A DNA stretch of 64,000 nt from Nitrospirota bacterium (GTDB lineage Bacteria > Nitrospirota > Thermodesulfovibrionia > Thermodesulfovibrionales > Dissulfurispiraceae): NCBI GenBank assembly GCA_963710375.1, contig CAVPZX010000002.1, forward strand, positions 128,001 to 192,000, given 5' to 3'. The notes under the pieces were generated by a model. The model searched no databases. It was not told the DNA's origin and saw only the letters and a list, made by a program, of their open reading frames with translations. The position numbers and the translations under genes were made by a program. Shown piece after piece: positions 1-64,000 of the stretch (its first letter is position 1; the number at the start of each line of letters is the position of its first letter).

Positions 1-109
1 ACGATTATAGATGATTTTTATAAAATAAAGTATACAGTATACAATGCCGGTCAGGCAAAGGCAAAATTTGACCTTTTACAGTTTGCAATGATAGTCTATG
101 AATTAACCT

Positions 110-817
110 ATGCACATCCCCGATGGTTATTTAAGCCCTCAGACTTATATTCCTTTGTATGGTGTATCCTTTGCTTTTTGGACCGTTTCGCTGAAAAAAC
201 TGAAAAAAGAACTTTCCGCTAAATACATTCCCTATCTGGCCATGGCAGCGGCATTCTCGTTCCTTATTATGATGTTCAATATCCCGATTCCAGGCGGGAC
301 AACGGGCCATGCTGTGGGCGCGGGCATTATTGCAACGCTGCTCGGGCCTTGGACTGCAGTCATTGCCGTATCCATGGTGCTGATAATTCAAGCCCTCGTT
401 TTCGGGGATGGAGGAATTACCGCAATTGGAGCGAACTGCTTTAACATGGCTGTTGTAATACCGTTCGTATCATATTGGACATTTAAACTGGTGAAGGGAA
501 ATGCCGTAAGTGGGCGCAGGATTTCGGCAGCGGCTTTCCTTTCCGGCTATACCGGATTGTCCGTTGCTTCAATAATAACCGCAGTCGAACTCGGCATCCA
601 GCCCATTATTGCCCACGCCGCCGATGGCAGGCCGCTCTATGCGCCATATCCGCTGTCAGTTGCAGTCCCCGCAATGGCGCTGGAGCATCTTTTGCTGTTC
701 AGCGTTGTAGAGGGGACAATAACCATGCTGCTCTTTAAATACTTCGTTAAACACGAACCCGGTTTAGTGTACGCGTTAAGAAAAACAGGTAAAGGTCAAG
801 ACATAGGTTTAGGTTAA
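110..817 (+). CDS. cbiM: ECF-type cobalt/nickel transporter S component (CbiM/NikM)
   Basis: N-terminal MHIPDGYLSP signature, GTTGH motif, GGITAIGAN, multiple TM helices. Confidence 0.9.
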   Translation: MHIPDGYLSPQTYIPLYGVSFAFWTVSLKKLKKELSAKYIPYLAMAAAFSFLIMMFNIPIPGGTTGHAVGAGIIATLLGPWTAVIAVSMVLIIQALVFGDGGITAIGANCFNMAVVIPFVSYWTFKLVKGNAVSGRRISAAAFLSGYTGLSVASIITAVELGIQPIIAHAADGRPLYAPYPLSVAVPAMALEHLLLFSVVEGTITMLLFKYFVKHEPGLVYALRKTGKGQDIGLG

Positions 818-890
818 GGTTAAGGTTAAGAAAAGACAAAAGCACAGCGTCATTAATCTTTGACTTAACCTTAACCTTAGCCTTAACCTG
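787..890. repeat. Tandem-inverted hexamer repeat (AGGTTA)n...(TAACCT)n
   Basis: aggtttaggttaaggttaaggttaag ... cttaaccttaaccttagccttaacct between convergent cbiM and mlaD. Confidence 0.85.
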
Positions 891-898
891 CCTTTCCT

Positions 899-1880
899 TT
901 AGAATATGCTGAATTTAAAATATTTCTTGGGGTTGGCCCTGACGTCTCTGGTCAATTGTTTTAATTCAGACACGGCTTCACTCAGTCCTGTAACGGTTTC
1001 TTTCAGTTGCGCGGCAAGCTCCTTGTCCTTTATAAGCTCCCCGGCAGTACCCTTGCCTGAATCAATCGCTGAGAGCACGGAATCGAGCTTTCGGGATGCG
1101 CTGTCCAGGTTATCGTAAATCTCGGGGTTCTCTACAAGCTTCTTAAGCGTGCCGTTCCCCTCATTCATCGTCCTGCTGAATTTCTCGAGGGAGGACGAGG
1201 CTGCAAGCATATTGTTGTAAACGGACGGGTCCTTAATAAACATTTTCGCGGATCCTTCAGATTCCTTAAACTCCTTTAATATCGCCAGGAGCGTTGTCGA
1301 TGATTTCTTTAAATTGTCATAGAGGGCTGGATCTTGAAACATTTTTGCAACGGTCCCCTGACTCTTCTCGAAATGCTCCAGTATCTTGTTCGACTTTATT
1401 CACAAATTCGGTGACTTTTGCCATAGACTTTGTACTGGCCTCAACCAGGTCTTTCACTTCCAGTTGCGCAGCGCCATTTATGATACTGCCCGGTTTAATT
1501 TGGCCTGCTTCAAATGTGCCGCCTGTCAACTCTATATATTTGTCGCCCAGGAGACCCTGGGTAATTACGTTTGCATATGAATCGTTTCTTATATAAGGCA
1601 AAGCGCTTTTTTGGATCAACATGGTAACCAGAGTGCCGTATTGGGAGTTAAGGCTTATATTCTTCACAAAACCGATTTCTATCCCCGAGACCCAAACCGG
1701 GGCATCCCGTCTGAGTCCCTTGACATCCTTCACTTGCGCCTTGATGACCACTTTGGAAGAAAACCAGTCCTGGATTCCCCCTGCAAAAAAGACCGTTAAA
1801 AGCAATAGAGCCAGGGCAATGCTGATAACCACCCCAACCTTCAGCTTGGACCACATGAGCTGCTTTTTCATATCAAACAT
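899..1880 (-). CDS. mlaD: MlaD/MCE-family lipid transport protein, split by a +1 frameshift near 1389 (probable sequencing error, or pseudogene)
   Basis: N-terminal TM plus MCE domain (VKGLRRDAPVWVSGIEIG...GLLGDKYIEL) in ORF 1317..1880. The helical C-terminus ending NPKKYFKFSIF is in ORF 899..1342. Removing one A from GTCGAACAAG joins them (VDKILEHFEKSQGTVAKMFQDP). Confidence 0.85.
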
Positions 1881-1891
1881 ATTACTTCCCC

Positions 1892-2626
1892 CTAACGAAC
1901 TCCCCGAAGTTCCCTCATAAATATATGTATATCCGGAATAGATGCTTGCAGAAGCTTCTCTCTGTTTCCATCGAACACGACAGATCCTTCTTTCAGAAAC
2001 ATGAACCGACCCGCCACCCTCATTGCATCGTACACTTTATGCGTTACAATAATAAAGCCCTTTCCATCTTTCGATAGCTCGATAATAAGCTTGCAAATAG
2101 TGTCTGCGTTCACGGGATCAAGCCCGGAAGTGGGCTCATCGTATAGGAACATTGCCGGGTCGCATGCGGCGAGAGATCGTGCAATAGCAACTCTCCTGTG
2201 CATGCCTCCGCTTAATTCGTCCGGCATAAGATCAATTGCGCCCTCAACTCCCACGACCCTTAAAAGTTCCCGCACACGGCGGTCTATTTCTTCCTCTGAG
2301 AGTTTCGTGTATTCCCGCAGGCAAAAAGCCACATTCTCCCTGACATTTAATGAATCAAAAAGCGCTCCCTCCTGGAAAACAATACTGAACTTCATGCGCA
2401 CATCCCTTAATTCACTCTCCGTTTTAATTGTTATATCTTGTCCATCAACCATGATGCGCCCCGAATCCGGCCTCAAAAGGCCGAGTATCAGTTTCAATAT
2501 TGTCGTCTTGCCTTCCCCGCTCCCGCCGAGAATGGCTACCCGCTCACCGGAGTCGATAAGGAAACTTACTTCCTTTAGAACGGTGCGCTCACCATATGAG
2601 AAACATACGTGGTCGAATTTTATCAT
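1892..2626 (-). CDS. mlaF: MlaF-like ABC transporter ATP-binding protein
   Basis: Walker A GGSGEGKT, signature LSGGM, YDEPTSGLDP; lies between mlaE and mlaD. Confidence 0.9.
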   Translation of the reverse strand: MIKFDHVCFSYGERTVLKEVSFLIDSGERVAILGGSGEGKTTILKLILGLLRPDSGRIMVDGQDITIKTESELRDVRMKFSIVFQEGALFDSLNVRENVAFCLREYTKLSEEEIDRRVRELLRVVGVEGAIDLMPDELSGGMHRRVAIARSLAACDPAMFLYDEPTSGLDPVNADTICKLIIELSKDGKGFIIVTHKVYDAMRVAGRFMFLKEGSVVFDGNREKLLQASIPDIHIFMRELRGVR

Positions 2627-3390
2627 ACCGAAAACCCGAGTATATAGAGCAATATTCTGGTAAGAGCGAAATCGGCGATGATGATAGATATAATAGACAG
2701 GACAACGGCGTTCGTTGTGGCCCGCCTGAGGCCGGCTGCGCCCCCCATGGTAGTCAATCCACTAAAACAGCTGATGCTCGCTATAAGGAATCCGAAAATA
2801 AAGGGCTTGACAGAGCCTGCAACGATATTCTCGAAAATCAGGACATCACGAATAGATTTCCAGTAGACATAGCCGCTCTGGTTGCTCACGAATACAATAA
2901 TGTAATACGCGCCAAAGATGGAGATCGCGTCACCGATAACAGTCAGGACAGGCAGCATAATTATTGCACTGATCAATCGCGGCGTAACCAGTTTCTTTAT
3001 CGGGTCCACGCCGAAGACCCTGAAAGAATCCACCTGGTGCCCGAGCACCATCGACCCCAGTTCGGATGCCATGCCTGCCCCGACCCGCCCGGTGAATACC
3101 AGGGCAGCCATTACAGGGCCAATCTCCCTGATAACCGTAATCCCCACTGCCTTGCCGGTATACATCTTGAGCCCCAGCCGGCCAAACTCGGCAGACAGCT
3201 GAAGCGAAAGCGCCATCCCGATAAAAAGGGAAACAAGTACAATGATGGGGAAAGATCCTGCACCGGCGTAATCCATCTGTTCAATAGCGTCCCTTAAGTA
3301 AAATGGCCTGGTTACCACTCCGGCAAGTCCGCGTAAAGCGAGAAGATAATAATCCTGCAAGTTATTTATTATTTCTTTTATTCTCATCAC
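2623..3390 (-). CDS. mlaE: MlaE-family ABC permease
   Basis: REIGPVMAALVFTGRVG...SELGSM motif, TM helices. Confidence 0.9.
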   Translation of the reverse strand: MMRIKEIINNLQDYYLLALRGLAGVVTRPFYLRDAIEQMDYAGAGSFPIIVLVSLFIGMALSLQLSAEFGRLGLKMYTGKAVGITVIREIGPVMAALVFTGRVGAGMASELGSMVLGHQVDSFRVFGVDPIKKLVTPRLISAIIMLPVLTVIGDAISIFGAYYIIVFVSNQSGYVYWKSIRDVLIFENIVAGSVKPFIFGFLIASISCFSGLTTMGGAAGLRRATTNAVVLSIISIIIADFALTRILLYILGFSV

Positions 3391-4284
3391 CTATGACCCT
3401 ACCCTTTTCCACCGTCTATGTATCCAGAGCCATTCTGTCGGGTGCTCTTTGATGTACTCATCAACATAACTGCTCAAGCGCTGCGTATCCTCTTTCAGGG
3501 AGCTCTCGGACATTTCTTCGCGGTTTAACAACACCTCAGGGTAAATAGTCATAACATGCCCGATCCCTTCCCTGCTTATGAAAGCCGGGATTACAGGAGT
3601 GCCGGTCTTTCTGGCAATAAGGGCCGGCATCTTGGTGGTCCAGGCGCCCCTCCCCAAAAAGTTTATGGTATAACCCTCATCCCGTATAACTGCCTGGTCC
3701 ATCAGAATGCCTACTGTGCCTTCTTTTTTCAGACAAGCAAGGATACCTTTCAAGGCCCCCCTTTTATATATAACGCTGTTGCCGTACCGCGCCCTTATCT
3801 TGCCAATCATTCCGTTGATATAAGGATTATCCTGTGCCCGCGCAACAACAGAGGCAGGGGATACCTTCAAGCCAAAGGCCAGTGCCATCAGTTCCCAGTT
3901 GCCGCAGTGGCCTGTAACAAAGATGACTCCCTTACCTTTAGCTTTTGCTTCATTGTAATGCTCGCTTCCCCTGATTACAACATTCCGAATAAGCCTATTG
4001 CCAAAGCCATAGTAAATCTTCATGACCTCTGCAATAGACTTCCCGAAATTGACAAAGCTTTCCCTTGCAATTTTTTCGGCCGGTTCCGAAACTGCGAGTG
4101 CTCCTGACTGGACCGATTTCTCAATATTCCCGACAGCAATCCGGCGTCTTCCTGACCAGACATTAAAAAGTAAAAGGCCGAGAAACCCGCCTGCCTTTAA
4201 AGCACATTTGTAAGGAAGCAGGGCGAGAGGGAATGACAGGACAATTATAATCACCGCTTCCAAAAGCCAGAGGAGTCGTTTCAT
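3391..4284 (-). CDS. lpxL: Lipid A late acyltransferase (HtrB/LpxL family)
   Basis: GHCGNWE, LMDQ and WLWIHRRWK motifs. Confidence 0.85.
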   Translation of the reverse strand: MKRLLWLLEAVIIIVLSFPLALLPYKCALKAGGFLGLLLFNVWSGRRRIAVGNIEKSVQSGALAVSEPAEKIARESFVNFGKSIAEVMKIYYGFGNRLIRNVVIRGSEHYNEAKAKGKGVIFVTGHCGNWELMALAFGLKVSPASVVARAQDNPYINGMIGKIRARYGNSVIYKRGALKGILACLKKEGTVGILMDQAVIRDEGYTINFLGRGAWTTKMPALIARKTGTPVIPAFISREGIGHVMTIYPEVLLNREEMSESSLKEDTQRLSSYVDEYIKEHPTEWLWIHRRWKRVGS

Positions 4285-4292
4285 TAAGATGG

Positions 4293-6752
4293 TTATCGGT
4301 CAGTACCCTCATCACCTTTAGGCTTGGGAGTGGCTGTTGAGTCGGCCGTCTCAGGTTCCTGCTCTTTCTCTTTCTTTTTCTCCATCGCCTCCGAGATTTC
4401 CCCCAGCCGTTTCATTATGAGGTAATTGACAGTCCCTTCCGGATATGTACCGTCAGCGCTCATCTCTCCGGCTTTCATACCGGTCAGGATCTCAAGACCC
4501 TCTTCAACCTTGCTAATGGGATATATAACGAAACGGGCATCTTTCACTGCGTCGACCACTTCCTGCCTTAGCATGAGGTTTTTAACATTTCTCCTCGGTA
4601 TTATCACGCCATGGCCCCCGTTCAATCCCCTGTATTTACAGAGGTCAAAAAAGCCTTCGATCTTCTCGTTTACGCCGCCTATAGGCTGAACATCCCCGTT
4701 TTGGTCCATTGAGCCGGTTACAGCGAAACTCTGCTTCAAAGGGACACTTGCTATGCTGCTGAGCAATGCATAAAGCTCTGCGCAGGTGGCGCTGTCTCCC
4801 TCTATCATCTCATAGAGCTGCTCAAAGGTGATGGAAGCAGAAAGGCTGATGGGCTTTTTGGCCGCATATTTGCTTCCAAGATAGCCGGATATTATCATAA
4901 TCGCCTTTTCGTGTATCTTCCCGCTCATCTTCGTCTCACGCTCTATATTTACCACCCCCGCCTTCCCCATATAGGTAAGGGCGGTTATCCTTGATGGTTT
5001 GCCGAATGCATAATCACCCAGGGAAAGGACTGCCAGCCCGTTCACCTGCCCCACCTTTTCTCCGGAGGTGTTGACAATAAGCGTATCCTCCAGCGTGGCC
5101 TCCCTGATCCGCTCCTCAATCCTGTTCGCCCTCATTGTTTTCTCATCGATGGCCTTCACCACGTGTTCAGCGAGAACCAAATCGCTGCCCATTTTCTTTG
5201 CCCAATAATGCGATTCGCGAATCAGGTCCGCTATATAGCTGAATTGCGTAGAAAGCTTCTCCTGATGCTCGGCAAGCCTTGATCCGTATTCAATGATCTT
5301 TGCCATGCCGCTCTGGTCGAAAGGGGTAAGGTTCTCGGCTTTCTGGCAACCGGCAATAAAAAGAGCATATTTAGCCATGTTCTCTTTTGTTCTTACCATC
5401 CTGTTATCGAAATCCGCCTTGACTTTAAAGAGTTCCCTGTATTCATCGTCAAGGTTGTAAAGCATATAGTATATATAGGGGTTGCCGATGAAGATTACCT
5501 TTACGTTCAGCGGGAGCGGTTCCGGCTTCATGCCGGCAGTGCTCACCAACCTGTACTGCTCCCATACATCTTCCATTTTGATCTCCTTCGTCCTTAATGC
5601 CCGTTTCAGAGCGTCATAGGAGAAGATGTTCTTCAAAAGGTCGATGACATTTATTACTATATATCCGTTGTTCGCCTTATGCAGCGATCCTGCCTTGATC
5701 AATGAAAAATCGGTTGACGCCATACCGTACTGCACCTTGTACTCCATTCTGCCAAAGAGGTTCAGGAAGGTGGGATTGTTCTCAAAAACTACAGGCGCCC
5801 CCTTGGTCTCGCCGTTATTGACGAACACATTCACTGCATATCTGACAAAAGACGTCTCCTGCCTCGGCATCCTCATAAAAGGCAACTGAGGGGCCTGCTC
5901 TTCAGCAGGCCTGAAATCATCCAGATTAGCAAGGATATCTTCCTGTACCACGTTAAGGTATTCCGTGATCTTTTCGTGGTTGGCGTATTTTTTCTTGAGG
6001 TCCTGGATAAAGTGTCCTACCGACCCGAGCGCAATCTCCCTTTCAAGCCTGGCGAGCATCTCCTTCACCAGCTTTTCCGCCTCTCTGACCGCCCTGACGA
6101 CATCGTCAAGTTTCTCCTGCAATGCCTTGCCTACCTCTTCAATCGTGCCTTTTGTTTTTTCATCCAGGGCTGCAAATTCTTCTTCTGTCAGAGGTTCGCC
6201 GCCCTTTTTTATTGGGACGATCATCAGACCCGACACAGCTTTTCTTATGGCAAACCCCTTGGACTGCGCCTCCTCTTCCAGACCGGCAAAGAGGTCCTTC
6301 TGTTTCTGCTGGAAGTCTTCTAAAATTCTGCCCCTCTGCTTTCCGTATTCCTTGGAATCAAATGTTTTGGGTATCTCATCACGCAATACCTTTATGAGCT
6401 CACTCATGTCATTCTGAAAAAGCACACCCCTGCCGGGCTCAAGTGATATTGCAAGGGGATAATCAGGATTTTTAAAGTTGTGTACATAGCACCAGTCAGG
6501 AGGTACTTTTTCATGTGCCGCCCGCTCGGTCAGGAGTGTTTTGATCGTCTTCGTCTTGCCAGTGCCGTCTTCGCCCATGGCAAAAATATTAAACCCGTCG
6601 CTGTTGAGGCTGAGGCCGAAATCCAGGGCCTGCAGGGCCTTCTCCTGGCCGATCGTTCCGATAATCTCCTCTAACATTTCCGACGTACCAAAATTGAAGG
6701 GCACAACATCACAGCACCTATAAAGTTCATCCGGTTTAAGTGGTTCAGGCAT
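4293..6752 (-). CDS. Lon-like protease (LonC type: AAA-like domain plus Lon_C)
   Basis: GEDGTGKT, GSLHKANNG, EGDSAT catalytic Ser region, PIGGVNEKIEGF. Confidence 0.85.
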   Translation of the reverse strand: MPEPLKPDELYRCCDVVPFNFGTSEMLEEIIGTIGQEKALQALDFGLSLNSDGFNIFAMGEDGTGKTKTIKTLLTERAAHEKVPPDWCYVHNFKNPDYPLAISLEPGRGVLFQNDMSELIKVLRDEIPKTFDSKEYGKQRGRILEDFQQKQKDLFAGLEEEAQSKGFAIRKAVSGLMIVPIKKGGEPLTEEEFAALDEKTKGTIEEVGKALQEKLDDVVRAVREAEKLVKEMLARLEREIALGSVGHFIQDLKKKYANHEKITEYLNVVQEDILANLDDFRPAEEQAPQLPFMRMPRQETSFVRYAVNVFVNNGETKGAPVVFENNPTFLNLFGRMEYKVQYGMASTDFSLIKAGSLHKANNGYIVINVIDLLKNIFSYDALKRALRTKEIKMEDVWEQYRLVSTAGMKPEPLPLNVKVIFIGNPYIYYMLYNLDDEYRELFKVKADFDNRMVRTKENMAKYALFIAGCQKAENLTPFDQSGMAKIIEYGSRLAEHQEKLSTQFSYIADLIRESHYWAKKMGSDLVLAEHVVKAIDEKTMRANRIEERIREATLEDTLIVNTSGEKVGQVNGLAVLSLGDYAFGKPSRITALTYMGKAGVVNIERETKMSGKIHEKAIMIISGYLGSKYAAKKPISLSASITFEQLYEMIEGDSATCAELYALLSSIASVPLKQSFAVTGSMDQNGDVQPIGGVNEKIEGFFDLCKYRGLNGGHGVIIPRRNVKNLMLRQEVVDAVKDARFVIYPISKVEEGLEILTGMKAGEMSADGTYPEGTVNYLIMKRLGEISEAMEKKKEKEQEPETADSTATPKPKGDEGTDR

Positions 6753-6773
6753 AATAGTTCTCCTCCTTCAAAA

Positions 6774-6864
6774 AATTAAGAATTACGAATTAAGAATTAC
6801 GAATTACAAGCATTAATGAGAATATAGTTGCTTCAACAATTCATAATTCTTAATTCGTAATTTT
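6774..6864. repeat. Tandem-inverted heptamer repeat (GAATTAN)n...(NTAATTC)n
   Basis: aattaagaattacgaattaagaattacgaattac ... aattcataattcttaattcgtaatt. Confidence 0.85.
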
Positions 6865-6880
6865 CAGTCCAGTATTAGCG

Positions 6881-7813
6881 CTACTTTGCCCTGGGATGAT
6901 GCTCCTGGTAGACTTTTTTAATTCTGTCGGATGACACCTTTGTATAAATCTGCGTCGTCGCAATATCAGAATGCCCGAGCATCTTCTGCACAGAGCGCAG
7001 GTCGGCTCCGCCGTCCAAAAGGTGTGTTGCAAAAGAATGCCTGAGCATATGCGGCGTAAGTTTTAAGTCGGCACTGCCGGCAAAACTTTTCAGTGCCTGC
7101 CAGAACCGCTGTCTTGTCATCGGCTTCCCCCTGCCGGTCAGAAAAAGATAAGGAGACTGCCTGCCATTGAGTAGCCCCGGCCTAAGTTCCCTCATATATT
7201 TTTTTATCCTTTCCGAAGCCCTGTGATTCATAGGCACTACCCTTTCCTTGGATCCCTTGCCCATAACCCGCAAAAAACCCCCTTCAAAATTAATGTCATT
7301 GACCTTTATAATAAGCACCTCGCTTATTCTCAACCCCGAAGCATAAAGCAATTCCAGTATCGCTGCGTCCCTGACAAACATGCTGCTTTTTACTTCCGAG
7401 TTCAGCAGTCTCTTCGTATCTTCCACGCTCAAGGCCTTGGGCAGCCTTTCCCATTGCCGTGGAGTTCTCAAAGTTTCAGAAGGGTTATCGTCAATTATTT
7501 TTTCAATAACAAGGTATCTGCAAAACCCTTTTATCGAGGAAATAAACCTGCAGACACTCGCTGAAGAATGGCCGCTGTCTTTCAGCCTGCCGATATAATT
7601 GACGATGTCATCCCTGGTGAAAGACGTGAGATCCAATCCAATCTCCGACAAAAAGTTGCCGAATGACTGCAAGTCCAGCGAATATGACGCCACTGTATTG
7701 GTGGACAACCCCTTTTCTGTAGAAAGGTAAGCAGCAAACTGTCCCAGTAAAGGGCGGCGGGCAGGCACAGTCCGCTTTTCCCCAGCCGCTTTACTGTTGT
7801 TAAGCACATCCAC
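6881..7813 (-). CDS. xerD: Site-specific tyrosine recombinase XerD
   Basis: LYASGLRISE, GKGSKERVVP, HMLRHSFATHLL, LGHSDIATTQIYT, C-terminal HHPRA. Confidence 0.9.
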   Translation of the reverse strand: MDVLNNSKAAGEKRTVPARRPLLGQFAAYLSTEKGLSTNTVASYSLDLQSFGNFLSEIGLDLTSFTRDDIVNYIGRLKDSGHSSASVCRFISSIKGFCRYLVIEKIIDDNPSETLRTPRQWERLPKALSVEDTKRLLNSEVKSSMFVRDAAILELLYASGLRISEVLIIKVNDINFEGGFLRVMGKGSKERVVPMNHRASERIKKYMRELRPGLLNGRQSPYLFLTGRGKPMTRQRFWQALKSFAGSADLKLTPHMLRHSFATHLLDGGADLRSVQKMLGHSDIATTQIYTKVSSDRIKKVYQEHHPRAK

Positions 7814-8624
7814 AGGCTATAAGTTCCTCTATTCCCGTCGCGTTTTTTAACCGCTGATATAAAATATCGGCAAGTTTCAACAGGTTCATAGTATCTTCCT
7901 TGTTGTACATCAACAGCAGTTCCCTTGCCTCCATGTTCCCTTTTTTTACCTGCTCCCATAATTTAACAGCGTCATATCCGTTCATGCCCTTGACAACATC
8001 ATCCCTTTCGATGCCGAATAACGTCTCGAGCTTTTTCAACCCTCCGTTGATCTCGAGCTTCCTGGCTGCGAAGCAGAGGTCGAAATGAGGGATGTCAAAC
8101 CTGACGCCTGGAAATGCCCTGAGTAGAAACGGGACATCGAAGGCAGCGCCGTAAAATGTCAACAGGTATTTGTACCCTTTCAATGCGTTGTTGAGGCTCT
8201 CAGCCGTTAAATTTTCCCCGCGTATCAGCGAGCGCCATTCATAGCCGTCATACAGGCCTATGACCGTGACATAACCGCCGTGGTCAGGCTGGAAACCATT
8301 GGTTTCGATATCAAGGCAGACCGCCCCATCCTTAAAAACATCGAAAAGCCTCCAGTGCTCCCTGCGTTTCATTATCCTGGCAAAATACTCGCTATTCCCA
8401 ACGCTGAGTTCCATCGACGCCTGGTTCAGCTGGTCATCGTAAATCCTTTTTCTTTCAGGGCTGATCCCCTCTATTTCCGTACTAGCGCAAAAGTCGTCCC
8501 ACGTAAGGACCTTCTTTTTCCATATCGTTCGCTCAAGCTTCTCTCCTATCCCGTTAAGTAGCGAGAATGTGTTCCTTATCACTGCAGACCCCTTTTCCGG
8601 CCCCGTATAATGCCTTTTAGACAA
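7800..8624 (-). CDS. RNase H-like (DEDD) exonuclease, YprB/RNase_H_2 family
   Basis: LDIETNG, TFYGAAFDVPFL, HFDL, YNKED acidic motifs. Confidence 0.8.
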   Translation of the reverse strand: MSKRHYTGPEKGSAVIRNTFSLLNGIGEKLERTIWKKKVLTWDDFCASTEIEGISPERKRIYDDQLNQASMELSVGNSEYFARIMKRREHWRLFDVFKDGAVCLDIETNGFQPDHGGYVTVIGLYDGYEWRSLIRGENLTAESLNNALKGYKYLLTFYGAAFDVPFLLRAFPGVRFDIPHFDLCFAARKLEINGGLKKLETLFGIERDDVVKGMNGYDAVKLWEQVKKGNMEARELLLMYNKEDTMNLLKLADILYQRLKNATGIEELIACGCA

Positions 8625-8836
8625 ATCTTCCAGGGGACCTTTTATAGCTGTTATTATTATACTCTTTATGAATAGTCACTACAACCTGAGGTACCGAGTC
8701 AGTATAAAAATTGCAGATATCTAACTCAAATTGGTAGTATATTTAGTAAAAACATGGAGGATAGCGGTGAGAGACTTGAGGAAAAGATCCAACTGCCCTA
8801 TTCCAACAAAGCCGTCTAGTTGTATACTCTATTCGT

Positions 8837-10264
8837 ATGTCATTTGACCCGAAAGACTCAATTTACATAATATTGGGCGGAATGACAGGGGCCGCCGTGG
8901 CCAGCCTGTTCATATTAATTATTTATTTTTTTTCCGATTTCCGTAAACAAAAAGCTTACAGAAGCAAAATATTAAAACGCCTCGACACCGCAGATATGAT
9001 GCTGCGGGAAAACATGACCATGGATGCGCTATCGATATATAATGAGCTGTTGCTCAATATGCCGAAGCAGCTCCAGCCGGAACTGTATGCCCATATAAAG
9101 CAGAGCGAAGGGAATTGCTATTACGCTATATCACTTGTGCGAAACAAACCGGAAAACCTGATCAAGGCAATCCAGTCATACGAAGAGGCGTTGCGCCATG
9201 ACAGTTACCAAAAAAAACCCGGTGTGTATCTTTCTATTCAGGCCCAGCTCGGCGATGCATACCTGCAAATATCCGAATACCTGAATAAAGAAGATTTTCT
9301 GGCCAAGGCGATATACTCATTCAACGAAGTGCTCAGGCTATATACTCCTGATACCGACCCGGTCAATTACGCATTAATGCAGTACAAACTTGGGTCGTCT
9401 TACAAGTCCCTTGCGGGATCCCAAAAGAAAGAAGGCATTATGCTCCATGCGATCAACGCATTCAATGAGTCGCTGAGAATTTACACCGTCGAGACATATC
9501 CCATCAATTATGCGGAGACACAATATAACCTGGGCGATCTTTTTCTTATGGCTGCAGAAGTCGTTAACCAGGAAGACAATCTCATCAAGGCCCTCGATGC
9601 ATTCTCCAATGCCCTCAGGATTTACACCTTTGGAAGATACAATGTTAATTTTGCCGCGGCCCAAAAAAAGATGGGCAATGCCTATTCTTTACTCACCCTG
9701 ACACGCCGCGAAGAAGAGGTCTTTATCAACGCTATCAACGCCTTTTATCAGGCGCTGAAAGTATACAGCATTGAGGAATATCCCCAGGAATACGTGGGGA
9801 TACAAAACAGCATCGGGACTATCTACCGGGAACTTTCTACGCTGTCCGCCCAAGGTGACAACCTGCGTAAAGCGGTCGCTGCATTCGATGAGGCCCTTAA
9901 AGCATGCTCTTTTGAGACAAACCCTGCCGAATATGCTGCCGTGCAGCACAATATGGGAAATGCCTGTCTTATGCTCTCTGAAATCGATGGCAGCGAGGCT
10001 ATTGTCGAAAAATGCATACACTCCTACCAGGAAACCCTCAAGGTGAAAACAATCAACTATAACCCTGTCGACTTCGCCGCTATACAGCACCGCCTAGGAG
10101 ATGCTTACAGAAACATCTCAAAATATACGAAAAAAGAGGAAAACCTGGACAGGGCAGCCGCGGCTTATAAAGAAGCGCTGAAGGTCTATAATGCCGAGAA
10201 CTATCCTGTTGAACACAGGGAGGTATATTTATCGCTGGAGAAAATCAGAAGGACCGTATCTTAG
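8837..10264 (+). CDS. Membrane-anchored tetratricopeptide-repeat protein
   Basis: N-terminal TM helix followed by repeated PxxYAxxQxxLG...AIxxFxEALxxY units. Confidence 0.8.
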   Translation: MSFDPKDSIYIILGGMTGAAVASLFILIIYFFSDFRKQKAYRSKILKRLDTADMMLRENMTMDALSIYNELLLNMPKQLQPELYAHIKQSEGNCYYAISLVRNKPENLIKAIQSYEEALRHDSYQKKPGVYLSIQAQLGDAYLQISEYLNKEDFLAKAIYSFNEVLRLYTPDTDPVNYALMQYKLGSSYKSLAGSQKKEGIMLHAINAFNESLRIYTVETYPINYAETQYNLGDLFLMAAEVVNQEDNLIKALDAFSNALRIYTFGRYNVNFAAAQKKMGNAYSLLTLTRREEEVFINAINAFYQALKVYSIEEYPQEYVGIQNSIGTIYRELSTLSAQGDNLRKAVAAFDEALKACSFETNPAEYAAVQHNMGNACLMLSEIDGSEAIVEKCIHSYQETLKVKTINYNPVDFAAIQHRLGDAYRNISKYTKKEENLDRAAAAYKEALKVYNAENYPVEHREVYLSLEKIRRTVS

Positions 10265-10512
10265 CACTCAGGACTCGCCGGCCCTTCCTCTCCTTTGATC
10301 ACTTTTTCAGCCAGCGCCTTGTCGGCCTGCGGCACCAGAATCCTAATCTCTCCGATCTTGCCTATGTTGACAGGAAAAGGGCTCACTTTCGAAGACCGCA
10401 ACACAACAGGTATCCCGCCGCTTTCCAGAAGGTCCTTGACCATCTCAGCCTCAACGGGATCGCACGTAACCAGCACATCCACCCACTCTTCACTTCCATC
10501 AGATCCCAGCAT
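10261..10512 (-). CDS. DUF2007-like small protein (start uncertain; nearest in-frame ATG overlaps the msrP 3' end)
   Basis: EEWVDVLVTCDPVEAEMVKDLLESGGIPV...GEIRILVP pattern. Confidence 0.7.
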   Translation of the reverse strand: MLGSDGSEEWVDVLVTCDPVEAEMVKDLLESGGIPVVLRSSKVSPFPVNIGKIGEIRILVPQADKALAEKVIKGEEGPASPEC

Positions 10513-11275
10513 ACCACTCGTATCCTTGGTCTTCCCAGTACCCTCCCTTTCCGCCGGCGATCTTAGAGAAGCTTTCGACGATTTCCAGGCGGATAACATA
10601 CTTCGCGTGTTTGTATCCGAGCTGGCGCTCGACCCGTAAGCGTATCGGCGCACCATTGGCGAGAGGAAGATCCGTTCCGTTCAATTCGTACGCCAGAATG
10701 GTTTGCGGGTGGAATGCGTCCTCCATATCTATGCTCTCGTAGTAGGGAGAACTGCCGTCGTCATTCATCGGGTCGGCACAGTGAAAGACGACATAGCGGG
10801 CATTCGGTTTGAGTTGGACCTTTTCGAGCAGGGGCCCTAAACGCGCTCCCTTCCACTTGCCTATGGCGCTCCATCCCTCGACGCAATCGTGCCTCGTTAT
10901 CTGGGTGCGGCTAGGGAGCGCCCGTATCTCGGCGAGAGAAAACATGCCGGGCTTCTCGACCAAACCGTCAACGGCCAATCGATAATCTGCGAACCCGTTC
11001 TTCGCCATCGCCAAGAATGCCGGGTTGCTGGGCACTGAAGTCCCGTTGCTCCTGAACTTATGAGAAGGGTCCGTCTCAGAGAATTCCCGGACCATAGCCT
11101 TTCTTGGCAGAATCAGTCGCTGAGCGCCCAGGGTCATTTTCTCGCCAAAGCCCAGAATGTTGGGAAACCATGTCGTATCCGAAAGCTTCTGACAGCCGGC
11201 CAAGGCCATGGCTCCGACACCGGCAATCATCCGCGCCAGGAGTCCCCTGCGGTCGATCCCTGTTAAGTTACTCAT
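10499..11275 (-). CDS. Tat-exported molybdopterin oxidoreductase, MsrP/YedY-like (sulfite oxidase fold)
   Basis: DRRGLL Tat motif, TRHDCVEGWS Mo-ligand Cys, NGAPIRLRVERQLGYKHAKY, GYWEDQGYEWYAGI. Confidence 0.85.
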   Translation of the reverse strand: MSNLTGIDRRGLLARMIAGVGAMALAGCQKLSDTTWFPNILGFGEKMTLGAQRLILPRKAMVREFSETDPSHKFRSNGTSVPSNPAFLAMAKNGFADYRLAVDGLVEKPGMFSLAEIRALPSRTQITRHDCVEGWSAIGKWKGARLGPLLEKVQLKPNARYVVFHCADPMNDDGSSPYYESIDMEDAFHPQTILAYELNGTDLPLANGAPIRLRVERQLGYKHAKYVIRLEIVESFSKIAGGKGGYWEDQGYEWYAGI

Positions 11276-12110
11276 TATCTGACTCCGGCGGAACTTTGAA
11301 ATACCCTGTAATCATAGATCGAACGTTATTCCAGAATCCATTGACAACGACTTCGAAGACATGGACGAACACGAATGCCACCAATGCCCAGGCGATGAGG
11401 AAATGGAGCGTTCTCATGGACTGCCTGCCTCCGAACAGGCTGACCAAACCGGGAAAGAGCGCGTCCAGAGCTGGTGACATGCCAAGCCCCATCAGGATCA
11501 TCGCGGGGGCCATCAGGAAGATCACGGAAAGATAGGCCATCTTCTGCAGTACATTGTAGCGAGTGGCTTCCTCCCCTTTCGGTCGCCGTAACAGTAGGTG
11601 ATCGACGACCGACCTGCCGATTGAATGCAACTCTTGACGGGTGGGCAATAGGCTCCGGGCGACATGTCGGATGAGCAAGGAGTAAGTCACAAAGGTGAAG
11701 CCATTTACCACCAGTAGCCAGGCAAAGAAAAAATGCCAACGCCGGGCCATGGCAAGCCATTGGACACTTGGTATTGTTATCCACGTCGGAAATCCCAGGT
11801 CTATCATGTCTCCATCCAGGTCCTTGGAAGCCCCTAGGAATCCGGTGGTATCCATTTTATAACCGAAGAGGCTTGTAGTCCCTATAAGTTTACCTTCATT
11901 ATCTTCCGCGCTGCGTATTTCAAGCAGTGGCGGGTTTTTCCCGTATGATGATTCTCCCCAGTAAAGTATCGAGTGTGCATTGAAGATGTTGAGGCCGCTC
12001 ATCAGAAGTACGACTAAGGCCGTGACATTGATCCAGTGCATAAGCCGCACAGGCAGAGGATGGCGGTACTGCATTTTTTTCCCGGGTAAGGTATCGTTCA
12101 GGTCTGCCAC
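11268..12110 (-). CDS. Di-heme cytochrome b membrane partner (Ni/Fe-hydrogenase cyt b-like; MsrQ-equivalent)
   Basis: VRLMHWIN, RRWHFFFAW, YNVLQK, RTLHF, FVHV His ligands; overlaps the oxidoreductase start. Confidence 0.85.
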   Translation of the reverse strand: MADLNDTLPGKKMQYRHPLPVRLMHWINVTALVVLLMSGLNIFNAHSILYWGESSYGKNPPLLEIRSAEDNEGKLIGTTSLFGYKMDTTGFLGASKDLDGDMIDLGFPTWITIPSVQWLAMARRWHFFFAWLLVVNGFTFVTYSLLIRHVARSLLPTRQELHSIGRSVVDHLLLRRPKGEEATRYNVLQKMAYLSVIFLMAPAMILMGLGMSPALDALFPGLVSLFGGRQSMRTLHFLIAWALVAFVFVHVFEVVVNGFWNNVRSMITGYFKVPPESDNE

Positions 12111-12275
12111 TTCAGTTTACCCCTTGCCAATTACCTTGGAATCTATCACACTCTGGAGACTTATTAGTTTCATATTTCAAAGTTTATCATTCTGATGACA
12201 TTATTACAAATTTTGGCAAATTTGGAAACGATCTTTCCAGTAAAGCCATCTGGGCTTTTTCTATAGTTCATCAGT

Positions 12276-12761
12276 CTATCTTTTAAGCATGTTGGGCCAG
12301 TTCTCATCCGCCTTTTTGATATTTCCGGGAATGTCTTTGCTCCACTTGTCTCTTATTTTCTTACTGAGATTGAGGTAAAGCTTGCCGGCGACAATATTCC
12401 ACTCCTCGGGGTCAATATCAGCTGTGGTTCCGACACTTACTGCAAACGCGCAATAACCACCATATTTTGGCGCATACTTCTCAGGGTTCCTGATGAACAG
12501 ATCCCTGTTTTCGGCGCTTGCGAAATGCCATTTTGCACCCATCCAGATATATTCGAATTCTCCGTTTCCACTTACAGGTTTTCCATCAATAAAATAGGCC
12601 ACAGGATCATAACCCTTAACTGCCACCCCGTCAGAAGTTTTGTTGATAGGTTCTATTGCGGATGCGGGGCCTCCCGACTTTCCTGTGCAACCCGAAAAGA
12701 CGATACCGCCGGCTATGAGTCCGGTCAGCAAGAGCGCCAGTAATAAGGTTGTGTATTTCAT
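12276..12761 (-). CDS. YHS-domain lipoprotein (Cys form)
   Basis: Lipobox-like FSGC, GYDPVAYF, YAPKYGGYCAFAV, GKLYLN. Confidence 0.85.
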   Translation of the reverse strand: MKYTTLLLALLLTGLIAGGIVFSGCTGKSGGPASAIEPINKTSDGVAVKGYDPVAYFIDGKPVSGNGEFEYIWMGAKWHFASAENRDLFIRNPEKYAPKYGGYCAFAVSVGTTADIDPEEWNIVAGKLYLNLSKKIRDKWSKDIPGNIKKADENWPNMLKR

Positions 12762-13063
12762 TTAACTGTTCCTGTGTAGGTACCGGCCTTCTTCAAGACC
12801 GTTTCCATTTCGCCAATCGTAATTACTGCCGGATCATAATAAACAGTGTTTATCTCTTTCAAGTAGCGAAAGCCTTTTTCAACTCTCTTCACTCCCTTCA
12901 GCCCTGCCAGGGCCTCCTTGCCGACATCGAATCATTTAACATTAAAGATCACCTTCGATGTTCCAGCATCTTGTGCGAAAGAAACACCATAACATAAAAA
13001 GACAAACAACATCAAAACAAAAAGAGTCAAAGACTGAGTGCTTCGGTTCTTCATATAATTCAT
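12758..13063 (-). CDS. Putative exported selenoprotein, 101 aa with Sec44 (MsrA-core/HMA-like fold); absent from the ORF track
   Basis: Hand translation MNYMKNRSTQSLTLFVLMLFVFLCYGVSFAQDAGTSKVIFNVK-UGA-FDVGKEALAGLKGVKRVEKGFRYLKEINTVYYDPAVITIGEMETVLKKAGTYTGTVK. Has an AAGGGA RBS, a signal peptide and a hairpin downstream of the UGA. The stop overlaps the next ATG (ATGA). Confidence 0.8.
12900..12914 (-). promoter_or_regulatory. Candidate SECIS hairpin
   Basis: GGCCCU-GGC-AGGGCU; loop begins 23 nt after the in-frame UGA at 12934-12932. Confidence 0.6.
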
Positions 13064-13155
13064 AGTTTTCACATCCCTTTATTGTTCACTTTGTTAACTC
13101 TGTCGTCTCTGCCCTTGAAGTAAGAAATCTTGTCTTTGACAAGACTCCGGTTAGC

Positions 13156-13204
13156 AAAAAAACCTATCAAGAGGGCACGTAATTTAGAGTGCCCTCTTGA
13201 TAGG
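13156..13204 (-). terminator. Intrinsic terminator after the Met-rich gene
   Basis: Perfect 16-bp stem CCTATCAAGAGGGCAC/GTGCCCTCTTGATAGG followed by 7 U on the minus strand. Confidence 0.85.
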
Positions 13205-13261
13205 CTGACTATCTAATATTTATTCGTCTACTTAATGTCTTTCTTTTCCATCACCTAACTT

Positions 13262-13588
13262 TTAGTTGTGAGGAAAAGGAAACAATAAGTCACGCATCTG
13301 CTCGCCCGTGTCCATCATCATCTTGCCGCAGTCCATCATTACCTTGGCCTGATTGCACATCATCTCGCCTTCTCGTTTCATTCCCTTTTCCATCATCATT
13401 TTGCCATTGTCCATCATCATCTGGCCCTTTTCCATCATCATCTGGCCATTGTCCATCATCATCTGGCCCTTTTCCATCATCACTTTTTTGTCCATCGTGT
13501 CGGCGGCTGAAACTAATCCGGTGCCTGCGGAAAGCATAAGACAGAAAAGAAATGCTATTGCTGCTATAGAACATACTATTTTCTTCAT
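13262..13588 (-). CDS. Secreted methionine-rich heptad-repeat protein (MrpX-like oxidant scavenger)
   Basis: GGAGAG RBS, signal peptide MKKIV...VSA, repeats MMMEKGQ/MMMDNGQ; about 24 Met in about 80 mature residues. Confidence 0.8.
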   Translation of the reverse strand: MKKIVCSIAAIAFLFCLMLSAGTGLVSAADTMDKKVMMEKGQMMMDNGQMMMEKGQMMMDNGKMMMEKGMKREGEMMCNQAKVMMDCGKMMMDTGEQMRDLLFPFPHN

Positions 13589-13871
13589 GTTGAACTCTCC
13601 TTTTGATTTTTTACGTTGATCAGATTCCCAAAATAATATTACCCTTATGGTCACGCTCCGCACTCTTATTCTGCTTCTTAATGTCCCCCATGTACACTTC
13701 CTTTAATACATAGTCGTTTATCACCTCGCTTTTCAACTTGTTACTGCATGAACTGTAAGCAGCCTAGCCAAACATCAAAAGCTAGTATGATTCCACTTTA
13801 GCTTGCTGCCTATGATGAATTTCACAACTGCGCCGTTTATTGCACGAAGCCCCACGTAACCAATTAGTTAT

Positions 13872-13926
13872 AGGTTAGCAGAAAAAAAATCACGATATCA
13901 TCACGAAAAAATAACAATTTTATCAC
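13872..13926 (-). promoter_or_regulatory. OmpR/PhoB-type 11-bp-period binding boxes plus extended -10 upstream of the Met-rich gene
   Basis: GTGA-N7-GTTA-N7-GTGA-N7-GTGA, then N9-TGcTAACCT on the minus strand. Confidence 0.75.
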
Positions 13927-13985
13927 GGACGAAAAATTGAAAACCGAAGGCTGACTTCTCAGAATTCAACTATTGGAGGTCATGA

Positions 13986-15464
13986 CTAAACCGTATAAAC
14001 CGGCAGGGTGAACGTGAAGGTCGTACCGGCGTTGACCACACTATCGACCTTAATATCACTTCCGTGGAGTTCCAGGATTCTCCTGGTGATGACCAGCCCA
14101 AGCCCCAAACCACCGGTGCCGCCTGCGTAGCTGCGGCCCATTCGATAACTGCGGTCGAATAAATACGGGAAATCCTCCGGCCGGATACCCGCGCCGGTAT
14201 CGGAAACTTGCACCTTTACTCGTCCGCTTTCGAAACCGGCGCTGACGGTAATCGAGCCGTTTTCCGGAGTGTACCTGGCGGCATTTTCGATGAGGTTTTC
14301 GAACACTCTCTCGATGAGTCCAATATCGGCGAACGCCAGCGGAAGGTGTTCAGGGAAGTTCTGTTGAAGCTTGATCTTTTTCTTCTCAGCAGCAAGCTGG
14401 AACTTCTGCATTATGTCCTGGACAAGTTCCGCCAGAGAAAAAGATTCGAGCCTGACCTGGACATCCGGCGAATCAAGTTTAGCCAGTTCAAAGAGTGCGG
14501 TAACCAACTTTCCTAATTGATTGGAACGCTTAATGGCAATTGTGAGAAAGTCCCGTTGCTCCTGCGGCGTCAACTTTCCTTCCTTCAAGAGCAAGGTCTC
14601 AAGGTATCCATGGAGAGACGTCAGAGGCGTTCGGAGGTCGTGTGTGATATTGGCTACTAATTCGCGCCGAAGCGCATCTGCTTGTCTGAGATTCTTTATC
14701 AGCTGAATAATGCGCTCAGCCATCTGAGAGAAGATCGATCCGAGACGGTCAATTTCATCCCCGGAACTGCCCTTAAAGAAAGGCAAAAAATCGGGATTGT
14801 CTGAAAAATCGCTCTGTCTGAAAGTTTCCATGTCAGCGGTAAGACGTTGGAGCCTACGTGTGATCAAGAAGAAGAGGAGAAGTCCAGTTAGTAAGGCAAA
14901 TAACAGGCTCCATGTCACAGCCCATATGCTTAACCGGATGATGTAACTGCCTTGGAGCATCTCTGCGACCGTTTCAAATTCCTCGCTGCCCAGAATGATG
15001 TAAAGATAACCTTGTATTTGATTTTTAACAAAGATTGGCGCCGCGGAGAACACCTTTTTACTTTTTAGGTTACGCGGGTCGTCACCCAGGATGGGAAACG
15101 CATCCGTCTTGTTCAGGAAACTTTTCAGGGGCACCATTGATACCTCCTGCCTTTTTACTTTTCCAAGAGGTGCGGAGAATGCCAGGATTGTGCCGTTTGG
15201 ATTGAGAAGATAGACCTCGATGTTTGGATTAACGATCATCAGCATATGGAAAATATCCTCAAGGGCTTTTTTATTGACCCGACCGTCCTTCATCAAGCTT
15301 GTCTCCGAAGTCAAGTTCTGAGCCAGAGTACGATTGAGCTTCTGGTCCACCTCCTGAAAATACAGCCGGGTGGTGTAGAGAGTGAACAGCATATAAAGGA
15401 TTCCGATCAGACAGAGCAACCCCAGCAGGACAACAGCCAGCTTGCAATAAAGGGTCTTGAACAT
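13986..15464 (-). CDS. Sensor histidine kinase (2 TM, HAMP, HisKA, HATPase)
   Basis: THDLRTPL H-box, NLIENA, DTGAGI, GLGLGL. Confidence 0.92.
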   Translation of the reverse strand: MFKTLYCKLAVVLLGLLCLIGILYMLFTLYTTRLYFQEVDQKLNRTLAQNLTSETSLMKDGRVNKKALEDIFHMLMIVNPNIEVYLLNPNGTILAFSAPLGKVKRQEVSMVPLKSFLNKTDAFPILGDDPRNLKSKKVFSAAPIFVKNQIQGYLYIILGSEEFETVAEMLQGSYIIRLSIWAVTWSLLFALLTGLLLFFLITRRLQRLTADMETFRQSDFSDNPDFLPFFKGSSGDEIDRLGSIFSQMAERIIQLIKNLRQADALRRELVANITHDLRTPLTSLHGYLETLLLKEGKLTPQEQRDFLTIAIKRSNQLGKLVTALFELAKLDSPDVQVRLESFSLAELVQDIMQKFQLAAEKKKIKLQQNFPEHLPLAFADIGLIERVFENLIENAARYTPENGSITVSAGFESGRVKVQVSDTGAGIRPEDFPYLFDRSYRMGRSYAGGTGGLGLGLVITRRILELHGSDIKVDSVVNAGTTFTFTLPVYTV

Positions 15465-15468
15465 AAGA

Positions 15469-16182
15469 CTATTCCTTTTGGAAATCGGAGAACTTGTAAC
15501 CGATCCCCCAGACAGTCAAAATATAACGGGGCTTGGCAGGATCTTTTTCGATTTTTGCCCTTAATCGGTTGATGTGAGAATTCACGGTATGTTCGTAGCC
15601 TTCGTAGCCGTACACCCATACCTGTTTCAACAGTTCCATGCGTGTATATACCCTCCCGGGATGACTGACAAAGTGGAGCAGGAGGTCGAACTCTTTGGCT
15701 GTCAATAGCACCGGATTTCCCGAGAGCGTAACCTTCCGCTTTTCAGCATCTATAATAAGAGCACCTGTCTGAATCAGTTTCTGCGATTCCTGAGATGCCT
15801 CTGACTTAAGCGCCTCCACACGACGGAACAGCGCCTTGACCCGTGCCAGAAATTCGTGAATACTAAAGGGTTTGGTCAGGTAATCGTCTGCTCCGATCTC
15901 CAGGCCGAGTACACGGTCAACTTCAGAAGATCTGGACGACAGTATCAACATGGGGATATAGACAGATCCTGCCCTCACTCTCCGGCAGATCTCCAGCCCA
16001 TCTACCGCCGGGAGCGTAAGATCCAAAATAATCAGATCATAGGGTTCCGTGAGTGCATGGTCGAGACCGACGTCACCATCATAGGCAAGAGTTACTTCAT
16101 ATCCCATATCTTTCAGATGGAGCTCAACAAGATGGGCTATATCATTATCATCTTCAATTACAAGGATTCTGCGATGCTGCAT
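15469..16182 (-). CDS. OmpR-family response regulator (start probably ATG 16182 or 16203)
   Basis: ILVIEDD, LIILD, GADDYLTKPF, wHTH TVNSHINRLRAKIE...TVWGIGYKF. Confidence 0.92.
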   Translation of the reverse strand: MQHRRILVIEDDNDIAHLVELHLKDMGYEVTLAYDGDVGLDHALTEPYDLIILDLTLPAVDGLEICRRVRAGSVYIPMLILSSRSSEVDRVLGLEIGADDYLTKPFSIHEFLARVKALFRRVEALKSEASQESQKLIQTGALIIDAEKRKVTLSGNPVLLTAKEFDLLLHFVSHPGRVYTRMELLKQVWVYGYEGYEHTVNSHINRLRAKIEKDPAKPRYILTVWGIGYKFSDFQKE

Positions 16183-16264
16183 TTTTGCTCCATGAGCATT
16201 CATGCTGTCGTGATTTATATAAGCATAACATAATGGCATATCCCTAAATTGACATGAAACATCC

Positions 16265-16319
16265 GTGACCAAAAAGTTATCTTTCCGTGATAATTTTGTG
16301 ACTATCGAAATGTTATACT
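16265..16319 (+). promoter_or_regulatory. OmpR/PhoB-type 11-bp-period binding boxes plus extended -10 upstream of msrA
   Basis: GTGA(16265) GTTA(16276) GTGA(16287) GTGA(16298), then N9-TGtTATACT. Confidence 0.75.
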
Positions 16320-16328
16320 ACATAACAA

Positions 16329-17132
16329 TTGGTTAATGTCAAGTCCATTATTGCTTTTATAGTTCTTTGGGGGGTTGCAATAAGCGCTGCGACTCTTGTC
16401 TCTCTTGGAGGGGGTAAAAGTATGTCCATGCAACATAACGATACAGAGGCCTTTGTAGCTCAGCCACCCACAGGTCCATCTCTTACCGGTTCATTCGAAA
16501 CGGCTACCTTCGCCCTTGGCTGATTCTGGGGACCGGACTCCCAGTTTGGGAGTGTACCGGGGGTTGTCAGAACCCGAGTAGGATATGCCGGTGGAACTAC
16601 TAAAAATCCCACTTATCACAACTTGGGAGATCACTCCGAGGCGGTTCAAATTGATTTTAATCCCGCTCTCGTCTCATATAGGGAGCTGTTGGATATCTTT
16701 TGGAAGAGCCACAGCGCGACAAGCGGTTCCGGGTCTCGCCAATATAGGGCAGCAGTGTTTTATCACAACGAAAGACAGAGGAAACTTGCCGAAGAATCCC
16801 GAGATCATCTCGGAACGGAAACAGGACGCAGGATTGTGACAGCGATAGAGACCTATTCCGGGTTCCATTTGGCCGAGGACTACCACCAGAAGCACAGTCT
16901 GCGATTATTCCCCGAACTGATGGAGGAATTGAAAGCGCTTTATCCGGACATGAATAATTTTCTAAATTCTGTTGCCGTCACACGAATCAACGGTTACCTT
17001 GGAGGATACGGCACGTGCGACGCTCTCCAAATGGAAGTAGAGAGTTTCGGGCTTTCACCAAAGGCAAGAGAAAGATTGATTTCCGTTGTATGTGGCCGCA
17101 AAGCTTCAGTTACGTGTCCGATCCGGCAATAA
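16329..17132 (+). CDS. msrA: Selenocysteine-containing peptide methionine sulfoxide reductase A
   Basis: ORFs 16329..16523 and 16623..17132 are one frame joined by UGA 16521-16523 in the catalytic motif: ATFALG-U-FWG...GYAGG...PTY...DHSEAV...QYRAAVF...AEDYHQKH. Confidence 0.92.
16524..16562 (+). promoter_or_regulatory. SECIS element of msrA
   Basis: ACUCCCA-GUU-UGGGAGU 7-bp stem with a G-first loop 20 nt after the UGA; lower stem UUCUGG/CCGGGG. Confidence 0.8.
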
Positions 17133-17341
17133 ATCCGTTTCCACTTATTATTTTTTATTCCTTTCCTTCATCAAATCCCTTTGGCTAATCGAATTTTAAC
17201 GGGTTTCGCGGTAATCGTTTGATGATATAGGAGGCGCGCATTGACATGTGGTAAAATGATGCAGGGCAGGTCAGCTGTTGTAGTCAGTATTTTTGTTTAT
17301 AAGTAAGGATGTCAATCGTAATATCGGAGAGGAGATGGCAT

Positions 17342-17527
17342 ATGGCTGATCAAGACGATTTATTGGATATTCGTAAAATAATAGAGGAAGGGCATACGCG
17401 TCCGTGCGCTTGTCGGCAAATTTTAGGGGACGGGACCTGTGAATGCAAAATGGGCGTGGTCAGCCCTGTTAAACTCGCACGTGATATCACCGCTATGGAA
17501 ATATCCTATGGCAAAGAAGAATCATAA
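17342..17527 (+). CDS. Small hypothetical protein with CxC...CxC motif
   Basis: GAGGAG RBS before ATG 17342; HTRPCAC...GTCEC. Confidence 0.5.
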   Translation: MADQDDLLDIRKIIEEGHTRPCACRQILGDGTCECKMGVVSPVKLARDITAMEISYGKEES

Positions 17528-17847
17528 TTGGTTAGGACAGATTAATGATACTGAGTTCATCTTCTAAACCAGAGCAGCACATTGTAAAGAATATCTTTTT
17601 GCGCACCGCTACTTGACCTGTCGGACAAAGAGTCAACTACGGCATTTATAGCCGCTAAGTGTGATTTTAAAAATGATCTTGAGAGTATCAATTTCTGGTT
17701 GAAGGAAAGATATCAAAATTATTCCTTACCCCGCAAGTCGAGAAGCATTAAATCACGAGACTGCCGAAGATTTCCGATGTAATATTGTTAAAACTGATAT
17801 TGGTGATGACCATTGATAAAACTATTTCTCCGTGTTAGCATTGGGCT

Positions 17848-20800
17848 ATGAAAATGTTGCCGGCGATTTTTCAACTATCTAGCTACTCGTTCAATTTATG
17901 GGCAATTCCCGTTGCCTGTGTCGTGCTCATACTCGCAGCGCTTGACCTGAAACGTTTTTATCAAGAGCGTTTTGAGCGGACCAGCTTGACACTCGACCTA
18001 CTGACATTCTTTATCTTGATATGGCAGGTCTCAGTTTTCTTTATGTACAGACTCAACCAATGCAGACGTTGCTCTTTGGTGGGCAAAAGCAGTCTATCTC
18101 GGCGTTCCTTTTATTCCCTCAGCTCTTTATTTTTTTGTCATCACCGCATTGAACCTCTATGAAAAGCATAAACGGCTAAATGCCCTAATCTGGGTATTAT
18201 CCTTGTTTTCTTCCATTCTCATGGTAGGTACGGACTTGGTCTATAGTAAGGTAAAGCATTTTCCGTGGGGGTATTACCCTCAGTTCACTTTGTGGAGCAT
18301 AATGTACCTGATCCCTTTCGGGATTGTGTTAGGAATTAGCTACCACGTACTTCTGCTGGCCTATAAGCAAGAAATACACAGCCTCAAGCGGCGATTTCGC
18401 ATCAGGTCATTTCTTCTTGCCCTTGGTATTGGAGGATCGGCGGTCGTTGATTATCTCGCAAACTTTGATATTGCAGTATATCCCGCCGGCTACATTGCGG
18501 TATTGGTCAGTACAATCATACTCAATAGGACCGTAGCAAAATACAAGCTTATCGATATCACCCCTAAGTTTGCTGCGCAGGGTATTCTCGATACAATGGA
18601 TGAAGCCCTGATTGCAATTGATGCGGAGGGTATTATCAGGTTGATCAATCGTGCAGCCACGGTGATGTTAGGGCGGCCGGAAGAGGACCTTCTCGGAAGG
18701 CCGTTTACAATGATTTTCGGCGAAGGTAACCAATCGGTACTTGACGGTAGCGCCTCGTCCGGTCCCGTACGCTGTTACGAATTATCCTATATGCATCCTG
18801 ACGACGTTCCGCAAATCCTCAGCATATCTGCATCGTCGATGAAAGACGACAGCGGGAGCGTTATAGCCACTGTTTGTACAGTCAGGGACATTACTGACAG
18901 CAAACGGACGGAAGAGGCGCTCAGAAAGGCGAAGACTGCTGCGGAAGCTGCGAATCTGGCAAAGGGCGAGTTTCTGGCAAACATGAGCCACGAAATCCGC
19001 ACCCCAATGAACGGCATCATTGGGATGACCGGTTTGCTTCTAGACACAGGGCTTTCTGAGGAGCAGAGGAACTATGCCGAGATGCTGCGCTCAAGCGGCG
19101 AGTTGTTGCTGGGCCTGATCAACGATATCCTTGACTTCTCCAAGATAGAGGCAGGCAAACTGGAGATAGAGACAATAGAGTTTGATCTGAGAAACACGCT
19201 TGAAGAGACTGCTGAGTTTCTGGCCTTGAGGGCCCACGAAAAGGGTCTTGAGTTAATATGCCGGATAGACCCTGGCGTCCACACATTTCTAATAGGCGAC
19301 CCTGGCCGGCTTCGCCAGATATTGGTCAACCTGATAGGGAATGCCATCAAGTTCACCTCAGTGGGCGAGGTGGTTATCGAAGCAGTGACGGAATATGAGA
19401 GAGACGGTCAGATTGCGGTGCGTTTCAATATAAGGGATACGGGCATTGGGATACCAGAAGACAAACTGCCTTTATTGTTTGACAGTTTTCAGCAGGTTGA
19501 TGCCTCTACATCGAGGAAGTTTGGAGGCAGCGGCCTAGGGTTGGCAATATCTAGGCGTCTGGTTGAGCTAATGAACGGCAGGATAGGGGTTGAAAGCATA
19601 GAAGGGAAGGGTTCCAACTTCTGGTTTACAGCAGTGTTCGATAAGGGGAGTCAGCCGGACAGGGGAGAAATGCCTCCATTTGTCGATATCAGCGGGGTGA
19701 GGATACTGTCAGTAGACGACAATGCGGTGAACCGCATTGTAATTGCAGAGCAGATGAAGTCGTGGGGAGTGCGCAATGCCGAGGCCGGGGGAGCTTTAAA
19801 GGCGATGGAGATGCTCCATGCTGCTCAAGCTGAAGGGGACCCTTTTCGGGTTGTAGTTACTGATATGCAGATGCCTGGGATGGACGGCGAAGCCCTTGCC
19901 AGGGCCATCAAGGCAGACCCAGCTTTGAGGGACACTTTGCTGATTATGCTGACATCCAGCGGGATGCGGGGAGATGCAAAGCGGCTTGCGAGCCTTGGAT
20001 TTTCTGCATATCTGACCAAGCCTGTAAGGATGTTCCAACTGCACAACTGCATAGCCGCAGTCCTTGGTGGGAGCAGTCTGCATGAAAAGGCCCAGGAAGC
20101 CGCTATTATTACCGGTCACCGGCTTCGTGAGGAATCCAGGCAGAATGCGCGCATTCTACTGGTGGAGGATAACAAAGTGAATAAACTGGTGGCAGAGGGC
20201 ATTCTGGGGAAATTGGGGTTCATTGCTGACACTGCTGACAATGGCCAGCAGGCGATCAATATAATGGAAGCCGCCCCTTACGACATAGTCTTCATGGATG
20301 TGCAGATGCCTGTTATGGATGGGTATCAGGCTACGAAAGCTATCCGGGATGGCAAGACAAAGGCAGCGAATCCCAATGTTCCTATTATTGCAATGACAGC
20401 CCATGCCATGAAGAGTGACAGGGAGAAATGCCTGCAATGGGGTATGGACGATTATATATCTAAGCCAATCTCGCTGCAGGAAGTGGCTAAGGCGCTTGAA
20501 AAATGGCTGCCACAGGCGCATGTCAAGTTGCCGGCAGCAACTGATAGGGCCTCTGATAAGACAGCAGCAGTAGAGGCATTACAGGTCTTTGACTATGCAG
20601 GGCTTATGGAACGCATGATGGATGACATGGATCTGGCCAGAAGAGTTATCACTGCATTTATGAAGAGAATCCCCGGGATGCTTGATAAGCTAAGGGAGCA
20701 GATAGATCGGGGCGATGCAGAACTTGCCGGAAGACAAACCCACAAGATCAAGGGGGCAGCGTCCAACACAGGATGTATGGCAATGAGCGCCGTAGCAGCT

Positions 20801-20926
20801 GATATGCAGAAGGCCGGAGAGCGAGGGGAAATGGAGACACTTATTGCACTTATGCCTAAACTTGAAGGCCAGTTTGAGTTACTGAAGGCTAAAATCAAAG
20901 ACTTGGGGGTCTTAGAAGTCATATAA
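17848..20926 (+). CDS. Hybrid sensor kinase (7TM N-terminus, PAS, HisKA, HATPase, two REC, HPt) with a +1 frameshift near 18051
   Basis: [21 protein letters not shown], two receiver domains, HKIKGAA HPt. Deleting one A joins ORF 17848 to ORF 18149 ([16 protein letters not shown]...). Confidence 0.88.
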
Positions 20927-21085
20927 CCGCAGTTGAGAGTTTATAAAAAAATTGGTTAAATTTCTTAATGACAATTAACAGCGCACTCATCTTCACAATA
21001 TAATTGTATCTGCACTGGAGGACATTTGTTCTCTCCAAAATACACTCGTTACGAACTGCATATAATAGTTCTATGGTACTCGATG

Positions 21086-22509
21086 TTACGGTGACGTGAA
21101 TTCGATCCCTGCCGTCGCACTCTCCTCGCCCTTCGGAGTATCAAGGCTGGTGTGCTTGGTTTCCATGGAAAGCCAAAGGGCGATGAAGGTCAGGATCGAC
21201 AACCCAGACAGATAGAGCCCAACTGAGCCGACCCCGTGATTTTTTGCGAGCCAGACGGCGGCGAAGGGGGTCAAGGCGGCGCCGAGGATCGATGAAACAT
21301 TGTAGGCGATGCCGGAACCAGTGTAACGTACATTGGTCGGAAACAACTCCGGGAGAATGGCCGACATGGGGCCGAACGTCAGCCCCATGAGCGTCATCCC
21401 TATGCAGAGGAAGAACAACATGAGTCCCATGTTGGCGTTCTCACCCGTCCCCATGATACTGGGACTGAGGAATAGGTTGAACGTCAGGCCGAACAGTATG
21501 ATGGCGGCAGTAATCACCAGCAAGACGCTGCGGCGGCCGTACCGGTCCGCTAGCCAGCCGGACAGCGGGACCATTCCGGCAAAAAAGAGCACTGCCATGA
21601 GTTGGAGTACTAGAAAGTTGCGGTAGCCGATTCCGAGGAAGCCGAGTTCGGTCTTGCCGATGGCGTAGGAGAGAATCCAGGTGGTCATGAGGTAGAAGAG
21701 ACCATAGGTGGCCAGCATGATGAAGGTGCCGAGGACGAGTTCCTTCGGATTGTTCCGGAACACCACGCCGAGCGGCAACTTGAGTTTCTCCCCGCGGGCC
21801 ATGGCCCGCGCAAATACCGGGGTCTCATCAAGTTTGAGGCGTACGTAGAGCCCCACCGCCACCATTAAGAGGGACACGAGGAACGGGAGGCGCCAGCCCC
21901 ACGTCAGGAAGTCGTGGGTCAACTGTGCCTGGGCCGAGTTGTAGTTAAACATGACCGTAAGCAGCAGGAAAGAGCCGTTGGCCAGAATGAAGCCGAAGGG
22001 GGCGCCGAGCTCGGGGCCACATTGCGGCCCAGGCGCGTTTCCCTTCCTTGGCGGTTTCGGTAACCAACAGGGCCGCCCCCGACCACTCTCCCCCCAGCCC
22101 CAGCCCCTGGCAGAACCGGAGGACTGTCAGCAGTGCGGGAGCCAGAACGCCGATCCGCATGACGGTGGGCAGGAGGCCGATGAGGAACGTTGCGATCCCC
22201 ATGGTGAGGAGCGACCCGACCAGGGTGGCCTTCCGTCCGATCCGGTCGCCGAAGTGCCCGAAAAGAATAGAGCCGACCGGACGGGCCACAAAGGCGACCC
22301 CGAAGGTCGCCATGGATGCCAGCAGGGCCGCCCCCCGAGTCACTCTTCTGGAAGAAAAGGAGCGGGAAGACCGACACGGCAGCCGTGGCGTAGATGTAGA
22401 AGTCGTAGAACTCAATAGTCGTGCCGACCATGCTGGCCACGACGATCCGGCTGCGCGGTGCGCTGGGTTCGTCATCGGATTGTGCTGACTTCGGATTAAT
22501 ATTTGACAT
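21086..22509 (-). pseudogene. MFS metabolite:H+ symporter (MHS/ShiA-like) interrupted by two +1 frameshifts (may be intact if these are sequencing errors)
   Basis: GTTIEFYDF, GHFGDRIGRK, QGLGLGGEWSGA and ELFPTNVRY motifs are spread over three frames; shifts at about 22331-22336 and 22012. Confidence 0.8.
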
Positions 22510-22656
22510 GATCACCCCCAGCAATTTCCAATCTGACTAAAGCAATCTCACGCAGAGCCGCAAAGAATGCAGAGTTGAACCAGACTATTAAGAACCAAAT
22601 GAAATGATAGGAGACAGGGCATTCATCTTCTCTTTCTTAAGAGACACTACACTATC

Positions 22657-23355
22657 TTATTTCTCATCCTTCTCCTCTATGGGCAGCAAAATATAATCAT
22701 CGCCTTCCCTGGCAACCTTGAAACCGAATTCATTGACCGATTCCGTCAAAGGCCTGCCGAGTATCAGGTCCAGCGCATCGCCGGGCAGATTGAACTTCTC
22801 CTGAAGAAAGGGGCGCAGATAAGTATCGTACTGAAGCATGTCCATTACCTCTTCAACAGCATCTTCATCCCCGCCTGCAAGTCGCTCAAATGCGCTGGAA
22901 AGCCTCTTGTACGAGCACTTTTCTTCGTGCCTCCCGATAATTTCCAGGAGTATATCGACACTATTAAAAAGTTCCTTTCTTCCAAGCGCGCTCTTTTCAA
23001 GCCCTCCGTAAAGGTCCATTGGCCGCCAGCATTCGTATTGCCTGCATTGAGACGGCCTGTTTTCGTATATACTGCATCCGTCATCGTTATAAAAGACGCA
23101 AACGGAGCCCTGCTCCTGGCTTCGTATCTTGATCAGCTCCATGAATGACTCATATATCTGACCGTCATTGTTAGATCGCACCAGCTCACCCTCTCTAATG
23201 GTAATAGTATTACCGTATGAAAGCACTCCTGAATCGAAAAGAGCCAGGTCTTCCTTCAGCAATGACGGGCTCGAACCCGTACAGCACTTGCCGCACCTTA
23301 TACAGGCTGTCCTCTTCTGCATATGCATTTTCTGCGGCTGACAATTTTTCTCCAT
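22657..23355 (-). CDS. YkgJ-family cysteine-cluster protein
   Basis: CIRCGKCC ... CVFY...CSIYENRPSQCRQY. Confidence 0.8.
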   Translation of the reverse strand: MEKNCQPQKMHMQKRTACIRCGKCCTGSSPSLLKEDLALFDSGVLSYGNTITIREGELVRSNNDGQIYESFMELIKIRSQEQGSVCVFYNDDGCSIYENRPSQCRQYECWRPMDLYGGLEKSALGRKELFNSVDILLEIIGRHEEKCSYKRLSSAFERLAGGDEDAVEEVMDMLQYDTYLRPFLQEKFNLPGDALDLILGRPLTESVNEFGFKVAREGDDYILLPIEEKDEK

Positions 23356-23382
23356 ATCCTAATCTCCTCCCTATATAAACGT

Positions 23383-23442
23383 CAGGTTTAGGTTTAGGCT
23401 AAGGGTTAGGTAGAGTCTTAACCTTAACCTTAACCTTTACCT
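23383..23442. repeat. Tandem-inverted hexamer repeat
   Basis: aggtttaggtttaggctaagggttagg ... cttaaccttaaccttaacct. Confidence 0.8.
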
Positions 23443-24636
23443 TTTTTCTGTTTTATCCCGTTGTACCGCCTCGGCTATGAGTTCAACAATGTGTTTTATA
23501 TTCCGGCCCTTTATACTGCTTCTCAACTGGAGGATACAATTCGGGCAGGATGTTACAATCATATCGGCATCCTCATACCCCGCCATCCTCTTATCGAGAA
23601 GACCTTTTGAAATATCCGGATATAATATCCTAAATGTGCCGCCAAATCCACAGCATCCCTTTTCCGAATCAATGGGGTTGACCCCCATCAACCTGAGGAG
23701 TGCCCTGGGCTCATTATGCAAACCCAGACTGTAGATAGCGTGACAGGGGTCGTGATAGGCCACACGCAATGAATTCCCGCCTATATCCTTCTTTATTTCA
23801 GGCAACACGCCGCTGAAAAACTGGGTAACCTCCATGGCCTTCTCCACGCCGTCGCCGAGCAGCCTTTTGTATTCATCCCGCATAAAATAAACGCAGGTCG
23901 GACAGACTCCTATGACAGCTTCCACGCTCATTTTATTGAATACTTTTATGTTTCTCTCTGCCAGTTCAGCTGCATCCTGCTCATAACCAAGCCCGAGCAG
24001 CGGCGCGCCGCAACAGACTTCTCCTTTAGGTAGAACCACATCATAGTTCATGCCGTTTAAAATCGTTATAAGCGCGTTCCCGATATGAGGGTAGAGAAAA
24101 TTCACGGTACAACCTGCAAACACCGCAACCCTCCCCCTCGGTTTCGCCACCTTGAACAGAGACATGCCGTCCCTCAGAGCAGGGGCCGAAATATTTATGC
24201 CCATTTCATGCAACATTCTGAAATGCCGGAGTCTATGGACAGGCAGTATTTCCCCTATGCCCTCGAGAAATTTCAAAACTTTAAAGCCGGTGGATGCCCG
24301 TTTGAAAGCAAGCTTGGCGGCAATACCCAGAAACCTTCTTCTTTTGCCGGATATCCTGAGGCTGTTTCTCCCTTCGTATATGGCATCGGTAATCTTTATC
24401 CCGAGAGGACAAAGCGTATTGCACGCCCCGCAAAGCATACAGCTGAAGATTCTTTCGTCAAGTATTTCAGATGGTCCAAGTTCTCCCTCTATAAATTTTT
24501 TGAGCAGGACAACGCGCCCCCGGGCACTCATCCCCTCGGTGACATCCTCACCGTATGTTGGACACAATGCCTTACAACTGCCGCACCGAACACACTGCTC
24601 CAGTGACATTGCCTTTACGCTCAACTCATTAGTCAT
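23437..24636 (-). CDS. Fe-S oxidoreductase, GlcF-like (2x4Fe-4S plus two CCG domains)
   Basis: CVRCGSCKALCP, CMLCGACNTLCP, VCCG, YHDPCH, GCCGFGG, SCPNC. Confidence 0.85.
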   Translation of the reverse strand: MTNELSVKAMSLEQCVRCGSCKALCPTYGEDVTEGMSARGRVVLLKKFIEGELGPSEILDERIFSCMLCGACNTLCPLGIKITDAIYEGRNSLRISGKRRRFLGIAAKLAFKRASTGFKVLKFLEGIGEILPVHRLRHFRMLHEMGINISAPALRDGMSLFKVAKPRGRVAVFAGCTVNFLYPHIGNALITILNGMNYDVVLPKGEVCCGAPLLGLGYEQDAAELAERNIKVFNKMSVEAVIGVCPTCVYFMRDEYKRLLGDGVEKAMEVTQFFSGVLPEIKKDIGGNSLRVAYHDPCHAIYSLGLHNEPRALLRLMGVNPIDSEKGCCGFGGTFRILYPDISKGLLDKRMAGYEDADMIVTSCPNCILQLRSSIKGRNIKHIVELIAEAVQRDKTEKR

Positions 24637-25411
24637 TAAGTTTTCCGCTCCTGAAACCCTCAAGGTCGATACTCACATACTTAAAGCCCAGCGCTTTAAT
24701 ATGCTGAACAACCAACTCCCTCATCTCTATATCAATTAACCTGGGCAGCTCGGCCGCTTCAACCTCAATCTTTGCCATATCATTATAGCTCCGCACTCTC
24801 AGGTCGCCAAAACCAAGCCCTTTAATAAATGATTCGGCTGCCTCGACCCTCTTAAGTGCGTCTTTAGTAATCCGGATCCCGTAAGGGAAGCGCGATGAAA
24901 GACAGGGCGAAGCCGGTTTGGACCATGTCGGGAGCCCCATCTCTTTTGAAAGCGCCCGTATTTCATCTTTCGATAATCCTGCTTCCAAAAGTGGACTCCT
25001 CACTCCATGCTTAGCAGCAGCCTGCCTGCCGGGACGCCAGTCAGAAAGGTCGTCACAATTGCTGCCGTCAACAACGAACCGGTATTTTTCACCATGGGCA
25101 ATAACGGTAAGTCTTGAAAACAGTTCGTCCTTGCAGTAAAAACACCGGTTTTTGGGGTTGCTCGAGAAATCAGGATTGGACAGTTCATCCGTAGTGATCA
25201 CTCTATGCATAATATCGACTGTTTTTGCCAAAGCCACGGCGCTTTCCAGTTCAGCCCGGGGCATAGTTTCAGAATATGCGGTCACGGCAAGCGTGCATAT
25301 GCCGGACTCCTTCAGGGCCTTAAGGAGAAAAGTGCTGTCGACACCTCCAGAGAAAGCGAGCACAGCGGATTCGATTTCATGCAGGATAGATAAGAGTTTT
25401 TGATATTTCAT
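24629..25411 (-). CDS. larE: ATP-dependent sulfur transferase LarE
   Basis: PP-loop AFSGGVDS, RCFYCK, WRPG, PCLSSRFPYG, GFRSGKLN. Confidence 0.88.
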   Translation of the reverse strand: MKYQKLLSILHEIESAVLAFSGGVDSTFLLKALKESGICTLAVTAYSETMPRAELESAVALAKTVDIMHRVITTDELSNPDFSSNPKNRCFYCKDELFSRLTVIAHGEKYRFVVDGSNCDDLSDWRPGRQAAAKHGVRSPLLEAGLSKDEIRALSKEMGLPTWSKPASPCLSSRFPYGIRITKDALKRVEAAESFIKGLGFGDLRVRSYNDMAKIEVEAAELPRLIDIEMRELVVQHIKALGFKYVSIDLEGFRSGKLND

Positions 25412-26919
25412 TAAAGTATGGTGATTTCGTAATTCTCCTGGTGAAACCTTATGTCCTCTTTGATGATGAGCTGAATGCCATAGACATTTTCAATTTCCTC
25501 TATACCCTGACGCTCTTCGTAGGAAAGGATTTCGGCAACAGCAGGATTACCTTTGATCACGGCCACTGTACCGCGGGCCAGATTCATTTTCCTCACTTTT
25601 CTGAATATCTCATAAGTGACCGTCCTCGCCGATTTTACGAAACCCCTGCCTTCACAATACGGGCACTGTTCGCACAGCACTCGTCCAAGACTCTCACGCA
25701 CACGCTTTCTTGTCATCTGGATAATGCCGAGTTCGGAAATATTGTAAATAGTGTTTTTTGCCCTGTCTTTTTTCATCGCGTCCAGAAAAGCCTTAAAAAC
25801 CTTTTCCCGGTTCTCGAGTTTTTCCATATCGATGAAATCAGTGATTATAATGCCGCCAAGGTTCCTCAGCCTGATCTGGTACGCAATTTCCTTGACCGCC
25901 TCGAGGTTAGTTTTCAAAATTGTATCTTCAAGATTTTCTTTGCCAACAAACTTGCCTGTATTGACATCGATAACAGTCATCGCCTCGGTCTGGTCAATAA
26001 CGATATATCCTCCTGATTTGAGCCATACCCTCCTGCCGAGCGCCCTTGAAATATCAAGCTCCAGGCCGAAGGCGTCGAACATCGGCTCCCGCCCTTCATA
26101 TAGTTCTATCTTATCCATAAGCCGCGGGAAATAAGTCCTGGCGAATTCTTTCAAACGCTCGTATTCCTCGGCAGAGTCTATCACGAGCCTTTCCACATTA
26201 TGGCTCATAAAATCACGAACACTCCTGAATACCAGATCAAGGTCACTGTATAAAAGGCTCGGCGCAGAAACCTTTTCCTTCTTTTTTTGAATGCTGTCCC
26301 AAAGAAGGAGCAAAAACTCGAGATCGTGTCTGATCTCATCAGGGGTGGCATCCTCACATGCCGTCCTCATGATCAGACCGAACCCCTTGGGTTTGATCTC
26401 TGCAGCAATGTCTTTCAGCGAGGCCCGAACCTCTTCATCTTCAATACGCCGAGATATCCCGATATGTTCCACATTCGGCATAAGCACCACATATCTTCCA
26501 GGCAGCGTGACATATGAAGTGACCCGCGCTCCTTTGGTACCGATCGGGTCTTTCGATACCTGGACAAGGAGTTCCTGACCTTCCTGTATCAATTCCTCGA
26601 TAGGCAGCGATGCCGCTTTGAATTCGTTTGCAGCATATAAATCATGATATTCCGTCTCGCCGTAGAGAAATGCAGCATAATAATCTTCCGTGTCCCTCAT
26701 AATGTCGGCCACATAGAGAAAAGCGGCCTTTTCAAGCCCTATATCAATAAATGACGACTGCATACCGGGCAAAATTTTCAGGACCTTGCCTTTGTATATG
26801 TTTCCCACAAGACTCGTGTCCCTCTTCCTTTCTATGTACTGCTCAACAACCTGCCCTCCCTCAAGGAGGGCAACCCTGCTTTCCTCTCTCGTAACATTAA
26901 TTACCAGCTCCGATGTCAT
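25411..26919 (-). CDS. rng: Ribonuclease G/E family
   Basis: GNIYKGKV S1 domain, IDVNTGK, IRLRNLGGIII, CPYCEGRG. Confidence 0.9.
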   Translation of the reverse strand: MTSELVINVTREESRVALLEGGQVVEQYIERKRDTSLVGNIYKGKVLKILPGMQSSFIDIGLEKAAFLYVADIMRDTEDYYAAFLYGETEYHDLYAANEFKAASLPIEELIQEGQELLVQVSKDPIGTKGARVTSYVTLPGRYVVLMPNVEHIGISRRIEDEEVRASLKDIAAEIKPKGFGLIMRTACEDATPDEIRHDLEFLLLLWDSIQKKKEKVSAPSLLYSDLDLVFRSVRDFMSHNVERLVIDSAEEYERLKEFARTYFPRLMDKIELYEGREPMFDAFGLELDISRALGRRVWLKSGGYIVIDQTEAMTVIDVNTGKFVGKENLEDTILKTNLEAVKEIAYQIRLRNLGGIIITDFIDMEKLENREKVFKAFLDAMKKDRAKNTIYNISELGIIQMTRKRVRESLGRVLCEQCPYCEGRGFVKSARTVTYEIFRKVRKMNLARGTVAVIKGNPAVAEILSYEERQGIEEIENVYGIQLIIKEDIRFHQENYEITIL

Positions 26920-26961
26920 AGGCACTCCACTCCGCTCCTCTATATTTACCTTCATCTGCCT

Positions 26962-29538
26962 TTATAGCGGCTCTACCCAGCCGTCCTTCCAGCCATATAG
27001 CGCATTCCTTACAATATCCATTTCTCTGAAGCTTCCGCCGAAAAGCGCTTCGGCAACTTCCCCGATCCTTGCCTTTATTGGACCATTATCTATAAGTATA
27101 AGGCTGATATCCATGTTGCCGCAATCATCCCCGGCCACTCCAGCCCAAGAAATCTCCGATTTTCCGGGGACCGCTATAGCAACTCGTTCAATGCACGGGG
27201 CTATATCGACTTCCCTCTCGTCTCTCCGTACAATAAGCGGGGGGAGTTCCCTGCTGACAGCAGAAGAGAAAGATGCTTCCAAAAAAGCCTTCCCCCTTCC
27301 GTCCCTCAAAGCCTCCGCCCTGACACCTTTAATAGTATATGCATACCGGGTGATAAAAGTGCTGAGAGAAGGCTCCTTGTACGTTATAACCGCCATTTTG
27401 CCTATCCTGATCTCCTCAGGCATAGACCTGTTTATCTCTCCCTCATAAAATTCTATATCAAAAGGACTGAAAACCTCCATATCAAAATATTCCCGTTCTC
27501 CGGCGATGCCGACGCTGAGGGACGGGCCAAAAGCAACTCGTGGCACCGGGTGGAATCCCTTTGAAAAGTCGAACAAGACGCCGGCTCTCCGCAGGCCTCG
27601 AAGCACTGCGGTTGCCACTTCAAGATGGGACAGATAACGGAGCCTTCCGATTTTGGTGAATTGTACCCTGACCCGTATTTTTGGAAGCGGCGAATCCCGA
27701 CGAGCCTCCGTGACCCCGTGACCCCGTGTCTCCGTTTCCCCCTTTCGCAGTGTCTCCGGCTCACTGCTGCATTGCAATCCGCATGCGGAGCACTCCTCCC
27801 TGCAGCCGGGGGTCCTGACTTCCGATAAGGCGTGCTCGTATTCAGTGTAAAGAAAATCTTTCTTTATCCCGGTGTCTATGGCGTCCCAAGGAAGCCGATC
27901 ATCTCTTTTAAAACTTCTTTCCGAGTATGCTGCGCCATCAATCCCTGTTTTGTCCATTGCATCAGACCATGCGGAAAAATTGAAATGCTCAGACCAGCCG
28001 TCAAGCCGGCATCCGGCCTCCCATGCCTTCTCAATCAGCTGAGACAAATTTTCATCACCACGGGCAAATACCGCTTCCAGAAAACTCATCCGTTCGTCAT
28101 GCCCCTTAAACTTGAGTTTCCTACTGTTCAAAGATTCTTTCAGGTAGCGCAACTTCCTCCGCATTTCATCAAGGCTTATCTGTCCATACCACTGAAAAGG
28201 AGTGTGGGCCTTTGGCACAAAAGGAGAGACGGTAACTCCGATATTCACGAATTTGCCCGTATTCCTTTTAGCGATCTTCATTGCAGCGCCCGCCATTGCT
28301 CCTATTGCTTCTATATCCTCATCCCGCTCAGTAGGAAGCCCTGCCATAAAATAAAGCTTGAGCGTATGCCATCCTTCTTCGAAAAGCGCTTTAAGCGCCC
28401 GCTCATAATCATCATCAGTAAAATCTTTGTTGATGACACCCCGCAGACGCTCGGTAGCAGCTTCAGGGGCGATAGTAAAGCCGGTCTTTCTTACCGAGCG
28501 TATTTCTTTGAGTACAGACCGGTCAATGGCCTTGACCCTCAAAGACGGCAGTGAGAGGGCAATCCTTGCGCTGCCGAACTTCCTGTTGAATTCTTTTATT
28601 ACCGGCAACAGGCAGGTATAATCACCGGCGCTCAACGAAGTGAGCGAGACTTCTTCATAGCCTGTGTTGGCCAACGATTCCCTGGCAATCCTTAATACCG
28701 TCTCCGGACTCCGTTCCCTTAAGGGGCGGTAAATCATTCCGGCCTGGCAAAATCTGCATCCCATGGGGCATCCACGTGAAACCTCAATAGAAATCCTGTC
28801 ATGAACAATGGAGGTATAAGGGACCACAGGTTTTACCGGATAAACTGCTGCGTCAAGATCGTCGATAAATTGTCTGCGTATCCTGTGTTCAGGGCCGTGT
28901 ATAAGCGGCACATAGAACCCTTCGAGCGCAGCTATTTCCTGCAATACGGTCTCGCGCCTTTCGTCCCCTTCCATTTTCCAGCGATACAGCACATGCGCCA
29001 GCTCGACTACGGCAGCCTCTCCATCACCAATAAGAAATGCATCAATAAAAGGGCTCATCGGCGCCGGGTTAACAGTGCACGGCCCGCCGGCAATGACAAG
29101 CGGCAGGTGTCCTTTTACCTCCATTCTCTCTGCCGTACGCAGCGGGATGCCGCCCAGGGCAAGCATATTCAAAACAGTTGTATACGACAACTCATACTGC
29201 AAACTGAATCCCACTATGTCGAACTTCCTGATCGGTAAGCGCGATTCAAGTGCGGAAAGCAGCAGTGACGAACTCCTCATATGAGACTCAAGATCAGGCC
29301 AGGGCGCAAAACAGCGTTCTGCGGATGCGAAGGTCAGTTTATTGATAATGTCATACAGTATTTTCAGTCCCAGATGCGACATGCCGACTTCGTAAGTATC
29401 AGGGAATGCCAATACAAACCGGGCCGATGCTTTGCCGGCCGCCTCTCCGGCTTTTGCATCAACAGACCAGGTAGGTTCGATTGCATTGTGCTCGCTGTTA
29501 ATATAACGGCTAGGCTTTTGGAAGAAAGAAAGGGTCAC
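26962..29538 (-). CDS. B12-binding radical SAM protein fused to a radical-SAM-linked C-terminal domain (TIGR03960/TIGR03936-like)
   Basis: FPDTYEVGMSHLG, RGCPMGCRFC, C-terminal RYLSHLE...FSKGFHP. Confidence 0.85.
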   Translation of the reverse strand: MTLSFFQKPSRYINSEHNAIEPTWSVDAKAGEAAGKASARFVLAFPDTYEVGMSHLGLKILYDIINKLTFASAERCFAPWPDLESHMRSSSLLLSALESRLPIRKFDIVGFSLQYELSYTTVLNMLALGGIPLRTAERMEVKGHLPLVIAGGPCTVNPAPMSPFIDAFLIGDGEAAVVELAHVLYRWKMEGDERRETVLQEIAALEGFYVPLIHGPEHRIRRQFIDDLDAAVYPVKPVVPYTSIVHDRISIEVSRGCPMGCRFCQAGMIYRPLRERSPETVLRIARESLANTGYEEVSLTSLSAGDYTCLLPVIKEFNRKFGSARIALSLPSLRVKAIDRSVLKEIRSVRKTGFTIAPEAATERLRGVINKDFTDDDYERALKALFEEGWHTLKLYFMAGLPTERDEDIEAIGAMAGAAMKIAKRNTGKFVNIGVTVSPFVPKAHTPFQWYGQISLDEMRRKLRYLKESLNSRKLKFKGHDERMSFLEAVFARGDENLSQLIEKAWEAGCRLDGWSEHFNFSAWSDAMDKTGIDGAAYSERSFKRDDRLPWDAIDTGIKKDFLYTEYEHALSEVRTPGCREECSACGLQCSSEPETLRKGETETRGHGVTEARRDSPLPKIRVRVQFTKIGRLRYLSHLEVATAVLRGLRRAGVLFDFSKGFHPVPRVAFGPSLSVGIAGEREYFDMEVFSPFDIEFYEGEINRSMPEEIRIGKMAVITYKEPSLSTFITRYAYTIKGVRAEALRDGRGKAFLEASFSSAVSRELPPLIVRRDEREVDIAPCIERVAIAVPGKSEISWAGVAGDDCGNMDISLILIDNGPIKARIGEVAEALFGGSFREMDIVRNALYGWKDGWVEPL

Positions 29539-29590
29539 TACTTAAAATACCATCTGAGAGGAAGTTAGGGCAAGAAACCTGGACATCAGG

Positions 29591-29785
29591 TAGCCCACAT
29601 TATTCATAAATTTATACGAGGCGCAGGCGGGACATGGTGCTGAGCGGACTTTGACAGCCTAAGGGACACCAAGGATGGTGACACAGGCTGTCATAGCCTC
29701 GGAGCAAGGCTGGACGCCTTGCGAGAATGAGTGAAGCACTATGGCCTGACTGCGTCTCGTATAAATTTATGAATAATGTGTGTTA
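29591..29785. mobile_element. MITE-like palindromic element (~195 bp)
   Basis: 31-bp terminal inverted repeats (30/31 match; 29596-29626 and 29750-29780), TA flanks, nested internal hairpins, no ORF. Confidence 0.7.
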
Positions 29786-29820
29786 GTTGTTGTTAACTGC
29801 GCTGTGTTAAAATAAGGGTT

Positions 29821-30660
29821 ATGAACAGATATTTCTTCTATTCTGTGCTATTCCATACCGCGCTCCTTATACTGGTTTTATTCATAATTCACCCTAAAGT
29901 CGTGAAGAAGCCTGCGCCATTTGTTGCAACTATTGTTACTCCCGAAGAGCTTCAGGCAAAAACTCCCATTCAAGTGCCGCGGGGAAAAGAGTCAACTCGA
30001 GTACAGCAAATGCCGAGGCTGCCGAAAAATTTACCGCCGCCGGAAAAATTTTCGGCACTTCCTTCATCCCATGCACCGGCAGTGAAAGCCCGCTCAGGAG
30101 GCACGGTCCGGACCCCTGAGGCAAGCACCCCACAGAGCAGCGCCGTTGAACCCACACCCGGTCAGGTGCAAGGCCTGGCAGAGGAGGGGAAGAGAGCGCT
30201 CATAAGAAATGGAATCTCTTCTCAAAGGGGTCCGAGTGGCCCTTCTGCCATGACAACGCGGGAAAAACTTTTCGACAGGGATATCATTGCCAAGTTAACG
30301 CCGAAGAGTGAAAAGTCTGAGGACGACAATGGCATTACCTTCGATACTAAGGAATACAAATATTACGGGTATATGCAGCGCCTGCGCGACAGGATAGAAG
30401 CGGTATGGAGGTATCCGGCTGAAGCCGGGGTAAGAAGACTTAACGGTGAACTCTATATTCGATTTACAATTAAAAAAGACGGCAGACTCGGTGCGGTGGA
30501 ACTTGTGCATACTTCGGGATATAAAATCCTGGACGATGCAGCGATCATGGCATTAAAAGATGCCGATCCTTACTGGCCTCTCCCCGATAGCTGGAACCAG
30601 GATTCACTAACCATTACCGGGCATTTCATTTATTACTATCAGAACACATATATACGGTAA
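29821..30660 (+). CDS. TonB-family energy transducer
   Basis: N-terminal SVLFH TM helix, Pro-rich linker, WRYP...GELYIRFTI...SGYKILDDAA. Confidence 0.85.
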   Translation: MNRYFFYSVLFHTALLILVLFIIHPKVVKKPAPFVATIVTPEELQAKTPIQVPRGKESTRVQQMPRLPKNLPPPEKFSALPSSHAPAVKARSGGTVRTPEASTPQSSAVEPTPGQVQGLAEEGKRALIRNGISSQRGPSGPSAMTTREKLFDRDIIAKLTPKSEKSEDDNGITFDTKEYKYYGYMQRLRDRIEAVWRYPAEAGVRRLNGELYIRFTIKKDGRLGAVELVHTSGYKILDDAAIMALKDADPYWPLPDSWNQDSLTITGHFIYYYQNTYIR

Positions 30661-30688
30661 TTCAGAATTACTTTGTTATAATTATTGT

Positions 30689-30919
30689 ATGAAATGCAGA
30701 TTATATTTGAGAGTGGGTGACAGGGTCGTCCACACCAAATACTCCCTCTGGGGACCAGGTGAGGTTGTTGAAGAAAAACACTCGGAATTGCCTGGAGGAT
30801 TTTGCCTTGTGAGGATACTTTTTGAAGATGGACAGGAACGTTCCTTTATTAACGACCTCAACAATGAACTCTGCTGTTATTTCGCCGGCATAAGGTTCAT
30901 TGATAATTACGAATTATGA
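30689..30919 (+). CDS. Small conserved protein (DUF3553-like, SH3-like)
   Basis: GDRVVH...WGPGEV...VRILFEDG pattern. Confidence 0.6.
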   Translation: MKCRLYLRVGDRVVHTKYSLWGPGEVVEEKHSELPGGFCLVRILFEDGQERSFINDLNNELCCYFAGIRFIDNYEL

Positions 30920-30977
30920 ATTATGAATTATGAATTATTTTTTGCAATTCCTAATTCCTAATTCTTAATTTGTAATT
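30904..30977. repeat. Tandem-inverted heptamer repeat between convergent genes
   Basis: aattacgaattatgaattatgaattatgaatt ... aattcctaattcctaattcttaatt. Confidence 0.85.
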
Positions 30978-30981
30978 GCCT

Positions 30982-33114
30982 TCAGTATTCTATTACCCTC
31001 GGTGTAATAAATATAAGCAGTTCGTCTGTAGTCAACGTCTTGCTATTATGTTTGAACAGCTCTCCCAGAAGAGGTATTTTCGAAATCCCGGGAACGGCGT
31101 TCTGATTTTCCTGCTCGGTGCTTGTCAGGATTCCGCCCATAACAACAGTCTCTCCATCCTTTATGAGCACCTGCGTGGATGCCTCATTTGTAGTTATAGT
31201 CGGCTGGTTATTAACCTGCTGGGAGAAATCAGCTGCATCTTTGGTAATATGTATGTTCAGCAGAATGCTCTTATCAGGACCGACATGAGGTGTTACAGTG
31301 AGACTAAGGTCTGCATCAATATACTGGATGCTGATACCTGTGTTGGCGGATGAGGATTGATACGGAATCTTTGCCCCCGTCTTGATCAATGCCTGTTCAT
31401 TATCTACAGTCATGACCTTCGGATTGGAAATAATCCTTCCTCTGCCGCTGGATTCCAAGGCGGATATTCTCAAGTCCAGACCGAGGGTCCTCGCGGCATT
31501 AAGATAGCCCAGGGTAAAAGCTCCGGTTGGCGCGCCCGAAGTGGGGAGACTGACAATTGTGGGGAAATAGGGGGTTGTGGCTGTACCGGTGCCTGTCGGG
31601 ACAGTAGTGACTACTTGGCCACCACTAATTCCAGTAGCTCCCGAAGAGGTAGAACCGACCAAATTAAAGGCCGACTTCGTGGCGGTCGGAGACCAAAAGC
31701 CGCCCCACTCGACGCCGAGCTCATAGTCATAATTCTTTGAAACCTCAACCATCCTGGCCTCGATAAGCACCTGCGGGGTCGGCTTATCGAGCGTCGCGAT
31801 AAGTTTCTGCACTTCGTCGAGACTCGAAGGAACGTCCCGAACAATTAAGGAGCGCGTCCTGGGGTCTGTGCTGATGTTGTCCTTCGCAACTAGCTTTGCA
31901 TTGACAATCGCGTCCTTTATTTTGTTGACATTGGCGTAGTTAACCAGAAAGACCTTTGTTTCGATATTTATCAGTTCCTTAGCAGCTGCGGCCTTCTGCT
32001 CCTCCTGCAATGTATTTTTCGTCACAACCCTGATAACATTGCCCTCAACAATCTTTTCGAGACCGAAGGTCTTCAGGATTATATCCAGTGCCTGGTCCCA
32101 GGGCACATTCAAAAGCTTCATGGTGATCTTCTTGCCCTTGACATCATCGGGATTGATAACAATATTGCAACCGGTCATATCATAATTCAAAATCCCAATA
32201 ATCGCCGCAAGATCGGCATCCTGCACATCAAAAGAAACAGGCTGCTTCTTCACTTCGCCCATGCAGGTTGTCTTCATTGCGGTTTCAGCCTTAACGCTTG
32301 GCATGCCCTTAGAGATTATATCTACAACCAGTTCATCGTCGAGCGCTGCCACAGATGCTTTTGCACCCGAATCGAAATCAATAATAACACGCAGCTTGTC
32401 TTTTTCGTCTTTATAGCTAATATCTTTAACCGGTGCTGCAATGTTATGAGGCAGCGGTGCACTGGATGAGACATCGGGAATATCTATTATGACCCTGTCT
32501 TGCAGTTTTAACACCTCAGGGTCCGGCATGGCGCCGTCACCCTTTAAGACCAGTTCAGCGCCGGCGGCGGTTTTATTGAACTGCATTTCAACAATGTCAT
32601 CAGCAGCGTCAGAGTATGTTTCAGAAGTGTCGGTCACGTCATCAGGGGCAATTGTCGCCATGCCGGCATCTTTTATCTTACTTTTTTCAGCATCTCCCGA
32701 AGCCGGCTTTCCATCGCCTTTTATTGCGAGGACAAGAACAGTGTCCTTATTTTCAGGGGTTATAGTTGCAGGCGACTGCAATAATATATTCAAGCGCGCG
32801 ACAGTGGCCGGTTTTAGAATTTGAACAGGCTCGATTTCGGTCACTCCGCCGCGGTCCGGAAACATCTTGTCCGTGAATTTGCCGAGGCGGGCCCCTTCTA
32901 TATCAACAGTGACCCTGAAAGGATCTTCCGGCCGGTAAAGCTTATAAGTGATCGGTGCATCGGCTTTAATCTGTATCGTATTATCAAGCACCTCTATGCC
33001 TGTAATTTCCGTCTCTTTTATTGCAGCATATGATGTCACCGATGATAAGGGCACGATTGAGAGCGATAAAATAAAACCAATAGCAGCTATAAGATTTCTG
33101 TTCTTTATCTTCAT
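30982..33114 (-). CDS. pilQ: Type IV pilus secretin PilQ
   Basis: AMIN domains, NVPWDQALD, QVLIEARMVE, VPGISKIPLLGELF, ELLIFITPR. Confidence 0.93.
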   Translation of the reverse strand: MKIKNRNLIAAIGFILSLSIVPLSSVTSYAAIKETEITGIEVLDNTIQIKADAPITYKLYRPEDPFRVTVDIEGARLGKFTDKMFPDRGGVTEIEPVQILKPATVARLNILLQSPATITPENKDTVLVLAIKGDGKPASGDAEKSKIKDAGMATIAPDDVTDTSETYSDAADDIVEMQFNKTAAGAELVLKGDGAMPDPEVLKLQDRVIIDIPDVSSSAPLPHNIAAPVKDISYKDEKDKLRVIIDFDSGAKASVAALDDELVVDIISKGMPSVKAETAMKTTCMGEVKKQPVSFDVQDADLAAIIGILNYDMTGCNIVINPDDVKGKKITMKLLNVPWDQALDIILKTFGLEKIVEGNVIRVVTKNTLQEEQKAAAAKELINIETKVFLVNYANVNKIKDAIVNAKLVAKDNISTDPRTRSLIVRDVPSSLDEVQKLIATLDKPTPQVLIEARMVEVSKNYDYELGVEWGGFWSPTATKSAFNLVGSTSSGATGISGGQVVTTVPTGTGTATTPYFPTIVSLPTSGAPTGAFTLGYLNAARTLGLDLRISALESSGRGRIISNPKVMTVDNEQALIKTGAKIPYQSSSANTGISIQYIDADLSLTVTPHVGPDKSILLNIHITKDAADFSQQVNNQPTITTNEASTQVLIKDGETVVMGGILTSTEQENQNAVPGISKIPLLGELFKHNSKTLTTDELLIFITPRVIEY

Positions 33115-33560
33115 CCCTCTTCCTCCCGATGGAGTTTCAAAACAGTATAATTGGGTTTAACCCTACCCCTGTAATCCTTTAAAAACTCTTTAATAATAAC
33201 AGAATCTTTCATGATTTTTTCCACTTTCCCGCCATGTAATCCGATAACTGTCCCTTCCCTGAGCACAAAAGTCTTACCGTCCGGCGTGGAAACCAATGCA
33301 TAATATCCCGATTTGTTCCATAAAACTGCAGTCACCTTGAATTCGTTAACGCCATAATTCTCTAGCGGGACGCCCCCCTTCTTTCTATCGGGCTCCACCT
33401 TCACAATCAATGGGGTAAACGGATCCCTCCTGCCTTTCGCATTATATTCGTAAGCATTCGGTGAAACTGTCTTTTCATCAACCTTCTGCTCTGCTCCCGC
33501 AGTTGAAGCAATGATCACTATGCCCAGGATGGATAGTATAAATGGAAGCCGTTCTTTCAT
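33111..33560 (-). CDS. pilP: Type IV pilus assembly protein PilP
   Basis: GRRDPFTP, PLENY; operon position. Confidence 0.85.
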   Translation of the reverse strand: MKERLPFILSILGIVIIASTAGAEQKVDEKTVSPNAYEYNAKGRRDPFTPLIVKVEPDRKKGGVPLENYGVNEFKVTAVLWNKSGYYALVSTPDGKTFVLREGTVIGLHGGKVEKIMKDSVIIKEFLKDYRGRVKPNYTVLKLHREEEG

Positions 33561-34207
33561 TTCTTTTGGCCCTTCTTCCGCAACTCTTCCCTTTCTTTTT
33601 CCGGGATGAGAGAATAAGTTGTCAACGTAAAGCTGACATTGAGCCCGGTCATGCCGCGGGGGAATCTTTTGGAGTCTCCGGTCCTCATTGTGATATTCGA
33701 TATATTAACGATCCTTTTAACAGCCGTTATGTTGGCGAAAAACTGACCGAACTCATGGTACGCGCCTCGCATTTCCACGTTAACCGGAATCTCATAGACG
33801 TCATTGCTCGGATGAACGCTCTTAACCCCAGGCCTCCATGAGACAACCTGCAATCCTGATTTCACGCCGAGATCCGATACCTGCTTCAGCAGACCTGAAA
33901 CCTCCCGCTCTTCGGGCAGCTGCATTTGCAGTACCGTGAGTTTGTCGCTAAGCAGCTTATTCTCGGCCTGCAGCTCCGCAAGCTTTGACGAGTTCTTCTG
34001 GAGGACGCCGATTTGCTCCGTCTGCTTGAGGACCTCTTCATTCAGTGTTCCTCTCTCCTCGAGGGCAGGCATGATAAGAAAATAAAACATGAGCGCAACA
34101 ATCAATATAGGAGGAATGACCAGCAGCATATTTTTTTTAACCGGCGGCAATGCTTCGATCTTCGAACTGATACTGCCCAAAGTTCCTTTTATGTCCATAG
34201 GCGGCAC
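33557..34207 (-). CDS. pilO: Type IV pilus assembly protein PilO
   Basis: QLPEEREVSGLL, YEIPV...GAYHEFGQFF, RIVNI. Confidence 0.88.
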   Translation of the reverse strand: MPPMDIKGTLGSISSKIEALPPVKKNMLLVIPPILIVALMFYFLIMPALEERGTLNEEVLKQTEQIGVLQKNSSKLAELQAENKLLSDKLTVLQMQLPEEREVSGLLKQVSDLGVKSGLQVVSWRPGVKSVHPSNDVYEIPVNVEMRGAYHEFGQFFANITAVKRIVNISNITMRTGDSKRFPRGMTGLNVSFTLTTYSLIPEKEREELRKKGQKK

Positions 34208-34749
34208 TATACCTTCACCCTGAAATGGGCCTTGAACTGGTAAACCTTCACTTTATCTATCTCACCTTCCCTGGATTCTTCCAGATAAACATCGGCGAGG
34301 TCTGCCGACCTCTTCAAATTATCCATAAAAGAGACAATATCGATATTGGAAAATGCAGTCCCTTCAAGACTGACAGTGCCATCTTTAAAAAACAGAGCGT
34401 TAAGCCAGACCCCATCGGGAATAAGCAGACTCGCTTCATCAAGTACCCGGACAGGGACTGCTTGATTTTTCCGTAGCGCTTCTATCAGTGTGCTCCGCTG
34501 CTCAAATTCCTTATTCAGTTTGGCAATTTTGTTTATCTCATTAATCTTTTTTGTAAGCGTCCCTATAACTAACTGGTTCGCCAAGCTTTGGTCCCTCAAT
34601 TGCGCTACTTTGCTTTTTAACCATACTGTCGCAGAACCCGAAACTACCAATGCAGCGAGATTGACCGCTATAAGTACTGCGGCCACGTCTTGCAGACCTA
34701 TGATTCTTCTTTTTTTTCGCTTTTCGCTTAAAAGATTTATTTTTATCAC
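34207..34749 (-). CDS. pilN: Type IV pilus assembly protein PilN
   Basis: MIKINLL N-terminal motif, TM helix, PDGVWL. Confidence 0.88.
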   Translation of the reverse strand: MIKINLLSEKRKKRRIIGLQDVAAVLIAVNLAALVVSGSATVWLKSKVAQLRDQSLANQLVIGTLTKKINEINKIAKLNKEFEQRSTLIEALRKNQAVPVRVLDEASLLIPDGVWLNALFFKDGTVSLEGTAFSNIDIVSFMDNLKRSADLADVYLEESREGEIDKVKVYQFKAHFRVKV

Positions 34750-35807
34750 GGCTTGTCCCAGGCTCGCCGCAGCGCAAGTCCCACCGCTACAGCAGCCATC
34801 GGCCCAATCTTCCTGATACCAGCAGGACCGAGCTTTTCAGGTATCTTTATGTTCTTAAAAGGATCGGCCAATTCCACCTGCACGCCGAGTTTTTCTGCCA
34901 TCATTTCAGGGAACTTCTTTATAAGGGCAGCCCCGCCGCTCAGAATGACTGCATCAATCTCTTCGTCGGTTACGTTGCCCTTGAAATACTCAAAAGACCG
35001 GCGTATCTCCGCATAAATTTCATCTGAAGCCACTGCGAGGGCAGCCTCCGCACTTCCAGGTGATACTCCGGCAATAGACCGCCCCAGCTTCAACCTCTCA
35101 GCATCCTCCCGTGAAATATCCAGGTCCCTCTGCAGCATCTCAGTATGATAGTTGCTGCCCATTGCGCTGTCTCTTGCAAACACCAGGCGACCATAGTGCA
35201 GCACGTTTATATTTGTCTTGCTTGCCCCGACATTGACGAGGGCAACATTCTTATTCCCTGCGCTGCCGTAGTTCAATTCATACATGTTGTGCAGCGCAAA
35301 AGCGTCCACATCCATGATAAGGGGATCGAGGCCGGCCATAGCAGCAGCAGCCGCATAATCGGCAATCACATTCTTCTTGGCCGCAACAAGAAGTACGTCC
35401 ATCTGGCCGGGTTCATCCGGTTTAGCGCCCAGGATATCAAAATCAATATTCACATCATTAACATCGAATGGTATAAACTGCTCCGCCTCGCTTTTAATAG
35501 AAACTCCCAGTTCTTCCGCAGTCATCACAGGCATGCCTATCCTCTTAATGATGACCGACGAATGTCCCGATACTCCGATAACTGCATCTCCACCTTTAAC
35601 GCCGGCGAGTTTCAAAACCTCCCGTATGGAAGCTGCCAGCCTTTTCTTGTCGGTAACAATTCCATCGACAATAATATCCTGGTCCAGCCGCAGCATGCTG
35701 ACAAAAGAGAGTTCATACCCTTCTTTTGTATCATTTAGCTGGACAGATTTGATATAGCTTGAACCTATATCAAGTCCTACAGGGTTTCTCTTTTTCAAAA
35801 ACATCAA
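34746..35807 (-). CDS. pilM: Type IV pilus assembly protein PilM
   Basis: GLDIGSSYIK, EAEQFIPF, LSGGAA, AVGLALR. Confidence 0.92.
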   Translation of the reverse strand: MMFLKKRNPVGLDIGSSYIKSVQLNDTKEGYELSFVSMLRLDQDIIVDGIVTDKKRLAASIREVLKLAGVKGGDAVIGVSGHSSVIIKRIGMPVMTAEELGVSIKSEAEQFIPFDVNDVNIDFDILGAKPDEPGQMDVLLVAAKKNVIADYAAAAAMAGLDPLIMDVDAFALHNMYELNYGSAGNKNVALVNVGASKTNINVLHYGRLVFARDSAMGSNYHTEMLQRDLDISREDAERLKLGRSIAGVSPGSAEAALAVASDEIYAEIRRSFEYFKGNVTDEEIDAVILSGGAALIKKFPEMMAEKLGVQVELADPFKNIKIPEKLGPAGIRKIGPMAAVAVGLALRRAWDKP

Positions 35808-35888
35808 TCACCTTGTCAATTTTATTTCGTCATATTATACTAAATCTAGTTGAATTCTCAAATGTTTATACTTTGCCTCAACATTTAA

Positions 35889-35904
35889 AGCAAGTGCCGT
35901 GCCT
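35889..35904 (-). promoter_or_regulatory. sigma54 -24/-12 promoter for pilMNOPQ
   Basis: AGGCAC-GGCAC-TTGCT on the minus strand, about 80 nt upstream of pilM. Confidence 0.7.
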
Positions 35905-36151
35905 GACATGGGCCTGACATCGGATTGTTCAGCAAAACCCCAAAAAAACCTTTTTGCACAATGATAAGTCATCTTTTCCGGGCCATCCTCCTGATAGATG
36001 AAACATTCCTTGCGTCATAAATTTGACTCTTCCCTTGCATATGTAATTTTTCCATAGATATTGGAATTAATGCACATCCATGCTGGACAGCCTGCTGCAT
36101 CAACTTTCCAAAATATCATGATAAATCAAAAAGATAGTACATTGGCTAGCC

Positions 36152-36167
36152 TGGCATAGTCCTTGCT
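36152..36167 (+). promoter_or_regulatory. sigma54 -24/-12 promoter for the PilZ-domain gene
   Basis: TGGCAT-AGTCC-TTGCT, about 70 nt upstream of the ATG. Confidence 0.7.
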
Positions 36168-36235
36168 TCGCCGTTAAATAAGGGTATGACACTCTTAAAG
36201 GGCGATCATAATTATTTTTTGCAGGAGCACTAAGA

Positions 36236-36865
36236 ATGACAGATGATAATTTTCATGTAGGGTTAAAATTATCGCTCGAGGTCAACAAAAGTTACGACCG
36301 GATCGACATGTTTGTGGCTGGATGGGTCAGGGGAGCATTTGTTCTTGCAACGAGTCCTCACTTAAGAAAAGTGGAACTATGTTCTAAGGATGATTGTGTT
36401 ATCAGATTCCTAAAAGAAGGAAGTGCGTTTGGCTTCCAGACTGCTATGTTAATCAAGCAACAATATCCCCTCCCCATGATTTTTCTGAAGTACCCCGAAG
36501 ATGTGAGGAGCATGCCATTTAGAAAAACGAAGAGAGTCAAAACGAATATTCAAGCGAAATTATTGAAACAGAAAGGTGAAAAGGAATTTATTACTGATGA
36601 TGCAAGAATTGTTGATATAAGCGAAACAGGCTGTTTGCTGGAAATATCTGAATCAAAATTTAATCAAACCGAGGTGAACAGCAATTATTTCCTGACCTTT
36701 ATGATATTGGATAAAAGCCTCGAAATTGATTGTGTGGTTAGAGGCAACAGAATATCTAAGGGTAATTATCTGTTGGGGTCAGAGTTCTCCGATCTCAGCG
36801 ACGACACGCGGGAACTATTAAAATCTTTTGTAAGCATGTTCACCGATAAAGAGGACCAAGCCTAA
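36236..36865 (+). CDS. YcgR-like PilZ-domain c-di-GMP receptor
   Basis: RKTKR (RxxxR) and DISETG (DxSxxG) motifs. Confidence 0.8.
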   Translation: MTDDNFHVGLKLSLEVNKSYDRIDMFVAGWVRGAFVLATSPHLRKVELCSKDDCVIRFLKEGSAFGFQTAMLIKQQYPLPMIFLKYPEDVRSMPFRKTKRVKTNIQAKLLKQKGEKEFITDDARIVDISETGCLLEISESKFNQTEVNSNYFLTFMILDKSLEIDCVVRGNRISKGNYLLGSEFSDLSDDTRELLKSFVSMFTDKEDQA

Positions 36866-36910
36866 CCTAGAGCATCCGTAAATCCTGCCACGCCCACACG
36901 TGTACTTCAA

Positions 36911-36939
36911 TTGACATTAAACAGGATAAGAGTTATCCT
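36911..36939 (+). promoter_or_regulatory. sigma70 promoter with an overlapping palindromic operator
   Basis: TTGACA-17-TATCCT; AGGATAA-N3-TTATCCT palindrome. Confidence 0.55.
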
Positions 36940-36950
36940 ATATTTAAGGA

Positions 36951-38492
36951 GTGCATATGAAAGATAAATATCAACGTTCGAGAGAAAAGCTTTCCTCGAA
37001 TCCTAATTGGAAGTGGTTCATTTTATGCACTGTTTTGCTGGGCGCCACAATGTCTGCCCTTGATGTAAGTATTGTAAACGTGGCAATGCCGACCCTGAAA
37101 AACTCTTTTAAGGTCTCGATGGCGGTAATCGAATGGGTAGCGATCGCATACACGCTTGCACTGACGGTCTTCCTGCCGCTGTTTGGAAAACTGGCCGATA
37201 TGTATGGGAGGTCGAGGTTATACAATACCGGTTTTCTGGTGTTTTCAGCGGGTTCGTTGCTATGTGGACTGTCGACGTCGGCCGGCTATATGATCGTATC
37301 GAGAATCATCCAGGCTATCGGGGCTGGACTTCTGCAGGCCAACTCAGTTGCGCTCATTACGCAGGCTTTTCAGCCCTGCGAGCGGGGCAGGGCCATAGGT
37401 ATTCAGGGAGCGGTTCAGGCGGTCTCGATGTCGGTGGGTCCTTTTGTGGGCGGCCTTCTGATAGCCACCGTTGGCTGGAGAGCCATCTTCCTCATAAATA
37501 TCCCGATAGGTATACTCGGTACCGCAGCCGCGCTTTTCATTCTTCCTCCGGACCAGCTAATGAAAGAGAAGCAGAAGATAGATTACGTGGGAGCCGGGCT
37601 TTTCGCCTCAGGACTGGCGTTGCTGATGCTTGCTTTTAATGAGGTCGTCAGACTTGGCTGGGCATCACACATAATTATTTTTTATTCCCTGTCCGGCATC
37701 GCACTTTTGTCTCTTTTCGTAATAACGGAGCTTAAGGTGGAGAACCCGCTGATCAACCTTAAGCTATTCAGTCATCCCACCTTTCTCCTCGGGAACCTGA
37801 CAGGCATGATGTCATACGCTGTCCTGTTCGCAGTTTTGTTTCTGATGCCTTTTTATTTCGAAAAGGTATTGGGCTTCAGCACCGCGCTCACTGGCTCTCT
37901 CCTGACCCCTATACCGCTCGCCATGACGGTAGTCGCGCCATTATCCGGTTATATCTCGGACAAGCGGGGACCGAGAATAGTGACAACGCTGGGGATGCTT
38001 ATGTCCGCGTTGGCCTGCTTCTCTCTAGTATTCGTGGGACAATCGGTCCGCATCCCGCTGCTTGTAGTAGAATTGATTTTCCTCGGAGTTGGAATGGGAC
38101 TGTTCACCCCTCCGAACAACAGCGCTGTAATGGGCTCGGCTCCGAAAGATAAATTGGGCGTGGCCGGCGGCATTCTCAACATGATGCGGTCCCTGGGGCT
38201 CATATTCGGCGTAAACATTTCCGGCCTCATATTTACCTCCATGGAACACCGTTACCTGGCTGATAAAGGATACCCCGGCGTGGAGCGCGTTTTCAGTGAC
38301 AGCAGAATCCCTTTGCTCATCAGAGACAATGCCTTCATGCACGGTTTTATTGTAGTTATGGGAGCTCTCATTGTCCTGAATCTCGTCTCGGCCTTCTTTG
38401 CAGCCACTAATAAGAACTGGGTCGTGTTAGTTCAGAAACAGGCGACTCTGGAAAAGAAAAGGTGTGAATGGGCGGCGCAGAAGGGACGCTGA
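36951..38492 (+). CDS. MFS drug efflux transporter, DHA2 (EmrB/QacA) family
   Basis: ALDVSIVNVAMP, GKLADMYGR, WRAIFLINIPIG, about 14 TM helices. Confidence 0.9.
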   Translation: MHMKDKYQRSREKLSSNPNWKWFILCTVLLGATMSALDVSIVNVAMPTLKNSFKVSMAVIEWVAIAYTLALTVFLPLFGKLADMYGRSRLYNTGFLVFSAGSLLCGLSTSAGYMIVSRIIQAIGAGLLQANSVALITQAFQPCERGRAIGIQGAVQAVSMSVGPFVGGLLIATVGWRAIFLINIPIGILGTAAALFILPPDQLMKEKQKIDYVGAGLFASGLALLMLAFNEVVRLGWASHIIIFYSLSGIALLSLFVITELKVENPLINLKLFSHPTFLLGNLTGMMSYAVLFAVLFLMPFYFEKVLGFSTALTGSLLTPIPLAMTVVAPLSGYISDKRGPRIVTTLGMLMSALACFSLVFVGQSVRIPLLVVELIFLGVGMGLFTPPNNSAVMGSAPKDKLGVAGGILNMMRSLGLIFGVNISGLIFTSMEHRYLADKGYPGVERVFSDSRIPLLIRDNAFMHGFIVVMGALIVLNLVSAFFAATNKNWVVLVQKQATLEKKRCEWAAQKGR

Positions 38493-38531
38493 GTTTATAT
38501 ACCGGGTAAAAAGACAGGGATTCTGGGTCTT

Positions 38532-40319
38532 TTATACCTGACTGTCGAGTTTGATGAACAACTCCTTCAGCTGCTTTGGTTCGACTGTTGAGGGAGCGCC
38601 GCTCAGAAGACATATCGCTTTCTGGGTTTTCGGAAATGCTATAACATCGCGTATCGATTGTGCGCCGACCATAAGCATTAACAGCCTGTCCAGCCCCAGC
38701 GCGATGCCGCCGTGAGGAGGCGCCCCATAGTCAAGGGCATCGAGCAGAAAGCCGAACTTTATTCGCGCCTCTTCGCCGGAGATGCCCAGAAGTTCAAATA
38801 TTTTGTTCTGCACGTCGCGTCTGTGAATACGGATGCTGCCGCCACCGATTTCGCAGCCGTTCAGCACAATGTCATATGCCTTTGCCCTGAACGATGCTGT
38901 CAGCTCCCGGTCATTGCCGCCTGATGCAACGAGCCTGTCTATATCATCGTCCACAGGCGATGTGAAGGGATGGTGAATGGCGACAAAACGCTTTTCGTCT
39001 TCGTCCCACTCCAACAGGGGAAAATCAAGTATCCATACAAAGTTGAATTCATCTTTTATCAGTTCCAGCCGCTTGCCAAGTTCAAGCCGCATACGGCTTA
39101 GCACATCGTGGACGATTTTCTCCTTGTCAGCCACGAAAAGCATCAAATCACCTTCGCCTGCATCGAGTCTCTCCGCCATTTGCTGCAGCACATCTTGGGG
39201 GAAGAATTTTGCAATCGGTGAATCAAAACCGCCTTTTACCTTGATCCACGCAAGGCCTTTTGCTCCGAAAGACTGGGCCTCTTCCGTGAGCATGTCGATT
39301 TCTTTCCTCGAAAGGCCCGCCATCCCCTTGCCGTTAATTGCCTTGACCCGTCCGCCGGATGACAGGGCATCGAGAAAAACCTTGAAGGACCCTCTTGAGG
39401 CAAGGTCCGCCATGTCTTTGAGTTCCATCCCGAACCGCATATCGGGTTTGTCGTTTCCGAACCGTTCCATCGATTCTGTGAAACCGAGCCGCTGAAAAGG
39501 GATTTGTATATCTTTGTGCAGTACTTCCTGGAAAAGCCTTTTCATGAGCATCTCGATAAGTGGTATGATATCCTCCCTGTCAATAAAGGACATCTCCAAA
39601 TCAACCTGCGTAAATTCGGGCTGCCGGTCAGCCCTTAAATCCTCATCCCTGAAGCACTTGACGATCTGGAAGTATCTTTCGAGTCCCGACACCATTAGTA
39701 TCTGTTTAAAAAGCTGCGGCGATTGTGGTAATGCAAAGAACTGGCCCTGGTTGAGCCTGCTCGGAACAAGATAATCCCGAGCACCTTCAGGCGTGGACTT
39801 TGTGAGCATAGGTGTTTCTATTTCAAGGAAGCCCTGCTCATCCAGGTAGTCCCTGATGAGCTTTGTCACCTTGTGGCGCACAATAAGATTCTGCTGCAGC
39901 TCAGGTCTCCTCAGATCGAGATACCTGTATTTGAGCCGTAGAGCCTCCGAAGCTTCACCGGCTTCCTCCATGGGGAACGGCAGTGCTTCAGACTCATTTA
40001 ACACTATGAGAGTATCGACATACAGTTCGATCATGCCTGTCCTGAGGTTGGGATTCTCGCTGCCTTCCGGCCTTTTCCGCACTGCCCCTGCCACCGATAT
40101 TACAAATTCCGCCCTAAGGTCATGTGCAAGCGTGTGCGCCTCCTCCGAAACATCGGAACTGAAAACGACTTGCACGAGCCCGCTCCTGTCGCGCAGATCG
40201 ACAAATATCAGTCCGCCGTGGTCCCTCCTCCTAAAGACCCAGCCGGCAAGAGTGCAACGGGAACCGATATCAGCAGAATCAAGCTCACCACACCATTTAT
40301 CACGAAACATAGTTGACAT
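38532..40319 (-). CDS. aspS: Aspartate--tRNA ligase
   Basis: [54 protein letters not shown]. Confidence 0.97.
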
Positions 40320-40669
40320 ACCCCCAGGATATTTTATGAGCTTCTATTGTAACCCAAAAGAGATTGCAGGTTAAAGCGTAAAGTGAAATTCGGCCTGAGG
40401 GTGGGGTACTCAAAGGACTCGACGATCCGATGTATTGAGATAATTCTGCTGAGTACAAGCGGAAAAGAGTAATGGGGAAATCTCTCTACAACTCGGAATT
40501 AGTCAACTTAGTCAATAACGCCCCCGAAATTATCACTCAACATTGCCTGATCGCCATCTGGTTAAACCGCTGACCGAACTTGGTGCAATTCCCGGTTCAA
40601 TAAGGCATGGCGTACCTGCAATGTGATAATAATGATGATATATCAATGAGATAAAGAATTATTGCGCGC

Positions 40670-40685
40670 TGGTACAAACATTGCT
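40670..40685 (+). promoter_or_regulatory. Candidate sigma54 promoter upstream of the heme sensor kinase
   Basis: TGGTAC-AAACA-TTGCT. Confidence 0.5.
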
Positions 40686-40901
40686 TTATTCTTCTCACTT
40701 TAATACTCATAGAAACGTTGTGGGGAGAAACGGATCTAATGAATACACCTGTTCAGCCAATAAAAAGGATATGACCGAGCTTGAGACCTCAGATATTGGA
40801 TAATTTAGGAGAAGAAGGGATTTACTCCAGAACAGATAATCAAGATGCTCGGTCTCTATTCCATATGGGCAAGGCACTGAAGATTGATACTAAATGAATG
40901 A

Positions 40902-43028
40902 TTGCCAATGAAAAACCTCATTCTGATAATAGGTTCCCTTATTGCAGTTATCTCGGGAATTATAACTCTCAGTTTTTTTTTCCAGCAGTCGCTGCAAATG
41001 GACATTGCCGAGCGGTTCAACATGGAGCAGTTCCTGCTTTCAGAATCAATTGCTGATGACATAAAATCTTATGTTCTGCGCGAACAAGAGGAACTCCTTT
41101 TAACAGCGCGTATCCTGTCGGAAGACAACATAGGGAGCGAAAGGGACTTTGCTAAAATAGAAGGAAAACTCAAGACAGCGCATAAGGGAATGGTTGACGC
41201 AAAACTCGGATTGATCAACACGCGCGGGGAACTGCTCTTCTTTCGAGGGGACAGGAACTTACTGCGGTCGGATATCCCCAATATAATACAGAAGGCAAAA
41301 GGCATGGAGTTCGGCATGACGCGCCTGCTTGAGAAGCCATCTTTTCTATATATCATATCACCGGTCTACCGCTGGAGCGGCCCTGCACACATAGCTTTCT
41401 TCCGTATCAGAATAGACGCCCTCTCCAACATTGCCCAAAATTTCGTGAGCAGCATCAAATCGGGTACGATCAGATATGCTTGGATGATGGATAAAAACGG
41501 CACTCTCCTTTTCCACCCCAAGCAACCCGGCATGGTGGGGAGAAACCTTTATAAGGCAGACACTACCTGCTTTAAATGCCACCTCAACTTCAATCTCGAA
41601 AAAAAAATCGTTGAAGGCAGGGTCAACAGTGTAGGCAAGTATATTGCTCCATCAGGAGAAGATAAGATCGTAGCATTCTCGACAATCCCCATTGACAACC
41701 TGTCATGGATTGTTGCGGTATCATCGCCTTACTCCGAAGTGTCTCTCCCAATAAAGCATAGCATGAAACTGTATTCCTATCTTATCGTATCAATGTTTAT
41801 CACCATCAGCTTTGTTTCTGCAGTGCTCATTGTCCTTAACAAAAAGAGGATCAATGCGCAGGCGGTTGCACGGAGAAAAGAAGAACTGGAGAAGTACGCG
41901 GCTCAACTCGAAGACCGGGTCAATGAGCGGACCGCCGAGCTATCAAGCGAAAAAGAAAAGCTGAATACGATCGTCAGCACTATTGGCGGAGGGATCATCC
42001 TGGTATCAAAAGAGGGCCAAATCCAGTGGGCAAACCAGATGATGGGGGACATGGCCGGCACGGACGTAATAGGCAAGTACTGTTCGGAGTTGTTCCAGGA
42101 GTGCAATCAGGCTGCCGCTTACTCCCATGATCACATAGACACTATCATACTAACAAACCTTTTCGACCGGAAAGACAACTATTTTCAGGTAACTACCGCA
42201 CCCCTTTTGGGAGATGACGGCGAATTGCACGGCTATATAAGGCTCATACAGGATGTCACCGAAGTAAAAAAGATGGAGGAGCAGATAATCAACTCTGAAA
42301 AACTCGCCTCTATCGGCAGGCTCGCAGCAGGCATCGCCCATGAAATCGGCAATCCGCTCACTTCCATTTTTTCATTCGTGCAGATTCTCGGGGAAATGGA
42401 AAAGGAAGATACATTTAAGAGAGAGAGCCTCGAAACGATCTCCTTCCATGTCAACAGGATTACAGAGATACTGAAACAGCTTTCAGGCTTTACGAAAATA
42501 CCCTCGGGAGAATCGCTACTGTGTATGGTCAATGAAATCATCGATACCGCCTTAAACCTGATCCGGTATGATAAAAAAGCAAAAGGGATATCTATCCTGA
42601 AAGAGTTTTCATCAGATCTTCCTGAGATAGTAACCGATGCCAACCAGTTGTCGCAGGTCTTCGTGAACCTTACCCTTAATGCAATCGACGCCATGCCCGA
42701 TGGTGGTACTCTCACGGTGAGGAGTTTTACGCGTGACGGCTCGGTTGCCATTCAGTTCCAGGACACCGGCATAGGCATACCGAAAAAGGATATCAATAAA
42801 ATATTCGATCCTTTTTACACAACCAAAGAGAAGGGAACAGGGCTGGGGCTGGCAGTAAGCTATGATATAATAAAAAAAATGAATGGGACCCTCACAGTCT
42901 CCAGCGTAGCAGGTAAGAGTACCACCTTTACCATACTGCTGCCCGTAGAGCATACATTAAGCCTAAAGCGTAAGTCTTGCATATTCCCCCAACAAACCAA
43001 CACTGCTGGATGTTTCGATCATTGCTGA
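40902..43028 (+). CDS. NtrB-type sensor kinase with a periplasmic Cache-like domain carrying a CxxCH motif, plus PAS
   Basis: Two TM helices, CFKCH at 41568-41582, AHEIGNPL, NAIDAM, GTGLGL. Confidence 0.88.
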   Translation: MPMKNLILIIGSLIAVISGIITLSFFFQQSLQMDIAERFNMEQFLLSESIADDIKSYVLREQEELLLTARILSEDNIGSERDFAKIEGKLKTAHKGMVDAKLGLINTRGELLFFRGDRNLLRSDIPNIIQKAKGMEFGMTRLLEKPSFLYIISPVYRWSGPAHIAFFRIRIDALSNIAQNFVSSIKSGTIRYAWMMDKNGTLLFHPKQPGMVGRNLYKADTTCFKCHLNFNLEKKIVEGRVNSVGKYIAPSGEDKIVAFSTIPIDNLSWIVAVSSPYSEVSLPIKHSMKLYSYLIVSMFITISFVSAVLIVLNKKRINAQAVARRKEELEKYAAQLEDRVNERTAELSSEKEKLNTIVSTIGGGIILVSKEGQIQWANQMMGDMAGTDVIGKYCSELFQECNQAAAYSHDHIDTIILTNLFDRKDNYFQVTTAPLLGDDGELHGYIRLIQDVTEVKKMEEQIINSEKLASIGRLAAGIAHEIGNPLTSIFSFVQILGEMEKEDTFKRESLETISFHVNRITEILKQLSGFTKIPSGESLLCMVNEIIDTALNLIRYDKKAKGISILKEFSSDLPEIVTDANQLSQVFVNLTLNAIDAMPDGGTLTVRSFTRDGSVAIQFQDTGIGIPKKDINKIFDPFYTTKEKGTGLGLAVSYDIIKKMNGTLTVSSVAGKSTTFTILLPVEHTLSLKRKSCIFPQQTNTAGCFDHC

Positions 43029-43266
43029 GCTCGACAAATAGAGGGCTGTCATGCTTTGATCTTGCGACGCGTATTTAGGGACGAAGTGTTTGTCAATTGC
43101 AACCTTGTGAAAGTGTGTAGTATCAGGTGTTCATCGCAAAGCGACATGCTCATAGTGCAACCATCGGGAGTATTATCATATCTGTGCTAGGCTTAATGTG
43201 AAATCTTGACACAGAGGCACAACCTTTCGAAATTCTTAATGAGATTGCGGCGGCGTGACGGAGTGT

Positions 43267-44094
43267 TCAGGGAAAGATAAACGTATAGCCACCGCCAACA
43301 GAAATGTTGACCTCATCACCGACCGAGACTGGGATTGCAAAACCGCCAAATCTCAAATCAGGGAGATTGAAGCTGACCACAATGCCGCCACCGATCCCGA
43401 ACGCTCCTTGCAAAGTTGAGACTATAAACGGCCCACCATAATCCTCTGGAGATGAGGTATATAATCCAAGAGCCAAATTGCCAACTGCGCCGAAGGAAGC
43501 CCCTATTGACAAGCCCACCGAGCCATAACGCCTTACATTGGCGATTCTCTGCAACTCAGCAACAAACCCGAGCGCGCCATTCACACTCTCAACTGCCGCG
43601 ACGTTGCCCCCAAATTCCACGGCGAAGGACTTTATCGACTTGCCCATCGCCTGGCTGAGCGGCTCACGAAGTTCGGGAGATGTGGCGATTTGTTTCATAG
43701 CTTCGACGGCCTTTAGGCTCACGCCCTTTTGTGAAGCCTCATTGCGAAGTAGGTCAACCTCATTGCCAAGGTGGGAGAGAACCTGAGGCCACGCCTTTCC
43801 CAGCGACTTGATGATATCGGCATACTCCTGAATCTTTTTCGCTGCCAGAGACTTGAGAACTGCCTCTTGACCTGAATTAACGACACTATGAATTTCGTTT
43901 TTGGCGATGTCGAACTCCTTTTCAGCAGCTTTGACAGCGTAATGGAATGTATTGGACACGAAATGGCCGCCGGATTGAGCAACACTGGAACCCATATGCA
44001 ACATGGTTGTGGCGCCGCTGGTGACAGTTGATGCGACCGTCTCTCCAGCTTTCTTCACTGCATGGTAAATGCTCTTAAACGGATCAAATGCCAT
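43267..44094 (-). CDS. Hypothetical protein
   Basis: 275-aa ORF with an amphipathic N-half and a Gly-rich C-half; no family recognised. Confidence 0.65.
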   Translation of the reverse strand: MAFDPFKSIYHAVKKAGETVASTVTSGATTMLHMGSSVAQSGGHFVSNTFHYAVKAAEKEFDIAKNEIHSVVNSGQEAVLKSLAAKKIQEYADIIKSLGKAWPQVLSHLGNEVDLLRNEASQKGVSLKAVEAMKQIATSPELREPLSQAMGKSIKSFAVEFGGNVAAVESVNGALGFVAELQRIANVRRYGSVGLSIGASFGAVGNLALGLYTSSPEDYGGPFIVSTLQGAFGIGGGIVVSFNLPDLRFGGFAIPVSVGDEVNISVGGGYTFIFP

Positions 44095-44127
44095 AATTCT
44101 TCTTTCACTGTATAAAAACTAGGGAAC

Positions 44128-44802
44128 TCAAAACCATACTTTATTTTCCCGGCTTCTCACTTCCAGAGGAGGCATAGTTTCGATCAATTCCGGCCAGACA
44201 GATGAAGCCGGCTTGTCAAAGAAAAACTTTGCGTCGGCTTCGGTTATAAACCAGTCGTTTCTTGAGATTTCGTTTTCGAGCTGCCCGGGAACCCAACCCG
44301 CATAGCCTGCGTATACACGGAATTGTTCATCAGCTCCGGGATTATCGATCATGCGTTTGAGATAGCCTGTATCTGAACTTATGTAAACGTTGTCTAATAG
44401 CTTTAGTGATCCAGCTGGTGGTGTGCCGGACCGCATTATCATAATTAATTTGTTTATTGCAACAGGCCCTCCCATGTAAAGGGGATCATTTCTTTTCAAC
44501 AGACCCTTGATGTCAGGGAACACTTCGGAAAGTCCCACTTTGGTAGGATGGTTGATGATCACACCCATAGCACCAGTCTTATCGTAGGCGATCAGGTAAA
44601 TAACAGAATGCATAAACATAGGGTCACTCATATTTTTACCGGCAACGAGGAAAACACCTTTAGCAAGAGCGGGTCGGGTTGAGCCCGGATACCTGGCGCT
44701 GTGCCCGAATGAAACCGCAATCAGAGAAATCGCGATAACTGCAATAGCGGATATTGCCGATGCTCGCCTGCCCGGGAACGACCTTCCACGATTCATGAGC
44801 AC
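44128..44802 (-). CDS. YqgE/AlgH (DUF179) family protein with an N-terminal signal
   Basis: DPMFMHSVIY, GAMGVIINHP, GGPV, GYAGWVPGQLENEI. Confidence 0.88.
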   Translation of the reverse strand: MLMNRGRSFPGRRASAISAIAVIAISLIAVSFGHSARYPGSTRPALAKGVFLVAGKNMSDPMFMHSVIYLIAYDKTGAMGVIINHPTKVGLSEVFPDIKGLLKRNDPLYMGGPVAINKLIMIMRSGTPPAGSLKLLDNVYISSDTGYLKRMIDNPGADEQFRVYAGYAGWVPGQLENEISRNDWFITEADAKFFFDKPASSVWPELIETMPPLEVRSRENKVWF

Positions 44803-44878
44803 ATTATATCAGATATTATGATCAATATTTCTTCCAGCGATATTGAGCTATCTCTGAGAATGGTGTATATATTAAACA

Positions 44879-45601
44879 ATGAGGAGAAAAGAAGATAAAA
44901 CTGGAAAGAAAACGAGAGGCTATATTCTCCTCGAAGGAGGGGCAGAGTTCGGTGGGCGCATGGCCGAGCCTGACAAACGTGCTATCGAGCTGGCAGGCGG
45001 GTTAGATGCTCAGGTCAGTATCATCCCGACCGCTGCCGTTCCCGATAATAATCACCAACGTGCAGGTCAATCCGGGGTCCGTTGGTTTAAAAGTTTGGGT
45101 GCGAAACAAGTAACTTCTTTGCCCCTTATAGATCGCGCTTCAGCTGATGAATTTACTATAGCTAGTGCTTTGCGCCGATCTCGTCTCATTTATCTTCTGG
45201 GTGGTTTCCCTCAATATCTTGCTCAAACGCTGGCAGGCACTCTAAGTTGGCAAGCCATCCTTGAGGCTTACGCTGCAGGAGCGGTGATCGGCGGCAGTAG
45301 TGCCGGGGCCATGATCTTATGCCAGCACTACTACGATCCCGCTACGAGCAGGATTGTGAACGGACTAAACTTAGTTCTCCAAGCGTGCGTCGTTCCTCAT
45401 CATAATACCTTTGGGAAGGGATGGGCATCTTCTTTGTTGCCCTTTATTCCTGACGCTGTGATTATTGGGATTGATGAACAGACCGGACTGATCGATGATA
45501 GTGAGGAACGAGAATGGACTGTTTTTGGTAAAGGCGCAGTAACAATCTACAAGGGGAGAATAACCGCTACTTATCACTCGGGCGAAACGCTTTCCCTCTG
45601 A
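44879..45601 (+). CDS. Peptidase S51 / cyanophycinase-like protein
   Basis: GGAE, IIPTA, GSSAGAM nucleophile motif, VPH, GIDEQT. Confidence 0.85.
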   Translation: MRRKEDKTGKKTRGYILLEGGAEFGGRMAEPDKRAIELAGGLDAQVSIIPTAAVPDNNHQRAGQSGVRWFKSLGAKQVTSLPLIDRASADEFTIASALRRSRLIYLLGGFPQYLAQTLAGTLSWQAILEAYAAGAVIGGSSAGAMILCQHYYDPATSRIVNGLNLVLQACVVPHHNTFGKGWASSLLPFIPDAVIIGIDEQTGLIDDSEEREWTVFGKGAVTIYKGRITATYHSGETLSL

Positions 45602-45629
45602 TATTTAGGAAAGTTGGGATGTGTCCCTA

Positions 45630-46146
45630 TTATGTCCCTAGTTTGAGGAGCATGATTCTTTCATAGATATCCTCATCTGTGAATTGAAAGCCGAAATTAC
45701 GATAAAGTTTTATTGCAATTAAGTTGGAGCTCTCCACTGTCAGCCATATCGAATCAAAGGATAGTTCCCGGGCTGTTTGAAGGGTCAATCTCGTCAACTC
45801 TGTCCCGACGCCGAGATTTCTGACGTTTTGGTCAACAAAGATTACGAACTCTCCTGACTTCCCGTTCGGGTCGGGAATGAACGCTGAATGGCCAATCACC
45901 CTGCCATTTCTCCATGCGAGGAAATTCATACCTATATTGCAGAGTCTGTTTAACCCAGTTAGAACAGACTTCAGGATCTTGCGGAGGGAGGCCCTGAGAG
46001 GCCGGTTTGGGTGAAAAAATGTTGTACATCTCCAGAAGAGCAGAAAAGTGTTCGGTACTGCAGGGACACATTTCAAAAGCGACCCCGGATTTGTCGGTTT
46101 TGATGATGTGCTTATCCGGGTTACGAATCATGAGCGCCTGCGGCAT
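45630..46146 (-). CDS. GNAT acetyltransferase with a +1 frameshift near 45950
   Basis: N-half (SQGLPP...NWV) in ORF 45832..46146; C-half (VIGH...RNLGVGTEL...NLIAIKLYRNFGF) in ORF 45630..46076. Confidence 0.8.
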
Positions 46147-46361
46147 ATTTCTTCAGCAGTGCGAGATACTGCTTTCGGTCATCTCGTCCGATCCTAGGCA
46201 TGGAGGATTCTATCGACTACCGCACCTGTGTGTCAAGAATATTAGGAAAATTGGGATGTGTCTCTATTATTTTTATTTTAATTGGCAACTATAAGGAGTA
46301 TATACTAAAAGCAGAAGTAAATTGACCCCGGATGATATCAAAGAGGGGATGAAAATTTCGG

Positions 46362-46868
46362 ATGAAATCCAATGTGACCATTATAGGCATGCCTGGCGCC
46401 GGGAAGAGCACCACCGGAATAATTCTGGCAAAATACTTGTCCTTCGGTTTTCTGGACACGGACGTTCTGATCCAAGTCAACCGCAAAAAATCTCTTCAGG
46501 AAATAATCGATGAGAGCGGCTACCTGACATTGCGAAAAATTGAAGAGGAGGAAATCCTGAGGATAAATGTTGAAAACCATGTCATCGCAACAGGGGGCAG
46601 CGCGGTTTATAGCTCAAAAGCGATGTCTCATTTCCAGGACATATCAACTATAGTATTTCTGGCTGTAGATTTTGAAACAATCCTTCATAGGATACATAAT
46701 TTCAATACAAGGGGCATCGTAAAAGCGGAGAATCAAACATTCCGGGATTTGTTTGACGAGCGGCAAGTACTATATGAGAAGTACGCGGATTGGACTATCG
46801 ACTGCAGCAATATGACTCAGGAAGAAGCAGCGGAAATAATATCGAAAAAAATGGCGACAAAAGGATGA
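46362..46868 (+). CDS. aroK: Shikimate kinase family protein
   Basis: [30 protein letters not shown]. Confidence 0.8.
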
Positions 46869-47005
46869 TCTGCACGAAACACGGTGTAATTACGGTCGCC
46901 ATGGGCCATTGGCTTTTTCATCACGACAGCCGCAGCGGCCGCTGCTTCTGTTTCTTCCTCGTTGACCTCGACGAAAGCCTTGTGTATGATTTTCGAGATC
47001 CAAAG
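46859..47005 (-). pseudogene. Serpin gene remnant (hinge, reactive-centre loop, serpin signature)
   Basis: Hand translation [49 protein letters not shown]; no start codon. Confidence 0.85.
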
Positions 47006-47029
47006 AGATCCTTTCCGCCTTCTCTCCCT

Positions 47030-47539
47030 TTACTGTCTAAACCCAATCGGTTTTTTACTCGGCGTTTCCGGAGGAGCCATGAGTTTGCGGATAGCGCTGA
47101 AGATCGCCCTTATCTCATCATCATGCTTTTCAATCCTGTTTTCAAGCAGCGTGAACTTATGAGCAAGTTCCTTGTTTGAGGATAGCATTTCCCGAAGCTT
47201 TACAAAAGTCCGCATTATGGCTATATTCACCTGGATTGCTCTCTCGCTATTCAGCACGCCCGAGAGCATGGCCACCCCCTGTTCTGTAAAAACAAATACA
47301 TTAGGGGCATGCTTTATGCTGGAACTTATCACAATTTGTGATAAGTTCATGATCTCGTCGCGGGTCAGAGCATACATAAAATCTTCTGGAAACCTATCCG
47401 AATTCCTGCGCACAGCCTGATTTAATACACGAGTTTCCACCCCGTATAGTTCTGCCAAATCCCTATCGAGCATGACCTTGTGACCTCGAATCAAATAGAT
47501 TTTTTTCTCGATTATTTCAATGGGAATAAGTTCTTTCAT
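47030..47539 (-). CDS. ORF6N (KilA-N-like) DNA-binding protein
   Basis: IRGHKVMLDRDLAELYGV...NQAVRRN..RFPEDF, FTEQGVAML, KPIGF. Confidence 0.9.
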   Translation of the reverse strand: MKELIPIEIIEKKIYLIRGHKVMLDRDLAELYGVETRVLNQAVRRNSDRFPEDFMYALTRDEIMNLSQIVISSSIKHAPNVFVFTEQGVAMLSGVLNSERAIQVNIAIMRTFVKLREMLSSNKELAHKFTLLENRIEKHDDEIRAIFSAIRKLMAPPETPSKKPIGFRQ

Positions 47540-47720
47540 TTATCCTCCTCTTCCATTATTTAAAAACCCTGTGAGGAAGTTCATCAAACTAACGGTTTGT
47601 GCTATCACGACCTGAGTCTTCCCTTTCTCGAAAAATCCATCAATAATAAAACGTTAAGCCCGTTAAAGACAAGACCTATTTCCCTTAGTGTCAAGGTAGC
47701 GTGTAAAATAGCACGATCTT

Positions 47721-48446
47721 ATGAACTTGCATCGATCGCCGCTCCTGAAACATCTTTTCGCCCTTGCGACATTTGGGGTCGCCATGGGGTTTTTTGAAGC
47801 GGTGGTAGTAGTCTACCTGAGGCAGCTTTTCTATCCCGGGGGTTTTGCATTTCCACTTAGGCCTATGCCGGCCGGTTTTCTTTCGATCGAGTCTCTCAGG
47901 GAGATTGCAACCGTGGTGATGCTAATTGCCGTTAGCATCCTTGCAGGCTCCGGGTTTCTCAGAAGGTTTTCCTTCTTTCTGATAATGTTCGGAGTATGGG
48001 ACATTTTCTATTACGTCTGGCTAAAAGTCCTTGTTAACTGGCCTTCAACCCTTCTCGACTGGGATGTTCTTTTCCTTATTCCCGTGGTATGGGTAGGCCC
48101 TGTTCTGGCGCCGGTGATCTGTTCAGTTACCATGATCGGGTTCGGGGGATATTTCCTGGTCCTTTTAAGCAATGGCTATGCAGTGCGAATGAGGCGCTCT
48201 GAATCGCTCCTTATGGGGATGGGGTCTTTGCTCATCTTCATTGCGTTTGTATGGGACTTTGCTCACATTATTATCAAGGGAGGATTCTATTCACGGTTCT
48301 GGACGCTCGGAACAGACCCTGAATTCCAGAGATGCGTCGCAGCATTTGTTCCATCTTCATTCAAGTGGCCGTTATTCATCATGGGTGAAGTACTCATCGT
48401 CTATGCCCTGGTGTCCTTGGGAAGGAGAGCAAAGGGAATTAATTAA
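47721..48446 (+). CDS. Conserved hypothetical membrane protein
   Basis: Multi-TM; EAVVVVYLR, REIAT, WDIFYY, WDVLFLIP...GPV. Confidence 0.75.
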   Translation: MNLHRSPLLKHLFALATFGVAMGFFEAVVVVYLRQLFYPGGFAFPLRPMPAGFLSIESLREIATVVMLIAVSILAGSGFLRRFSFFLIMFGVWDIFYYVWLKVLVNWPSTLLDWDVLFLIPVVWVGPVLAPVICSVTMIGFGGYFLVLLSNGYAVRMRRSESLLMGMGSLLIFIAFVWDFAHIIIKGGFYSRFWTLGTDPEFQRCVAAFVPSSFKWPLFIMGEVLIVYALVSLGRRAKGIN

Positions 48447-49128
48447 CGATGACTTTCCATGTGCGGCCGGGCCGTTTTTCGACGACGACTCGATGACCGC
48501 CTGGCTTCCAGCGGTAACGTAGATATGAATGATGGCGCACATCGGAGAGTATGGACTGTTTAAAAGCACCGATATTGACACCCTCTGGGTCGCGTGCGGA
48601 GCGGAAGATAAGGCCGTTAACCCCTTGATCATGGAGATAACTCCCGAGCGCATGCGTAAAGGAATAGTCCGTCTTATCAACCAGGGCCGGATACTTCTTT
48701 TCCTTTCCCAAAATATCTATAAGCATTCCCTTGACATGGACTTTAAAAATCCTTCGGTGCGCAACAACTTCAACATAAGTATCGAGTCCATTCTTAATGG
48801 CCGCAAACCGTCTTAGCCATGAATAGACCGTCTCGTGAATGGTGGTAAGCACAGTAGTACTACCGTACCAGACTCCGAAACGAGACCCGTCGCTAAAACG
48901 TGTCAACTGCCTCGCCTCGCCTAATGACACCCCATACTGAAATGGACGAGTGATAATAGGTGATAGGTTCTCCACCTCCGGCTCACTTACAAGGTCCTCG
49001 CCGTACGCCATGTCCATAGCATTAGCGCTGAGGTCATCGAGCAGATTTTCCGACTTTATGATAGTCGGAATATTTCGGAAAGTGTCGTTGTCGAAATGGG
49101 CGACCTTGGCGACAATTTCATCAAACAT
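48439..49128 (-). CDS. RES-domain toxin
   Basis: TRFSDG...GVWYG...HE..Y, DYS, FRSAR..G.N (R-E-S residues). Confidence 0.85.
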   Translation of the reverse strand: MFDEIVAKVAHFDNDTFRNIPTIIKSENLLDDLSANAMDMAYGEDLVSEPEVENLSPIITRPFQYGVSLGEARQLTRFSDGSRFGVWYGSTTVLTTIHETVYSWLRRFAAIKNGLDTYVEVVAHRRIFKVHVKGMLIDILGKEKKYPALVDKTDYSFTHALGSYLHDQGVNGLIFRSARDPEGVNIGAFKQSILSDVRHHSYLRYRWKPGGHRVVVEKRPGRTWKVIVN

Positions 49129-49538
49129 CAGCGCCCCTTTTCGAAGTCCAGGTACCGTTTAACCATCAGAAGGCCAAGGAAGCCCTCCTCACGTATTACC
49201 TGTGCAGGTGACCGCCCATTGAAATCCAGGTTCGGCAGTGTCATCCACTTATAAACGATCTCGCGATTTTCCGGGAAGAGGATTCTTAGCGATCGATGGA
49301 TGCTTAGTAAAGCCTTTACCCGGTCCATGAGGTCCCTGTTATCGGCGAGTGGTTCTCCCTTTCTGTAGCGATTCAGGGTCATCCTTGAAGTTTCCACGAG
49401 ACCGAGAAGTGCCAGCTGGTCATCAACCGGCAGCTTCCAGTGGTCAAAGAGCGTTATGACCATCTTCGCGAGGGCCGCCCTGCCTTCCCTGCTGCGGGGG
49501 TCCCGCAGCTTTACGTTTGCGTTTGCGACCGCTTTCAT
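49128..49538 (-). CDS. Xre/MbcA/ParS-type antitoxin
   Basis: HTH-like N-terminus, WMTLPN..FNGRSP, YLDFEKG; translationally coupled to the RES gene. Confidence 0.85.
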   Translation of the reverse strand: MKAVANANVKLRDPRSREGRAALAKMVITLFDHWKLPVDDQLALLGLVETSRMTLNRYRKGEPLADNRDLMDRVKALLSIHRSLRILFPENREIVYKWMTLPNLDFNGRSPAQVIREEGFLGLLMVKRYLDFEKGR

Positions 49539-49628
49539 AATTTATCTCCCAATTGTATCAATTGTTATATTAATTGTAACAATTATAAAGGATAATTACA
49601 ACCCAAGTGTTTGCTACCGACAGGGAAA

Positions 49629-50357
49629 TTACTTGGCCTGTACAGATTCTTGCATCAAACTTTCGATCTCGTCGGGTTCAAGCGGCCTGAATTCTCCGGG
49701 CTTCAGATTTCTGAGTTTCACGCCGTTGATGCTCGTTCTCTTAAGCTTGACAACAGGATACCCGACTTTCTCGAGCATCCTTCGAACCTGCCTGTTTCTC
49801 CCCTCATGCATGGATATCTCAATCCATGAGTTGTTCTCGGACCGGTGGGGTATTCTTCTCACTTTCGACGGAGCAGTTTTGCCGTCCTGCAGGCTCACGC
49901 CTATCCGCAGTTTTTCGAGAGCATTGTCATCAATAATTCCTTTTACTTTAGCCAGATATGTCTTATATATCTTTTTGGACGGATGCAGAATTGCTTGAGA
50001 GAAATCACCATCATTCGTTATAAGCAAAAGCCCTTCCGAATCATAATCGAGTCTCCCGACGGGGAACACGCGGTATTTTACGCGCTGCAGGAAATCCTTT
50101 ACCGTAGGCCTGCCCTGAGGATCAGAAAGGGACGTCACCACACCTTTGGGTTTATTAAAGATCAGATAAACCTTCGGCTCAGGCCTGGTCAGAAGTTTGC
50201 CGTCAACCTTTACGTGGTCTCTGGCAGAATCGGCCTTCATACCGATTTCCGCCGTCCTGCCGTTGACAGTCACTCTGCCTTCAGCAATAAGCTCCTCGGC
50301 CTTTCTACGTGAAGCGACACCCATTTGGGCCAGTATCTTCTGAATCCTCTGTTCCAT
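49629..50357 (-). CDS. rluB: rRNA pseudouridine synthase (RluB/RsuA family)
   Basis: S4 domain SRRKAEELI, VGRLDYDSEGLLL, EGRNRQVRRM. Confidence 0.85.
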   Translation of the reverse strand: MEQRIQKILAQMGVASRRKAEELIAEGRVTVNGRTAEIGMKADSARDHVKVDGKLLTRPEPKVYLIFNKPKGVVTSLSDPQGRPTVKDFLQRVKYRVFPVGRLDYDSEGLLLITNDGDFSQAILHPSKKIYKTYLAKVKGIIDDNALEKLRIGVSLQDGKTAPSKVRRIPHRSENNSWIEISMHEGRNRQVRRMLEKVGYPVVKLKRTSINGVKLRNLKPGEFRPLEPDEIESLMQESVQAK

Positions 50358-50368
50358 AAATAAAAGAA

Positions 50369-50442
50369 AGGTTTAGGTCGAGGTTAAGGTTGAGAAAAAC
50401 AGATATAATACCTGTCTTAACCTTAACCTCAGCCTTAACCTA
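50369..50442. repeat. Tandem-inverted hexamer repeat
   Basis: aggtttaggtcgaggttaaggttgag ... cttaaccttaacctcagccttaacct. Confidence 0.85.
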
Positions 50443-50445
50443 ATG

Positions 50446-51399
50446 TTAAGTCTTGATATCGACGTACGCCTTATCGCGCAATCCCCTTGACCAGTTTTTG
50501 AGTGCATCATAGAATTTTTCACTGAGCAGTTTGTCACGTATCGCGTCGCGTATTTCCTTCTCGGACTTGAATACTCTTGCTTCGTTTACCTTGATAATGT
50601 ATATCCCGTCGCTTCTCCAGAACGGCTCGCTTATATCGCCGGGCTTAATGTTTAAACATACCTTCAAAAATTCCTTGGACATATCACATCGCCGAATAAA
50701 ACCGAGGTCTCCGCCGCCCTGCGCATTAGGGTCATCGGAATACCGCCTGGCAAGTTCTGCAAAGCCCTCGCCGGCTTGCAGTTTTTTATAGATCTCCCAC
50801 GCCTTCTGTTCCAAAAGTTTGTCATCGCCGGTCTTCTTAAGGAGTATGTGGCTTATATCAAAACCCTCCAGGTCTTTTTCGGCATCTTTATGCGCGGCAA
50901 GGTAGGCGTCGATATCTTGTTCAGTTACAAGAATTTTATTCCTGACTTCCTGATCGATCACCCGGCTCACGGTTATCTGCTCCCGGAGTTTCTTCTTATA
51001 TGTTTCAAGAGTCAAACCGTCTTTCTTGATTGTTTCGTTAAACATCTCGTCGGTCATGGAGTATTTGCTTTTTATATTTTTGACAGCGGTCGCCACTTCA
51101 GCATCGGTGGTAGTTATCCCTTGTTTTTCCGCCTCTTGCAATTGCAGTTTCACATCGATCAGGTTCTCCAGAAAAGATGCTTCATTCTGCTTGAAAAAAC
51201 GCCGCCTGTCATCACCATTCATCGACCTTACCTGATCACTTGCGTCAAACTCCATCTCCCGGTACAAATCGCTCCAGGTTATAACGTCTTTGTTCACAAT
51301 AGCCACCACCCGGTCAAGCAATATCGCGCTTTCAGCAACAGATGCAAAACCGGCGATAATTATACATGCGGTCACTAAAACTTTTTTAAACATTATCAT
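50446..51399 (-). CDS. surA: SurA-like periplasmic peptidyl-prolyl isomerase/chaperone
   Basis: LDRVVAIVN, SHILL, FAELARRYS, GGDLG; GGAGG RBS before ATG 51399. Confidence 0.8.
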   Translation of the reverse strand: MIMFKKVLVTACIIIAGFASVAESAILLDRVVAIVNKDVITWSDLYREMEFDASDQVRSMNGDDRRRFFKQNEASFLENLIDVKLQLQEAEKQGITTTDAEVATAVKNIKSKYSMTDEMFNETIKKDGLTLETYKKKLREQITVSRVIDQEVRNKILVTEQDIDAYLAAHKDAEKDLEGFDISHILLKKTGDDKLLEQKAWEIYKKLQAGEGFAELARRYSDDPNAQGGGDLGFIRRCDMSKEFLKVCLNIKPGDISEPFWRSDGIYIIKVNEARVFKSEKEIRDAIRDKLLSEKFYDALKNWSRGLRDKAYVDIKT

Positions 51400-51414
51400 G
51401 CCTCCATTCATAAA

Positions 51415-51493
51415 CAGGTAAAGGTAGAGGTAGAGGGACAAACTTTTACTTTTACTCTTTTGTTGTCTGTACCTCTACCTCTGCCTTTACCTG
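51415..51493. repeat. Tandem-inverted hexamer repeat (AGGTAR variant)
   Basis: aggtaaaggtagaggtagagg ... cctctacctctgcctttacct. Confidence 0.8.
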
Positions 51494-51505
51494 AGCCTTT
51501 ATATT

Positions 51506-52516
51506 TTAGCATATTCTCGGCAGATGCTCCCCGGTAAGCATATCTATAATACGTGTCCCCCCAATGGTTGTTTTGAGGAGCACCCGGCCGTGATCGCGGC
51601 TTTCAGCGCAGCAGATTTCACCGATTACCGATGATCCTGAGCCAAGCGGGTGTTCTTTCATTTTCTCAATAAGCAGCCCGGAGTCTTCGGGCCGAGCTAT
51701 GACAATAAGTATCCCTTCGTTTGCGACATAAAGAGGATCAAGCCCCAACAGCTCACAGGCGCCCCTTACCCCTTCCGGCACAGGCAGGGATTGCTCGTTT
51801 ATGGATATACAATACGGCAATTCCATTGCGATTTCTTTCAGGGTCGTTGCAACTCCGCCCCTTGTCGGATCCCTCATCATGCATATGGAACCCGATACGC
51901 CAAACATCTCTTCAACAAGACCGTTCAGTGCCGCGGTATCGCTTATCACCGGCGGATCAAATGCAAGCCCGTTCCGCTCAGCCATAACCGCAATGCCGTG
52001 GTTTCCAATGGGGCCGCTGACAATCACCTTATCTCCCTCTCTGATACGGTGCGGGCCAAGCTCCCTGCCTGGAGGGACAATACCGATCCCTGATGTATTG
52101 ATAAATAGCCCATCGCCCTTGCCTTTATCAACAACCTTAGTATCGCCGGCAACAATACGGACACCGGCCTTTTCAGCTGCCTTTGCCATTGATACGATGA
52201 CGCGCCTCAAATCATCGACAGCAAAACCCTCTTCGATAATAAAACCTGTGGTGATATAGAGGGGTTTTGATCCTACCATCGAGAGATCATTCACAGTCCC
52301 GTTGATTGCAAGTTCTCCTATATTGCCTCCGGGGAAAAACAACGGAGACACAACATAGGAATCTGTTGTAAAAGCAAGCCGCTGTCCGCTGAAGCCATAT
52401 TCAACAACCGCTGCGTCAGCCAGCGCGCCAAGGTGAAATTCAGGCGCAAAAAACTCACTGATCAACTGATGCATAAGTTTCCCGCCGCTTCCGTGTCCGA
52501 GGAGAATGCGTTCCAT
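51506..52516 (-). CDS. hypE: Hydrogenase maturation carbamoyl dehydratase HypE
   Basis: HGSGG, TTDSYVV, GDTKVV, RDPTRGG, C-terminal LPRIC. Confidence 0.95.
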   Translation of the reverse strand: MERILLGHGSGGKLMHQLISEFFAPEFHLGALADAAVVEYGFSGQRLAFTTDSYVVSPLFFPGGNIGELAINGTVNDLSMVGSKPLYITTGFIIEEGFAVDDLRRVIVSMAKAAEKAGVRIVAGDTKVVDKGKGDGLFINTSGIGIVPPGRELGPHRIREGDKVIVSGPIGNHGIAVMAERNGLAFDPPVISDTAALNGLVEEMFGVSGSICMMRDPTRGGVATTLKEIAMELPYCISINEQSLPVPEGVRGACELLGLDPLYVANEGILIVIARPEDSGLLIEKMKEHPLGSGSSVIGEICCAESRDHGRVLLKTTIGGTRIIDMLTGEHLPRIC

Positions 52517-52517
52517 C

Positions 52518-53594
52518 TTATCGCTCTACCAAAGGACTGACTTCTATCGGTTCCTGCGCCGCACTTTCCCTGGAAGGACCAAGTGCGGTGATGTAATACA
52601 ACGTTTTGGAAGTCACAGGGTCGTTATCTTTGAATGTAGGTGTGACGGCCTCGCCAATAATGCTGAAGCTGCTTTCCGAGGCACGCTTTCGATAAACACG
52701 ATACAGTTTCACCCATGACTCCGGATTCTCGTTCCACATAAGCACAACTCCCTTCGGGGCATAAACATATTTCAAGCCAGAAGGCTTCGACGGCACAAAG
52801 GTCCCAGGGTCCACATCGAGCACTTCGGATGGAAATCCTTCGTCTTTAATACCGGTATCAAGGAGTGATGTCACCTTATAGTATAAATGCGATCCGGTTT
52901 CTACCTTGTCCATAAATAAGGGCTCGCTGAGTGCGGCCTTGTTTAAAGTCACTGCCTGGAATACATCTTTCTTGTTGCTCCTGTATATATTATATTTAAC
53001 TTTTCCGGGCAGTTTGTCCCATCTAATCTCCACCGCATAGTTTTTTATCTTAAAGAATAATCCCTGAGGGGACGGTGGGAGTTCTGCTGGAACGACCTTT
53101 ACGACCGGGGACGGATCGCTTATGATATTTCTGACACTGTATACCCGTATCTTATAAAAATACGGCCTGCCGGCCTCAAAATCCTTGTCTGTATAATGAT
53201 TCACAGTCCCTGGAAGAAAAACAAGTTCCCTGAATTCCCCAGGCTTATTGTCCCCTCCAGCCACGGCTTTCTCAATATAGAAACCTTTGATAAGTTCCTG
53301 CATATCCTGGGATACTGAATAAGACCACGAAAGCAGCATAGAATTCTCACGGTGTACCACAGTAATTGCGTTTACAGGAGGAGGCTTAACAAACGTAATA
53401 AACGTCGGCTCTCCCTTTTTCCCACATGCCACAAGCACCAGCACCGCCAGCAGAAAAAAAGCGGTTTTGTAAAAAGCTCCAGAGGCAAGGCGCGCAAATC
53501 CCGAGGAGTGAGGTGTACTTGTTCGTACTCCGCAGCGACGAAGGATGAAGCGCAACGCAGCATATGGACTTTTTACAAAACCGCCGCGTTTCAT
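52518..53594 (-). CDS. Fibronectin type III-domain lipoprotein with a palindromic insertion in its signal peptide
   Basis: Lipobox VLVAC-GKKG, three FN3-like repeats; ATG overlaps the argH stop. Confidence 0.8.
   Translation of the reverse strand: MKRGGFVKSPYAALRFILRRCGVRTSTPHSSGFARLASGAFYKTAFFLLAVLVLVACGKKGEPTFITFVKPPPVNAITVVHRENSMLLSWSYSVSQDMQELIKGFYIEKAVAGGDNKPGEFRELVFLPGTVNHYTDKDFEAGRPYFYKIRVYSVRNIISDPSPVVKVVPAELPPSPQGLFFKIKNYAVEIRWDKLPGKVKYNIYRSNKKDVFQAVTLNKAALSEPLFMDKVETGSHLYYKVTSLLDTGIKDEGFPSEVLDVDPGTFVPSKPSGLKYVYAPKGVVLMWNENPESWVKLYRVYRKRASESSFSIIGEAVTPTFKDNDPVTSKTLYYITALGPSRESAAQEPIEVSPLVER
53461..53584. mobile_element. 124-bp palindromic/MITE-like element within the CDS
   Basis: Perfect 16-bp terminal inverted repeat GCGGTTTTGTAAAAAG / CTTTTTACAAAACCGC. 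Confidence 0.8.
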
Positions 53595-54964
53595 TTGAGT
53601 TGTTTCCTGAATCTTCTGATCTGCGCCCTGACTGCAGCGGGCGACGTGCCTCCATATGACTTTTTGGCATTGACCGATGCAGCTGCGCTGATGACATCGT
53701 AGACATCTTCTTCTATATTCCTGGAAAAAGATTGGTACGTAGCTATATCCAGATCATGAAGTGTTCTTCCGTTATCTATGCAGAAACGGACGATCCTGCC
53801 GGTGATTCCGTGGGCAGTCCTGAAAGGCAGGCCCTTGCTGACAAGGTATTCGGCAATGTCGGTAGCTGTGGAAAATCCAGCGTCACTGCTGTTTTCGAGT
53901 CTCTCCCTGAGGAAAGTTATATTTTTTAACATTTCCGGAAGGATAGCGAGGGTAGCCGTAACTGTGTCAGCCGTATCGAAAAGAGGCTCCTTATCTTCTT
54001 GCATGTCCCTGTTGTATGTCAGTGGGAGGCCTTTCATAGTGGTAAGAAGATTCATGAGATTGCCGTAGACCCTGCCGGTCTTGCCCCGCATCAGCTCAGC
54101 AACATCGGGATTCTTTTTCTGAGGCATGATGCTGGACCCGGTGGCAAAAGCATCGGACAGCTCGATAAAGCCGAACTCTTCGGATGCCCATAGGATAATC
54201 TCTTCAGCCATTCTGGAAACATGCATCATGAGCAGCGCAGAACAGGAAAGGAACTCAAGCACAAAATCCCTGTCAGAAACAGTGTCCATGCTGTTGTCTG
54301 AAACAGCGTCGAACTTCAGCAACGAAGCTACGTACTGCCTGTCAACGCGCAACGAGGTGCCGGCAAGGGCGCATGAACCGAGCGGCAGAACATTTGTCCG
54401 CTTCAGTGAATCAACAAATCGCATGCGGTCGCGCTGAAACATCTGGGCATAGGCCATAAGATGGTGGGAAAGGAGCACCGGCTGCGCCCTTTGAGTGTGT
54501 GTATACCCGGGCATAATCAGTCCGAGACTGCTTTCAGCCAAGTCGGCGAGCACTGTCTCAAGATTTCTGAGCAGTGCCGATATTCCCTCAATCGAGGCCC
54601 TGACATAGAGCCTTAGATCGAGGGTCACCTGGTCGTTACGCGAACGGGCCGTATGCAGCATACCGCCGGCGTCGCCAATTTTTCTGATAAGGGCGGCCTC
54701 GATATTCATATGAATATCTTCAAGTTCGGGGTTGAACCTGAACTTGCCCTCTTCTATTTCCCGGTAAATATCTTTCAGGCCTCTGATAATACTGTCGGCG
54801 TCCCGTTTCGGAATAATACCCTGTTTCGACAGCATCTTTGCATGAGCGATACTGCCTTCGATATCGTATTTCCAGAGCCTCTTATCAAACGATATCGACT
54901 CTGTATAGTTCTCTACGCTTTTAGAAGTTTTTCCAGTGAACCTTCCAGCCCAGGGTTTTTTCAT
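53591..54964 (-). CDS. argH: Argininosuccinate lyase
   Basis: EDIHMNIE, HTARSRNDQ, GSSIMPQKKNPD. Confidence 0.97.
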   Translation of the reverse strand: MKKPWAGRFTGKTSKSVENYTESISFDKRLWKYDIEGSIAHAKMLSKQGIIPKRDADSIIRGLKDIYREIEEGKFRFNPELEDIHMNIEAALIRKIGDAGGMLHTARSRNDQVTLDLRLYVRASIEGISALLRNLETVLADLAESSLGLIMPGYTHTQRAQPVLLSHHLMAYAQMFQRDRMRFVDSLKRTNVLPLGSCALAGTSLRVDRQYVASLLKFDAVSDNSMDTVSDRDFVLEFLSCSALLMMHVSRMAEEIILWASEEFGFIELSDAFATGSSIMPQKKNPDVAELMRGKTGRVYGNLMNLLTTMKGLPLTYNRDMQEDKEPLFDTADTVTATLAILPEMLKNITFLRERLENSSDAGFSTATDIAEYLVSKGLPFRTAHGITGRIVRFCIDNGRTLHDLDIATYQSFSRNIEEDVYDVISAAASVNAKKSYGGTSPAAVRAQIRRFRKQLK

Positions 54965-54967
54965 GGT

Positions 54968-57064
54968 CTACTGGTGCTCTTCAGCCTTAAGTTTCTGTCG
55001 CTCAGTTATGATCTTCTGAGTAATATGAGAGGGCGATTCCTCATAATGGGAGAATTCCATCGAATAGAGCCCCCTTCCTGAAGTGATGCTCTGGAGCTGG
55101 TTCGCATAGGTCAGCATCTCCGCCATAGGCACAAGGGCGTTGATCTTCTGGTTTCCGCCTGCCTGCGGCTCGACGCCCTGGACCTTTCCGCGCCTGGTAT
55201 TCAGATCTCCGATAACCGTACCGAGAGTATCTTCGGGAACGGTAACTTCAACCTTCATAATGGGTTCGAGAAGAACAGGCTTCGCATCCTGTACCACTTT
55301 CTTAAACGCCATTGAGCCGGCTATCTTGAAGGCCATTTCAGAAGAGTCTACGGAATGGTAAGTGCCGTCATATAAGGTGGCCCTTACATCAACCATCTGG
55401 TATCCTGCAATGACACCCTCATGCATAGCCTCGACAATTCCTTTTTCGACTGCGCCCCTGTATTGCTGGGGAATGACGCCGCCGACAATCCTATCGACGA
55501 ACTCGTACCCCCCTCCCCTCGGCAGCGGTTCCAATTCAATCCAGCAGTCGCCGTACTGCCCCCGCCCCCCGGACTGTTTTTTATACCTGCCCTGCCCCTT
55601 GGCAAAAGCCCGTATCGTCTCCCTGTAAGGTATCTTCGGCGTCTTCATTGCCACCTCGACTCCGAACTTCCTCTTCAGTTTATCGAGTGCAACCTCAAGG
55701 TGCACCTGCCCCATGCCGGATAGAATCATCTCCTTGGATTCATCATCGCGGCTGAAACGCAGGGTTGGGTCCTCTTCAAGAAGCCTGTTTAAGCCTATGC
55801 TGACCTTTTCTTCATCACCTTTGGTTTTGGGTGCTATTGCATATGAAATAAGCGGCTCCGCGAACTTGACCTGCTCAAGCACAAGCGGATGGTGCTCCTC
55901 ACATAATGTATCGCCAACATTGGTGTCTTTTAATTTTACTACAGCAGCTATTTCCCCAGGCCCCACCGCCTGTGTCGGAACATGCTTCTTTCCCTGCAGG
56001 TAAAAAACCTGGCCTATTCTTTCCTTGGAGCCGGTCTGTGCGTTCAGGACTGTCGAGTCCGCTTTCAGCACGCCTGAATAAACCCTGAATATGGACATTT
56101 TGCCGGCATAGGGGTCTGCAACTGTCTTGAAGACATATGCAGTAAGCGGATCTGTCTCGACCGGTTTTCTTTCCACCTCTTTGCCGTCTTTGGGATTTTT
56201 GCCCCTGACGGGTGAAATCCTGCTCATATCCTCAGGGGAGGGCAGGCAGAGCAGCATAGCATCGAGGAGTTGGCTTGCTCCAATATTGAGAGTTGCCGAA
56301 CCGCATATGACCGGGATAAACCTTCTCGTCATAGATCCCTCACGGACACCTTTCATGATTTCTTCATTGGTGAGCTCAGTTCCTTCCAGGTATCTTTCCA
56401 GGAGTGCATCGTCAGATTCCGCAATCTTTTCGACAAGCTTCTTCCTGTACTCGCTGGCGCTGCCCTGCAAAGAAGAAGGTATCTCGGCTTCCGATACTTT
56501 GCCGTTTTCAGCAACATATGCCTTCATCGTTATGAGATCAACTATTCCCTTGAATCCCTCTCCCTCACCTATAGGGATATAAAGCGGAAGAGCCTCTGAT
56601 TCAAAAGACTTCTCAAGCTCACCTACCGCCATGAAGAAATTTGCCGTTTCCTTGTCGAGCTTATTGACGAAGACCACTCGCGGCACTTCGAATTCGCAGG
56701 CGTACTTCCATATCTTTTCGGTTTCCGCTTTCACTCCTGAAATAGCGCTTACGATAACGACAGCCCCGTCGGATACCCTGAGACTGCCTCTAGTGTCTTC
56801 TATAAAGTTTATAAACCCCGGAGTATCGATCAGATTGATTCGTGTGTTTTTCCAGTCGCAATAGGCAATGGCCGATACAACGCTTATTTTCCTCGCAATC
56901 TCTTCGGGCTCGCAGTCGGTCGTCGTATTTCCGGCCTCCACGTTCCCAATCCTGTCCAGGACTCCTGCGTTAAACAGAATAGACTCGGTCAATGAGGTCT
57001 TACCGGCGCCGCTGTGAGCGATAATTGCTACGTTCCTTATTTGTCCAGCGCTCAATTTTGACAT
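54968..57064 (-). CDS. Elongation factor G paralogue (EF-G2-like)
   Basis: AHSGAGKTS, DTPGF, NKLD, KKQSGGRGQYG, YHSVDSSEMAF; not in a str operon. Confidence 0.9.
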   Translation of the reverse strand: MSKLSAGQIRNVAIIAHSGAGKTSLTESILFNAGVLDRIGNVEAGNTTTDCEPEEIARKISVVSAIAYCDWKNTRINLIDTPGFINFIEDTRGSLRVSDGAVVIVSAISGVKAETEKIWKYACEFEVPRVVFVNKLDKETANFFMAVGELEKSFESEALPLYIPIGEGEGFKGIVDLITMKAYVAENGKVSEAEIPSSLQGSASEYRKKLVEKIAESDDALLERYLEGTELTNEEIMKGVREGSMTRRFIPVICGSATLNIGASQLLDAMLLCLPSPEDMSRISPVRGKNPKDGKEVERKPVETDPLTAYVFKTVADPYAGKMSIFRVYSGVLKADSTVLNAQTGSKERIGQVFYLQGKKHVPTQAVGPGEIAAVVKLKDTNVGDTLCEEHHPLVLEQVKFAEPLISYAIAPKTKGDEEKVSIGLNRLLEEDPTLRFSRDDESKEMILSGMGQVHLEVALDKLKRKFGVEVAMKTPKIPYRETIRAFAKGQGRYKKQSGGRGQYGDCWIELEPLPRGGGYEFVDRIVGGVIPQQYRGAVEKGIVEAMHEGVIAGYQMVDVRATLYDGTYHSVDSSEMAFKIAGSMAFKKVVQDAKPVLLEPIMKVEVTVPEDTLGTVIGDLNTRRGKVQGVEPQAGGNQKINALVPMAEMLTYANQLQSITSGRGLYSMEFSHYEESPSHITQKIITERQKLKAEEHQ

Positions 57065-57066
57065 AA

Positions 57067-57510
57067 CTACCCCCTGTTTATGATTTCTTCTATTATTGGC
57101 GTAAATTCTTTTTTGAGTTCAAATATATTTGACCAGAGTTTAATGACAAGAAACGTAATGATAAGAAAGCCAAACCCAGTGCCGGCAGACAGTATATCGG
57201 GATCAGCCCCGGGGAAAAACCTGCCCAGATATTCCTTTCCCAAAACCGCTCCGACAATTAGCATTAAAGAGGGAAGGCCATATACAAGCATAGTGCCCTT
57301 AAGATAATTTGAGGACTTGAAAACCACTTTCACGGTATCCCCGGCCCGTGCACCGACATGATTATACGCCTCCATTAAGGCCTCGCCCGCTCCCAGTGTC
57401 TGGCACAGGGTTGCTCCCGGGCAGGAACCACAGGAACCCTGCTTCTGCACAGAAATTATTGCCTTTATTCCATTGATTTCCTTTACAATGCCGATTTCTT
57501 CCATGACCAT
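57067..57510 (-). CDS. RseC/MucC family protein
   Basis: EEIGIV, CGSC...C, YGLP, two TM helices. Confidence 0.85.
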   Translation of the reverse strand: MVMEEIGIVKEINGIKAIISVQKQGSCGSCPGATLCQTLGAGEALMEAYNHVGARAGDTVKVVFKSSNYLKGTMLVYGLPSLMLIVGAVLGKEYLGRFFPGADPDILSAGTGFGFLIITFLVIKLWSNIFELKKEFTPIIEEIINRG

Positions 57511-57645
57511 TTATCCTACTATATATGCCATTGTTCAGTAAACCTTACCCACTGGCTGTTGTTGACAAATGCAATTTCGTATGTTATTTTTTTCTAAAAA
57601 GCGAAACCCTTACAGAAAAAATGGCTTGTATGCCTCCGGAGCGAA

Positions 57646-57960
57646 ATGAAATATCAGAGTCTGGAAGACTATATTGCAACCTTGTCCGAGCGCGAAAAAG
57701 AACAATATAAATTTCTCTTAGAAGAGTGCAGGCAACGAGACAGCGCAATAAAAAAGAACTTTGACGCTTTGAAACAAAACATCGGAGCCCTGTCCGAAAG
57801 CCAGGATAGCGGTGTGAAAGCAATCGGTGCATTGAGAATACAGGTTAGGGAGCTCAAGACAAATATGCTGAGATTACATTTGAGATATACCAAAGCTGTT
57901 TTCTTTTTGGAGCTGCGTGACAGAAAAATACCGCAGCATTATCCAACATCATTCAATTAA
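57646..57960 (+). CDS. Hypothetical protein
   Basis: 104-aa ORF with a GGAG RBS, filling the gap between minus-strand genes. Confidence 0.6.
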   Translation: MKYQSLEDYIATLSEREKEQYKFLLEECRQRDSAIKKNFDALKQNIGALSESQDSGVKAIGALRIQVRELKTNMLRLHLRYTKAVFFLELRDRKIPQHYPTSFN

Positions 57961-57981
57961 GGGCTCGCAAGCCCCATGCCT

Positions 57982-59550
57982 CTATTCTTTTTCCTTTAGC
58001 AATTTATAATCAATGCTGTCTACAAGAGCCTGCCATGATGCCTCAATGATATTTTCAGAAACGCCGACAGTCCCCCATCTGTGCAATTCGTCGCCCGATT
58101 CAACAAGGACCCTCACCCGCGCAGAGGTGCCCTTTCCGGCAGTAAGGACCCGCACTTTATAATCGTGCAATTTAACAGTTTTCAACTCGGGGTAAAATTT
58201 TTCGAGCGCCTTTCGCAGGGCGCTGTCAAGGGCATTGACCGGACCGTTGCCTGCTGCAGCAGTGTGCTCGATGCTCTTGCCGACCTTCAGCATAATGGTT
58301 GCCTCGCTGAACGGCAGCTCAGTCTCCTTTCTCTTCTCGTCAATGACCCTGAACCCGATAAGATCAAAGAACCTCCGGTGGAGCCCAAGCGCTTTTTTCA
58401 GCAATAGCTCAAAGGACGCCTCAGCGCCCTCAAACTGGAAACCCTGATGCTCCAGGTCCTTGAGCGAATCAAGAATGCCCTGCACTTCCGGGGAATTGGC
58501 TTCCAGGTGTATATTGAATTCTTCGGCTTTCCTTAAAATGTTGCTCCTGCCTGCGAGGTCCGATATCAGGATCCTTTGAGAATTGCCCACCAGTTCGGGA
58601 CTGATATGCTCATAGGTTTCAGCCCTCTTTCTGATGGCGCTGACATGGATGCCTCCTTTATGGGCAAAGGCACTGTCACCGACAAAAGGCTGCCTCTTAA
58701 AGTGCCTCATATTGGCTATCTCGTTAACAAACCGCGATACGTCGCGCAGTTTCTTCAATCGTTCATCCGAAAGGCAGGAATACCCAAGTTTCAACTGGAG
58801 GTTGGGAATTATCGAGCAAAGATTGGCATTGCCGCAGCGTTCGCCGATGCCATTGATAGTGCCCTGCACCTGCACTGCGCCTCTTTCAACGGAAATAACC
58901 GAATTTGCAACAGCGCAATCGGAATCATTGTGGGCATGAATGCCAAGGGGCGCCTTAATTTTTTTGCTCACCGCCTGGATGATATGACTTACCTCCTGGG
59001 GAAGTGTGCCGCCGTTGGTATCACAGAGCACAAGACAGTCGGCGCCTGCGGCCTGCGCTGCTTCAAGACACTTCAGCGCAAAGACTGGATTATCTTTATA
59101 TCCGTTAAAGAAGTGCTCGGCGTCAAAGAAAACCTTTTCGGTCTGATTCTTCAGAAAGCGGACCGAGTTATGGATAATATCAAGGTTTTCTTCAAGGGAA
59201 ATCCGCAAGGCCTCTGTTACATGGAAATCCCAGGTCTTACCAAAAATAGTAATGACTTTAACCTTTGCTTCAACTAGCGCCTTTAAGTTCTGGTCATCCT
59301 GGACGTGGTGTTTCGGGTTGTGTGTGCTGCCAAAGGCCGCTACCATCGATTGAGCAAGCGGGAGTTTTCTCACCTTCTTGAAATAGTCGGCATCCCTGGG
59401 GTTGGAGCCGGGCCATCCTCCTTCGATATAATGAATGCCGATCTCGTCCAGCTTCTCGGTAATCCTCAGTTTATCCTCAACGGACAGAGAAATATCCTCA
59501 GACTGTGTGCCGTCTCTGAGCGTAGTGTCATAAATCTCTATCTTGCGCAT
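57982..59550 (-). CDS. cimA: Citramalate synthase
   Basis: YDTTLRDGTQ, EGGWPGSNP, HAHND, GERCGNAN, FAHKGGIH; AAGGAGG RBS before ATG 59550. Confidence 0.9.
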   Translation of the reverse strand: MRKIEIYDTTLRDGTQSEDISLSVEDKLRITEKLDEIGIHYIEGGWPGSNPRDADYFKKVRKLPLAQSMVAAFGSTHNPKHHVQDDQNLKALVEAKVKVITIFGKTWDFHVTEALRISLEENLDIIHNSVRFLKNQTEKVFFDAEHFFNGYKDNPVFALKCLEAAQAAGADCLVLCDTNGGTLPQEVSHIIQAVSKKIKAPLGIHAHNDSDCAVANSVISVERGAVQVQGTINGIGERCGNANLCSIIPNLQLKLGYSCLSDERLKKLRDVSRFVNEIANMRHFKRQPFVGDSAFAHKGGIHVSAIRKRAETYEHISPELVGNSQRILISDLAGRSNILRKAEEFNIHLEANSPEVQGILDSLKDLEHQGFQFEGAEASFELLLKKALGLHRRFFDLIGFRVIDEKRKETELPFSEATIMLKVGKSIEHTAAAGNGPVNALDSALRKALEKFYPELKTVKLHDYKVRVLTAGKGTSARVRVLVESGDELHRWGTVGVSENIIEASWQALVDSIDYKLLKEKE

Positions 59551-59560
59551 AGACGCCTCC

Positions 59561-60781
59561 TTACCCGCTTTCTGCCAGGCCAAAGGCTTCATGAAGCACC
59601 CTGACGGCAAGTTCGGTATATTTCAGGTTGATAATGCAAGAAACTTTTATTTCAGAAGTGCTGATCATGATAATGTTTATGCCCTGTTTCGCAAGGGTTT
59701 CGAACATCTGTGCAGCAACGCCGGAATGGGTCCTCATGCCGACGCCGACAATGGAAATCTTGGAGATGTCATCTCTCAGCGTCACCACTTTTGCGCCGAT
59801 TTCCTTTGCAATCTCCTCTGTCAGCTTAAGAGCCTTTTTACTGTCTGTCCTCGGCAGAGTGAAAGAGATATCGGCGTCCCTTCCATCGCTGCTCACGTTC
59901 TGTACAATCATATCGACCACTATGCCCGCATCAGCAATCCTTTTAAATATTGTGGCAGCGACTCCCGGCTTGTCAGGGACTCCCGTAACCGTAATTTTTG
60001 TCTGATTTTTATCGTATGCGACCCCTGACACCACAACCTTTTCCATATCCTCATCCTCCTTGGTCACCAAAGTGCCCTGGTTGTCGTTGAAGCTCGACCG
60101 CACGACCACAGGCACCTCATATTTCATGGCGAATTCGACCGATCGCGTCTGCAGCACTTTTGCGCCAAGACTTGCAAGCTCCAGCATCTCCTCAAAGGAG
60201 ATCTTGTCCAGCTTTCTGGCATCAGGAACAATGTTCGGATCAGTGGTGTAGACACCATCGACATCAGTATAAATTTCGCATATGTCAGCATTCAATGCAG
60301 AGGCTATCGCCACTGCAGAGAGATCAGACCCTCCCCGCCCGAGAGTGGTCACGTCCTCAGTCTCAGTTATACCCTGGAAACCGGCAATCACCAGAATGTA
60401 ATTCTCTGAAAGCGCCTTTTTCGCCCGTTCAGAGGCGATTTTCTCTATCTTCGCCCTCATGTGGACCTTGTCCGTAATGATGCCCATTTGCCTGCCGGTA
60501 AACGCCATTGCCTTGTACCCCAGCTCTTCTATGGCCATGGCAGTGAGCGCACTGGTGACCCGTTCCCCAGAGGAAAGAAGCAGGTCCATTTCACGCTCGT
60601 TCGGATTTAATGAAACCTGATGGGCCAGCTCAATGAGTTTGTCAGTTTCTCCGGACATTGCGGAAACAACGACAACGACCTTGTTGCCTTCCTTCGCCGA
60701 CTTTACCACTCGCTCGGCAACTGCCTTGATCCTCTCGGTATTTGCAACGGACGTGCCGCCGTATTTCTGAACGATGAGCAT
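59561..60781 (-). CDS. lysC: Aspartate kinase
   Basis: [17 protein letters not shown], two ACT domains. Confidence 0.95.
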
Positions 60782-62001
60782 TAAGCCAGAACTTCCTTGA
60801 TAAAATAATCCATCAGCCGGTGGCCTTCTTCAACTACCATGATATCCTTTCTGCCGGTGATTGATTCGTCATAGGAGACGCCTTCGTTGTTTTTCTTTTT
60901 GCGGCTATCGTATATGACAAACGGCACAGGTTCATCAGTATGGGTCCTGATTTTTACCGGTGTAGCGTGATCGGGCAGCAGCAAAATGCGATATTCCCTG
61001 AACCTTTCGTCCAGGCCTTTCAGTACCGGCCCCACCACAAAGGCATCGAAATCCGCGATAGCCTTGAGTTTGTCTTTACAATTTCCCGAATGCCCTGCCT
61101 CGTCAGGGGCCTCTATATGCAGATAGACAAAATCCACTTTTTCCAGAGCATCGAGGGCATGCTCAGTCTTGCCGGCGTAATTAGTATCCAGCCAACCTGT
61201 TGCGCCCGGCACATTGAGCACTTCAAATCCGGCGCAGACGCCCAACCCCTTGGTAAGATCGACCGCGGATACGAGCGCCCCGCTAATTCCGTATTTCTCC
61301 TTATATGACGGAATCTGAGGTTTCTTTCCCTGGCCCCATAGCCAAATACTACTGGCCGGTTTCTTGCCATTATCAACCCGCTTCCTGTTTACCGGATGAT
61401 CATCGAGGAGCACAGCAGATTTCATCATCAGCTCTCTGAGAACATTCTGTCCTCTGCCTGAAGGTAGGTAACCGGAAATTTCCTTTTCAAGTATGTCATG
61501 AGGCGGTGTGCATTCCATGTCCGCATAGCCGTTCTTCCATACCATGAGATGCCGGTAGCTGACACCAGGGTAGAATACTATGTCCTTACTGCCCAGCCTT
61601 TGTTGGACAGTACCTATAATTTCCCTGGCTTCCTCAGTCGATATGTGTCCGCAGCTGTAATCATCCATAACGGCGCTTGTCTTGTCCGCGCCAAACCTCA
61701 GCGTTATGAGGTTGCACCGGTAGGCAACATCTTGCGTATCGAGCGCCACGCCGATACTTGCCGCTTCGAGCGGCGCTCTTCCCGTATAGTAGCGCAGGGG
61801 GTCATAACCGAGGATGCTCAGGTTTGCAACATCGGACCCGGGGTGAACGCCCTTGGGAACCGTGCGCACGCTCCCGATAATCCCTTCGCGGGCCAATCTG
61901 TCCATATTGGGCGTTTCAGCCTTTTTGAGCGGAGTCAACCCGCCCAGTTCCTCAACCGGCCTGTCCGCCATGCCGTCACCGATGATAACAATGTATTTCA
62001 T
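60781..62001 (-). CDS. Cofactor-independent phosphoglycerate mutase (ApgM) family protein in the threonine cluster
   Basis: [29 protein letters not shown]. Confidence 0.85.
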
Positions 62002-62021
62002 TCTTTACACCATACACAATC

Positions 62022-62160
62022 AGGTTAAGGTTGAGGTTAAGGTTAAGAAAAAAAGCAATTTTTTTTATACAATGTCTTCAATCTTGCTTAACCTCAACCT
62101 TAACCTGTCTTTTATAGCTTTAATCTTGCTTAACCTTAACCTTAACCTTAACCTGTCTTT
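62022..62160. repeat. Tandem-inverted hexamer repeat with a duplicated right arm
   Basis: aggttaaggttgaggttaaggttaag, then two copies of aatcttgcttaacct(n)gtctttttatag. Confidence 0.85.
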
Positions 62161-62161
62161 T

Positions 62162-63256
62162 TTATAGTACCTTTTCTATTATTTTCCTGACTTCATCGAA
62201 TTCGGCCTTGACCTTAATCGCTTCGTCAGCCACTTTGAACACCGTATCAGGGTCCTTCAATCCGTTCCCTGTCAATGTACACACTACGGTCTCGCCCTTC
62301 CTGAAAAAACCGGCCCTGTATAATTTAATAACACCGGCAAGCGATGCAGCAGAAGCCGGCTCACAGAAAATACCCTCATGCGAGGCAATGAGCTTGTAAG
62401 CAGCCAGTATCTCATCATCCGTAACCATGTCTATGCGTCCGCCCGACTCATCCCTTGCCGCCTCGGCGCTCTTCCAGCTTGCCGGATTGCCGATCCTGAT
62501 TGCAGTAGCAATCGTCTCCGGTTTTTGAATGCGATGACCGAGAACAATGGGCGCCGCCCCTGCTGCCTGAAAGCCGAGCATCTTGGGTAAACCCGTTATC
62601 ATGCCCTCCCTGTAATATTCTCCGTAGCCTCTCCAATAAGCGGTAATGTTTCCAGCATTGCCGACCGGCAATGCATGGTAGTCCGGTGCAGCGCCAAGAT
62701 AGTCACACACTTCAAACGCCGCTGATTTCTGTCCTTCTATTCTAAAAGGGTTAATGGAATTGACAAGTGTGATCGGATATTTCGAGACCACCTCTTTGAC
62801 AATCGTTAACGCATCATCAAAATTTCCCTGAATTTGCAATACTGTAGCGCCATGCACCAACGCCTGTACGAGCTTTCCGAGTGCGATCTTACCTTCGGGG
62901 ATCACAACTATGGCCTTTATGCCTGCCCGTGCGGCGTAGGCTGCCGCCGATGCCGATGTATTCCCGGTTGAGGCGCAGATCACTGCTTTTGATCCTGACT
63001 CAACCGCCTTTGAAAGCGCAAGCGTCATGCCCCTGTCCTTGAAAGAGCCTGTCGGATTGGCGCCATCGAACTTAAAATAAATAGTGAGGTCCCCTCTGAC
63101 TTGTTCTGGCAGATTGACCGCTTTGATAAGCGGGGTATTGCCCTCCAGAAGACTCACAACCGGAGTGCTTTCACTAACAGGAAAAAATCTTCCGTATGCT
63201 TCAATAATACCTTTCCACAATGTCCGTGTACCAGAATTACACGCTCCCACCTTCAT
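62162..63256 (-). CDS. thrC: Threonine synthase
   Basis: [37 protein letters not shown]. Confidence 0.93.
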
Positions 63257-63293
63257 ACATTCTCCTTTAATGCCTGCTAATAAATAACTTGCC

Positions 63294-63530
63294 TTACTGT
63301 ATGACGTCTCCTTCGATCAGTTCCACCTCAATCCCCTGATCCTGTAAAGACTTGATTCCCTTTTCAAGGTTTTCTTCGTCCCCCTCAAGCTCAAGAATCA
63401 TTTCTCCGACAGTATCGGTTACGCGCGCCCGCCGTATATTGGGCAATACGTCATACTTTCTGGCCATGGTAAATAGCACAGGTTCTTTAATAAGATTTTG
63501 AGGAAACGTCAATTTCACACGCCTCTTCAT
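63294..63530 (-). CDS. Stand-alone NIL-domain protein
   Basis: LTFP...EPV...PNIRRA...GEMILEL. Confidence 0.8.
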
Positions 63531-63572
63531 CTACCCCTCCTCTTTAATCGTCGCACGTCAAGCTAATTTTTT

Positions 63573-63875
63573 TTACACTCGACCAGTGACGCCGCACGCT
63601 GTTTGCCCTCCGGCTATTGCCGGAACAATGGAAACCTCATCCCCGTCCTTTACAGGCGTCTGTTCAGCCTGCAAAAACCGGATATCCTCCTCATTGACAT
63701 AGACGTTAACAAATCTTCTGACCTTGCCCCCCTCTGATATTCTCTCGGCAATACCCGGGTATCGCGAATCAAGGTCGTTGATAAGTCCTATCACCGAACC
63801 GGCCTTGCCTTCAACTTCCTCTTTCCCTGCTGTCAGCCGCTGAAGCGGCGTCGGAATTCTCACTTTTACCGCCAT
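63573..63875 (-). CDS. MoaD/ThiS/CysO-like sulfur carrier with a C-terminal extension after GG
   Basis: VRIPTPL, FVNVYVNEEDIRFL, IVPAIAGG+QTACGVTGRV. Confidence 0.88.
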   Translation of the reverse strand: MAVKVRIPTPLQRLTAGKEEVEGKAGSVIGLINDLDSRYPGIAERISEGGKVRRFVNVYVNEEDIRFLQAEQTPVKDGDEVSIVPAIAGGQTACGVTGRV

Positions 63876-64000
63876 GAAATCACCTCCTTAAAATCAGGCT
63901 AAAAGCTAATGACAAGAAATACTCTTTCTGTTCCTTTAGCCCATCGCCTTTTGCCTTTCCTTATTACCTATCGCCTATTTTTTTTAATATCTCTTCAAAT

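Follow-up and report, generated by a model that had tools for sequence, protein, structure and literature searches.

The genes at 10499–17132 in the window are best read as an OrhK/OrhR-type cassette, likely an envelope defence against methionine-oxidising agents, which includes a small exported and likely selenocysteine-containing protein of no catalogued family. The probability of this reading is put at roughly two in three. The window is the whole stretch of DNA analysed, 64,000 nt from a Nitrospirota bacterium (GCA_963710375.1 CAVPZX010000002.1:128001-192000) with a genome of 3.19 Mb in an assembly that is 98.8% complete. All parts of the gene list that a sequence-only reading had given for the block are present where it had placed them, including the YHS lipoprotein, the sensor kinase and the OmpR-type regulator:

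10499–11275 (−): sulfite-oxidase-family Mo-enzyme, YedY/C3567-like (mobile yedZY type), predicted Tat lipoprotein; PF00174, E 5e-34
11268–12110 (−): membrane cytochrome b that likely feeds electrons to the Mo-enzyme; PF01292, E 8e-22
12276–12761 (−): YHS-domain lipoprotein, Cys form; NF041384, 168.7 bits vs cut-off 70
12758–13054 (−): small exported protein with an in-frame TGA at 12932–12934 (likely Sec41); uncatalogued family, MerP/HMA-like fold
12901–12913 (−): SECIS-like hairpin, 5-bp stem and G-first 3-base loop, 21–33 bases 3' of the TGA
13156–13204 (−): terminator-like hairpin and T run 3' of the Met-rich gene; 17-pair stem, -31.1 kcal/mol
13262–13588 (−): secreted Met-rich peptide, likely oxidant sink; five G-x-MMM-D/E repeats
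13890–13926 (−): operator 1, GTGA-N7-GTTA-N7-GTGA-N7-GTGA, 9 bases, then TG-n-TAACCT; 54.5 bits
13986–15464 (−): OrhK-like sensor kinase with periplasmic Met76; 36.8% over 495 residues to OrhK, E 1.7e-112
15469–16203 (−): OrhR-like OmpR-family regulator, start 16203 or 16182; 52.8% to OrhR, E 3.5e-84
16265–16301 (+): operator 2, same four-box spacing, 9 bases, then TG-n-TATACT; 56.4 bits
16329–17132 (+): MsrA with TGA at 16521–16523 (likely Sec), start 16329 (signal-like segment) or 16422

The core of the cassette, OrhKR-type control of a cytochrome b, a Mo-enzyme and a Met-rich peptide, is already described – OrhKR of UPEC CFT073 activates c3566–c3568, which encode these three proteins, and protects against peroxide (PMC8550376). 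The presence of yedZY beside histidine kinases and msrA/B had also been noted (Melnyk 2015, PMC4436054 supplement). The sequence-only reading knew of no description of the combination; its core is published, but the small UGA protein appears to be new. The best genome matches of UPEC OrhK, OrhR and C3567 are the window genes (299 vs 120 bits; 240 vs 172), a kinship found in one search direction, from the UPEC proteins to this genome. Besides the related kinase and regulator, the two systems have in common the periplasmic domain (40.6% to OrhK, and unique in this genome) and its Met76, a Met-rich secreted peptide, and the order cytochrome b to Mo-enzyme; all three effector genes adjoin the kinase here. 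The OrhKR system has no selenoproteins, MsrA or YHS protein, is linked to hemolysin genes, and has a reported operator of TCACA-N15-TGTGA, whereas in the window the Mo-enzyme/cytochrome b pair has no operator and the three effectors do not form one operator-driven operon.

Met76 is kept in 25 of 25 kinases and in 80 of 80 from a kinase-seeded sample, in which 4 of the 80 loci duplicate earlier ones. Periplasmic Met residues of E. coli HprS/YedV matter for sensing (10.1101/2021.09.09.459708), and E. coli HprSR (YedVW)/MsrPQ is like the window in placing periplasmic methionine repair under a two-component system with a conserved periplasmic sensor Met. A canonical MsrPQ/HprSR identity is nevertheless ruled out by profile scores. 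The regulator reaches 151 bits against HprR (cut-off 353), and the Mo-enzyme 97.1 bits against MsrP (NF003767, curated cut-off 207). The cytochrome b belongs to PF01292 and is not MsrQ-type. Of the MsrP-like Tat enzyme with cytochrome b proposed earlier, the genes and the Tat motif hold, with these qualifications. The Mo-enzyme carries an RRGLL twin-arginine motif and a LAGC lipobox, is 33.9% identical to C3567, and has a CVEGW motif (CVExW, with the Mo-ligand Cys) that aligns with CVEAW of E. coli YedY (1xdq). A distant blastn search with its gene against E. coli genomes gave no match. The cytochrome b gene overlaps the Mo-enzyme start and is weakly similar to the UPEC C3566 region. dsrA was not found in this assembly.

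Two promoters of like architecture had been pointed out in the block, and these do share the four-box operator, agreeing at 40 of 60 bases. In the 3.19-Mb genome there are exactly two copies of the four-box pattern, and the 40-base box has no further genome match at 27/40 or more. With a matrix trained only on relatives, the next site in the genome scores 15.8 bits, and the scan found no operator before the small selenoprotein or cytochrome b gene in this genome. Elsewhere, 54 of 80 kinase loci have the operator (67 sites, vs 0 in the reversed control). A one-mismatch pattern matched 14 of 151 genomes of the order and 6 in the reversed control, so single matches are mostly due to chance. One kinase-bearing genome (G025) has no operator match, and the UPEC promoter, at -2.1, does not match either.

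The cassette may work as follows. An oxidant would convert Met76 of the kinase to the sulfoxide, and the regulator would bind the four 11-base-spaced GTGA boxes. The two operators would then induce the Met-rich peptide, which would absorb the oxidant, and the Sec-MsrA, which would reduce the peptide again. The cytochrome b and Mo-enzyme, with no operator in this genome, are likely a second, quinol-fed route of repair.

As had been claimed, the secreted peptide is about 30% Met: 24 of 80 residues past the signal peptide (itself judged by eye) and 26 of 108 (24%) in the whole. The mature part is also 30% charged. The peptide thus has the traits of MrpX-type proteins (signal peptide, at least ~20% Met, many charged residues), and SigF/NrsF yedZY-mrpX of Azospira suillum and BcrS bcrXQP of Brucella are like the window in pairing a Met-rich exported peptide with mobile-type yedZY, the one serving as oxidant sink and the other for repair. 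Unlike the window, both are under ECF sigma control with no selenoproteins reported. BcrX has an MXKDX-type repeat, whereas the window peptide has 0 matches to this pentapeptide and none in NCBIfam or Pfam. The 340-base leader of its gene is homologous in 7 other loci. A structured RNA in this leader was considered and rejected (weak consensus fold, -4.6 kcal/mol, with an unfavourable covariation term), and nothing credible was found in Rfam.

The MsrA has its TGA inside the G-x-F-W-G catalytic site, as the sequence-only reading proposed. It scores over the cut-off for TIGR00401 and below it for PF20939, and has a hairpin with a G-first loop after the TGA (16537–16553), the features of a Sec-MsrA with a GUFWG motif. 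Five related genes have TGA at the same position, and 22 homologues listed have Cys. Its best PDB match is 4lwj (E 6e-54), presumably from Clostridium oremlandii. Sec-MsrA proteins of that group share with it the Sec at the catalytic site and an extra helical domain; the window protein differs in being likely exported, in its three C-terminal Cys, and in an operator shared with the Met-rich peptide. Most full-length homologues have an N-terminal hydrophobic segment. In line with the expectation that gene callers would miss or split both UGA genes, 87 of 120 MsrA homologues are listed without the catalytic motif.

The neighbours of these genes were surveyed in relatives. MsrA, MsrB or a sulfite-oxidase-family Mo-enzyme was found in 54 of 80 small-protein loci, the kinase in 27, and Met-rich ORFs in 11; the next gene is an msr in 22. 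Kinase-seeded loci (n = 80) have the small protein in 18 and Msr or Mo-enzyme in 30. Met-rich ORFs are present in only 5 of these. Commoner are genes for spondin-domain (18) and beta-propeller (12) proteins, which usually come first after the operator. The survey thus bears out a recurrent linkage of the small protein to Msr, but the exact gene set of this block recurs in 0 of 160 loci.

An explanation with a chance somewhat short of even is that the block is a patchwork, in which the two-component system governs no more than the Met-rich peptide and the Sec-MsrA, and the other four genes (small selenoprotein, YHS protein, cytochrome b and Mo-enzyme) form a separate unit. The genome has only two operator sites, at the Met-rich peptide and msrA, and the terminator-like hairpin (missed by a consensus scan with a loop limit of 8) lies between the Met-rich and small selenoprotein genes. 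The four-gene sub-block of small selenoprotein, YHS, cytochrome b and Mo-enzyme is found without the kinase in two loci (L009, L011), and a Mo-enzyme of the same clade adjoins the kinase in 0 of 80 and 0 of 80 other loci. The YHS gene opens with 90 bases of an msrB-type lipoprotein leader, which match the msrB starts of two other loci (L016, L020) with 86.7% identity across the 90 nt; an msrB seems to have been deleted in the window, leaving its leader on the YHS gene. Against this, the operator is followed first by the small-protein gene at ~18 of 47 sites in relatives, and in the kinase sample at 8 of 67; the terminator could be read through, and in UPEC the same kinase comes with a cytochrome b/Mo-enzyme pair of the same type. 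The methionine-sulfoxide defence under its own two-component system, as first proposed, holds as a mobile cassette with two probable selenoproteins and a shared operator, but not as a single co-regulated unit. For this genome the patchwork is compatible with the family-level picture of an OrhK/OrhR-type cassette.

The chlorine specificity first proposed has less in its favour and is doubtful, as no feature of the block singles out chlorine. Sensing through Met would suit HOCl, and both MrpX/YedZY (PMC4436054) and BcrXQP (PMC8315932) are HOCl-induced. However, OrhK, the closest characterised sensor, was tested with peroxide and responds to it (PMC8550376), and chlorite dismutase was not found in the 98.8% complete assembly. 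Also against it, a 349-residue gene beside the second msrA cluster, judged from its ORF, resembles a cytochrome c peroxidase.

The small UGA gene, also first seen by the sequence-only reading as a hidden exported protein, encodes 98 residues and has a TGA/Cys site that is conserved in relatives. In 80 loci the site is TGA in 67, Cys in 11 and Arg in 2; in the kinase-seeded sample, 13 of the 17 scored have a stop and 4 of the 17 Cys. Of 61 distinct TGA forms, 52 keep the SECIS-like stem and GG, vs 0 of 13 Cys forms, and synonymous sites within the hairpin are fixed. Folded as single sequences, the RNAs 3' of the two UGAs do no better than shuffles (z -0.67 and -1.08), so the case for a SECIS rests on the comparison across homologues. 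The family forms 215 clusters at 50% identity and is well supported as a candidate selenoprotein family; the window gene likely encodes an uncatalogued selenium protein. There is no Pfam match, and the NCBIfam scores are far below the cut-offs for NF041115 (23.7 bits, cut-off 95) and NF041383 (31.5 bits, cut-off 275), whose UxxU or VPGU motifs are also absent, so it is a member of neither. The family has no match in the 119-family inventory of 2026 or NCBIfam release 20, though Haft and Tolstoy 2025 or BSepDB might list it. A protein atlas queried with a Cys-form homologue gave three unnamed clusters below 0.9 and no family.

The mature part, modelled at pLDDT above 90, has a predicted MerP/HMA-like beta-alpha-beta-beta-alpha-beta fold, common to the MsrA core. 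With hhalign, the small protein aligns to the N-terminal half of MsrA at 97% probability (E 7.7e-11), gap-free from the first strand, with its Sec on the catalytic Cys and its Glu67 (kept in 126 of 129) matching the H-x-E Glu of MsrA; the HMA profile is nearly as good (95%, E 2.4e-8). In Foldseek, E. coli MsrA ranks fourth (rmsd 2.0 over 74 columns). The alignment is confined to the N-terminal core, with no PF01625 match to a full PMSR domain; the Trp of MsrA, its long loop and the entire C-terminal half are missing, so the protein may not bind methionine sulfoxide. Its predicted role lies outside the cytoplasm, in helping to mend or soak up oxidative damage. It is most likely a one-selenol redox component of the repair chain, either a minimal reductase of the MsrA type or a trap that reacts fast with oxidants, and not a metal chaperone. 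A bolder version, tentative and improbable as it stands, makes it a minimal but functional MsrA, in which an HMA-fold domain of 70 residues would use its single Sec and invariant Glu to reduce methionine sulfoxide or peroxide in the periplasm. It would then be a link between metal chaperones and MsrA, and the founder of a widespread selenoprotein family central to an OrhKR-type regulon of Nitrospirota and deltaproteobacteria.

Distinctly less probable is a role in soft-metal handling, with the small protein as a MerP/CopZ-like one-selenol periplasmic metal carrier and the Met-rich peptide as a Cu(I)/Ag(I) sponge. Met-rich proteins do bind copper. The top Foldseek matches are MerP (the best, rmsd 1.9, TM 0.79 on target) and copper-binding HMA domains, some database entries of the family are labelled CopZ, and 27 of 27 members have a weak match to NF041115, a metal-binding selenoprotein. 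The MerP/CopZ HMA domains, NF041115 and NF041383 share with it the fold, Sec at the start of helix 1 and weak profile matches; the small protein differs in being single-Sec, stand-alone and exported, with no CxxC or UxxU. The modelled ferredoxin-like fold is that of HMA/MerP/CopZ proteins but their GMxCxxC metal site is lacking – 127 members have no CxxC or second Cys, and the GMxC loop is absent. Msr genes dominate the recurrent neighbours, with no metal ATPase, RND pump or mer gene among the 27 annotated of the top 75 neighbour clusters, and the Met-rich peptide has only one His.

The block had been read as selenium-dependent, and of the sel genes the genome has selB, a TGA-containing selD and tRNA-Sec (selC), but selA was not found in the assembly with the TIGR00474 or PF03841 profiles. 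Of 50 host genomes tested, 44 have selB. A sequencing error at one or the other TGA was rejected, as short-read contigs of other runs agree: they cover the first without a difference in 3 of 4 runs and the second in at least 2 of 4. A code with TGA as Trp was also rejected – the Trp of database proteins falls at TGA or Cys codons of genome loci, and the genome has tRNA-Sec. That the UGA codons act as stops, with selA lost and both genes inactive here, is very improbable: 4 of 9 same-genus genomes also have no selA match, but 35 of 40 relatives have the gene, the genes that flank selA in four same-genus genomes, mnmG and folD among them, are without exception absent here too (mnmE is present), in the genome G007 the block abuts sequence matching the end of contig C2, and tRNA-Sec, selB and the TGA-containing selD are intact. 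The missing selA is probably an assembly gap.

Gene callers truncate the small-protein family or misread its UGA as Trp. For the OrhK-type sensor, the cassette supplies a precise operator and a candidate sensing residue, making both the stimulus and the regulon directly testable. The small protein offers a way to study the relation between MsrA catalysis and the HMA fold, and the cassette adds Nitrospirota and deltaproteobacterial lineages to the range of periplasmic methionine repair.

Seven genes are transcribed from the minus strand of the window, in the order regulator, sensor kinase, Met-rich peptide, small protein with an in-frame TGA, YHS lipoprotein, cytochrome b and Mo-enzyme. Divergent from the regulator, the plus strand carries the MsrA gene, with a TGA at the catalytic position.
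12758–13054, minus strand: small gene, 98 residues, exported, in-frame TGA (likely Sec41)
13262–13588, minus strand: Met-rich peptide gene
13890–13926, minus strand: operator site
13986–15464, minus strand: OrhK-like sensor kinase gene
15469–16203, minus strand: OrhR-like regulator gene
16265–16301, plus strand: operator site
Both TGA codons are unchanged in contigs of other sequencing runs. All of the genes listed by the sequence-only reading, which proposed a reactive-chlorine and Met-sulfoxide defence module, are present; its observations are confirmed, and its interpretation is only partly supported.

Relatives of the small gene were sought in a genome scan, which turned up 82 stretches; 80 were kept, several from one and the same genome. 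The codon aligned to the TGA is TGA in 67 of the 80 loci, TGT or TGC in 11, and an Arg codon in 2. Of the distinct TGA forms, 52 of 61 keep intact a hairpin 21–33 bases past the TGA, with GG at the start of its loop; none of 13 Cys forms does. Synonymous positions within the hairpin hardly vary (61 of the 63 Ala codons are GCC), in contrast to neighbouring Gly and Val codons, which vary freely. The window's small-gene RNA alone folded no better than shuffled sequences. At E 0.001 or better the protein family comprises 215 clusters, and all of the 150 clusters listed have at most 170 residues. The window protein has no match in Pfam and falls far under the cut-offs of its two NCBIfam matches. 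No counterpart appears in the portions consulted of the 119-family selenoprotein table of PMC13188914 or of PMC1976440, and a literature search found no description of the family, in a comparison that excludes Haft and Tolstoy 2025 and the BSepDB family table.

The predicted structure, confident in the mature part, has a beta-alpha-beta-beta-alpha-beta fold. Foldseek ranked MerP first (rmsd 1.9) and HMA domains next; E. coli MsrA came in fourth place, at rmsd 2.0 over 74 columns, ahead of more MsrAs. Profile comparison gave MsrA at 97% (E 7.7e-11) and HMA at 95% (E 2.4e-8), against target profiles made for the purpose from few sequences (42 and 5); with a smaller, first profile HMA was slightly ahead, 93% to 91%. 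It is only in the MsrA alignment that the first strand and the Sec are covered; there the Sec falls on the MsrA catalytic Cys, and Glu67, which 126 of 129 members retain, lines up with the Glu of the H-x-E motif in MsrA. That Glu has a catalytic role in MsrA. Unlike MsrA, the small protein has neither the MsrA Trp nor the C-terminal half, and the family has no CxxC and no second Cys. Given this mixed likeness and these absences, the predicted fold and the alignments are read as those of a one-selenol redox protein, a member of neither the MsrA nor the HMA family.

The genome encodes tRNA-Sec, selB, and a selD carrying its own TGA. A survey of 50 of the 80 small-gene loci showed selB in 44 of the 50 host genomes. 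Of the Sec genes proposed for checking, selA alone is missing from the assembly, in searches with two models; it is present in 35 of 40 relatives. In four same-genus genomes selA has mnmG, folD and related genes as neighbours, and these are likewise absent here (mnmE is present), despite an assembly completeness rating of 98.76%. The simplest explanation, though not a proven one, is a gap in the assembly. A further stretch of this type of cassette lies on contig C4 (275001–277629), 1.6 kb from the tRNA-Sec gene; it has an OsmC-like gene interrupted by an in-frame TGA, together with genes for an exported Cys-MsrA and a disulfide oxidoreductase.

As the sequence-only reading stated, two window promoters have identical architecture: both carry GTGA-N7-GTTA-N7-GTGA-N7-GTGA, then 9 bases, then an extended -10-like element. 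The genome has two copies of this pattern, and 36 of the 80 small-gene loci have 47 between them. A scoring matrix trained on relatives only gave the window sites 56 and 54 bits, and the shuffled genome 8.2. The next genome site, a weak and partial match at 719477 on the minus strand of contig C2, scored 15.8, and the scan found no operator at the C4 piece. The proposed common two-component control would extend to the Met-rich gene and msrA, the only window genes preceded by an operator; no site was found ahead of the small gene or cytochrome b. A 17-pair hairpin and T run follow the Met-rich gene. The 120-base non-coding leader at 13713–13830, with homologues in 7 other loci ahead of differing genes, showed no convincing conserved RNA structure.

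All 25 full kinase sequences compared, OrhK among them, have Met76, and so do 80 of 80 loci of the kinase-seeded metagenome sample (the best 80 of at least 577 confirmed, 4 of them repeating loci already examined); the search patterns did not span this position. The preprint 10.1101/2021.09.09.459708 ties periplasmic Met residues to sensing in YedV. At 14033, inside the kinase gene, the window has T and 4 of 4 short-read runs have C.

Cassette make-up varies among loci. The 80 small-gene loci include 54 with any Msr or Mo-enzyme, 42 with MsrA, 30 with MsrB, 27 with the kinase, 11 each with YHS and a Met-rich ORF, 5 with a same-clade Mo-enzyme and 3 with a Sec-type MsrA; the kinase, a Met-rich ORF and some Mo-enzyme occur together in 4. 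Among the kinase-seeded loci (best 80 of at least 577), the operator was found in 54, with 0 matches in a reversed control, Msr or Mo-enzyme in 30 (20 of the 38 loci of at least 7 kb), the small gene and spondin in 18 each, a beta-propeller in 12 and a Met-rich ORF in 5. The first genes 3' of the operator in this sample of the best 80 of at least 577 (L101–L180) are most commonly spondin-domain (22 of 67 sites) and seven-bladed beta-propeller genes (11 of 67), on which a literature search found nothing. The full window set was found in 0 of 160 loci (80 small-gene and the best 80 of at least 577 kinase loci). The cassette is rare and patchy: 4 of 151 genomes of the order have the kinase and 5 of 151 the small gene, and of 301 genomes from another phylum 8 have the kinase sensor.

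Two window genes have further features at their starts. In msrA (16329–16430), a strong RBS-like GGAGGGG precedes an internal ATG downstream of the signal-like segment; judging from this arrangement, both exported and cytoplasmic MsrA forms may be made. Similar GG-E-x-M stretches are present in several MsrA homologues, and one Sec-MsrA homologue (L094:14786–15412) has a second in-frame stop, in the C-terminal helical domain. The YHS gene begins with an msrB lipoprotein leader (12672–12761), which suggests that a deletion likely fused YHS to this leader and removed msrB. A separate msrB is on contig C7.

The sequence-only reading knew of no description of the combination, but its core is already in the literature. 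The best genome matches of uropathogenic E. coli OrhK, OrhR and the Mo-enzyme C3567 are the window kinase, regulator and Mo-enzyme, and PMC8550376 describes that core, with peroxide acting through OrhKR to switch on cytochrome b, Mo-enzyme and Met-rich peptide. PMC4436054 describes the MrpX sink and reports mobile yedZY next to histidine kinases in three cases and next to msrA or msrB in three, and PMC8315932 describes a Brucella counterpart. A Met sink that is paired with a Mo-enzyme and controlled by a two-component system is therefore already known. Sec-MsrA, too, is a known family.

In the likeliest mechanism, an oxidant would oxidise Met76 of the sensor, and the regulator would then bind the four operator boxes, leading to production of the Met-rich peptide and a probably exported Sec-MsrA. 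The peptide would absorb damage and be restored by MsrA or, through a second route, by the Mo-enzyme, and the small putative selenoprotein could act in the same compartment as a minimal reductase or an oxidant trap. Peroxide or oxygen exposure could be as plausible a stimulus as chlorine. The main value of the locus is not the concept of a Met sink but an uncatalogued candidate selenoprotein family, together with the operator and the sensor residue.

Follow-up and report, generated by a model that had tools for sequence, protein, structure and literature searches.

Four-box direct-repeat arrays as probable operators of an OrhR-family two-component regulator beside predicted methionine-repair genes in a Nitrospirota bacterium

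Overview

Two promoters that face outward from a two-component system in a Nitrospirota genome each carry four same-strand boxes with an 11-bp period in place of a -35 element. We consider it probable (roughly 0.8) that these arrays are the operators of the enclosed OrhR-family regulator, that two tandem dimers replace the -35 element, and that both outward operons are activated upon oxidant sensing, likely via an invariant periplasmic methionine of the kinase. This reading rests on the arrays, their fixed distance to the -10 element, their conservation, their co-occurrence with the kinase, the homology of the pair to OrhK/OrhR and the gene content of the flanks. Positions refer to the window, the whole 64,000-nucleotide stretch that was analysed.

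Two outward-facing promoters with the same architecture

OmpR/PhoB-family regulators bind tandem direct repeats with a 10-11 bp period, and GTNA repeats are generic for the family. Both promoters were read from the sequence:

16265 to 16301, plus strand: predicted operator array A, GTGA-N7-GTTA-N7-GTGA-N7-GTGA, 5' of msrA; boxes GTGA 16265-16268, GTTA 16276-16279, GTGA 16287-16290 and GTGA 16298-16301
16311 to 16319, plus strand: -10 element of array A, TG at 16311-16312 and TATACT at 16314-16319, 12 nt past box 4
near 16326, plus strand: msrA-side transcription start, predicted from the -10 element
13890 to 13926, minus strand: predicted operator array B, four boxes as in array A, 5' of the Met-rich gene; GTGA 13926-13923, GTTA 13915-13912, GTGA 13904-13901 and GTGA 13893-13890
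13872 to 13880, minus strand: -10 element of array B, TG and TAACCT (13877-13872), 12 nt past box 4
near 13865, minus strand: Met-rich-side transcription start, predicted from the -10 element

An earlier note on this DNA had described both promoter strings at these positions, with one 11-bp period, the GTTA variant in box 2 and an equal distance to the -10 element, and the sequence confirms each of these points. The two arrays are identical in architecture but not in sequence, with 39 of 58 positions equal. The note's further statement that the boxes replace a -35 element agrees with a consensus promoter scan of the window, in which no -35/-10 pair uses either array's -10 hexamer. Both arrays therefore have the attributes of a pho-box-type site, namely 10-11 bp direct repeats, a fixed -10 distance and no canonical -35. 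The extended -10 element, also claimed in the note, is a feature of the window, where TG precedes both hexamers, but not of the relatives, in which the G ahead of the -10 is conserved and the full TG is not. Most related sites (38 of 46) have 11 nt between box 4 and TAnnnT, whereas both window promoters have 12 nt.

The arrays stand apart in the genome. In a scan of the kind the note had proposed, GT(G/T)A repeated four times with an 11-bp period matched exactly twice on both strands of the 3.19-Mb genome, at arrays A and B. A weight matrix built from 46 sites of related loci, with the window left out and close relatives kept in, scored array A at 50.8 bits and array B at 48.6 bits, against 20.4 bits for the next-best genome site and a maximum of 13.0 bits on the reversed genome. 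This third site has three boxes and precedes a small helix-turn-helix gene without a redox link. The proposal that the arrays define the regulon is borne out by the two promoters here, with the weak third site as a doubtful addition. A near-palindrome of 13-14 bp follows the -10 element of both window promoters and has two exact matches in the genome; it was rejected as part of the operator, as it is not conserved in the related loci L006, L007 and L008.

The enclosed pair belongs to the OrhK/OrhR family

The two arrays enclose the genes of a two-component system:

15469 to 16203, minus strand: OmpR/PhoB-family response regulator, OrhR homologue (Pfam PF00072 and PF00486)
13986 to 15464, minus strand: sensor histidine kinase, OrhK homologue, 492 aa, with His275 and periplasmic Met76

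The regulator starts at 16203 or 16185, and its Asp55 is counted from 16185; a start at TTG 16272, inside array A, was rejected, relatives beginning with MNAQGAKM. It is 53% identical to OrhR, with the same phospho-acceptor Asp55 and a recognition helix one residue apart. The kinase aligns with OrhK of the C3564/C3565 pair of uropathogenic E. coli CFT073 at 37% identity over 495 columns, sensor domain included, and the family kinase profile scores OrhK at 168 bits. A single PAS/PDC-type periplasmic domain is predicted for the kinase from a model (pLDDT 80) and fold matches; a sequence search with this sensor domain gave no solved-structure match. Membership in the OrhK/OrhR family is thus indicated by sensor-domain homology, by the recognition helix and Asp55, and by an adjacent operon with cytochrome b, molybdoenzyme and Met-rich genes. 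In a FastTree kinase tree (83 of 84 rows), OrhK falls in a 19-row clade with support of 100, in which box 1 reads ATCAC, and the window kinase is placed outside it, among the four-GTGA loci. A blastn search of the pair against E. coli genomes returned plasmid copies only. According to PMC8550376, OrhKR responds to peroxide by switching on genes for a cytochrome b, for a molybdoenzyme and for a peptide rich in Met; this one E. coli paper appears to be the sole description so far of OrhK/OrhR, as a uropathogen island system.

Predicted target genes and selenocysteine

From the gene content of the flanks, the predicted targets comprise MsrA of the Sec type, a secreted peptide rich in Met, the small Sec/Cys protein, the YHS protein and two genes resembling MsrPQ:

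16422 to 17132, plus strand: MsrA, predicted selenoprotein, in-frame TGA at codon 34 at the catalytic Cys
13262 to 13588, minus strand: Met-rich protein, 108 aa, signal-peptide-like N-terminus
13167 to 13200, minus strand: terminator-like hairpin, 12-bp perfect stem followed by a T-run, located after the Met-rich gene and before the remaining operon genes
12758 to 13063, minus strand: small secreted-type Sec/Cys protein, 101 aa, in-frame TGA at codon 44, no named family
12276 to 12761, minus strand: YHS-domain protein (NF041384 over cut-off, PF04945)
11268 to 12110, minus strand: cytochrome b561-type membrane subunit, C3566-like (PF01292), putatively in the MsrQ role
10499 to 11275, minus strand: molybdopterin oxidoreductase, C3567/MsrP-like (PF00174), below the MsrP cut-off

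The MsrA assignment is supported by TIGR00401 over its cut-off and by a weak match to PF20939. The Met-rich protein belongs to no family in Pfam or NCBIfam; we infer that it is a sacrificial sink like MrpX or C3568. The hairpin downstream of its gene is markedly stable (z = -6.7; none of 200 shuffles as stable) and may uncouple the distal genes of the left operon from array B. The membrane subunit and the molybdopterin oxidoreductase are 23% and 36% identical, respectively, to their pVR50B homologues.

An in-frame TGA stands at a cysteine position in both msrA and the small gene, and both were missed in the earlier note; the 101-aa gene is absent from the open-reading-frame list because of its TGA. 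The corresponding alignment column holds TGA in 4 and TGC or TGT in 33 of 37 homologue rows for MsrA, and seven of each among 14 rows for the small protein, which in Pfam and NCBIfam also matches two (seleno)protein families, one of them metal-binding, though weakly and under the cut-off. Sec-MsrA and YHS selenoproteins are among the families listed in the accessible portion of PMC9312934. The genome carries tRNA-Sec, selB and selD, but two profiles did not find selA in this assembly of 9 contigs, and for this reason selenocysteine decoding is only likely in this strain. Among 40 relatives, 35 have selA, and a synteny comparison with two relatives revealed no conserved context for the gene. 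Hairpins do fold just past the UGA of both genes, but under generic folding they are no better than shuffles (z of -0.96 and +0.68).

An invariant periplasmic methionine and the proposed mechanism

Met76 is present in 84 of 84 kinases. No other Met or aliphatic position of the kinase is invariant, and this includes all 140 Leu/Ile/Val columns of the alignment. This conservation makes Met76 a candidate redox switch of the kinase. In E. coli, HprS needs periplasmic Met72 and Met153, as stated in the part of the preprint available (10.1101/2021.09.09.459708). Profile alignment by HHalign of the sensor domain with HprS gave a very weak match (probability 2.3%, E 0.02) that exceeded all 30 column shuffles, the HprS side being a 4-sequence alignment; at this very weak level it places Met76 on HprS Met73, a less important residue. 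The search for HprS homologues gave 91 near-identical matches, and HprS occurs in 1 of 301 genomes.

By analogy with its family, each array would accommodate two head-to-tail regulator dimers on four half-sites. The downstream dimer would cover the -35 region and contact RNA polymerase, displacing the contact between sigma region 4 and the -35 element, as described for PhoP complexes, in which tandem dimers occupy two boxes (PMC11825685, in part); for PhoB, a strict box-to-core-promoter spacing is reported (PMC10294691, in part). From the array positions and the behaviour of OrhR, the regulator would activate both operons, and the targets and the conservation of Met76 suggest that the signal would be methionine-oxidising stress by reactive chlorine or peroxide. 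The Met-rich peptide would soak up oxidant, Sec-MsrA and the MsrPQ-like pair would repair methionine sulfoxide, and periplasmic repair could reset the kinase. The idea of a Met-rich sink working with a reductase is taken from PMC4436054.

Gene content at related loci and the nature of the signal

Related loci were collected in one orientation (n = 83), and their gene content bears on whether the same regulator, acting at the same sites, might instead answer to a stress of wider kind, such as damage to the envelope or metals, and count Msr genes among several outputs. Msr, MsrP-like, Met-rich or Cld genes occur in 58 of the 83 loci, by a counting script that undercounts Met-rich genes, and the other 25 have none of these within the stretch fetched. 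Spondin-domain genes lie 3' of the array in nine loci, and other genes found behind arrays encode beta-propeller, YtkA-like and radical-SAM proteins. Together with the weak match of the small Sec/Cys protein to a metal-binding selenoprotein family and the very low probability of the sensor-HprS match, these observations lend a broader signal some support. Msr genes are, however, the commonest neighbours (45 of 83 loci), and within one Nitrospirota family, in which 18 genomes carry the kinase and 14 were examined, six have a chlorite dismutase gene directly behind the array. Moreover, OrhKR is reported to respond to peroxide (PMC8550376, in part), and the invariant sensor residue is a methionine. 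A broader stress signal is thus unlikely, and methionine oxidation remains the preferred reading. The array-linked chlorite dismutase is closest to PDB 3NN1, which we take to be the Nitrospira defluvii enzyme. Unnamed OmpR and kinase subfamilies have been associated with Cld (PMC9751292).

The OrhR-bound c3566 promoter and the proposed inverted repeat

Gu et al. demonstrated by EMSA that OrhR binds the c3566 promoter, which it also activates, and proposed the inverted repeat TCACA-N15-TGTGA as its site (PMC8550376, in part). This proposal raises the alternative that the regulator binds head to head on such a repeat, the direct repeats being secondary. The c3566 promoter aligns with the array box for box in the 11-bp register, as ATCA-N7-TTTA-N7-GTGA-N7-ATGA with CATAAT 11 nt downstream, and it is the top site of the 8.5-kb CFT073 locus by the unchanged Nitrospirota matrix, at only 1.5 bits. 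In the OrhK clade, an inverted half-site is conserved at box 1 (ATCAC, the reverse complement of GTGAT), with TTAA near the centre, and a true palindrome is found at HprR's promoter; these points favour head-to-head binding. Against it, TCACA-N15-TGTGA is absent from the window arrays and from the Nitrospirota consensus, which have four same-strand boxes without an inverted half-site, and the recognition helix is nearly equal in both groups. Even within the OrhK clade, the 11-bp register is retained in 15 of 18 sites, each having a -10 element 11-12 nt past box 4. The published support, in the part of PMC8550376 available, is an EMSA on a 260-nt probe, with binding shown without a footprint, and in the OrhK clade the inverted half-site may instead serve the divergent regulator promoter. 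As a sequence feature found in that clade only, the published inverted repeat is real there, but the direct-repeat register is common to the whole family. Head-to-head binding as the general mode is accordingly very unlikely, and, judging by this comparison of promoters, the direct-repeat array likely corrects the published OrhR site.

The array tracks the kinase-regulator pair across genomes

In the flanks of 32 of 36 Nitrospirota and Desulfobacterota loci, a de novo search with the window left out recovered cGTGA-N7-gTtA-N7-GTGA-N7-GTGA and, behind it, a -10-like TAt..T, with a log-likelihood of 875 against 109-123 for three shuffles, which had fewer starts. At held-out loci of the Desulfobacterota group, none of them in training, the best site lay within 400 bp of the pair in seven of seven cases (12.5-49.5 bits). 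The unchanged Nitrospirota matrix had its best match in the flanks of the pair in 22 of 39 proteobacterial and Bacteroidota loci, where 2.6 were expected by length. When 11 hand-picked promoters from three phyla were aligned, box 3 and the last T of the -10 element were invariant, as were parts of boxes 1, 2 and 4.

The kinase is present in 46 of the 301 Nitrospirota genomes of one sample. The exact degenerate array pattern occurs in 28 of these 46 genomes and is absent from the other 18, and it occurs in 3 of the 255 genomes without the kinase, in one of which it is a simple tandem repeat; the reversed pattern occurs in none of the 301. These counts overstate independence because the genomes are related. 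Copies of the array also occur at a distance: the closest pair on the contig is about 680 kb away in one genome (G145) and about 180 kb away in another (G189). Both copies stand ahead of the gene for the same Cys/Sec protein, which in G189 is followed by msrAB, so the motif marks target genes and not only the neighbourhood of the pair.

Another transcription factor could in principle own the arrays, for instance one of the at least six further full-length OmpR-like regulators encoded in the genome, all the more as GTNA repeats at this period are common to the family. The array nevertheless follows the kinase family (28/46 versus 3/255) and adjoins the pair in three phyla and one Bacteroidota locus, which makes a different owner extremely unlikely; a pattern that travels with the sensor-regulator pair across phyla is likely the binding site of that regulator. 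Near-identical arrays lie 3' of the kinase gene, the position of array B, in loci L006, L007 and L009. A local promoter duplication without operator function has a negligible probability: the near-palindrome shared by both window promoters and lacking in relatives could reflect recent copying, but in distant genomes the boxes are conserved while the spacers have diverged, and L007 and L008 each already contain the two array types.

Comparative evidence thus supports, as a prediction of binding, the central inference of the earlier note, that the enclosed OmpR-family regulator has the arrays as its operators: the de novo recovery, the held-out loci, the co-occurrence across 301 genomes, the distant copies and the promoter binding of the E. 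coli homologue.

Relation to known regulatory systems

OrhK/OrhR is the closest system, sharing a homologous kinase and regulator, cytochrome b, molybdoenzyme and Met-rich targets, the 11-bp register and, at the CFT073 promoter, a -10 element at 11 nt. It differs in that the window pair is flanked on both sides by an outward promoter bearing four same-strand boxes, and in that the window adds the Sec-type MsrA, the Sec/Cys protein and the YHS protein, with no toxin gene within the annotated 10261-20926; OrhK itself lies in a separate clade with ATCAC as box 1, and an inverted repeat was proposed for OrhR (PMC8550376, in part).

HprS/HprR (YedVW, HypVW) of E. coli K-12 is likewise an OmpR-family pair that controls a periplasmic Msr system, with sensing proposed to occur via periplasmic methionines (10.1101/2021.09.09.459708, in part). 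In contrast to the window pair, its sensor domain gives no BLAST match, its regulator is 37% identical with another recognition helix, and its site upstream of hiuH is a palindrome rather than direct repeats. Membership in HprRS was therefore rejected on sensor sequence (BLAST) and operator type, although the sensors may be distantly homologous.

The pho boxes of PhoB and PhoP share the tandem direct repeats, two boxes (four half-sites) over the -35 region and strict core-promoter spacing (PMC11825685 and PMC10294691, both in part), but have another repeat unit, kinase and targets, and the window regulator scores below the PhoB family cut-off. The SigF/NrsF-MrpX-YedYZ system of Azospira suillum pairs a Met-rich periplasmic sink with a molybdo-reductase and is induced by reactive chlorine, but is controlled by an ECF sigma/anti-sigma pair instead of a two-component regulator acting on repeats (PMC4436054, in part). 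TciKR of Vogesella was judged unrelated from the available text of PMC12826045.

Significance

Activation of a methionine-repair regulon in the manner of a pho box is a mechanism of a class already known. A literature search on OrhK/OrhR, c3564-c3566, two-component control of Msr and Cld regulation in Nitrospira, which left subscription journals mostly uncovered, found no direct-repeat operator or wider family; as far as these searches reach, what is new is the operator built of direct repeats, its occurrence together with the pair in several phyla, the invariant Met76 and the connection with chlorite dismutase.

A wider view is put forward tentatively, at a little less than an even chance: OrhK/OrhR would form a single branch within a family of methionine-redox sensors that spans phyla, with one invariant periplasmic methionine as the switch, the four-box GTGA array as the true operator also in E. 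coli, and a regulon for defence against reactive chlorine that in some Nitrospirota directly controls periplasmic chlorite dismutase. The present analysis offers a precise predicted operator for a sensor family whose E. coli site was guessed as an inverted repeat, and the motif is specific enough for a regulon read-out in uncultured bacteria. It links one sensor to selenocysteine Msr enzymes, an unnamed Sec/Cys protein and the chlorite dismutase of Nitrospirota, and it names a single residue, Met76, as a candidate for sensing methionine oxidation.

Promoter elements around the predicted operator

Further sequence elements lie beside array A, the four-box repeat predicted to serve as the operator upstream of msrA, and beside its counterpart before the Met-rich gene:

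16323-16335 (+) and 13870-13857 (-), near-palindrome of 13-14 bp, spanning the predicted start site of each promoter
16342-16315 (-), TTGACA-16-TAGTAT, candidate promoter of the regulator-kinase operon

Genome-wide, the near-palindrome has exactly two matches, one per window promoter, and the three closest relatives have not kept it; it could be a second operator peculiar to the strain or a leftover of promoter copying. The candidate regulator-kinase promoter shares DNA with the msrA -10 element on the opposite strand, and its TTGACA -35 is retained, among the three relatives, in L006 only. Array A would sit just downstream of the candidate start, so that the regulator could repress itself.

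Selenocysteine machinery and msrA

The window's genome (G000) encodes selB, tRNA-Sec and selD, the last with an in-frame TGA; no selA was found with TIGR00474 or PF03841, which may reflect an assembly gap or recent loss. An ORF beside the window's msrA and a second msrA elsewhere in the genome were also noted:

17309-17527 (+), ORF of 72 aa with four cysteines, after msrA
G000:C4:275552-276163, second msrA, cysteine-type

Neither Pfam nor NCBIfam assigns the ORF to a family, and it matched nothing in the related loci searched. tRNA-Sec is encoded ~3 kb away from the cysteine-type msrA, whose surroundings contain no array scoring above 8 bits.

Weaker and altered arrays

One additional site was detected in the genome:

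G000:C2:719474 (-), locus L211, third site, weaker at 20.4 bits, with three boxes followed 11 nt later by GATAAT

It lies upstream of a small gene pair, the last gene of which encodes an HVO_A0114-type helix-turn-helix protein. In the relative L006, the msrA-side array (1400-1432, -) carries a 1-bp deletion and an altered third box, so that it may be decaying while the Sec-type msrA stays.

Genes beside arrays in related loci

In six Nitrospirota genomes the kinase gene and the four-box array are followed immediately by a chlorite dismutase gene (L045, L046/L067, L047, L051/L075, L068, L069); Cld has no match in the window's genome. Downstream of the L158 array lies a selenobacteriocin-type radical SAM maturase (5366-6802; TIGR04082, above cut-off), and the kinase match there splits into two overlapping pieces, which suggests a frameshift. 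Spondin-domain genes, frequently upstream of the regulator-kinase pair, follow the array in L074, L108, L111, L114, L115, L118 (apparently with five boxes), L134, L139 and L163. In Burkholderia and other proteobacteria, a DipZ-type redoxin gene diverges from the pair behind an ATCAC-type array (L019, L116, L122-L126, L130, L137), accompanied in most of these loci by msrB and msrA.
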